Below are positions 1 to 38,690 of a stretch of 38,690 bases of DNA, one piece after another. The notes under the pieces are model-generated. The model saw only the letters and a program-made list of their open reading frames with translations, had not been told where the DNA came from and did not search any database. Each line of letters starts with the position of its first letter. Position 1 is the first letter of the stretch. Source of the stretch: Candidatus Hadarchaeota archaeon (lineage in GTDB: Archaea > Hadarchaeota > Hadarchaeia > Hadarchaeales > Hadarchaeaceae); the NCBI GenBank assembly GCA_964446015.1, contig CAYUMT010000001.1, positions 1 through 38,690 on the forward strand. Direction: 5' to 3'. The translations under genes were made by a program, and so were the position numbers.

Positions 1-47
1 ATGGCAATTAAAAGAACTTGCCCGATAGTCCATACTCCCAGCATCAT
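1..47 (-). CDS. Possible 5' end of a membrane protein gene running off the window (MMLGVWTIGQVLLIA...)
   Basis: ATG at 47/44 on the minus strand, open to the window edge, with a hydrophobic N-terminus and a CTTAAAAA TATA-like box about 20 nt upstream. Too short to verify. Confidence 0.3.
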   Translation of the reverse strand, partial: MMLGVWTIGQVLLIA

Positions 48-304
48 GTTATGAGGCGGCTATTTTTAAGCAAGAATACTGGCGCTCGTTATTGATGGGA
101 GTGCAGCCCAGGGGGGGACGTGCTTGTCGGGATTTAATAGAAGGGCGCGAAGTATCACAAAAGGGTGATGTGTTAAATTTTAACCTTTAGTTCCGAAGTG
201 AGGAAAATTAAGCCAATTCGCGTGAAAGACCACCACTCCGGATTATGTTCCAGATCAGAATAACAAAGTTGAAATTACTCAGGGGTTGAATAGTTAGGGT
301 ATGC

Positions 305-2815
305 TCACCCCTTCTGTATCTCATAAATAATTGCCAACAGTTTCAGTACATTAACAAATCGCTTCGCGAATATATTGCTTCTATCCAATTCTCTCTCGAA
401 TGCTTTCACAACAGAACTGTAAACAGCGTCTTCAGTTATGACACCCTTGGCCAAATCGGTTGCAACGGACTCGAAAGATTTCGCCCCCAGTTTTTCTTCC
501 AGCCTCCTTAAAATCTCATCTTTCAGTTCGTGGCCCTTTAAAATCGCTCTTTCGCCTGATTTAATGTCGTCATTTTCTACTCTAACAAGCTCAAAAATTG
601 ATTTTGTGTCTGTTATCTTTAACAGATTGACATCCCGGTCGAACGTCATTAGGCTGGCTTGCTCTTCCTTGGTAACGTGGTCGCTGGCCAACGTTGCGAC
701 GAAATGAGCTATTTCGTAATCTTTAGTGAACACATTGACAGGCACATTGTCCAGAATACCAAAGCTGTACTCAGAAGGCGTGATTCTTTGGATTACCAGA
801 CCGATGTTAAACGCCTCTTTTGACTTCTTCAATGCTTTTTTCACATCGGCCATAAAGCTATCTCTGAAATCAGTAAACAATTCGCCTTTATCCAGTACAC
901 CAACCCAGGTGCCTTTGGAATATTTCATAAAATCATACTTGGGCTCTACTCCGTATTTTAACTTCACGTCCTCAATCACCATGGAGTCCTTAAGATTCCA
1001 TCTGTCGGCAGGTTGCTTTTCCAGACTCCGTTTTGAAAGAGAATCAATAATGTCTGCCAACCCTCCTTCGAAAGAGCTCGATAGTATCAAATAAGCACCA
1101 AATACCTGCGCGTCAATGGCTTTTTCAATCGTTCCGATTCTTACCTCTTCAAAAGTCTTTTTAACAGCCTCTTTTAGTATTGTAAACTTTTGGACTTTTT
1201 CTATTGCCTCCTCAAGTTTCTTCGTTTTTTCTTCTATTAGGGCTCTGAGATAGTCAGACGTACTGTCGTACCATTTTCCTTCCTTAAGTTCAGCCTGTAA
1301 GAATTCGAATTCTTTATCGCTGCTATCCTTGGCGAACCGCTTTATCAACTCTGAGTTCCTCTTTAATTCTTTTATCGTAACTAAATCTCCGCCCCGTTTT
1401 TTCTTTAATTCATAATATGCGCGAACAATCGCCACGGCTATCGTATCGGTAGAGGCAATTTCACAAGCGGGTTTTCTGAAAGAGATTTCGCTATTGAACT
1501 TTATTGGAATTGAAGCTTTCGCGAAACCATCTAACAACTCCTTCGTGGCAATCTCCGTTTTGAGACAGCTCAGTCCAAATATGTAGCAAAGGGATATAAT
1601 TTGTCTTTCAAAAGAAGTCAGATTATCATCAACGTTCTTTAGAATTAGTTTTAGAGTGGGCTTCGATTCAACCTTCAGGTCATTCCTCTCTAAGAAATCA
1701 CTATAAGTTTGGACATAATCAAGAAGATGTAGTGAATTTGAAATTGTCTTATTTATTTCAGAAAGACTGAAATCTGGTGCTTCCTCTAATACTTCAACTA
1801 GATCGTCCATGCCGTAGGTCAAGGACCCGCTGGCAGGAGTCAATTTGTTACTATTGGCTAAAACGGCCGCTAAGTTTTTCAGCGAATTTTTATTTTCCTT
1901 AATTCTTCTGAAAATTGCACCTGTGTTCTGATCATTGTGTTCTTTGTGCAACAGATTCACAACATCCGGAGTTGCCTTCTCGCCACTGGTCATCTCTGAA
2001 ACTATCTTCTTGATAATTAATGCCTCCCACGTGGCTTCGTCATCAGTTATTTTGGCTTCTGCTGGTGGTGATTCTCTAATTTCGCTGAAGAAGAGCTCGT
2101 CGTTTTCGAAACGAATATTGTAATAATCTAAGGCAGACTGAAATTCCTTAACCTTTCTTTCAAATTTAGTCACAAGACTGATTTCTGCGTAGACTTTGTC
2201 AACTCCGGGAACGGCCTTTGCGACAGACGCGAGGACACTACCAATGGTCTGAGCCAGCTTTTTTAGTCTCGGTACTTTCTCCGCGTAAATCAGCTCTGGG
2301 TTGGAAAAGGACTTCAAACGAGAAACACTTCGCAAAGAGTTGACAGTTTCGTTAAATAGTTGCGAGTCATATCCCAATTCATATTTCACTCGGTAGTATA
2401 CGATTGCAGAAACTACGCCGTAAATAATCAGCAGGGCCACTCTCATGAGGTCATTTGGAACGATGTAGTATACCGAGGCAAGTACGAGGAAGAAGAACAC
2501 TATTACGGTGTATTTGAAGTATTCTGTTGCTCTTTCACTCAGTCCGTTTAAAAGATTTTCCACACCATCGCGAGAAGTTGTATAACTCTGACTTATCTCG
2601 TCCTCCAATTTCTTTACCTTTGTGTTCAGCTGGTCGACATTTTGCTTGTTTTGCTGTTCAATGTTCAACACAGTTTTATCCAAATCACCCAGGAAATGTG
2701 TGGCATCTTGATTCGCTTTTTCTGTTTCTTCTTCGATTTCATCCTTTAGCGATTCCAAGTCTGACTTTATTTCGCTCGGTGTCCTGAATTTGGGAGGCTC
2801 GTCAGCCATAGGCAA
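305..2815 (-). CDS. Large hypothetical protein: acidic N-terminal coiled coil, two TM helices, ~690-aa soluble region
   Basis: 836-codon ORF (ATG at 2809 is an alternative start). Heptad-rich N-terminus and hydrophobic segments at about aa 98-118 and 123-143; no recognisable catalytic motif. Confidence 0.85.
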   Translation of the reverse strand: MPMADEPPKFRTPSEIKSDLESLKDEIEEETEKANQDATHFLGDLDKTVLNIEQQNKQNVDQLNTKVKKLEDEISQSYTTSRDGVENLLNGLSERATEYFKYTVIVFFFLVLASVYYIVPNDLMRVALLIIYGVVSAIVYYRVKYELGYDSQLFNETVNSLRSVSRLKSFSNPELIYAEKVPRLKKLAQTIGSVLASVAKAVPGVDKVYAEISLVTKFERKVKEFQSALDYYNIRFENDELFFSEIRESPPAEAKITDDEATWEALIIKKIVSEMTSGEKATPDVVNLLHKEHNDQNTGAIFRRIKENKNSLKNLAAVLANSNKLTPASGSLTYGMDDLVEVLEEAPDFSLSEINKTISNSLHLLDYVQTYSDFLERNDLKVESKPTLKLILKNVDDNLTSFERQIISLCYIFGLSCLKTEIATKELLDGFAKASIPIKFNSEISFRKPACEIASTDTIAVAIVRAYYELKKKRGGDLVTIKELKRNSELIKRFAKDSSDKEFEFLQAELKEGKWYDSTSDYLRALIEEKTKKLEEAIEKVQKFTILKEAVKKTFEEVRIGTIEKAIDAQVFGAYLILSSSFEGGLADIIDSLSKRSLEKQPADRWNLKDSMVIEDVKLKYGVEPKYDFMKYSKGTWVGVLDKGELFTDFRDSFMADVKKALKKSKEAFNIGLVIQRITPSEYSFGILDNVPVNVFTKDYEIAHFVATLASDHVTKEEQASLMTFDRDVNLLKITDTKSIFELVRVENDDIKSGERAILKGHELKDEILRRLEEKLGAKSFESVATDLAKGVITEDAVYSSVVKAFERELDRSNIFAKRFVNVLKLLAIIYEIQKG

Positions 2816-3158
2816 TCTAATAATTCTATAAAAGCCATACCATAAAGAACTTGGCCGCCCCTATGGATTGCTGCTTCTGTTTTTCTCTGTTCAGTTAGCG
2901 CTACAGCGTTCCAGAGGCCCATTGCTTAATCAGCAAGTCCAAGGTCTTGGTCTTCAAATAGTCAGGGTATTCCTATCCATTGCTTAGGTAGCTCTTTTTG
3001 GCGCCATTTTTCCCGCAGTCAGGGGTCAAAATACATGGTTCTTTTATCATTTCTGTTGCTCCCCTCATGCGCGCGAATATCGCGGGGCGCGCCCTAGCGT
3101 TGTCTGGCTAGAGTATTTTAGAGCGAAAGATGAGGAATGTAAGGGATAGGGTGATGAG

Positions 3159-3785
3159 GTGGTCGATGTTCTTAATACCGTGCTTGTATTAGCGAACCTT
3201 GTACTCATCTACTTTGTCTTCCGGCAAGTTCGCCTTGCCTACAAGCCCCTGATAACCACGGCGGTGATTTCAGGGGAAAAGGCGCGGAAAGACGTGTTCA
3301 TCAGACCAGACGTCCTTGAGTCCGGCGTGCTTTACTTGGTCGTCAGCAACATATCTAAGAATACCGCGTCGAACATGAAAATTCGCTGTGAAATTTCTTT
3401 GAAGGGCAAGGACGAAAAACTGGATGAAGAAGACAAGGCTTTGGACTACCTTAATCCTGGCGAGACAACGGCAGAGCCCATGTACTTCGCTAAAAACCTG
3501 CTGGACAAACGCGCGGATTTGTTCGAAAAAAAAGTCACAGCGGAAAGGGCGGAATTAATGATACCGAAGGAGACCTTGTGGCTGATCTTGAACGTAACCG
3601 TGACTTACGGCTTCCGTTTATGGAAACACAAGGTAAGGGACTCATACGAGGTGGAATGGGGATCTCTGAAGAGTTACCCCAATATTAAAGACCATCCCAT
3701 TCTGTGGAGTTGGAACAAGAGAGGCAGACAGTACATTTACAAGTGGGGCGAAAAGAAAAAAGATGATGAACCAGACCTTCGTTAA
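3159..3785 (+). CDS. Hypothetical protein with N-terminal membrane anchor and predicted beta-rich domain
   Basis: GTG start preceded by a GGTGAT RBS; hydrophobic VLNTVLVLANLVLIYFVF segment; 208 aa. Confidence 0.75.
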   Translation: MVDVLNTVLVLANLVLIYFVFRQVRLAYKPLITTAVISGEKARKDVFIRPDVLESGVLYLVVSNISKNTASNMKIRCEISLKGKDEKLDEEDKALDYLNPGETTAEPMYFAKNLLDKRADLFEKKVTAERAELMIPKETLWLILNVTVTYGFRLWKHKVRDSYEVEWGSLKSYPNIKDHPILWSWNKRGRQYIYKWGEKKKDDEPDLR

Positions 3786-3892
3786 CTCCTGTGTCTGAGA
3801 AAATGACGAAAATCGAGGTCGCCGCTCTTTCTTACTCACTCTTTGCTTCCCTGTCCTAAACCACTAAACTATTCTTTTGGCAAGACGTTTGA

Positions 3893-4309
3893 AGCGAGAT
3901 ATTAGATTTGAGGCTTGAGGACGTGGATTTTGAGAAAAGAATGCTTGCCCCGCTTGGCAAGGATTCAAAGACCAAACGGACCTGGTACTCCTTCTTCAAC
4001 GAGGAGGCTCAAGAAGCCTACAGGAAATACCGAAAACAGGGACGACTTACCAATGGCCTCTTGTTTGAGGGTACGGGACATACAAACGGAGTCTTCAAGA
4101 AAGCAAGCGAGAAAACGGGGGTAAAGGTAACTCCTCAAACGTTGCGCGACTGGTTCTGCTCCGAGATGGGCGAGTTGGGAGTCGCGGATAGATACGTGGA
4201 TGCGTTCTGCGGGAGGGTACATCGTTCAGTTTTAGCGAGGCGTTACACCGACTTCAGTCCTGAACGGTTGAAGCGGATTTACGAGAAAGCAGGGTTGAGG
4301 GTTCTATGA
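3893..4309 (+). pseudogene. Tyrosine recombinase/integrase, C-terminal fragment (archaeal SSV-like family)
   Basis: SEILDLRLEDVDF (post-box-I), TPQTLRDWF (HxxR equivalent) and GRVHRSVLARRYTDFSPERLKRIY (catalytic Tyr region). An in-frame TGA at 3890-3892 replaces the box-I GLR catalytic Arg. Confidence 0.85.
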
Positions 4310-4399
4310 TTGGGCAATATTCACTTTCTACTCCCCAGAACCAAAATTAACTCCTCAATCCTTTTTAACGGCGGAAGAGAAATAACTAAGGGACAAACC

Positions 4400-5125
4400 T
4401 TGACGAACGGCGGGCCTATTAAAGAGGTTCGAGGGCGCAACGGCTTAGTCATTGATTTCAACAAACAAAAGATTTTCGGCTCCGTCTTTAGAGTGGTAAA
4501 AAACCTAAATGCAGCTAAAGACCTTTCAGATAAAGTTGTAAGAATTCTTGAGCTAAAGTATCAGGCAAAGCCCCCCACACTTATGGATATTCGCCATGTC
4601 GTCAATGAAGTTTTGATTGAATATACAATCCAGAGACCTATACGTCGTCGGTTAAATCATCCTCCAAGAGGTGAGCGATATATTAGAGGGACGCGGATGG
4701 TATGGAGTTTTGAATACAATGGATGGATAGATCCAGACGCGCATGGGCCTCCAGGGGCAAGGTATAGACCCGCAGTTTACAGGGATAGAACGTCTTCAAA
4801 ATTACACAATATGTGGCGGAAACAAGAACAGTTGGAAGAGTTGAGACGAAAATATGGGGGCTTTTGTGCCGCTGGAGGCAAAGCGTTGAAATACGAAGAA
4901 TTGGAAGCAATAGATAATCATTACTCTTTAAAAGAAGGGGATAGTCTAGCTGAAGAGCTGGTTTCAAAAGGTTATTTATTCAGGGAAGCTATGGAAAGAA
5001 AAAAATTTTTCTTTTTCACGGAATTAAGAAATAGATACGAGTTGACAAAAAAAGGAGAATCTGTGAACAGCTATACGAGTTTTCTGAAACTTCTTGCAGG
5101 AAGTCGCATATCATGGCTCCTGTAG
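4400..5125 (+). CDS. ATP-cone domain protein with C-terminal winged-helix-like region
   Basis: IKEVRGRNGLVIDFNKQKIFGSV...TLMDIRHVVNEVLIE matches the ATP-cone pattern; EELVSKGYL...RYELTKKG is a wHTH wing motif. Start set at TTG 4400 (AAGGGA RBS, TTTTAA box at ~4363). Confidence 0.75.
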   Translation: MTNGGPIKEVRGRNGLVIDFNKQKIFGSVFRVVKNLNAAKDLSDKVVRILELKYQAKPPTLMDIRHVVNEVLIEYTIQRPIRRRLNHPPRGERYIRGTRMVWSFEYNGWIDPDAHGPPGARYRPAVYRDRTSSKLHNMWRKQEQLEELRRKYGGFCAAGGKALKYEELEAIDNHYSLKEGDSLAEELVSKGYLFREAMERKKFFFFTELRNRYELTKKGESVNSYTSFLKLLAGSRISWLL

Positions 5126-5546
5126 ATAAGAATTCTTGAACGTCTCAGCGCGGGCGTCGTCATGCGCGCAAACTTGGAGAACCGGTGGGGAAAGAAGCTC
5201 GTCCTGTACTGGGTCCGCGAGTTGGGCGAGGGCGCCTTCCACCGAGCGCTCATCGAGCACGCCCTGGCCCTGTTTGCAGAGTTAAGTCGAGACGCTGCCA
5301 GAGAAAAAGTACGCTGACGTGGCAATCAAATAGGGCAGGGCGCACGTCGCCATCGAGTGCGAGAGCGGTTTGAAACACGATTTGACAAAGTTCGCCGCGG
5401 AATGCAGAAAACGCCTGCGGGTTTTTGGCACGGTGTGGGTGGTACCGAGCGCGTCCGAGAAGTTGCGCTACGCGTCTGCACTAAAAGCTGTGAACGTGGA
5501 CGTGATGACGCTGCAGGAACTGGCGGTAAGGCTGTCTAAAAAGTGA
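5126..5546 (+). pseudogene. Disrupted PD-(D/E)xK-like domain remnant
   Basis: Frame 1 ...GEGAFHRALIEHALALFAEL...REK joins by a +1 shift at the A-run 5304-5308 to YADVAIK*GRAHVAIECESGLKHD...; internal TAG at 5331-5333, final TGA at 5544-5546. Confidence 0.55.
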
Positions 5547-5751
5547 AGGCTTTTGGGACTGAGGCGAAGGGCGAGCTCTCGACCCGAGCCTGTCCCGATG
5601 GGTTGAGAAAAGGCGAAGTCCGCACGCGAAAACTGCGACATACCGCCCAGTATGCACGGTTTACGGGGCATACCGCCTTCTCTCTTTAGGGGCGGGCGTA
5701 AGGACGTTTTTCGCCCTTATGACGTCCCCACAAATGCCTATGAAATTCTGA

Positions 5752-5979
5752 TTATCCCCTAATTACTCCTTTTCCGTTACATGTTGGACACGGTAAAGTT
5801 CTTTCTCCGCCACATCTTGGGCACGTTATCTTCTGCCATGTCATGGAATGAAATATGTCTGGTTGCTTCTCTACAATTCCCGTCCCGTTGCATTGAGGAC
5901 ACCTCAAACGTTTATTACCATGGCATTGAGGACAGTTCTTAGCAAGCCAGCCCGGAGGCGCGATTTTCCATTCATCCAT
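5752..5979 (-). CDS. Small stand-alone DnaJ-type cysteine-rich zinc finger protein (75 aa)
   Basis: Four CxxCxG repeats (CPQCHG, CPQCNGTG, CPRCGG, CPTCNGKG); ATG at 5979 with a GGTGA RBS. Confidence 0.85.
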   Translation of the reverse strand: MDEWKIAPPGWLAKNCPQCHGNKRLRCPQCNGTGIVEKQPDIFHSMTWQKITCPRCGGERTLPCPTCNGKGVIRG

Positions 5980-6115
5980 TTCTTCACCATAAAAATTACG
6001 ACTAATAAAATATTTATACGTATTCATTCTATGGCTCTTTAAATTGGGCGACTTTAGCAAAAGCGGCGGTTTGGCGGAAGGGGCGAAAACAGACCGCGAA
6101 ACCCGCACGCCGGGG

Positions 6116-6658
6116 CTAGCGTGTTAGTGGTCGTCTGCAAACAGGGCAGGAGTAATTTTTCACATCAGTATGAAGATAGTATGGTGCTTGGCAATCTCGG
6201 TATCCGCATCGGGTTAAACCGAGTCCAGTAGGCGTTTGTCTCAAAACTGGAATCCAAGCTTCGTAAGATCTGACCACCCGTGTTATGTAGTCTCTATGTT
6301 CTTGCGAGGAAAAATCATAGAGCATATAGTGATGCAGAAAGGGGACAGGAAACGGTATTGGTGCAGACTGAATTGGTTCAAACACCCATATCTCCTTTGG
6401 CGGTTGAATACTTGCAGCCGCCCCCGTTTCGAACCCGACCCATATTTTAGTGGCGGGTTCTCTTGTAATGTTTGGTCCAAGCAATACAAAGAGAGCATCA
6501 GAGGTGCGAATCTGATTTAGAATAAAGTTGGCTGCTGGCGGCTCGTACCTCTCGAACTCGAGCCTGACGGACCTAACATAGCGACCAGAAAAGATTTCGT
6601 CAAAGAACTTTCTGATGTCTTGGTCATACTGACTGTGAGATATAAAAATCTGTGGTAC
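6116..6658 (-). CDS. TIR-like domain (ThsB/MTH538-type fold) protein with C-terminal Zn ribbon
   Basis: IFISHS first strand, IRTSDALFVLLG, WVGFETGAA (catalytic-Glu motif WxxxE), C-terminal CGYRDC...CPVC. The domain starts at GTA 6658; the nearest canonical start is TTG 6832. Confidence 0.75.
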   Translation of the reverse strand, partial: VPQIFISHSQYDQDIRKFFDEIFSGRYVRSVRLEFERYEPPAANFILNQIRTSDALFVLLGPNITREPATKIWVGFETGAAASIQPPKEIWVFEPIQSAPIPFPVPFLHHYMLYDFSSQEHRDYITRVVRSYEAWIPVLRQTPTGLGLTRCGYRDCQAPYYLHTDVKNYSCPVCRRPLTR

Positions 6659-6999
6659 GTTATCCCCTATTGTGTTTGGGTTTCTCTTAGCTCTTAAGCT
6701 GCGTGTGGGAGAAGGGGCGTGATATTCCTCACCGGGAACTGCAATCTGAAGTGCTAATGCGTTTAATGGAAAAATCCTGCTCGAAAAGGCTGTTTTGAAC
6801 TCCGATAACCAAAGCTGGCGAGGGAGAGGCAATTATCCACTTTGAAAAAGGAAGGTGTTCCCCGTTAGCCCAAATTTGGGCGAACGGGAAGGCGAGGGTT
6901 GCGTCCCACTTTTTCATCGCCCTTCGGAACAGCTCATCGCTCTCTTCCAGTTTTCTTTCCTCTGCCCTTTTTTCGAATAAGAGGGTGCGTGATATCATG

Positions 7000-7159
7000 A
7001 AAAAAGCCGTGGGCCCACATCCTCACGGGTCAACCATCGCCTCCGCTTTCGTCTGAAGGGCAATTCATTAGGCCTGGAGTCCCCCGCCAGCGGGTCAAAA
7101 AAGCTGTTTTTGCCTTACACGGCCCCAAAGTTTTAGGGCCAAGCTACCCCACGGCCCCC
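7000..7159 (-). ncRNA. Candidate structured ncRNA or decayed tRNA-Pro/att remnant
   Basis: Starts GGGGCCGTGGGGTAGCTTGG like archaeal tRNA-Pro. The 5' and 3' ends are complementary (GCCGTGGG/CCCACGGC), with internal hairpins, an upstream CTTTTAC box and a downstream T6. There is no T-arm or CCA-side acceptor strand. Confidence 0.4.
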
Positions 7160-7204
7160 GCCTAATTCTGAACTCTAAAGGTAAAAGCTTGAATGAAAAA
7201 AGGC

Positions 7205-8395
7205 TCACTTGCGACCCTTAAGCAGCCTCTCCATTTCCTTCTCAAGCCACTCCACCGGAGCCTCCTGTATGCTTATTTTAAGGCTCTGGCCGCGTTGCCC
7301 CGGCCCCGATGGTTGAACGTCAACTAGGCCCAACCCATTCATCCTCTGCAGGTACTCCCAGAACTGCGTGTGTTTACGTGAATCCTCGTCGTACTCCTCA
7401 CATACCACGCGATAGTTCTTTTCAACATCGCCTGTAAATGCGTAAGCCCGCCTTGATGACTTCAGCTTCCGTGCCACGGCGAGAAGGACAAGTTTTTCAT
7501 GTAGATGAAGCTCCCGCAAGGTCTCCCTCTTAAGCTCGGGATACACATCGGCCTTGGCCTTCCTCACATGCTCGGGCGTCGCCAAATCCTTACCCTCGCT
7601 GTCCGCAGCCATCCCTGCCCTCCAAAGCAACTCCAACGCAAAACGGGCATCGCCCCAGCGGGAGGCTATGTCAGCTATGAGCTCCAATGTGTCCTCCTCC
7701 ACAGTGCCAGCTTTGAAGGCCTCTCCGACACGCTGTTTCAGTATATCAAGCAGCTGTGTTAAGTTATAGCGGTCAAGCGATAGGACGTTGTGCATGAAGC
7801 TACTCTGAGTGGCTGCGTCCGTGGAACGGAGGAAACTTTTGTCGCGTCCGATCGCGATCATGCTTATACGGTTTTGTCCGCCGGACTCCTCAGCTGCCCT
7901 CGATAGTGAATAAATTAGGTCCGGTCCATTTTGTTCAACGAAGAAATCGAGTTCATCAAGCGTGAGCACAAGGTAAGTGTCATGTGAATTTAAATAGGTG
8001 ATAAGGTCGTTCAATAACTTCTCCGGCCCGAGGCCGCGGTATGGCTCTTTCGGGTTGAAGCGTTGTACGATTTTTGATAGAACAGCGTACAACGTCTTGT
8101 CCTTGCGACAGTTTATATGGAGGTACACTAGGTTCATCTTCCTGTCCTTTGCAGCTGACTCCAGCTCCACGCCGAACTTCCGAGTTAAAGCCGTCTTCCC
8201 GACCCCAACGCTTCCAGTAACTAAAACCCTCTGGCTGGCCCTATTTTCCAGAACAAGCTTGAAAGTCCGGATTAGCTGGCGGAACTCCTCATCCCTGTGC
8301 ACCAATAACTGTGGGACATAATCTGGCATTAGCTTGCTAGCATCTCGGAAGACCGTGTTCCTCCCCATCTCCTCCTCAAAGATCTCCTTGTACAT
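7205..8395 (-). CDS. cdc6: ORC1/Cdc6 replication initiation protein
   Basis: PDYVPQLLVHRDEE, Walker A GSVGVGKT, Walker B LTLDELD, GDARFALELL sensor and C-terminal winged helix; 396 aa. Confidence 0.97.
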   Translation of the reverse strand: MYKEIFEEEMGRNTVFRDASKLMPDYVPQLLVHRDEEFRQLIRTFKLVLENRASQRVLVTGSVGVGKTALTRKFGVELESAAKDRKMNLVYLHINCRKDKTLYAVLSKIVQRFNPKEPYRGLGPEKLLNDLITYLNSHDTYLVLTLDELDFFVEQNGPDLIYSLSRAAEESGGQNRISMIAIGRDKSFLRSTDAATQSSFMHNVLSLDRYNLTQLLDILKQRVGEAFKAGTVEEDTLELIADIASRWGDARFALELLWRAGMAADSEGKDLATPEHVRKAKADVYPELKRETLRELHLHEKLVLLAVARKLKSSRRAYAFTGDVEKNYRVVCEEYDEDSRKHTQFWEYLQRMNGLGLVDVQPSGPGQRGQSLKISIQEAPVEWLEKEMERLLKGRK

Positions 8396-8620
8396 CCGCC
8401 GTTCCCCAAAACCTCTCAGCCGTACATTCTATAATTAATGCTATGTATTTAGGAATTTTAGAAGATGAAAATTGTAAATGAATCCAAAATTCAGTTGGTA
8501 TTCCTAATCGATAGAGAAAATTTTAGACATCTCAAAATGAATCATTATCGAAAAAAATTGACGCAGGAGTAAAAACATCTATTAATAAAGCGTTTTTGTA
8601 TTATCACCATGTTTATTAAT

Positions 8621-9832
8621 TCATTTTTCTTTTTGCTGCCCTTTAAAAGCGATTTTAATGAGAGGCGGGGTAATCAAAGTTGTTGCAAGTATTACCATTA
8701 TGGTCATCGAAAACAACGATGGACTCACAATGTTTGCATTTATACCTATTGCGGCCATTACGAGCGCCACCTCGGCCCTGGGCATCATCCCGATACCAAC
8801 CCTCAACGAGTTCTTGACTCCATAACCACTCAATATTGCTCCAAGTCCGCAGCCTAATATTTTGCTAATCACTGCTACCCCTAGAAAGGCTAGTGCTAAA
8901 AGACTAACAGCGCCCAACGATTGTAAATCTGTACGTACTCCCATCTCGACAAAGAAAAAGGGAATCAGGAACCCGTACCCGACCGTCGAAACCTTCGCCC
9001 GCAGTGGTTCAATAACTGAAGATTTGCTCACGATTAGTCCGACTAGAAAAGCGCCGGTTATGGCCGCTATGTTAACCATCTCAGCAAGGGCGGCGACTAA
9101 AAATACTATCGCGAAGGTTAAGGAGAGTATTATCTCCTCTACCTGAACTCTACCGACGTATGTGAGTATCCTTGGCACTACACGAAAACCGATCAGCAGC
9201 ACAGCAGCGAAAAAAAGTCCCATGAGTGCAAAGGTTTCAATTAGACTAAGCGCCGATATAATCCCAAACGCTAGGCCTGAAAGGACACTTAAGATAATGA
9301 TACCCATCACGTCGTCAATCACCGCTGCGCCAAGAATTGTCATGCCAACACGGGTGTGGAGCCTGTCCACATCTATTAGAGTCCTCACGGTTATACCCAC
9401 ACTAGTCGCGACTAATATCCCCCCAGCAAAGGCCGCTTCAAGAAGTGTCCAGCCGAACACCGACGAAACGCCAAACCCTAGTAAAAACGAAAATACGACT
9501 CCGCTCGCGGCGACCATCGTTGCTGGTTTTCCCGATTTTCTGAACTCCTCCACATCTATGGAGAGCCCGGCTATGAACAGCAATATTATTATCCCTATTT
9601 CAGCCAGTACGCCCATGAACTGGCCTGCTGGAGCATCTGGGTTGATGAACAACGAGACGCCAAACAACCGCCGGGACAAAAACCCAGCGACAGAGGGGCC
9701 AATCAAGATTCCCGCCAAGAGTTCCCCAAAGACTCCTGGTTGCCTTAGTTTTGCTGCCAATACACCCCCCAGCTTCGCCGCAATAAGAAAAATGGCCATG
9801 TATAGAAGCACTGAGGATATCTCAACTTCCAT
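8621..9832 (-). CDS. Cation:proton antiporter (CPA2/NapA-KefB family), paralogue 1
   Basis: QPGVFGELLAGILIGP, ATSVGITV, GAAVIDDV and GMMPRAEVAL motifs; about 12-13 TM segments. Confidence 0.95.
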   Translation of the reverse strand: MEVEISSVLLYMAIFLIAAKLGGVLAAKLRQPGVFGELLAGILIGPSVAGFLSRRLFGVSLFINPDAPAGQFMGVLAEIGIIILLFIAGLSIDVEEFRKSGKPATMVAASGVVFSFLLGFGVSSVFGWTLLEAAFAGGILVATSVGITVRTLIDVDRLHTRVGMTILGAAVIDDVMGIIILSVLSGLAFGIISALSLIETFALMGLFFAAVLLIGFRVVPRILTYVGRVQVEEIILSLTFAIVFLVAALAEMVNIAAITGAFLVGLIVSKSSVIEPLRAKVSTVGYGFLIPFFFVEMGVRTDLQSLGAVSLLALAFLGVAVISKILGCGLGAILSGYGVKNSLRVGIGMMPRAEVALVMAAIGINANIVSPSLFSMTIMVILATTLITPPLIKIAFKGQQKEK

Positions 9833-9851
9833 TATACGCGCCTACCTCAAA
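9532..9851. repeat. 320-bp perfect direct repeat, copy 1 (copy 2 at 10933-11252)
   Basis: Base-by-base comparison at offset 1401 shows identity over the first 100 codons plus 19 nt upstream. Confidence 0.93.
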
Positions 9852-10036
9852 TTTAAAACTCCGCCATAACCCGACTGTACTCGCTAAGTGTTTGAAGGCT
9901 TATTGGCGATAGAGCAGTCTGATGTTTTATGCTGGCTTGAAATATAAAAATATTTGATTTTTTCTCTTTAAACATAAACACAACCGTATAAAATTTACAT
10001 CTTAACTTAAAACGCTTGATATTATTCCAACCCGTT

Positions 10037-11233
10037 TTACTTTTTAAATGCAAATTTAACGAGAGGTGGGGTGATTAGAGAAGTCAATAGTACGACCATT
10101 ACAGTCATGGAAAGCAACGAGGGGCTGACAACGTTTGCTCTTACTCCTATTGCGGCCATTACGAGCGCCACCTCGGCCCTTGGCATCATTCCGACGCCTA
10201 CCTTAAGCGCATCTTTAGGTCCAAAACGGCTCATGAGTGCACCCAAACCGCAACCTACTATTTTATCGAACATGGCGATTCCTAGGAAAGCAAGTGCCAG
10301 GAGGCTGACCGCGCCGAGTGCTTGGACTTCCGTCCGCACCCCTATTTCGACGAAGAAAATGGGGATCAGGAGTCCATACCCGACTGTCGAAGCTTTTCCC
10401 CTGAGCGACTCGGCAACTGGAGATTTACTTATGATAAGACCCACCAGAAAAGCGCCGGTTATGGCCGCTATGTCTACCCTCTCAGCAAGTGCAGAAACTA
10501 GAAATACTATCGCGAAGGATGAAGAGAGTAATATCTCTTCTACACGAACTCTACCGACGTATGTGAGTATCTTTGGTATCACTCGAAAACCAATGAATAA
10601 TAGAACGACAAAAAATATCCCCATCAGCGCGAGGGTTTCTGCCAGGCCCAAAGCGGATATTCCCCCCAATGCCACACCAGAAAGCACAGACAAAATGATA
10701 ATTCCTATCACATCGTCAATTACCGCGGCACCCAAAATTGTCATGCCAACACGAGTGTGAAGCTGGCGTATCTCCATCAGCGTCCTTACAGTGATACCTA
10801 CACTTGTCGCTACCAAAATCCCTCCTGCAAAAGCCGCCTCAAGAGGCGTCCAGCCAAAAATAGATGCCGCCCCGAAACCTAGTAAAAACGCAACAACAGC
10901 TCCACTCGCCGCGACCAATGCCGCGGGCTTTTCCGATTTTCTGAACTCCTCCACATCTATGGAGAGCCCGGCTATGAACAGCAATATTATTATCCCTATT
11001 TCAGCCAGTACGCCCATGAACTGGCCTGCTGGAGCATCTGGGTTGATGAACAACGAGACGCCAAACAACCGCCGGGACAAAAACCCAGCGACAGAGGGGC
11101 CAATCAAGATTCCCGCCAAGAGTTCCCCAAAGACTCCTGGTTGCCTTAGTTTTGCTGCCAATACACCCCCCAGCTTCGCCGCAATAAGAAAAATGGCCAT
11201 GTATAGAAGCACTGAGGATATCTCAACTTCCAT
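10037..11233 (-). CDS. Cation:proton antiporter (CPA2/NapA-KefB family), paralogue 2
   Basis: Same motifs as paralogue 1 (ATSVGITV, AVIDDV, MMPRAEVAL); 398 aa. Confidence 0.95.
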   Translation of the reverse strand: MEVEISSVLLYMAIFLIAAKLGGVLAAKLRQPGVFGELLAGILIGPSVAGFLSRRLFGVSLFINPDAPAGQFMGVLAEIGIIILLFIAGLSIDVEEFRKSEKPAALVAASGAVVAFLLGFGAASIFGWTPLEAAFAGGILVATSVGITVRTLMEIRQLHTRVGMTILGAAVIDDVIGIIILSVLSGVALGGISALGLAETLALMGIFFVVLLFIGFRVIPKILTYVGRVRVEEILLSSSFAIVFLVSALAERVDIAAITGAFLVGLIISKSPVAESLRGKASTVGYGLLIPIFFVEIGVRTEVQALGAVSLLALAFLGIAMFDKIVGCGLGALMSRFGPKDALKVGVGMMPRAEVALVMAAIGVRANVVSPSLLSMTVMVVLLTSLITPPLVKFAFKK

Positions 11234-11252
11234 TATACGCGCCTACCTCAAA
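10933..11252. repeat. 320-bp perfect direct repeat, copy 2
   Basis: Identical to 9532-9851; includes the last 10 nt of the CBS gene. Confidence 0.93.
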
Positions 11253-11728
11253 ATCCTATAAAGTTCCACTATGTCCCTAAGACAAAGCAGCCCAACCAAC
11301 TTCTCATCTTCAACCACCGGGAGGTGACGAAGCTTATGTGCGGCCATCAGGTTCATAGCTTCTACAATCGTCATGTTGGGATTTACAAAAAAAGGACGTT
11401 TGGTCATTATCCCATCGACCGTGTTTGCAGAGTATTTCAATGCATCCCTTATGCTAGCTCCGCCAACGGTGAAACGCGGGGTCGGAGGATGAAACACATG
11501 GAACAAATCACTTTCAGTAACTATACCCACAAGCTTCTGTTCGCTGTCGACCACTGGAAAACAGTCCTCTATTTGGCCCATCATTCGCTCTAGGAGATCG
11601 TCAATGGAAGTATCAGGCTTCACTGTGCGTGGCTTTTTGTTCATAACTTCTCTTACCCTTATCTCGGAAAGCTTGCGTTGACTGATCGGCTCAGGGTCAT
11701 TTTCAACCATTTCTATACACCATATCAA
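11243..11728 (-). CDS. CBS-pair domain protein
   Basis: VREVMNKKPRTV, FPVVD...LVGIVTESD, IMTKRP and LRHLPVVEDEKLVGLL..RD. The true start may be ATG 11710. Confidence 0.93.
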   Translation of the reverse strand: MIWCIEMVENDPEPISQRKLSEIRVREVMNKKPRTVKPDTSIDDLLERMMGQIEDCFPVVDSEQKLVGIVTESDLFHVFHPPTPRFTVGGASIRDALKYSANTVDGIMTKRPFFVNPNMTIVEAMNLMAAHKLRHLPVVEDEKLVGLLCLRDIVELYRILR

Positions 11729-11779
11729 GCTCGTGTATGCAGTTAAGATGCCTCATCTTTAAATACTATTGGTGTAGTT

Positions 11780-12307
11780 TTGATAGTCAAAATCGTGGCA
11801 ATCGGAAAAATTCCTCGCGGATTTTTGGATGCCCTAAAAAGTGAAATCGAAAAAAATTTTATGCCATTCGTCGAGAATTTTGATATTGGTATATCATTAG
11901 ACATGCCTACAGCAGCTTTTAACAGCTTGCGAAAACAGTACGATTCTGATATTGTTCTAGAATGGGTTCCTAGCGTGAGCGATGAGAAAGTGCTCGCAAT
12001 AACAAACTATGACCTCTACACATCCTCGCGCGACCTCAATTTCATCTTCGGCCAAGCCCAATGCCCGGGTAGAGTCTCGTTAGTCTCTCTTCATCGCCTC
12101 TACCCGCCCTTTTACAATGAGAAACCCAACCCCTGTCTTCTTTTGGAACGGGCAACAAAGGAAGCCATACACGAACTAGGCCATACATTTGGGCTCGATC
12201 ATTGCTCTAGCTCACGGTGTGTCATGTGTTTTTCGAATAGCATACGCGATGTGGATAATAAAAAGGCCGCATTTTGTAAAAACTGCAGGAAAAAGCTCAT
12301 CAGATGA
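11780..12307 (+). CDS. amzA: Archaemetzincin zinc metalloprotease
   Basis: HELGHTFGLDHC, Met-turn CVMCFSNS, FCKNC Zn finger and LNFIFGQA. Confidence 0.95.
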   Translation: MIVKIVAIGKIPRGFLDALKSEIEKNFMPFVENFDIGISLDMPTAAFNSLRKQYDSDIVLEWVPSVSDEKVLAITNYDLYTSSRDLNFIFGQAQCPGRVSLVSLHRLYPPFYNEKPNPCLLLERATKEAIHELGHTFGLDHCSSSRCVMCFSNSIRDVDNKKAAFCKNCRKKLIR

Positions 12308-13406
12308 CTTTCGACATACGCGTCTGCCGATAACCCGTAATTACTCGGATATAGCCTCGAAACTCACGGTCGAGCTCAGTATCGCCTGTATCCACCTTCA
12401 GCGTAGGAGTAAGAGCCAGCTTGTTGGGTGTTGCAAGTATCCAGATATTTTCTTTCCCAACTTCCCTCAGCACATTTTGGCTTAACTGAAGGTTGCCCCT
12501 GCCCAGGATGAAGCCCTGCCTGCCTATTGGACTCACTATGATAGTTGCCGAATCGTTCTTCAATTCCCGTAATATTTGCGCTTCGTTCGCATCCTTTGCG
12601 ATTAGCTTATAGTCTTTGATTATATCCACACCCAAAAGGGTAGAGTCATAAATACCGAGCTCTTCAGCAACGGCACGAGTAGTGGTTCCAGGTCCGAGGA
12701 TGTACATGCTTCCCTTTTCCATTAACTCAAAGACCCAACGCGCGATTGCCTTCTGGTCCGCTAGCTCGGAGCCTGAACTGCCCTCCTTGGTCGCCTGTAT
12801 CATCGCTGGCTCGTAGGGAACTTTGACATAGCCTTTAAGTTTCGCTATCAGCCGTCCCTCTCGATAGGCGTCCTCATCTATGTCCATCACTTCGGCCTCA
12901 AGCAACGGTAGCCCCTCGTCCAAGAAAAGCGCCGCGACCTGACCCGCTATATCGGGCGTGTTTGCAAAAACTGCTGAGTGCATCTTCACTCCAGTCGGGA
13001 TTCCAAGAATTGGAATCTTTGTACCTACGGACTCCAGCAGGTCGGATGCCGTGCCATCCCCACCGGCAAACATCAAAAGGTCAACCCCTTCTGAAAGCAT
13101 CTCTTTTGCCGCACGTTTGGTATCCTCCGAAGTTGTGGCTCCAGTTTTTATTTTACCAATAACTTTGGCAGCTAGCTTTGATTCTTTAACCTCATCTTCG
13201 CCCATCTCCGCTGGGTATGTAAATATCTCGAAATTGGTTAGATCGCGCTTTAGCACGCGCAGGGCTTCAATCGCACGGGCAGGGGCTACTGGCTCGGCCC
13301 CGAGCTGACGCGCCTTGGCGAGGATCTCGGGGCTATCCGTGCCCTTTAGGCCTACTCTTCCGCCCATACCAGCAATCGGGTTGACTATCAATCCAAGCCT
13401 TTTCAT
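12300..13406 (-). CDS. ATP-NAD kinase family protein (AcoX-like)
   Basis: GLIVNPIAGMGGRVGLKGTD, GGDGT, GIPTGVKMHSAVFA and GQGF-like GRQGFILGRGN. Start taken at MKRLG. Confidence 0.9.
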   Translation of the reverse strand: MKRLGLIVNPIAGMGGRVGLKGTDSPEILAKARQLGAEPVAPARAIEALRVLKRDLTNFEIFTYPAEMGEDEVKESKLAAKVIGKIKTGATTSEDTKRAAKEMLSEGVDLLMFAGGDGTASDLLESVGTKIPILGIPTGVKMHSAVFANTPDIAGQVAALFLDEGLPLLEAEVMDIDEDAYREGRLIAKLKGYVKVPYEPAMIQATKEGSSGSELADQKAIARWVFELMEKGSMYILGPGTTTRAVAEELGIYDSTLLGVDIIKDYKLIAKDANEAQILRELKNDSATIIVSPIGRQGFILGRGNLQLSQNVLREVGKENIWILATPNKLALTPTLKVDTGDTELDREFRGYIRVITGYRQTRMSKVI

Positions 13407-13586
13407 GCTTATGCAGTCCAAGTTCTGTACAAATAAACGACTTCGCCTGAGCTTTTAACTCACTTCATTATATTGAAAACTGTTTCTAAAATGAAAGCTG
13501 CTAGTATCCCTAACAAACGTGCGATTGTATCCAAATTTTTGCTTCCGCAACCCTCATAACTTCAATTTTCCTTGTTTCTCTGAGGG

Positions 13587-15128
13587 GTGAGGGTGGATAT
13601 CAAGAAAATCATCGATGGGTTGAGCTCTCAAGAAAAGAAAATCCTGCTCGCTCTTAGGCAGGTTGAGGGCAAATCCACCGTTGACAACCTAGCCCTAAAA
13701 ACTAACCTTGATCAGGCTACCGTGATGCGGGCAGCCCTCGGCTTATCCGAAAGTGGGCTTTTGAAAATTCTAGAGGAGAGAACATCAAGAGCCACGCTTA
13801 CTCCTGAGGGCAAAATGTACGCGCGTGGTGGATTGCCCGAACGCAGAATGCTTGTGGCGCTTGACGGCTGCGGCACGAAAACGCTTGACGATGTGGCTGC
13901 TCGCGCGGCTTTGATGGGGGAACAAAGGAGCATTGCCCTGACATGGCTCAAGCGTAAGGGATGGGCCGAATTCACAAAGAAAGACGAGAAAACCTTTTTG
14001 AAGGTTACCGCAGGTGGCGGTGCGGCCCTTTCCAGGGAATCCGAAGAAGAAAAATTGCTTGGTTTGCTTGCCATTCGAGACCACAAAGTCGACGAGCTTT
14101 CTGCCGAGACGAAGGGTGGGCTCCGCACTCTGGTTGATAGAAAGTTGGTTGATGTTGAGGAGAAAACCCAGCGAGAGTTGAAGTTAACCGATCTGGGAAA
14201 CCAGGCGCTTGAATTGGGCTTCGAGCTCGTTGAGGAAGTAAGCGAACTAACTCGCGATATTCTGTTGAATGGGCGATGGCGGGAGGTCAAACTAAAAGGC
14301 TACGATGTATTAGCACCGGGTGTGCCCATATATCCTGGTAAAGTCCATCCACAACAACAGGTAATAGACGAACTTCGGGAGATACTTCTGGAGATGGGCT
14401 TCGCCGAAATAAAAAGTAGGATAGTGGAGTCGGAGTTCTGGAACTTCGACGCCCTCTTTCAAGCTCAAGATCATCCCGCACGTGAAATTCACGACAGTTT
14501 ATCGCTGTCTAAGCCGGCCAAAGCCAAGTTACCTTCACCTACCCTAGTCAAGCGAGTGGCCTCGGCTCACGAGCACGGCATTGCTGGTTCTACGGGGTGG
14601 AGATATAAATTCAACGGGGAAGTGAGCCGTAGGACTGTGTTATGCTCGCAGACCACGGCCGCCACCGTAAGATACTTGGCCTCCCACCCTGACCCACCAT
14701 TAAAAGTTTTCTGCATCGACCGGGTTTACCGCCACGAGAAGATCGACTACAAGCACCTCGCGGAGTTTTACCAAGCTGAGGGTATAGTGATGGATTCAGA
14801 CCTTACCCTCCGCGATATGATGGGGTATCTCAAACAAATAATGGTAAAACTCGGACTCCCAAGGGTAAGGTTCAGGCCCGGGTACTTCCCCTATACGGAA
14901 CCTTCAGTCGAGGCAGATGTTTACTTCCCGGAGAAACGAGAGTGGCTTGAAGTCCTTGGAGCTGGGATGTTCAGGCCGGAGTTGCTTCGCCCGCTCGGCA
15001 TTCGGCATCCAGTGCTCGCTTGGGGAATTGGGTTCTCGCGCCTGTGCATGATACGATTGGGAATTGAAGACATCCGGGACCTCTTCAACAACAATCTCGA
15101 ATGGCTTAAGTCAAGGAGGATGGTTTAG
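13587..15128 (+). CDS. pheS: Phenylalanine-tRNA ligase alpha subunit (archaeal long form)
   Basis: FWNFDALFQAQDHPAREIHD, HLAEFYQAEG, FPYTEPS and GAGMFRPE. Confidence 0.98.
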   Translation: MRVDIKKIIDGLSSQEKKILLALRQVEGKSTVDNLALKTNLDQATVMRAALGLSESGLLKILEERTSRATLTPEGKMYARGGLPERRMLVALDGCGTKTLDDVAARAALMGEQRSIALTWLKRKGWAEFTKKDEKTFLKVTAGGGAALSRESEEEKLLGLLAIRDHKVDELSAETKGGLRTLVDRKLVDVEEKTQRELKLTDLGNQALELGFELVEEVSELTRDILLNGRWREVKLKGYDVLAPGVPIYPGKVHPQQQVIDELREILLEMGFAEIKSRIVESEFWNFDALFQAQDHPAREIHDSLSLSKPAKAKLPSPTLVKRVASAHEHGIAGSTGWRYKFNGEVSRRTVLCSQTTAATVRYLASHPDPPLKVFCIDRVYRHEKIDYKHLAEFYQAEGIVMDSDLTLRDMMGYLKQIMVKLGLPRVRFRPGYFPYTEPSVEADVYFPEKREWLEVLGAGMFRPELLRPLGIRHPVLAWGIGFSRLCMIRLGIEDIRDLFNNNLEWLKSRRMV

Positions 15129-16765
15129 TGCCCTCGATTACCGTGAGCTACCGCGACATATGCAGGCTACTAGGCAAGCGAGTTGAGCAGCTAAAGCTCT
15201 GCGAGCGCTTGAGCATGTTGGGCATGGAGGCTGAAGCCGCAGGGGACGAAATAAAATTAGAGATAACGCACAACCGCCCCGACTTGCTAAGTTCCGAGGG
15301 CGTCGCTAGGGCATTGAAGGGGTTCTTGCGCATAGAAACCTGTATGCCTATCTACGGTGTAAGTAGGTCTAGTGTCACGGTGGAGGTCGACCGTAGCGTC
15401 GAAACAGTTCGTCCGTACATCGCCGCTGGTGTTGTGGAAGGAGTCAAGTTAACAGACGCGGTCATAACGTCCCTCATGCAGTTACAGGAGAAGCTACATA
15501 CGTCGCTTTGTAGAAACCGTCGAAAGGGCTCTATAGGGGTATACGATCTAGACACGATCAATCCGCCTCTTCGCTACACCACGACTCTTCCAGATGGCAT
15601 TCGCTTCATACCTCTTGATCTCGGCCAAGAGATGTCACCAGCTGAGATTCTACACGAGCATCCCAAGGGCATAGAGTACGGCCCAATAATAAGGGACCTG
15701 CCAAGATTTCCATTGCTGATAGACTCACAGGGTGTCGTGCTTTCAATACCCCCCATAATAAACAGTGAGGACACTCGCGTAGAGGAGGATACTAAGGGGT
15801 TATTCATCGACGTAACGGGACTTGATGAACATATGGTTAACTTAGCTCTCAAGATAATGATGACTGGCCTTTCTGAGCGCGGGTTCAAGTTGAAGTCTGC
15901 CATAATAAAGTATCCTGGTAGGCGCGTAACAACCCCCGACCTACGGCCCCGTAAGTTTCGACTAGACGCGCGCGAGGTTAACAGGGTGATAGGGACCCGC
16001 TCTAGCCCCAATGAAGTCGCAAAAATTGCAGGGGCAATGCGTTATGGAGTATCTAAGGCAAAGGGAGAACTTCTGACTCTCCTCATCCCACCCTACAGGG
16101 GAGACATAATGCACAAAATTGATATAATCGAGGACATTGCGATAGGTTACGGTTACGACAACCTCGAGCTAACCATTCCTAAAGTCCTGACGGTAGGCGA
16201 GAGAGACTCGGTTGAGAAATTAAGTGATAGAGCCAGAAGGGTCATGACTGGACTGGGTTTTATGGAAGCCATGACATATACCCTGACCAACCCGCGTGCG
16301 AACTTTGAACTAATGAGAGTAGATGGTGAGGCGGCTGAAATTGCAAATCCAGTATCGGAAGAATACACAATGATAAGGGGCTGTTTGCTTCCCTCTTTGC
16401 TTTTGGTCTTGAAGGAAAATCGAGGCAACCCGCTGCCGCAGAGGGTTTTTGAAGTTGGCGACATCGTAGTGTTGGACCCCAAAACGGAAATCGGGGCAAG
16501 AAATGTAAAACGCGTTGCAGCAGTAGCTATTGGGGAGGACTTTGGGTTCACCTACATCAAGGCAGCAGCGGAGGCACTGCTTAGAGAACTTGGCATTGAA
16601 TGGGGGGTGCGTGAAACTTCAAGCCCGAGCTTCATAGGCGGTCGGGTTGCTGAGTTCTTGGTAAACGGAGAAAGTCGAGTAATCGTTGGAGAACTCCACC
16701 CCGAGGTTATAGTAGGTTTCGAGCTTGAGCATCCCGTTGCGGCATTTGAATTGGATTTGAAGTAA
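15128..16765 (+). CDS. pheT: Phenylalanine-tRNA ligase beta subunit
   Basis: NRPDLLSSEGVAR, PPIINS, DIIEDIAIGYGY and GELHPEV; coupled to pheS. Confidence 0.98.
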   Translation: MPSITVSYRDICRLLGKRVEQLKLCERLSMLGMEAEAAGDEIKLEITHNRPDLLSSEGVARALKGFLRIETCMPIYGVSRSSVTVEVDRSVETVRPYIAAGVVEGVKLTDAVITSLMQLQEKLHTSLCRNRRKGSIGVYDLDTINPPLRYTTTLPDGIRFIPLDLGQEMSPAEILHEHPKGIEYGPIIRDLPRFPLLIDSQGVVLSIPPIINSEDTRVEEDTKGLFIDVTGLDEHMVNLALKIMMTGLSERGFKLKSAIIKYPGRRVTTPDLRPRKFRLDAREVNRVIGTRSSPNEVAKIAGAMRYGVSKAKGELLTLLIPPYRGDIMHKIDIIEDIAIGYGYDNLELTIPKVLTVGERDSVEKLSDRARRVMTGLGFMEAMTYTLTNPRANFELMRVDGEAAEIANPVSEEYTMIRGCLLPSLLLVLKENRGNPLPQRVFEVGDIVVLDPKTEIGARNVKRVAAVAIGEDFGFTYIKAAAEALLRELGIEWGVRETSSPSFIGGRVAEFLVNGESRVIVGELHPEVIVGFELEHPVAAFELDLK

Positions 16766-16774
16766 CTCAGTCGT

Positions 16775-16960
16775 CTATCTTACCTTAAGCGCATATTTTC
16801 CTGGCTTGGTAATGTTGAGCCTCCTCGCTATTTCAGATTCATTTGGGTCTAAAACGACCACATACCCGGCCCAGTCATCTGAAAGCGATGCATTACCACA
16901 GTTCGGACACGTTTTGGAGTCTGTGATAAGGTTACAGTTTCGGCATGCCTTCGTGCTCAA
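16775..16960 (-). CDS. spt4: Transcription elongation factor Spt4 (RpoE'')
   Basis: KACRNC...CPNCG...SDDWAGYVVVLDP..SEIA..PGKYALKVR. TTG start overlaps the rpoE1 stop (TTGA), with a GGAGG RBS. Confidence 0.96.
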   Translation of the reverse strand: MSTKACRNCNLITDSKTCPNCGNASLSDDWAGYVVVLDPNESEIARRLNITKPGKYALKVR

Positions 16961-17520
16961 GTCTTGGCCTCCTTTCTTGCTTCCTCGATCCACTCAAGCT
17001 TCCCCAGACTCGGTTGACGCATAGTGAGCCCTATCTTGCCTCCCTTTGTCCCGCGCTTCAGACTAACTGTCACGATGCGGGCCCTGACTTTGTCTCCCTC
17101 CTTAAGCGAGCGTTTAGATTCCTTCCCGTAAAGAGAGCCCTTCTTCTTGTCATAGCCGACGAAATCATCCATAACTTGAGAGACGTGGACCAGACCGTCG
17201 ATTGGGCCTAGCCTTACGAAGCCGCCAAACTCCACTATCTCCACTATCTCACCCAAGACAACCTCGTTGACCTCAGGCTTGTAGACAAGCGCCTCAAATC
17301 TCACGTCATGGTAGCTAGCACCGTCGCCCATTATGACCCTGCCGACAGAGGTATCTATTACTTTCGTGATGCTCAGGATTGTGCCCACGTCCTTATCCGA
17401 TACGCCCCCGTAGTTCTTTCGGAGAATATCCAATATCACGTCATCAAGCTTCTCTGAAAACCTATTTGGTGGCACGCGAACCGTGTCCTCTACTGTTAAT
17501 ATTTTGTACGTCCATCTCAC
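16957..17520 (-). CDS. rpoE1: RNA polymerase subunit Rpo7 (E')
   Basis: YKILTVEDTVRVPP, S1 domain FGGFVRLGPIDGLVHVSQVMDD and KIGLTMRQPSLGKLEWI. Confidence 0.98.
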   Translation of the reverse strand: MRWTYKILTVEDTVRVPPNRFSEKLDDVILDILRKNYGGVSDKDVGTILSITKVIDTSVGRVIMGDGASYHDVRFEALVYKPEVNEVVLGEIVEIVEFGGFVRLGPIDGLVHVSQVMDDFVGYDKKKGSLYGKESKRSLKEGDKVRARIVTVSLKRGTKGGKIGLTMRQPSLGKLEWIEEARKEAKT

Positions 17521-17794
17521 CTCATTATTTATTTTAACCTGACTGAAAACCCGTTTTATCTCTAGGTGTTAAACTTTTTTGGCTGATTATGAGGCATCCA
17601 AAGTTATGTCCATCTTGGACGGAGCCTAGATTGTGATACCCACGATACTCAATCATGTTACAATCTCCTAAATTAAGACATGATAACAAGTATAAGTATC
17701 TTTAACTATTATCCGATGAGATGCAAAACCAAATAGTTCCAGTAGATAAACAGGGCAAAATACTTAAAAGTAAATATAAACAAGTGAGCGAAAG

Positions 17795-19894
17795 GTGAAA
17801 AAGATGGATTTCATGTTTCTTGCCCCCATAGGGAGCATTTTGGCACTAGGCTTCACGGCGTACCTAGCATTTTACATCTTAAAGCAAAGCAGGGGCAACG
17901 AGGAAATGAAAAAAATCCAAGAATCTATAGAGGAAGGTGCTAATGCATTCCTTAAGAAGCAGTATACTGTTTTGGCCGTGTTTATAGCTGGCATGGCTTT
18001 ATTTTTATCTATTTTAGTTTATTTAGGATTCCTTAACCTTTTCGTGCCCATCGCCTTTGTTACCGGGGGCTTTTTTTCAGCTCTAGCTGGCTACATAGGA
18101 ATGAAATTTTCAACAAAATCAAATGCGAGGACGGCGGAAGCGGCGAGAAAAAGCCTGAACAAAGGCCTGAAGATAGCATTGCTAGGTGGCTCGGGGATGG
18201 GTCTCACTGCTGTGGGATTGGCCCTTTTGGATCTAAGTTTCTGGTTTTACTTCCTGAACTGGTATTATGGATACTTACCACTAGTCGAAAGGATACTGAT
18301 AATAACTGGCGCTATGGTTACGTTCGAGCTTGGCGCAAGCTCGGTGGCACTCTTTGCTAGAGTAGGGGGGGGAATCTTCACAAAAGCTGCCGACGTGGGG
18401 GCTGATCTAGTAGGAAAAGTTGAGGCGGGAATACCTGAAGATGATCCTAGGAACCCGGCGGTCATTGCAGATCAGGTTGGAGATAATGTAGGTGATGTTG
18501 CCGGAATGGGGGGAGATTTATATGAATCATACGTGGGCGCTATAGTGGGAACTATGCTGCTTGCGGCCGCCGCAGGCTTTTCCCTGGGTGGGGTAACACT
18601 TCCAATGGCGATATCCTCAGTTGGAGTTCTTTCATCAATTATTGGTATAATCAGTGTGAGAACAAGGGGAAAAGAAACCCCTGCGGAATTAATTTGGGCG
18701 ATACGTAAGGGTGTGTATCTCAGCTCCATCCTAATAGCAATTATTTCTTTCTTACTTGTGTATTACACTTTAGGTATGGAATACATCGGCGTTTTTTATG
18801 CAACAATCGCGGGTCTGATTGCAGGTCTCGTGATAGGTTTCAGCACAGAGTACTTTACCTCCAGCAGTTTTGGACCAGCTAAATCTGTATCCAAATCCTC
18901 CACAACAGGTCCTGCGACCGTAATTCTAAGCGGTATGTCACTAGGAATGATAAGCACCTTAGTACCTGCCGTATCAGTCGCCATAGCAATTATGGCCAGT
19001 TTTTTCGTTACCGGCGGTGCCAATAATCCCGCTTTAGGTTTATACGGTATTGGAATATCGGCGGTTGGGATGCTGAGCACGCTCGGCGTAACACTCGCTA
19101 CAGACGCTTACGGACCTATCGCCGACAACGCTGGAGGAATCTCAGAGCTTAGTCACCAAAGCCCTAAGGTCAGGAAAAGAACCGACGCTTTGGATAGCGT
19201 CGGAAACACAACGGCAGCTACTGGCAAGGGATTCGCCATAGGATCGGCAGCTCTAACGTCACTTGCGTTAATTGCTGCTTATCACGATAGAATATCAGAG
19301 GCCATTGGTAATCCAATTGAATTTAACATTATGGAACCACAACTATTAGTAGGTCTGTTCCTTGGATCTGTGATAGTTTTTGCCTTTTGTTCAATAACGA
19401 TGAGGGCGGTTGGTATAACTGCTCAACAAGTAGTTATCGAGGCAAGAAGACAATTTAAAAAAATACCGGGCCTGAAAAAGGGCAAAGGCAAAGCAGATTA
19501 TGCGCGAATAGTGGGAATAACAACAAGAGCTGCACAAAAACAGATGATAGTTCCAGCCATGATAGCTATCTCAGCACCCATCATAATCGGTTTACTGGTG
19601 GGTGTAAAAGCCGTGGCTGGCCTGTTGATAGGCGCCCTTGTTACGGGATTCCCAATGGCGGTTTTCATGGCAAATGCCGGTGGAGTATGGGATAATGCAA
19701 AAAAGAGGGTCGAGTTTGGAGAGTACGGGGGAAAGGGATCTGATAGCCATAAAGCGACCATCATAGGGGATACTGTAGGTGATCCATTCAAAGATACTGC
19801 CGGTCCTTCTCTGAACATACTGATAAAGCTGATGGCTATGGTAGCAATAGTATTCGCATCATTCATAATTCAATATACTTTGGTTGGGGTATGA
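17795..19894 (+). CDS. hppA: Membrane-integral pyrophosphatase, K+-dependent, Na+(/H+)-translocating type
   Basis: GGGIFTKAADVGADLVGKVE, EDDPRNPAVIADQVGDNVGD, GNTTAA (Ala, K+-dependent) and GDTVGDPFKDTAGP. ATG 17804 is a likely alternative start. Confidence 0.97.
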   Translation: MKKMDFMFLAPIGSILALGFTAYLAFYILKQSRGNEEMKKIQESIEEGANAFLKKQYTVLAVFIAGMALFLSILVYLGFLNLFVPIAFVTGGFFSALAGYIGMKFSTKSNARTAEAARKSLNKGLKIALLGGSGMGLTAVGLALLDLSFWFYFLNWYYGYLPLVERILIITGAMVTFELGASSVALFARVGGGIFTKAADVGADLVGKVEAGIPEDDPRNPAVIADQVGDNVGDVAGMGGDLYESYVGAIVGTMLLAAAAGFSLGGVTLPMAISSVGVLSSIIGIISVRTRGKETPAELIWAIRKGVYLSSILIAIISFLLVYYTLGMEYIGVFYATIAGLIAGLVIGFSTEYFTSSSFGPAKSVSKSSTTGPATVILSGMSLGMISTLVPAVSVAIAIMASFFVTGGANNPALGLYGIGISAVGMLSTLGVTLATDAYGPIADNAGGISELSHQSPKVRKRTDALDSVGNTTAATGKGFAIGSAALTSLALIAAYHDRISEAIGNPIEFNIMEPQLLVGLFLGSVIVFAFCSITMRAVGITAQQVVIEARRQFKKIPGLKKGKGKADYARIVGITTRAAQKQMIVPAMIAISAPIIIGLLVGVKAVAGLLIGALVTGFPMAVFMANAGGVWDNAKKRVEFGEYGGKGSDSHKATIIGDTVGDPFKDTAGPSLNILIKLMAMVAIVFASFIIQYTLVGV

Positions 19895-19930
19895 AATGAT
19901 ATCACGGATGACCTCTTAATATCACGAAAA

Positions 19931-20317
19931 TCATTTTATAATTAGACCATCCATTTCCAGATGAGATCTATCTCTTAAATAAACAACTACTGCTCCTCGG
20001 CGCCTTAGTTCCTTTCTTAAAAGAGAGTCCGTAGTGCCAACTATGTAACTTCTTTCTCCCGCCAGTTTTAGTATAGCTTCGTCAGCTGGGCCTTTAACTT
20101 TAATGATCTTTCCACGTCCGGTCAGATTGATTCCTACCCTCGCTGCCAATCTTTCCTTGGGTTTTCCTCGCTTAGAAATTTTTATGAGTTCTCTAAAAAC
20201 CGGACTTGGAATTAAAAGCTCGTAACTCTGTATGAGCAACCTATTTAGCTCGCTTAATATGTCAACACCAAACATGCCAGGTATCATAATAAAGCTAGTG
20301 TCCGCTATAACTTGCAA
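19931..20317 (-). CDS. PIN domain protein (Fcf1/Utp24-like)
   Basis: VIADTSFIM, ADEAIL and GTTDSLLRKELRRRG..VVYLR; conserved position after aIF2-gamma. Confidence 0.9.
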   Translation of the reverse strand: MQVIADTSFIMIPGMFGVDILSELNRLLIQSYELLIPSPVFRELIKISKRGKPKERLAARVGINLTGRGKIIKVKGPADEAILKLAGERSYIVGTTDSLLRKELRRRGAVVVYLRDRSHLEMDGLIIK

Positions 20318-20328
20318 GTTAACAACCT

Positions 20329-21558
20329 TTAGCTAATAATGCCATAACCGACCAAGCGCCATCTTCCGGCTACTCGTCGACTGATAGCTGCCCTTGCACC
20401 TAGCTCCGCACATACTGGGAGTTTAAGCCTTAAACTGGCCTTGTCTCCTCGCGCGCTGGTAATTGTGCCAACCGTCATCGCAGTGCCCACGTTTAGCATA
20501 ATTACCTCCCCAGTAACCAGCGGTTTCACGTCGAGCTCCTCCTGAAGGCCAACTACTCGCTTCATCAGGTTGACCTTGAGCTCAAGAGTGTCGAGCACCT
20601 CGGGAAGACTATCCGGTAAACCTAAAACAGATCCCACCAGTGAGTCACCCTTCGCCAAGGAGGGGTCAAGTAGCGTGCCAACACCAACCAAGCCGCCCGG
20701 GATGACTTCCTCAAGCGAGTTCCCCATTGAGTGCAGGCTAACTATCTTGGAGCTAAGATGCTGCCATTTAGTCCTGCCCTCGCGGCTAACCTTTATTCCA
20801 GGACAGAGCCCTATGGTGTCGTCCATCTTAAGCTTGCCCTGAAGTAGTGAACCTCCCAAGACTCCTCCAGCGAGTTTTTCGGGCCTTGCCCCAGGTCGAT
20901 TCACGTCGAATGACCTTGCTACAAACATTCGGGGGGGTTTGTTGAGATCCCTTTTTGGCGTTGGTATTTGCTCCTCTATATATTGGATTAACTTGTCCAC
21001 ATTTGCCCTGTGAATAGCAGAAATTGGGATTATCGGAGCATCCACGAATTGAGTATCAGCGAGGAATTCCTTTATCTGACGGTAATTCTCCAAGACCTTC
21101 TCTCGCGATACCAGTTCAATCTTGTTCTGCGCTGCAACTAGATTCCGCACCCCACATATCTCCAGTGCCATCAAGTGTTCTTTCGTCTGGGGCTGGGGGC
21201 AGAACTCGTTAGCCGCGACGACGAGTATTGCACCGTCCATGATTGCGGCCCCTGAAATCATCGTGGCCATTAGCATCTCATGACCGGGAGCGTCGACGAA
21301 GGAAACGCGGCGAAGAAATTCTGTTCCACCGCTACAGTAGGGACACTTCTCCTTTGTGGTATAGCGGCCACACTCCTTGCAACGCCAGAAGGACGTGTCA
21401 GCGTATCCTAGACGGATCGAAATACCGCGACGTATTTCCTCACTATGTACATCGGTCCAGACGCCAGATAGGGCCTCGGTTAGTGTCGTCTTACCATGGT
21501 CGACGTGCCCTACCAAACCTATGTTAATAGCTGCCTGAGGCATATTCACCCTGTTCAA
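20329..21558 (-). CDS. eif2g: Translation initiation factor 2 gamma subunit
   Basis: GHVDHGKTT, EEIRRGISIRLGYA, Zn knuckle, DAPGHE, QNKIE and RWRLVGYG. Confidence 0.98.
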   Translation of the reverse strand: MNRVNMPQAAINIGLVGHVDHGKTTLTEALSGVWTDVHSEEIRRGISIRLGYADTSFWRCKECGRYTTKEKCPYCSGGTEFLRRVSFVDAPGHEMLMATMISGAAIMDGAILVVAANEFCPQPQTKEHLMALEICGVRNLVAAQNKIELVSREKVLENYRQIKEFLADTQFVDAPIIPISAIHRANVDKLIQYIEEQIPTPKRDLNKPPRMFVARSFDVNRPGARPEKLAGGVLGGSLLQGKLKMDDTIGLCPGIKVSREGRTKWQHLSSKIVSLHSMGNSLEEVIPGGLVGVGTLLDPSLAKGDSLVGSVLGLPDSLPEVLDTLELKVNLMKRVVGLQEELDVKPLVTGEVIMLNVGTAMTVGTITSARGDKASLRLKLPVCAELGARAAISRRVAGRWRLVGYGIIS

Positions 21559-21618
21559 ATCCCCTTACAATAATAAAAATACCCTGATTGGGCGCAAACT
21601 CGTGTAGTTTACTGTAAG

Positions 21619-22017
21619 CTAGGCTGGTTTTGTTTCCTTTGGAGCAACTATTTCATCGATCGACTTTTCTCCGCGCTTCACTATCTTCGCATTAATCTGC
21701 ACGATTGCTTCAGAGACTCTAGATCCTCGGACAAGCTTGCGGCGGCGCTCACCAGACCTACTCGGAGAAAATCCAGTGCCTCCAGCCAGTAAGACTCTTG
21801 TCCTTCCGGATCCCCAAATATCCGAGCGCATGGGAAATCCATCCTTGTCGGTGCCTCCGGTAATCTGGAGCTCGTAACCAGATAACCCAACTACTTCACC
21901 ACCGAATTTGTCCATAATCCTTAACCCCAACAGCTTGCGGGACTCTGGGTCGCGTGCCTCAAGCTTATAGCTATTGCCAGTCTCAGGGTCCGCTACGATT
22001 ACTTTGAACGGCATCAC
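21619..22017 (-). CDS. rps6e: 30S ribosomal protein S6e
   Basis: ITGGTDKDGFPMR and GERRRKLVRG. Confidence 0.97.
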   Translation of the reverse strand: MMPFKVIVADPETGNSYKLEARDPESRKLLGLRIMDKFGGEVVGLSGYELQITGGTDKDGFPMRSDIWGSGRTRVLLAGGTGFSPSRSGERRRKLVRGSRVSEAIVQINAKIVKRGEKSIDEIVAPKETKPA

Positions 22018-22171
22018 ATCACCATGAAATTACTGAACATGCCAACTATCCTTACAATGCATAAAGCCTTTTCGAACTTGAACCCAGCGTTCGAGGCTAG
22101 ACAATTAAACGTCAACTCAATGTTATTTTCTCAAAAAGCGGTTATTTGTGAGATAAAGTTAATTAGCAATT

Positions 22172-23965
22172 TTACATCACGCCATAAGTCGGATCCTCAC
22201 GCTGCTTTATCGCGATTATCTCGTCGAGAACCGCCAGCTCATCGCCGGAGATCAAGTCCCTCAGGTCTCGCTTCATGGAAATTGCGTGGTCCCTCGGCAC
22301 ATCTGTATATAGGACATCGCCCTCATGAATGTGTCTCCCGACCAATGGTCCTTCAATTGAAACTGCAATCTCTTCTCCGAGCTTCGCTTCCTGAATCAAT
22401 TTCTTCTCCTTCTGCATCTCACGAACTATTCCCACCCGTTTTCCTTCCCTATTCATAAGGTGAAACTTGGGTCGAATAACGCCCCCAAGGACATCCACGC
22501 CTACAATCGCCGGATCGCTGCGTCTGAATACATAACCAATTTTGAGGGTGATTTTTCCGGGCCTAACATAGCCCTCTAAGCGCCTCGCCCTGATTTCTTC
22601 TCTTTTCTTCCCGGACCACTCCTCGTATCGCTCAAGAAGCCGATATATAATGTCTTCCTCGATAATTGATACGCCCTCGTTAACGGCTTCGGCCTGTGCG
22701 TCTTGTAAGAGACCGACGTTAAAAGCCAGCACGACCGCAAGCAGCTCGTTCGTCTTACCAACGCTCGATGCTTCGATCACGTCCCGACGAGAGACATCGC
22801 CAACATCCGCACGTCGAATTGGCACACCTTTCGCCTTGAGCTGTCCTTCGAGAGCCTCAAGCGAGCCCAATGCGTCAGCCTTCACGACTATCCCATTTAT
22901 ATCAGCACTTATCCTGACGCGTTCAAGTTCCTGTTGCATTTCCTGCCATAATTTTTCGGCTTCCGTTATGTCCCTGACTACCATTAGAGGAGCACCGGCC
23001 ACAACTCCATCAAGGTTAGGCGCCGCCACCTTTACCCCCGCAGCTGCGTAAACTCTCTTAACTGAGTTGAATCGGTCCTCGGGATCACGGATTTCGTCGA
23101 GGGGTCTTGGTTGGAGGAGCGCGCGCACCTTAGTTGTTATAACCTTTTCAAGCCCTCCCACTGCGAAAATATCGCCCTTCGCTAGAGTACCATCGTAGAT
23201 TATCACATCTATAGTTTTGCCCAATCCTACCTCTTCCTTCACCTCGAGAACCGTCCCAAGCGCTGGGCCCTTGACCTCCACCGTGAGCTCCTTCTCTAGA
23301 AAACGTTGCGCGAGTCCGGCAAGTACTGCAAGTATCTCAGGTATCCCCTCCCCAGACTTCGCGCTAGCTGGGACAATGGAAACCTGTTTCCTGAAATCGC
23401 TGACGCGGTCAAATCTTTCCGACTCGAACCCGAGCTCGTGAAGCTTACCGACAAGCTGGTATATTTTTTCATCAAGCGCATGTTGAACATCGTGCTGCTG
23501 TTTCGCGAAGGATTCCAAAAAACAAGCATTTGGCGTAGACCTCCAACCCTGTATGAGGTCGATCTTGTTCGCGATTAGCATGAATGGTGTGTGATATAAT
23601 TTTAAAATGGTCAACGATTCAAGAGTCTGGGGCATGAACCCCTCGTTGATGTCGACCACTAAAGCCGCCAAGTCCGCGAGCGCCCCTCCACGGCGCCGGA
23701 GATTTGTAAAAGCCTCGTGTCCAGGGGTATCGATAAAAAGTAGGCCCGTGAGCCTCACATCTATTTTAAACCTCTCCAGAAGTCTGCCGCAAGTTTTCCT
23801 GATGGTATCCACAGGCACCTCGCTTGCCCCGACGTGTTGAGTTATCGCTCCAGCTTCGCGTGCTGCTACGGTCGTGCCCCTAATTCTATCCAAAAGCGAA
23901 GTTTTTCCGTGGTCAACATGGCCCAGCACGGCAATTAAAGGCTGCCTAACCTTTTTCTCCGGCAT
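22172..23965 (-). CDS. infB: Translation initiation factor aIF5B (IF-2)
   Basis: RQPLIAVLGHVDHGKTSLLD, EAGAITQHVGA, DTPGHEAF and NKID; no intein. Start taken at ATG 23965. Confidence 0.98.
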   Translation of the reverse strand: MPEKKVRQPLIAVLGHVDHGKTSLLDRIRGTTVAAREAGAITQHVGASEVPVDTIRKTCGRLLERFKIDVRLTGLLFIDTPGHEAFTNLRRRGGALADLAALVVDINEGFMPQTLESLTILKLYHTPFMLIANKIDLIQGWRSTPNACFLESFAKQQHDVQHALDEKIYQLVGKLHELGFESERFDRVSDFRKQVSIVPASAKSGEGIPEILAVLAGLAQRFLEKELTVEVKGPALGTVLEVKEEVGLGKTIDVIIYDGTLAKGDIFAVGGLEKVITTKVRALLQPRPLDEIRDPEDRFNSVKRVYAAAGVKVAAPNLDGVVAGAPLMVVRDITEAEKLWQEMQQELERVRISADINGIVVKADALGSLEALEGQLKAKGVPIRRADVGDVSRRDVIEASSVGKTNELLAVVLAFNVGLLQDAQAEAVNEGVSIIEEDIIYRLLERYEEWSGKKREEIRARRLEGYVRPGKITLKIGYVFRRSDPAIVGVDVLGGVIRPKFHLMNREGKRVGIVREMQKEKKLIQEAKLGEEIAVSIEGPLVGRHIHEGDVLYTDVPRDHAISMKRDLRDLISGDELAVLDEIIAIKQREDPTYGVM

Positions 23966-24142
23966 TTCAAAACACCAAGCTATGTTTGTCGCCAAAATTT
24001 AAGTAAGGTGTCTAATGGCAAGTTCTAGGCGTTCATATTGCATTTTAAACATAGTTATCGGTTACTCGACTGTGTATTTTGTGAACTCCCCTATCTCGGG
24101 ATACATGTGAAAATCTACGGGCCCTCCTGATTCTGAGCTTTG

Positions 24143-24553
24143 CTATACCAAATCCTTGAAGAATATTGGTATCTCACGCTTTGCACTTTCTGGTGAATCA
24201 GCACCGTGGATTATATTCTCGGTTATGTTATTAGCAAAATCCCCTCTAATCGTGCCCTTTGCGGCATTGGCCGGTTCTGTTGCGCCCATCAGCTCCCGCA
24301 TATGAGCTATCGCCTTATTTCCCTCCACTACCATCGCTACGACTTCTCCAGAGAGCACGTGTTTAACCAAACGCTCGAAGAAGGGCTTCCCCGCGTGGAC
24401 AGAGTATAGTTTCTCGGCAAGATCTCTTTTTAGCCTCATCCTACGTTTTGAAACTATGCGCAAATCGGCAGCTTGAATGCGCCTAACGATCTCGTCAACC
24501 AATCCCTTTGACACGCCGTCCGGTTTTATCATGACAAAAGTTCGCTCGGTCAG
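24143..24553 (-). CDS. ndk: Nucleoside diphosphate kinase
   Basis: ERTFVMIKPDGV, HAGKPFF, GTIRGDF and NIIHGADS. Homology begins at CTG 24553, overlapping the rpl24e stop. Confidence 0.97.
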   Translation of the reverse strand: MTERTFVMIKPDGVSKGLVDEIVRRIQAADLRIVSKRRMRLKRDLAEKLYSVHAGKPFFERLVKHVLSGEVVAMVVEGNKAIAHMRELMGATEPANAAKGTIRGDFANNITENIIHGADSPESAKREIPIFFKDLV

Positions 24554-24741
24554 GTTTTTGCCCCCGCTTTCTTGAAGCGCTCGGTCCACCTAATCTCATA
24601 TGGCTTGCGACCCAGCCCGAAGTTATGCTCACACTTGCTCGAGCAGAAAAACACTATAGTTCCATCTCGTCTGACTAGCATTAGTCCCGTGCCGGGTTCT
24701 ATTCGCCCACCGCAAAAGGAACATTTTCGCGCGACTGGCAT
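24550..24741 (-). CDS. rpl24e: 50S ribosomal protein L24e
   Basis: CSFCG..IEPGTG..VRRDG..FFCSSKC...WT. Confidence 0.97.
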   Translation of the reverse strand: MPVARKCSFCGGRIEPGTGLMLVRRDGTIVFFCSSKCEHNFGLGRKPYEIRWTERFKKAGAKT

Positions 24742-24960
24742 CTAAGGCACCCTTATCTCTTTGGCTTCACGATCGGTCTCCCGGAGCATCAAAATGTCGC
24801 CAACGCGCACAGGCCCCTTGACGTTGCGGGTTATGATACGCCCCTTGTCGCGACCCTCAAGTACCCTGCACTTCACCTGCATTATCTCTCCGGTTACCCC
24901 GGTGCGAGACCTCAGCTCAATTACCTCGGCAGGAAAGCCGAGATGCTCTTCTGCGGGCAT
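24742..24960 (-). CDS. rps28e: 30S ribosomal protein S28e
   Basis: [54 protein letters not shown]. Start taken at ATG 24960. Confidence 0.97.
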
Positions 24961-24965
24961 TAGAT

Positions 24966-25337
24966 TCACTTCTTAAGCTCTTTGATGCGCTCTGTTATCT
25001 CCTTTACTGCCTGCGAGGCCTGCCCGGCGTCGACTATGCCTATTGCAGCCGTGCCAACGTCCAAGCCTGCAGCGGCCCCTAACTCGCGTTTGCTGGGGAC
25101 GTAAACGTAAGGAACACCCTTCTCGTCGGAAAGCGCGGGCAAATGGGCCACGATTTCAGGGGGTTCAATGTCCTCCGCCATCACAACGAGTACCGCTTGC
25201 TTGCGCTCGATTGCCTTGGTAACCTCGTTTGTTCCCTTCCTGAGTTTCCCAGTATCTCTAGCTGCCTCAACTGCCTCGTAAACTTTATCTGCCAGGTCCT
25301 TCGGAACCTCAAATCTCACGTAAATTGGCTTTGCCAC
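24966..25337 (-). CDS. rpl7ae: 50S ribosomal protein L7Ae
   Basis: [16 protein letters not shown] and [13 protein letters not shown]; GGAGGTG RBS. Confidence 0.98.
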
Positions 25338-25347
25338 TCAAAACACC

Positions 25348-25378
25348 TCCTTCAGGTTTCAACCTCATCATTCACCGG
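25348..25378 (-). promoter_or_regulatory. Kink-turn element in the rpl7ae 5' UTR (L7Ae autoregulation site)
   Basis: The minus strand reads ATGATGA-GGTTGAAAC-CTGA-AGGAGGTG: box C and box D motifs closing a short hairpin that abuts the RBS. Confidence 0.75.
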
Positions 25379-25464
25379 TTGTGGCTGGTTATTCCTTATG
25401 TTAGCTACGGGATAAAAGTCTGTTGTATAATGGGTTCCAGAAGAAAGCTAGTTAGAAAATTGGG

Positions 25465-27156
25465 CTACCTATGACCGTATACGGTGACCAATCTCGGACG
25501 CAAAGCGTCGATTCTAACAAATCCATAACGTTCGAGCTGTACTATTTCGTCAACCCTAAGTCCGGCAACGGTTGGTTCGGTTATACCGTGCTCTGATGTT
25601 GCATCCGGTTTGATCACGTCTAGCTCCACTGCACCAGCTGAAACCCATTGAAACTTTGGAACTTCGGAGACCTCCAAACCGCGAAATTCGGCTTCCACGA
25701 TGGTTCCACGCTTGGTCAACTCGACATTCATGAGGTCCTTCAATCTAAATTTATCACCAACTTTCAATCCGGATGCGTCCTCTCCCGAAATGTAGAAAAT
25801 TAGTGAATCGCCCTCGCCTTCTATGGGAAGAACGCGTTCCCCGCTATCTGGCTTGCTGGGATTAAGGCGGAGCCTAGCTTCTTTCAACTTTGGAGGATTT
25901 AGCACTTTCAACTTGATTGGGTTTGAGACGAAGAAGTAGCGGTTCGCCACCAGGTCCAAGAATTTTCTGTTGTAGGAGCAGAGAGTTTCCCAGCTCAGCG
26001 AGGCGTCGACTGGGGTCACGCCTACGTCCGATATAACCTGTCTAATCGTAGCAGGCAGGAACCCCCGTCTTCGGAGTGCGGCAATGGTTGCTAGTCTGAC
26101 ATCGTCGTGCCCGGTTATTTCACCAGCCTTAATCAATTGCATTGTCTGAGTCTTGCTGAGGACTACACCGGGCATCGTCAAGCGTCCGTACTGTACTGCG
26201 GTTGGGTAACTCCATCCCATATAATCATACAATATCTTCTGGCGCTGCTCGTTCACCTCGTGTTCCTTTCCCCTGATTATATGGGTAATACACATCTCAT
26301 GATCGTCTATTGCAGATGAAAAATTGTAAAGCGGCCAAACTGAATATTTTTTCCCGCTTTTCGGGTGAGGCTTACTGACTATGCGAAGCGCTGGCCAGTC
26401 GCGCACGGCTGGGTTTGGGTGATTCAAATCCGTCTTTATCCGGACGACCGCCTCGCCCTCCAGATAACCTCTCGTTAACATCTTGCCCCAGCGACTCAGC
26501 TGTTCCACCGTTGGGAGGTCTCTACAGGGACAAGCCACGCCGCGATCTCGAAGTTCCCTGAAAATCTCTACTTTACAATCGCACACGTATGCCCTGCCTT
26601 CTTTTAAGAGCTGTTCAGCGTAACCATGGTAATGCTCCAGCCGGTCGGATTGGAGGTATTCCTCGTCCCAGCTGAGGCCTAGCCATCTGAGGTCGCGCCT
26701 AATTAGCTCATACATCTCGAGCATCGCGTTTTCAGGGTTTGTATCCTCAAATCTCAATATGAACTTTCCCTTGTAGCGGCGGGCATAATCGTGGCTCAAA
26801 AGCGCGGCCCTTACATGTCCTATGTGTAAGGCTCCGTTTGGATTCGGGGCAAACCTAGTGACTATAACTGAATATTTATCGATGTCGGGTAAGTCAGGTA
26901 GCCCTCTCCTCTCCTCCGCCTTGGGTTTTCTAGCTGACCCAACCTTTTTCAATTGAAGAATCTGGTCGTCTTTAGGTGTTAAATTTACTTCGGCAACTAT
27001 TTGATCTACTATTATAGAAAGTTCTGCTATCTTGGATTTCCATCCCGGCGATCCCGCAAGAATCTTACCTAAAACGGCATTCGCGTTGGCTTTGCCGTTG
27101 TGCTCCACAGCATTCGTAAGGGCCCATCTAAGGACCTCCTTGCGAACATCCTCCAA
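25465..27156 (-). CDS. gltX: Glutamate-tRNA ligase
   Basis: TRFAPNPNGALHIGH, LRFEDTNP, THIIRGKEH, LSKT and QLERYGFVRID. Confidence 0.98.
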   Translation of the reverse strand: MEDVRKEVLRWALTNAVEHNGKANANAVLGKILAGSPGWKSKIAELSIIVDQIVAEVNLTPKDDQILQLKKVGSARKPKAEERRGLPDLPDIDKYSVIVTRFAPNPNGALHIGHVRAALLSHDYARRYKGKFILRFEDTNPENAMLEMYELIRRDLRWLGLSWDEEYLQSDRLEHYHGYAEQLLKEGRAYVCDCKVEIFRELRDRGVACPCRDLPTVEQLSRWGKMLTRGYLEGEAVVRIKTDLNHPNPAVRDWPALRIVSKPHPKSGKKYSVWPLYNFSSAIDDHEMCITHIIRGKEHEVNEQRQKILYDYMGWSYPTAVQYGRLTMPGVVLSKTQTMQLIKAGEITGHDDVRLATIAALRRRGFLPATIRQVISDVGVTPVDASLSWETLCSYNRKFLDLVANRYFFVSNPIKLKVLNPPKLKEARLRLNPSKPDSGERVLPIEGEGDSLIFYISGEDASGLKVGDKFRLKDLMNVELTKRGTIVEAEFRGLEVSEVPKFQWVSAGAVELDVIKPDATSEHGITEPTVAGLRVDEIVQLERYGFVRIDALRPRLVTVYGHR

Positions 27157-27229
27157 CCAATCGCCCCTAAACTTCTATTATCTCATCAACGTGAACGAAT
27201 TGGGTTTTGATGTGCGGGGTTATAAACAT

Positions 27230-28228
27230 TCAGAACTCCCTTTCGACCACGAAGTCAGCCAATTTCAACAGGGCTTTTTTTGCCACAGAGTTAGGTAAAA
27301 TATTAAGGATGGATTTTGCATCTGAAACCAGCTTTCGAGCTAGGTCGGCTGCATAGTCGATTGCACCTGTACTTTTCAAGACCTCTATCGCTTTTGTAAT
27401 ATCCGCGTTCGTTGCGTCATGTTTTCCGAGGGCGCGGAGTATAACATCCCTATCATTTTCAGACGCAACTTTTAGACCTCTAACTAATATGAGTGTCCGT
27501 TTTCCCTCCCGTATGTCGCTACCTATCGGTTTACCAAATTTCGTCTGGTTTCCCCCAATGCCGAGTAAATCATCCTGTATCTGGAAAGCTATGCCGATAA
27601 GCCGACCATAGTTGGCTAGAGCACCGAGTTGTCTCTGGTCTGCCTTGCCCAACAACCCCCCAACTTTTGCCGCTGCCTCGACCAGAGCTCCAGTCTTACC
27701 GCTAATCATTCCCATATATTCATCCTCGGTCACGTCATCTCGGGTCTCGAAGGTCATATCCAGCACCTGTCCCTGACAAAGTTGGAAACTAGCTTTGCTT
27801 AGGGTATCAAACAACTCAACTGCGCGCCCACAATCGAGCTTTAGACGCTTGGCATTTGCCGCAGCCGCCTCAAAGACTTTCGCGAATAGGGCGTCTCCGG
27901 CTATAATTGCGATCGGTTCCCCCCAAACTATGTGAACGGTTTTAACATTCCTCCTGAACTCATCATGGTCCATTATGTCGTCATGTATCAATGTGAAGTT
28001 ATGAAGTAATTCGAGCGCTGCAGCAGCTTCAATCGCGTCGCTGGGCTTTCCACCTACGGCCTCACACGCGGTCATGGTTATGCAGGGCCTCAGTCTTTTC
28101 CCTCCCGCCTCTATCAGATGCCGCGTGGCGTCGGACAATATCTTCGGTCTGAGATCCTTTGGAACCCAGCGGTCGATCTCCTTTTCCACAAGATGGGCGC
28201 GTTCTTCCAAATATTTTAATATTTCCAA
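27230..28228 (-). CDS. idsA: Geranylgeranyl diphosphate synthase (short-chain isoprenyl diphosphate synthase)
   Basis: GGKRLRP, FTLIHDDIMD (FARM), FQIQDDLLG (SARM) and GSDIREGK. Confidence 0.96.
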   Translation of the reverse strand: MEILKYLEERAHLVEKEIDRWVPKDLRPKILSDATRHLIEAGGKRLRPCITMTACEAVGGKPSDAIEAAAALELLHNFTLIHDDIMDHDEFRRNVKTVHIVWGEPIAIIAGDALFAKVFEAAAANAKRLKLDCGRAVELFDTLSKASFQLCQGQVLDMTFETRDDVTEDEYMGMISGKTGALVEAAAKVGGLLGKADQRQLGALANYGRLIGIAFQIQDDLLGIGGNQTKFGKPIGSDIREGKRTLILVRGLKVASENDRDVILRALGKHDATNADITKAIEVLKSTGAIDYAADLARKLVSDAKSILNILPNSVAKKALLKLADFVVEREF

Positions 28229-28229
28229 G

Positions 28230-29555
28230 TTAATTACCCAGCCTCAAGGAGATACCGTTTCTGAGTTGGTGAATGTTGTCGTCTGGGTATCCAAGCTCCT
28301 TCCCGAGCTCGTACATTAATCTTAGCTTGTCGGCAGTACCGTGACAGGGCACCAAGTTCTCCGGTTTAACCATGTTGATAAATTCGGACGTGTCAACCCT
28401 ACCGGCGTGACCCGAAACATGCACCCCTCGGTATATGTGGGCCCTCTTTGCCAGCAATTTTGTCTCCAGCAACTCCCTGTTTGATATGTTTATTGGATTG
28501 GGTATGACGCTCGCGGAGAAGATCACCTCGTCCTTTTCAGTGATATCTAAAGGTAGTTGACCATTCGCTATTCTGGACAAAACCGAGTTTGGCTCGCCCT
28601 GGTGTCCAGTGCAGATAAGCACAAAATCGCTGCGTGATCTGTTGACCTCCTTTAGTAAATTTCTCACAGCGTTTGGGCGACCGTGAATTCGAAGCTCAGG
28701 GGGCAAGTCCACCAACTCCAATTTCATAGCCGCTGCGCTGTAGTTGGCCAACGATCTTCCTACAAGGACGGGGGTACGACCCACTTCAAACGAAAGGTCG
28801 ATCATCGATTTTAACCTGACGATATGTGAAGAAAAAGTCGTCGCTATCACGAGACCGCCGCCAGAGCTCGCCTCGGTTATCACGTCCTTCAGCATATCGC
28901 GTGCGTGGGCTTCCGAAGGGGTAGGACCCGGCTCATCCAATCTTACGGCCCCTATCAAGGCCGCTAGAGGCCCATCTCTTGCCAAGCGTTTTAACCTGGC
29001 GCGGTCGGTTCTTTCGCCGAGCAGAGGTTGTTCATCTAGCTTGAAGTCGCTCGCGCACAACACCGATTCATCCCTATTACTGACCAAGACGAGTGCCGTT
29101 TGGAGTATGCTGTGCGTGCCACGAATAAACTCGATTTCAATCCCGTCGGCCTTAACTAGGCCGCCAGGCGCAATTGGGATCAGCTCGTTTTTTATTTTGA
29201 AACCGCTTTCCTCACGAAGTATTCTCTTGGTGAGCTCTATTGTGAACGGTGTGCCGTAAATCGGGGCATCATAGGCATGTGCCAGTTTGCCAACCGCGCC
29301 TATGTGGTCTAGATGACCGTGCGTGAGCACTATCGCCTTAACGTTACGGCCTCGCATGATGCTGTCGTCAGGGATCCCATTTATGTTTATGAGCTCCTCG
29401 CGGCTCATTTTCCCGATCTCTGCATCTTCGAAAGCCTGTATGCTGTCCAGTCTTATCCCCATATCGACAATAATGTAACTTCCGTTAAATCCAAGGGCAG
29501 TCATGTTTTTCCCGACCTCGCCCAAGCCCCCCACCGGTAGTATTTCTAACGTCAC
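28230..29555 (-). CDS. rnj: Ribonuclease J (beta-CASP)
   Basis: [29 protein letters not shown] and HVSGHA; GTG start overlaps the fni stop. Confidence 0.95.
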
Positions 29556-30637
29556 GATATCCGGTTCCTTCCGAGTTTTTCGATGTCCACACCGCGTGCT
29601 GATAACCATTCACGTGTTTTACCAGTGACGACGATTTGAGTTCTGCGCAGGTCCCCTGTCCGCTTACAGCTAGTTAAGAACATGGCGGCCTTAAGTTCTG
29701 CAATGAAGTTTCGTAGAAATTCCATCACATCGCCTTTCTTCCCTTGCGCTATACGGAGAACTGGCAAAGCGATTCCAACTAAGTCTGCGCCCAATGCCAA
29801 AGCCTTAGCTGCGTCAAGCCCCGACCTTATGCCGCCGCTAGCTATCACGGGCACGTCCACCGCGGCTGCGACCTCAGCTGTGCAAACTGCCGTAGGTATG
29901 CCCCAGTCCCAAAAGGTCATGCCAATACTAGATCTGGCTTTGGTCCTCAGAGTCTCAACGCCTGCCCACGAAGTGCCGCCCGCGCCACTGACGTCAACTG
30001 CTGCTGCCCCAGCATCGACGAGTTCTCCGGCTACCTCCGCGCTGACTCCACTGCCAGTTTCCTTGGCGATGACAGCCACATCAAGTCCCTTACAAACTTC
30101 AGCGAAATTTTCGAGAGCACCCCTGTACATAGGTTCTCCCTCAGGCTGCGCGAGCTCCTGTAGAGGGTTCATGTGTATTGAGAGACCATCCGCATCGATC
30201 ATCTCGATCGCTTTGCGAGCTTCTGTAACACCGTAACCCTGTGTCAGCTGCGGCATACCCAAGTTGCCGATTAGGAAAATGTCCGGTGCCACTTTCCTGA
30301 CCCTGTATGTCCTTGCCAAACTCGGATTCTCGATTGCCGCTCTCTGACTCCCGACTTCGAAAGCAATGCCGAGTTCTTGAGCAGCGGATGCCATAGTTAA
30401 ATTGAATCTCTCGCCAAATTTGTTCCCGCCTGTCATCGCCGTGATCATTATGGGCGCGTTGAGCTTGACCCCCAAGAAAGAGGTCTTTAAATCTACCTCA
30501 TTCAGGTCAATTCCCGGGAGTGCTCTGTGCACAAACTCTATATCTTCGAACCCCGTGGACTTGAACATGGCTTCAACATTTTCCCTCAAACATATTTTAA
30601 GGTGATCAATCTTTCTCCTGACGGTTTTGCCGGACAT
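29552..30637 (-). CDS. fni: Type 2 isopentenyl-diphosphate delta-isomerase
   Basis: [32 protein letters not shown] and GAGGTSW. Confidence 0.97.
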
Positions 30638-30641
30638 TTTA

Positions 30642-31436
30642 TTACCCCCTGGATATGATCGTGCCTAAGCCACGTTTTCCATGAGTTGCATCTTTAATTA
30701 CGTTGGGTTTCGTTGCATTTACTATTTCCGCTTTAATCCCCTTGGTGGCCAACTCCAGCAGCTCCTCCACTTTTTTTCTCATGCCGCCGGTGACATCTTT
30801 CATGCCCGCAGCATCTACTGAAGTTATGAGTCCTCTGTCGTCGGGGGTTATCTTTCTGACTAAGATTGCGTCCTCATCCTTTTTGGGATTGGTTGTGCAC
30901 ACGCCGTCAACATCAACGCCTACTATGACTCTGGATGCCCCCAGTTCCTTTGCCAAGTAGACAACTATTTGGTCCCCAGATAATATGCTCATCCCCCTTT
31001 TGCAGTCTGGGACGGCATCCCCATATAATACGGGTACGAGCCTTAGGGCAAGAAGTTTTTTTATAGGTTGAACTTCCATGGACTTTATCCTTCCATCGCT
31101 GACCACCGCACATGCTGAGGGCTGTATCGCGATTGCAGGTATTCCAGCCTTTTGAAATGCATCTATCACATGCGAGTTCAAACGCTCCATGGCCCGATGC
31201 GTCAGTGAAAGGCCCATCAGTTGGCTTTTACCTCTATAACCCTCAGCTATTTTATATTTCGATGCAACGGGATGTCCAAATGAGCCGCCCCCATGCACTA
31301 CAATAAGGGGACCCTTAAACGTGGCTAACTCCCTTGCGAGCCTTTTTAGAGTCGCTAGTTTTATCGAAAAGCTTTTGTTTTTATCGGTGATAACGCTTCC
31401 ACCCAGCTTGACAACAACAGGTTTCACCAATTTCAC
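30642..31436 (-). CDS. ipk: Isopentenyl phosphate kinase
   Basis: [18 protein letters not shown] (IPK signature His), SGDQI and [10 protein letters not shown]. Confidence 0.95.
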
Positions 31437-32272
31437 CTCAGCACAGATATCGAGCCGTATCCAACTACCTGTGCCATGGGTCCAGCAGTATCGCCACTCG
31501 TCGCATACTTCAAAAGTTCCGCCTTCTTAGCGCCGAGTTTTTTCGCGGCCTGCAGCATGGCCGAAACTGGTCCGTATCCACACATGGTAATTCCTTCTTC
31601 CTCCACTATTCGCACAACGCCAGCCGGATCCATCGCCAGTATCCTGTCGATCACCTTCCTGTCCCTCTCGGCAGCAGACCTCTGCGGTTCGTAGTGGGTA
31701 AAATCCGTGGATGCAACGATCACGATGTCCTTCCCTGACGATGCCTCGGCCACAGCGCTGCCAACTTCCATACTAGTTTGTTCGTCTTGCAGCATCATGC
31801 ATATTGGAACAATTTTGAATTCCCCGTTAAAGAGGTGCTGCAGGAAAGGCAGTTGTACCTCGAGGGAGTGTTCATGAGCATGAGCAACTTCGTCAATGTC
31901 GATTATATCAGAATTTCGCTTTATAGCTTCGCCCAATCCCTTGTCTATCTGGGTCCCACCCATGGGCGTGACCCACTTACCTGATGTGATTATTGAGACG
32001 CCAGAACCGGTTCCAGAGTGGTTGGGACCGATAATCACCACCGAGTCCGGTTTTCCATCTTGCGCCATTTTGGCGAAACCATGCGCTGCGACCGGCCCGG
32101 AATACATGTATCCTGCATGAGGTGAAACCAAGCCCACCAGCCGCCGCGGTCCCGCTCTAACTTTTGGCAATTTACCCGTCCCATGGCGATTTGTGTAGCA
32201 CCACTCAATTTGTTTTACAAGGGCTGATTTGGTGCCTTTATAGAACTGTCCCGCAACCGCAGGAGGCCTCAC
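31433..32272 (-). CDS. MEMO1 family protein (AmmeMemoRadiSam system protein B)
   Basis: RPPAVAGQFY, PHAGYMYSG, GPNH, EHSLEVQLPFLQ, STDFTHYE and MCGYGP. Confidence 0.95.
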   Translation of the reverse strand: MRPPAVAGQFYKGTKSALVKQIEWCYTNRHGTGKLPKVRAGPRRLVGLVSPHAGYMYSGPVAAHGFAKMAQDGKPDSVVIIGPNHSGTGSGVSIITSGKWVTPMGGTQIDKGLGEAIKRNSDIIDIDEVAHAHEHSLEVQLPFLQHLFNGEFKIVPICMMLQDEQTSMEVGSAVAEASSGKDIVIVASTDFTHYEPQRSAAERDRKVIDRILAMDPAGVVRIVEEEGITMCGYGPVSAMLQAAKKLGAKKAELLKYATSGDTAGPMAQVVGYGSISVLR

Positions 32273-32902
32273 TCATTCACCGCCAGCTTGGGTCTCGAAC
32301 TCCTCAACCTTTACCTCAAAAGGCTGATCCTTTGCTAGTTCGCCTCTCTCCCTTAACACTTGGCGAGAAAGAAGCCAATAGACGAGAGCGAGAGCCTTGC
32401 GCCCTTTGTTGTTGGTCGGGATTATCAGGTCTATGTCCGCAGTTTCGTTATCGGTATCACATAGGCCCACAACGGCTATGCCCATTCGAGCGGCCTCGCG
32501 AAGTGGCTGTTCATCCGCGATCGGGTCCGTAATTACTAGGATCTCTGGCTCCATGTAGCCCACGTAGTGTGGGTTGGTAAATGTCCCAGGAATGAACCTC
32601 CCTACCATAGCTTTTGCCCCGGTGACTTCGCAAAATCGCTTGGCCGGCTGCTGTCCATACTGCCGAGCCGATACGACGACGATTTTGGACTTGTCAAATC
32701 TCGCCAAGAATTTGCCTACAACCGCTATGCGTTCGTCGGTCTTTCTAATGTCAAGGACGTACAGACCGTCCGGCCTTGCTCTATAGATGAATGGCTTCAT
32801 GGCTCCCGTCTTTTGCGTCGTACCTATGTGAACGCCGCTTGACAGGTAGGCATCAAAATCTATCAGGCCAACTGCGCCCTCACCGAATTCCGATACGTTC
32901 AT
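32273..32902 (-). CDS. rps2: 30S ribosomal protein S2
   Basis: [22 protein letters not shown] and [10 protein letters not shown]. Confidence 0.98.
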
Positions 32903-34167
32903 CTCAATCTACCCATTTTTGCCCTCTTATCCAGTTCTTCCTCTATACGGATTAGTTCATTAAGTTTAGCGATGCGCTCGCCTCCCACCACTCCCGTCTT
33001 TATCATGGGACAACGCCAAGCAACAGCCAGATGTGCTATCGTCTCGTCAGTGGTCTCTCCGGACCTGTGCGAGATAACCGGCGTGTATTTGTTCCTCTTT
33101 GCCAGCTCTACAGCTCTCAATGTGTCGGTTAGGGTTCCTATCTGGTTCGGCTTTATCAAGACGGCATTCGCGGCATTTGAAATTATTCCCGTCTGAATCA
33201 GCTTCACGTTCGTGACGAAAAGATCGTCACCGCATATCAAACATTTCCTCCCTATTTTTTTAGTCAGCTCAGCGAAGCCCTCGAAATCCTCTTCTGCTAG
33301 CGGATCCTCGACGTAAAAAAGCCCATACTTTTCAACGAGATTTGTGATGAAATCTATCTGCTCCCCCCTATCTCGCGTCAAGCCTTCCCTCTTGTAGACG
33401 TATTCTCCTTTTTCATCGTCATAGAAACTGCTAGCGGCCACATCCAGCGCTGGCCTAATCTCCAAGCCAAGCTCTCCGCTGACCTCCCCACACGCACTGG
33501 AAAGAAGTTCGAGCGCTTCCTCATTGTTCATATTTGGAGCCCATGCGCCTTCGTCGCCCTTTCCGCCCGTAAATGTGCTGTTGGACTGCATGAGCATCGC
33601 CCTGACTTTTTTGTGAACCTTGGAATTTGCAAGGAAGGCTTCTACAAATTTTTTTGCCCCGACAGCAACTACCAAAAACTCCTGAATATCAGGGGCCCTT
33701 CCTCCTGCGTGCTTACCCCCCCCGATGATGTTTCCGAGGGGATATGGGAGCTCACAAGCCTTTCCGCCCCCCAAATAAACGAACAACGGCACTTGTTTGA
33801 CCGCTGCAGCTGCCTTTGCCACAGCCATGGAGACAGCTACCGTAGTGTTTCCTCCCAGCTCGGACAAGTCAGGAGTTCCATCTATCCCGCGAAGAGCCTC
33901 GTCAACTTTTGCCTGATTAAAAGCATCTAAATTTGCCAACTTCGGCACGAGCTTTCCTACCTTTTCTATTGCCCCGTCCACTCCACCAGCGGGTAAGTCC
34001 ACTACCTCATATCTGCCCTTGCTGGCACCGCTGGGGGCCGCAGCCCTGCCAAAGGCGACCCTCTTACCTTCCTTCACCGTTACTTCCACCTCTATAGTCG
34101 GGTCGCCGCGGCTGTTCAAGATCTTTCGTGCGTTAATTTTCTTAATTGTGAGCTTATGCAAGTCCAT
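32899..34167 (-). CDS. eno: Enolase
   Basis: [46 protein letters not shown] and [14 protein letters not shown]. Confidence 0.98.
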
Positions 34168-34300
34168 CGCCTATTCGACATGGTTTGGATGCTTTAAAAT
34201 ATTTCCATTTTTGCGGTTTTAGAATTAATATCCCACGGCATCTATCCAAAATCCTACATTTGTTCGTTTCCATTTTCATTCGAGTGAACGATAATCGAGA

Positions 34301-34308
34301 CTTTAAAT
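34301..34308 (+). promoter_or_regulatory. TATA box for a probably leaderless oxidoreductase transcript
   Basis: TTTAAATA ending 23 nt before ATG 34332; no RBS visible. Confidence 0.55.
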
Positions 34309-34331
34309 ATTATTAGTCATAATCAAATTTC

Positions 34332-36674
34332 ATGCGTGAAGCTGACGCCGCTCAGATTTTCAGGACTACTTGTAGGCAATGTTACATAGAATGTGGATGC
34401 TACGTAAAGGTGAAGGACGGCAGGGCTGTAGAAATAGTGGGTGATAAGGAACACCCAATGAGCAAGGGAGCAATGTGCGTAAAGGGACTTTCTTCCCTGG
34501 AGGTTCAGTACAGCCCGGATCGCCTTTTGTATCCGATGATGAGGACAAGAAAGAGGGGGGAGGGCAAATGGAAGAGGATAACTTGGGACGAGGCCCTCGA
34601 ATACATCTCGGAGAAGCTCAGCGAAATAAAGAAGAAGTATGGGCCCGAGAGCGTCTGCGTCAACTGCGGGCCTTACGTCTCATTCGCTCCAGCGTACCTA
34701 TTGACCCGTTCACTCGGAAGCCCCAACGTCTCCGCCGACGCTTGCGTTTGTGAGGGCGCTTCCGTGATCGCGGGAGGCTTAACTGTAGGTGCGCTTTTCA
34801 CTTCCATTAGGCCAGGAGATTATGAAAACAGCAAATACATATTGATATGGGGCAGCAACACCGCGGTCACTCACCCGGTCTACTGGAATGGTGTCGTCCG
34901 CGCGCGAAAGAAAGGCGCGAAGGTCGTGGTCATAGATCCCAAGAGGTCGGAAACGGCCCAGAGGGCTGATAAATGGCTGTGCATACGGCCGGGTACAGAC
35001 GCGGCCCTGGCCCTAGGGATGCTGAACTACATCGTCAAGGAAAAACTTTATGACGAGCGGTTCGTCAAGGACTGGACTAACGCCTCTTTTTTGGTGAGGA
35101 TGGATAACTTGGAACTTTTAACTGAAAGGGATACCCGTCGAGATGGAAGCTCCGAGAAATATGTGATCTGGGACGACAGAAGCAAGACGACTAAAATCTA
35201 CGACCCAAAAAAGGATGCATTGGCTAAGCTGGGCGGGTCAATCGATGGAAAATGCACCGTGACTGCAGAGGGAAATGTAAAGATCGAATGCAAACCGGCT
35301 TGGCAGGTCTTGGTAGATCACCTGAGGGATTATCCCCTCAGCGAAGTTTCAAAGATAACCGACATACCTGAGGAGGACATAATCGAGCTGGCCCATGAAT
35401 ATGCCGAAGCCGACGGCGCATGTATCTTGGACCGTTTGGGATTGGTTCAAAATGAAAACGCTGTCTATGCCGCATTGGCGGTCGTCCTACTGATAATCAC
35501 TACAGGGAATGTCGATGTGAAGGGTGGAAATCTACTGCCGAGGAGGTTCCACGAAAAATTCCTGCCTCGAACGGTCTTCATCCTAGGGAAGGATTGGAGA
35601 CTACCAGAGGAAGTGGAGAACTCCAAAATGCTCGGTGCGAAAGAATACCCCCTAATTTGCGGGCCGGATGGTTTCATAGGTCTGTGCCAAGATGCATCCG
35701 TTTTCAAGGCCATGCTAAGCGGGTCGATTAAGGCCTACATACTGACCGGAATGAACGATCTAATCACCCAAGCGGATTCAAAGATTGTTGAGCAGGCCCT
35801 TAAAAATCTCGAGCTGTTCGTCGTCCAAGACCTTTTCATGAATCCCAGTTGCGAGCTTGCCGACATAGTGTTGCCGTCTACGTATTGGGTGGAGGAAGAC
35901 GACATAACGGGAGATTTTGTCCATCAAGCCGTCACAATCAAGCAGAAGGCAGTCGAGCCGTTGGGGGAGTGCTGGGGCACCAACAAATTCTACATAGAGC
36001 TGGCCAACTTGCTTGAGCGGAAGGGATATATAAAAAACATGATGCCTTGGAGAAGCGTTGGGGAATATTTGGACTACAGGCTGCGCGGTACGGGCTACAC
36101 TTTTGAAAAACTGAGGGAGAGGGGGATGGTTTCCGTGAATTTGAAGTACAAGATCTACGAGGACAAGGGGTTCAACACGCCCTCCGGGAAGGTCGAGATA
36201 TATCCGATTAAGTTGAGAAAGCACGGTTACGACGCGTTGCCGAGTTATAAAAATCTTGACATGACAAGCGAGGAGTATCCCCTTATTCTCGTTGGGGGCA
36301 GGGAACTGATGTACCTGCATTCATCCCTCAGAAACATTCCCGCTCTGCGTAAATTGTCTCAGGAGCCCATAGCTGAAATCCACACCAGCGTCGCCACTAG
36401 GTCAGGAATAAAGGATGGGGACTGGATCTGGATTGAAGTGCCGAAGGGGAGGATAACTCAAAGGGCGAGCGTGACGAATGAGATACATCCCAAATGCGTC
36501 CGGGTAAAAAACTTCTGGTGGTATCCGGAAAAGCCTGCACCAGAACACGGATGCTTTGAATCAAACTTTAACGTACTCACGTCTATAGATGGACCATACG
36601 ATCCGATACTTGGGTGCACTCGGCTTAGAGGACTTGCTTGTAGAATTCGTAAAGCTGAAACGCGAGATGTATAA
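34332..36674 (+). CDS. Mo/W-bisPGD oxidoreductase of the DMSO reductase superfamily, acetylene-hydratase-like clade
   Basis: N-terminal 4Fe-4S motif CRQCYIEC...CVKG, RPGTDAALALG, ADIVLP, TPSGKVEI and C-terminal WWYPE...ESNFNVLT...DPILG; no Tat signal. Confidence 0.92.
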   Translation: MREADAAQIFRTTCRQCYIECGCYVKVKDGRAVEIVGDKEHPMSKGAMCVKGLSSLEVQYSPDRLLYPMMRTRKRGEGKWKRITWDEALEYISEKLSEIKKKYGPESVCVNCGPYVSFAPAYLLTRSLGSPNVSADACVCEGASVIAGGLTVGALFTSIRPGDYENSKYILIWGSNTAVTHPVYWNGVVRARKKGAKVVVIDPKRSETAQRADKWLCIRPGTDAALALGMLNYIVKEKLYDERFVKDWTNASFLVRMDNLELLTERDTRRDGSSEKYVIWDDRSKTTKIYDPKKDALAKLGGSIDGKCTVTAEGNVKIECKPAWQVLVDHLRDYPLSEVSKITDIPEEDIIELAHEYAEADGACILDRLGLVQNENAVYAALAVVLLIITTGNVDVKGGNLLPRRFHEKFLPRTVFILGKDWRLPEEVENSKMLGAKEYPLICGPDGFIGLCQDASVFKAMLSGSIKAYILTGMNDLITQADSKIVEQALKNLELFVVQDLFMNPSCELADIVLPSTYWVEEDDITGDFVHQAVTIKQKAVEPLGECWGTNKFYIELANLLERKGYIKNMMPWRSVGEYLDYRLRGTGYTFEKLRERGMVSVNLKYKIYEDKGFNTPSGKVEIYPIKLRKHGYDALPSYKNLDMTSEEYPLILVGGRELMYLHSSLRNIPALRKLSQEPIAEIHTSVATRSGIKDGDWIWIEVPKGRITQRASVTNEIHPKCVRVKNFWWYPEKPAPEHGCFESNFNVLTSIDGPYDPILGCTRLRGLACRIRKAETRDV

Positions 36675-36766
36675 CTTACAGTATTGGGGTAAAGCAACTG
36701 AAAAATAATCTGAGGTTTCTAATTCGTTCAGGTTTATCTTTTTAAAAGAGACCATTTAAGTTTCCT

Positions 36767-37312
36767 TTATTTTCCAAAATTTTCTCCCTTGTCCATTATC
36801 TTTGAAATCTCATACAGGAATACTTCCTTACCATTGTCCACAGCACTCGCGTTCCAGCCGGAGAAAGGCCAGTGGTAGGAGACTACTCTCGCCCCGGGGC
36901 TCAGCTCACGCTGCAGCTTTTCTTTGAGCTTTGTATTGGACCCTCCGAACTGGAAGACCGTCACCACGGTAGCCTCGCTCAAATCCGCATCGAAAAAGTT
37001 CCCAAACTTCACCTTAACCCTATCACCGACACCCGCTCTCCTCACGTTCAAAAGCGACCAAAGATAGAGCAACGGGTTCACCTCTATCCCCACTGCCATA
37101 GCCCCGAACCCGCGGGCGGCTTCGACTAGTATCCTTCCAGTCCCACATCCTAGATCGTAGACGAGGTCATCCTTGCCCAATTTAGCCATCTCAAGCATCC
37201 TCCTAGCGGAACTCCTGGGGGTTGGTTGGAAAGGGACGCCTTTGAAGAGGAGAGGGAGCAAGTAAAGGAATAGAAAGATTATCGACAGTAAAAGAATGAC
37301 TACCCAAATCAT
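36767..37312 (-). CDS. Class I SAM-dependent methyltransferase with N-terminal TM anchor (FAM173-like)
   Basis: Hydrophobic N-terminus, GVPFQPT, DLGCGTGR, GIEVNP, KLQRELSPGARVVS and W...VFLY. Confidence 0.9.
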   Translation of the reverse strand: MIWVVILLLSIIFLFLYLLPLLFKGVPFQPTPRSSARRMLEMAKLGKDDLVYDLGCGTGRILVEAARGFGAMAVGIEVNPLLYLWSLLNVRRAGVGDRVKVKFGNFFDADLSEATVVTVFQFGGSNTKLKEKLQRELSPGARVVSYHWPFSGWNASAVDNGKEVFLYEISKIMDKGENFGK

Positions 37313-37494
37313 TATACCACTTTCAAATTTCGATATGGCCTCACACCATGTTAACTATTTAATGGAATTTAGATATTGAGGTCGATTGGTTTAGAAAATT
37401 GCCTTAATTCTAATCGGCTTTATAATTGAAAATGGTTGTTGTGGAGGTGTAAAATCATAAAAAATGAAATATACCGAAGAAGCAGGTTGGGGAT

Positions 37495-37578
37495 ATGGAC
37501 TCTAAAACCTTTTACAAAATTAGTTACGGACTATACGTCATTAGTTCGAAATTGGGCGACAAATTCAACGGCCAGATA
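37495..37578 (+). pseudogene. Truncated flavin reductase-like gene (N-terminus as in flavin reductase/rubredoxin fusions)
   Basis: MDSKTFYKISYGLYVISSKLGDKFNGQI with a GGGGA RBS. Homology ends after 28 codons and the frame stops at 37644, inside the convergent gene. Confidence 0.75.
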
Positions 37579-37617
37579 GGTCCTAGCTTACTACCTTTAT
37601 TTACAGACCAAACTGTC

Positions 37618-38690
37618 CTATTTTTTTGGGGGCGCACGCTTTAAAGTTGTATATTTTTCTACTAATTTTTTGTTATTAATCGAGTTCAACTTCTTAAATA
37701 AAAAATCGAATTTAGCTTCAATATCAGCTACTATAGCATTCTTTGTTACGCTAGGAAGTCCTAATATATCTTTTTTAAACGGACCGAGAGCATTTTTACG
37801 CGTTTTATAAAAAAACTGTTTTCCTGTTTGTCCCTCCTTTTTATCAGCGGCGAAATTGGTTTTTAGCCATTCATAAATTCTCGCTTTCAGATCTTCTGGG
37901 AAATACCTGTTCTCATAAATCATATTCTGGAATTCTGTGGCTAGATGCACTTCCGCTGTTTCGGTCTCGGGAAATTTATGGAATGCTTCAGCCGGCAAAG
38001 TGGATGCACCGTGTTGAACTGCGCCAGCTAGGCCGAATTCTTCCCTAGCGATCTTAGATAAGGTTTTCAAAGTATCAAAATCCAGTTTCACCTGCGCCAT
38101 GGCTCCGTCTGGTAAAACTACGCCGCCGTGATGGGTACCGGTTTGAACGCTTATTTTACTGATTCCAGCTTGGTCCTTGACTATTTTTTGGCATCCTCGC
38201 ATAAACGCTCGCAGTTCTCCTGGAGTTGAATTCTTTCCACCCACTTCCCCGATTTCACCCCCGATAGAAACTTCGATTCCATTTGGCTGATTCTGTCGGA
38301 TAAACCGTGTAAGCTTCGCGCAAACTTCATAATTGAGAAGCTGCTGTTCGCCCACGTCTGGCTTGGACAGATCCACCAATGTTGACGAATCGATGTCTAT
38401 GTTATAAAATCCGATATACATGGCTTCTGCAAATAGGGCTTTTAGAGCATCTATTTCTTTGTCAGGATTTTCCTGAAATCTTTTTGCATTGACCTGGCCA
38501 TGGTCAACCTGTATGAAGACGGGTCCACGGAAACCTTCTTTTATCGCGGCAGCCAGTACCTCGCCGGAATATTCCATTGGCGACTGATCAGTGTACTTCA
38601 TTTCCGACCTAGCAATTTCGAAGATAAATGCCCCGGAATTATTTTTCTTGGCCACCCTGAATATAGCGCGAGCTAAATCGTAGGTCATAC
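37618..38690 (-). CDS. Class II fructose-bisphosphate aldolase family protein (5' end outside the window)
   Basis: FEIARSE, FIQVDH, GGEIGEVGG, VQTGTHHGG, QHGASTLP and HLATEFQN. Confidence 0.9.
   Translation of the reverse strand, partial: MTYDLARAIFRVAKKNNSGAFIFEIARSEMKYTDQSPMEYSGEVLAAAIKEGFRGPVFIQVDHGQVNAKRFQENPDKEIDALKALFAEAMYIGFYNIDIDSSTLVDLSKPDVGEQQLLNYEVCAKLTRFIRQNQPNGIEVSIGGEIGEVGGKNSTPGELRAFMRGCQKIVKDQAGISKISVQTGTHHGGVVLPDGAMAQVKLDFDTLKTLSKIAREEFGLAGAVQHGASTLPAEAFHKFPETETAEVHLATEFQNMIYENRYFPEDLKARIYEWLKTNFAADKKEGQTGKQFFYKTRKNALGPFKKDILGLPSVTKNAIVADIEAKFDFLFKKLNSINNKKLVEKYTTLKRAPPKK

Follow-up and report, generated by a model that had tools for sequence, protein, structure and literature searches.

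The cdc6/orc1 gene of a Candidatus Hadarchaeota archaeon is followed on the minus strand by the first twenty nucleotides of a proline tRNA, and these run directly into about 140 nucleotides of other sequence. The locus raises the question of whether the two parts form an RNA gene in its own right or were brought side by side by an event in the DNA. A preliminary description of this border had seen a structured element headed by tRNA-Pro and equipped with its own promoter and terminator, and had considered it to be a tRNA-mimicking non-coding RNA, the 5' piece of a split tRNA or a decayed tRNA-Pro integration site. The window analysed here is the whole stretch of 38,690 nucleotides, which begins at the first base of its contig.

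Features of the cdc6/island border

The features on which the argument turns are the following.

7205..8395, minus strand: cdc6/orc1 gene, on the host side of the junction (Pfam Cdc6_lid 3.3e-22, Cdc6_C 2.1e-20)
7207-7205, minus strand: cdc6 stop codon TGA, followed by GCC
7196..7201, minus strand: run of six T (T6), 3 nt past the cdc6 stop codon, by direct reading
7181..7190, minus strand: AAGCTTTTAC box, putative promoter box of the tRNA-Pro gene normally found downstream of cdc6
7139..7158, minus strand: tRNA head, the 5' end (nt 1-20) of the host's tRNA-Pro(CGG) gene, cut off from the remainder, reading GGGGCCGTGGGGTAGCTTGG
7139-7149, minus strand: tRNA nt 10-20, likely recombination core (GGGTAGCTTGG)
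7091..7138, minus strand: 5' domain, the first part of the inserted DNA, nt 21-68 when counted as RNA
7006..7096, minus strand: 3' domain, about 90 nt of conserved non-coding sequence in the inserted end
7000..7005, minus strand: T6 run past the 3' domain, present in this copy only, by direct reading
1..7138, no strand assigned: accessory island, its left end beyond the contig start
3893..4309, plus strand: truncated gene for a tyrosine integrase, a stop-to-stop frame of 138 codons that keeps only the C-terminal catalytic part

The hairpins, loops, pairing ends, CTTTTAC box and T6 runs listed in the preliminary description were all found in their places. CTTTTAC occupies 7187-7181, which is 23-29 nt upstream of 7158, and the T6 run at 7201-7196 is what we take to be an archaeal oligo-T terminator. 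The 5' domain contains an 8-bp inverted repeat, GTGTA and an A/T hairpin. The 8-bp hairpin at 7140-7121 pairs GGCCCTAA with TTGGGGCC through one G-U pair among others, is closed by an AACT loop and includes CTTTGGG, and downstream of it the stem-loops CAAAAA-CAGC-TTTTTG and CCCG-CTGG-CGGG are present together with a CGAAAG and a CGTGAG loop. At the far end, CCCACGGC (7013-7006) is exactly complementary to GCCGTGGG (7155-7148) and is directly followed by T6 (7005-7000). The scan for promoters and terminators was of the bacterial type and is uninformative for an archaeon.

The head and the proline tRNA genes of the genome

The head at 7158-7139 is identical in 20 of 20 positions to C22:1-20, the start of the tRNA-Pro(CGG) gene, and to C80:2368-2387 in the tRNA-Pro(GGG) gene. 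The preliminary description was therefore right to read it as the acceptor 5' strand and the start of the D-arm of tRNA-Pro, and set against the tRNA family (RF00005) these two parts are perfect. Within the window the 20-mer is single copy with up to three mismatches allowed, and 0 of 100 shuffled sequences matched it. Similarity to tRNA-Pro(CGG) stops abruptly at 7139/7138, and the D-stem 3' strand, the anticodon stem, the T-arm and the 3' acceptor strand are all missing from the element. ARAGORN predicted 0 tRNA genes in the window, Rfam gave 0 matches there at the gathering score, and the RF00005 model placed 32 genes above its cut-off elsewhere in the genome and none at the head locus, in keeping with the earlier remark that a T-arm is absent. 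The assignment to Pro(TGG) has to be corrected, as the tRNA involved is Pro(CGG); CTTTGGG resembles the anticodon loop of Pro(UGG).

Complete tRNA-Pro genes for all three anticodons are present in the assembly: GGG on C80, CGG on C22 with two introns, and UGG on C34. The last of these, whose presence the preliminary description had proposed to check, was read directly as a whole gene with a canonical intron at C34:13722-13816; ARAGORN gives wrong labels to several intron-rich tRNA genes of this genome. By wobble pairing, tRNA-Pro(UGG) could also read the codon of tRNA-Pro(CGG). T-arms with a CGGCCCC 3' end occur in the assembly only within the whole tRNA-Pro genes and tRNA-Trp, and a search of this assembly, 80.5% complete, found no orphan of that kind. 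An apparent second 5' tRNA fragment on C24 was discarded, as the 1406-nt "intron" reported there by ARAGORN is an artefact.

The uninterrupted site in relatives and in a sister population

The preliminary description had named an intact tRNA-Pro at this position in relatives as the finding that would turn the element into an att scar, and the gene was found in all of the same-genus genomes examined (5/5: G001, G003, G005, G006 and G007) as well as in a contig from a sister sample. In the five genomes it lies about 40-50 nt past a cdc6 ortholog of 76-79% identity, behind the same CAAGCTTTT(T)A box and with the same spacing as in the window; its anticodon is CGG where it could be parsed (G005), and a cysK-like gene comes next in four of them. 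Because the tRNA-Pro of these relatives stands behind the same box, the CTTTTAC box would be the conserved promoter box of the tRNA-Pro gene, and the AAGCTTTTAC box would act as a promoter, to judge from its position and its conservation. The cysK ortholog of the present genome is found on C22 at 9708-10721 (74% identity, NCBIfam cysK 5e-107), and C22 starts exactly at nt 1 of tRNA-Pro(CGG) with nothing upstream. The tRNA that opens C22 would either mark the far junction on this same chromosome or belong to a co-assembled strain whose allele is uninterrupted.

Contigs of four public runs were compared with positions 3000-11000 of the window. A 627-nt contig from run X2, which is another sample of the same study, spans 7139-7654, after which its next 111 letters are unlike the window; the 30 printed letters past this breakpoint, read by eye, are the reverse complement of C22 nt 21-50. 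This contig bridges cdc6 to tRNA nt 21-50, so the sister population has cdc6, the promoter and a whole tRNA-Pro(CGG) gene. The contig and the synteny of the relatives together identify 7139/7138 as an insertion junction. At the level of sequence, these comparisons establish that 7190-7139, which holds the promoter box and tRNA nt 1-20, is the start of the host gene itself, and that the order cdc6-promoter-tRNA-Pro is uninterrupted in the sister population and in all same-genus genomes examined. Of the reading as a decayed tRNA-Pro integration site, the integration site is borne out by the empty site and the synteny; the decay is not, since the 20 nt are identical to a living gene. In G003, in a second X2 contig and in the X4 contigs, homology to the locus begins or breaks at 7147-7149.

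The read depth of run X2 was recorded separately and was not used as evidence; there was no cover in 14 of the 15 bins of 3000-7004 and cover in 15 of the 15 bins of 7005-11000.

Accessory DNA beyond the junction

From 7138 to at least base 1 the DNA is accessory, to judge from its reading frames. The 836-aa ORF (305-2815) was found in 0 of 40 relatives, and the 238-aa ORF (6116-6832), which has a weak TIR-like ThsB match (E 0.0015), was found in one of them at 34% identity and with an internal stop in that match. Matches to the 271-aa ORF (4310-5125) are present in 27 of the 40 and cover the ATP-cone part only, inside proteins of about 700 aa. A further island ORF of 118 aa is a DnaJ-type zinc-finger protein. 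The integrase remnant is matched by Pfam PF00589 (5.8e-6) and by PHROG integrase families (7.8e-10 to 6.5e-9); it is the sole integrase of the island, and its being truncated and 2.8 kb from the junction counts against an insertion. A second junction was not found, there being no other copy of the head in the window at up to three mismatches, and the contig starts inside the island; the second head copy that had been suggested for the far end of the island is thus not in the window, and that end lies beyond the contig. When contig ends were searched for overlaps, none overlapped the start of C22 or of C1.

Copies of the inserted segment

A sequence-only model of nt 10-68, which comprises tRNA nt 10-20 and the 5' domain, matched four of 66 Hadarchaeota genomes, namely this one, G003, G019 and G059, and metagenome contigs of X2 and X4 also match this stretch, ending or diverging at 7147-7149. 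The G003 copy is shared from tRNA nt 10 onward only, with nt 1-9 absent; such an element would fail to restore the tRNA, which counts against an insertion. In G019 a diverged head stands behind a TATA-like box downstream of a 313-aa gene, the counterpart of which in G003 is directly followed by tRNA-Pro(GGG), and this arrangement hints at a second event of greater age. In G059 the 20-nt head is complete and leads into the 5' domain; within 58 nt an integrase reading frame is picked up at about codon 270 and continues to its end (tblastn 8e-17), and the DNA after it shows homology to the flank of a G047 integrase gene that is intact and 337 codons long. Because the head and 5' domain of G059 adjoin this integrase 3' fragment, the 140 nt past the head are regarded as element DNA.

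Past nt 22 the 5' domain is weakly collinear with the tRNA-Pro(UGG) gene of C34, its intron included; the alignment score is 20 as compared to 13.6 +/- 2.0 for shuffled sequences, 6 of 500 of which reach 20. From this alignment, the 5' segment looks like a captured and degraded copy of a tRNA-Pro gene. The att regions of elements that target tRNA genes are often degraded tRNA copies. The pattern of the 5' hairpin was found only in the G003 and G019 records among genome contigs and in none of the viral contigs, and blastn of 7000-7138 gave no match in phages or plasmids.

The 3' domain (nt 64-150) has two paralogs in this genome, at G000:C79:3115-3203 and 4214-4301, and one homolog at G003:C15:522-606, with a mean column identity of 74% among the copies. 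Its covariance model matched three of the 66 genomes, and two after the G014 match of model R1 was dropped because it lies inside coding sequence. Each of the two C79 copies lies directly against a 15-17-nt repeat whose sequence is that of the tRNA-Val(CAC/GAC) 3' end of relatives in reverse complement, and after another 2.8 kb C79 has a third such repeat, 20 nt long; ParE-like, PadR and amidohydrolase genes are found between the repeats. Repeats and genes are arranged here as is usual where small islands stand in tandem at a tRNA 3' end. The copies on C79, in G003 and in G019 have no T-run after them.

No protein gene is common to the four contexts, which are the window island, C79, the G003 contig and the G019 contig. 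There is no ORF common to the five copies either, and the idea of the element as the leader of a downstream ORF was rejected on that ground. The 3'-hairpin pattern returned four metagenome contigs and 0 viral contigs; the four match in the hairpin only and look like chance, three of them lying inside coding-like sequence. A decayed integrase was also considered for the 3' domain, as the stretch LPFRRKRRRW resembles by eye the LPFRRRYLRRYK linker of one intact integrase. This was unsupported, the best hit of tblastn with five intact integrases on 5500-7400 having an E of 0.47, and it has no counterpart in the C79, G003 and G019 copies.

Tests for a structured RNA

The folding energy lay within the range of shuffled sequences in five of five tests. 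For the whole 163 nt it was -64.1 kcal/mol as compared to -60.9 +/- 3.7 for the shuffles (z -0.86; 36 of 200 shuffles were as good), for nt 1-67 z was -0.54, and for the conserved 3' part the four copies gave z +1.45, +0.96, -1.20 and +0.80. The minimum-energy folds differ among the copies, and RNAalifold proposed 16 pairs, 0 of them with a double-sided change. The 8-bp closing stem is peculiar to the window copy. The element had been called structured, and this holds for the hairpins, all of which are present, while the fold as a whole is no better than that of shuffled sequence. The claim of a promoter and terminator of its own is not supported in that form, as promoter and head are parts of the tRNA gene of the host, and no other copy has the closing stem or the T-run.

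All four copies keep a hairpin, AUUG-C-CCUUC / GGAGG-YGAU, in which the GAAAGC loop is invariant. In one X4 contig (depth 5.4), four of nine substitutions hit a second candidate hairpin, on both of its strands, and leave its pairs intact or improved, the changes being C73>U with G86>A, U89>C and A91>G in RNA numbering. Such pair-keeping changes would be easier to reconcile with an RNA or a folded single strand than with an arm that binds protein. The 1-2-nt indels and the stop codons in every frame speak against a coding sequence.

Rfam, searched with E up to 10 on 6900-7300, returned only an unrelated weak C/D-box match at 6908-6944 and no tRNA match, and Rfam 15 had no match at the two C79 copies. 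A reading as RNase P, prompted by a GAGAAAGUC-like stretch in one C79 copy, was set aside, there being no match to an RNase P model and the family occurring in 2-4 of 66 genomes.

Discussion

Our results make it probable that a DNA insertion has interrupted the tRNA-Pro(CGG) gene, whose normal place is just downstream of cdc6, and that the element at the cdc6/island border is one junction of this insertion. An element with the tRNA-Pro-like core GGGTAGCTTGG would have recombined into the 5'-distal part of this gene, presumably by site-specific recombination of the integrase type, and the crossover may be placed within tRNA nt 10-20 because similarity to the other copies of the family extends to that stretch and is lost further upstream. 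The approximately 140 nt past the head would then be a terminal segment of the element, similar to an attP arm and derived in part from a gene like that of tRNA-Pro(UGG). The argument for the att-arm role is one of position, and similar segments adjoin tRNA-end repeats elsewhere; the hairpins with a conserved GAAA-type loop that this segment carries count against it. The orphaned tRNA promoter probably still fires and would give rise to a chimeric RNA of about 160 nt ending at the T6 run.

We consider it unlikely, with some evidence on its side, that the family of about 140-160 nt is a functional structured RNA on mobile DNA that is expressed here from a captured tRNA promoter, with a role that might lie in integration, in defence or toxin-antitoxin control, or in mimicking a tRNA. 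A conserved non-coding family without shared neighbours, represented by three copies here and by G003, G019, G059 and the X2/X4 contigs, would be expected of such a gene, as would the GAAAGC-loop hairpin kept in 4/4 copies, the pair-preserving changes of the X4 contig, the small indels and the stops in every frame, and in the window copy a promoter stands upstream and a T6 run downstream. Against this have to be set folding energies no better than those of shuffles in 5/5 tests, the 16 RNAalifold pairs of which none is double-sided, a closing stem and T-run confined to the window copy, the lack of any Rfam match even at E up to 1-10, a sparse distribution (3' domain in 2/66 genomes, 5' domain in 4/66) and the evidence of the empty site that promoter and head are host tRNA sequence. 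The tRNA-mimicking non-coding RNA of the preliminary description is not supported in that form, with a fold at chance level and a start derived from the host, yet the 140 nt that follow are conserved and non-coding. End-encoded guide RNAs occur in some bacterial insertion sequences, and by analogy the 140-nt segment could be an RNA of tRNA-targeting archaeal elements, with a target-like start, which comes under the captured tRNA promoter once the element has integrated at the 5' side of a tRNA gene and might guide or regulate recombination there; alternatively, it might be an initial step on the way to a split tRNA gene. We rate this as very unlikely.

Two further explanations were weighed. 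A chromosomal rearrangement, in which homologous or integrase-mediated recombination joined tRNA-Pro(CGG) to a resident pseudo-tRNA-Pro and swapped the downstream DNA, has little probability in our view. Copies with a tRNA-Pro-like head do exist independently (the diverged head of G019, and nt 10-20 only in G003), the overlaps of contig ends yielded no second junction, and inversions driven by integrases between tRNA genes are reported for Thermococcales (PMC5495485); but the DNA beyond the junction is without orthologs in 40 relatives, and the integrase remnant marks it as accessory DNA and not as displaced core genome. A 5' half of a split, trans-spliced tRNA-Pro, whose 3' extension would pair with the leader of a separate 3' half, is highly improbable, all three tRNA-Pro isoacceptors being whole genes (C80, C22, C34) and the assembly, 80.5% complete, holding no orphan T-arm with a CGGCCCC end. 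By inspection, the sequence past nt 20 folds on itself and has no bulge-helix-bulge at 20/21. This is set against an exact tRNA 5' end behind a working-looking promoter, a lineage rich in intron-bearing tRNA genes, and the proposal in the Caldiarchaeum paper that such insertions are an origin of split tRNAs (PMC3293823). The split-tRNA suggestion of the preliminary description is accordingly not upheld, given the whole GGG, CGG and UGG genes.

An insertion into the tRNA-Pro(CGG) gene has a close counterpart. In a Caldiarchaeum population, an insertion that carries a recombinase is reported to have parted a 5' tRNA-Thr fragment and its upstream flank from the remainder of the gene (PMC3293823). 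This fragment, tRNA-Thr-F of 'Candidatus Caldiarchaeum subterraneum', comes from tRNA-Thr(GGU) and comprises nt 1-27, as compared to nt 1-20 here (Sugahara et al. 2012, PMC3293823). In both cases the fragment is identical to a living gene and joined to the upstream flank, with the rest beyond the inserted DNA; interrupted and uninterrupted forms coexist in nature, and a repeated non-coding block adjoins the fragment. The tRNA-Thr-F case differs in that a single clone shows the two junctions, an insert of 1.9 kb and a putative ORF for a recombinase, whereas the present case, in Hadarchaeota and in tRNA-Pro, offers one junction, an insert of at least 7.1 kb and a truncated integrase.

Recombination with the 5'-distal part of tRNA genes is known and is much rarer than that with the 3'-distal part (Krupovic et al. 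2019, PMC6563490), one 5'-distal case being reported among 39 thaumarchaeal tRNA integrations. The att cores given there have a median of 17 bp and go down to 8 bp, and the core at this locus is at most 20 bp and probably 11 bp. The present element resembles those in having the 5' part of a tRNA gene as target and an insert with DNA of the tyrosine-integrase type; it differs in that no direct repeat was found for the far end at this locus, where the contig starts inside the island. The "suicidal" integrases of the SSV type have attP inside the integrase gene (Badel et al. 2020, PMC7253208), and the G059 copy, with an integrase gene fragment directly beside the tRNA-derived head, is similar to this arrangement. 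No frame of an SSV-type partitioned integrase runs through the head in the window, where stops occur in all three frames, and, unlike the SSV type, the intact relatives, which are XerD-like and 309-329 aa long, are encoded by genes without a copy of the 5' domain.

The type of event is thus already known: a tRNA-gene insertion junction, here of the less common 5' orientation and accompanied by a documented empty site. What appeared to be an odd tRNA-headed RNA would be the scar of an insertion at the start of a tRNA gene and not at its usual end, and the occupied and the empty site have both been caught in natural samples. Insertions on the 5' side are rare in the literature and have been proposed as raw material for archaeal tRNA fragments, new introns and split tRNAs. 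A further documented case in the little-studied Hadarchaeota is useful and not surprising. The finding would gain greatly in interest if the conserved non-coding block, which adjoins cores derived from tRNA in several contexts unrelated to one another, turned out to be an RNA.

A second insert at the tRNA-Pro gene

In the source assembly (G000), contig C22 begins with a whole tRNA-Pro(CGG), and a complete pyrrolysine cluster lies directly 3' of it, outside the window:

C22 226-6572 (locus L058), pyrrolysine cluster

Its proteins matched PylD (3e-65), PylC (6e-91), PylB (1e-120) and the C-terminal part of PylS (4e-73), and ARAGORN placed tRNA-Pyl at c[4512,4581]. Beyond the pyl genes lie an MtbC-like dimethylamine corrinoid protein (1e-80) and then a dimethylamine methyltransferase ORF, whose end at 354 of the 466 profile positions fits an in-frame amber codon, as expected. 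In four same-genus relatives no more than about 400 nt separate the tRNA from the cysK-like gene after it, and the block of about 9.5 kb on C22 is therefore a second accessory insert at the same tRNA-Pro.

Ends and partners of the conserved block

The 3' domain, the conserved non-coding block beyond the severed tRNA-Pro head in the window, ends at the following positions, two of them in the C79 paralogs and one in a relative (G003):

window 7006-7020
C79 ~3195-3203
C79 ~4293-4301
G003:C15 ~522-530

In three of these four copies the terminus reads GGGGCCG or GTGGCCG, which repeats the first seven bases of tRNA-Pro, and the block is thus bracketed by acceptor-stem-like words. The bracketing may stem from base pairing, from duplication of the target or from an additional core.

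In two relatives an integrase gene was found, in one of them joined to the head and the 5' domain:

L084 (G059 contig C109) 41-330, full tRNA-Pro head and 5' domain joined to an integrase 3' fragment
L085 (G047:C34) 1501-2472, intact 337-codon XerD-like integrase gene

The G059 fusion retains the last ~50 codons of a XerD-like integrase and is frameshifted close to their end, and the final codons of the intact G047 gene, GGCGTAGCTTGA, resemble the core at nt 9-20 of tRNA-Pro.

Repeats on C79 and other contigs

C79 carries three direct repeats (15-20 nt) of a tRNA-Val(CAC/GAC)-type 3' end:

C79 3091-3109, minus
C79 4128-4146, minus
C79 6965-6984, minus

Genes for a ParE-like protein, PadR and an amidohydrolase lie between them, and the arrangement resembles a series of small islands in tandem. 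No intact tRNA-Val with this 3' end was found in the G000 assembly.

A short GC-rich motif (...GGGTTCGGG(T/C)CC...) is repeated across G000 contigs and in G008, another relative:

C79:3330-3375
C79:6985-7010
C92 ~6111-6145
C59 ~10867-10901
G008:C20:23881-23921

The copies on C79, C92 and C59 run on into a common tail of ~30 nt, and tRNA-end-like repeats often adjoin the motif.

Other RNA genes

RF00373, the model for archaeal RNase P RNA, had no match in the G000 assembly, which is 80.5% complete; SRP RNA is present (C1:50928-51237). ARAGORN misnamed several intron-rich tRNAs, and tRNA-Pro(UGG) at C34:13722-13816 was called Leu(taa). Past the window end lies:

C1 41809-41940, minus, tRNA-Trp with a long intron

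C/D-box words are known from archaeal tRNA-Trp introns, and similar words (CTGA, GATGATGA) occur inside this one.

Candidate defence cargo

Two adjoining ORFs in the window island may be a defence-type cargo pair:

6116-6832, minus, 238-aa ORF, weak padloc match to TIR-like ThsB (E 0.0015), C-terminal CxxC...CxxC
5752-6108, minus, 118-aa DnaJ-type zinc-finger protein (Pfam 3.9e-9; padloc PDC-M01B 1.5e-8)
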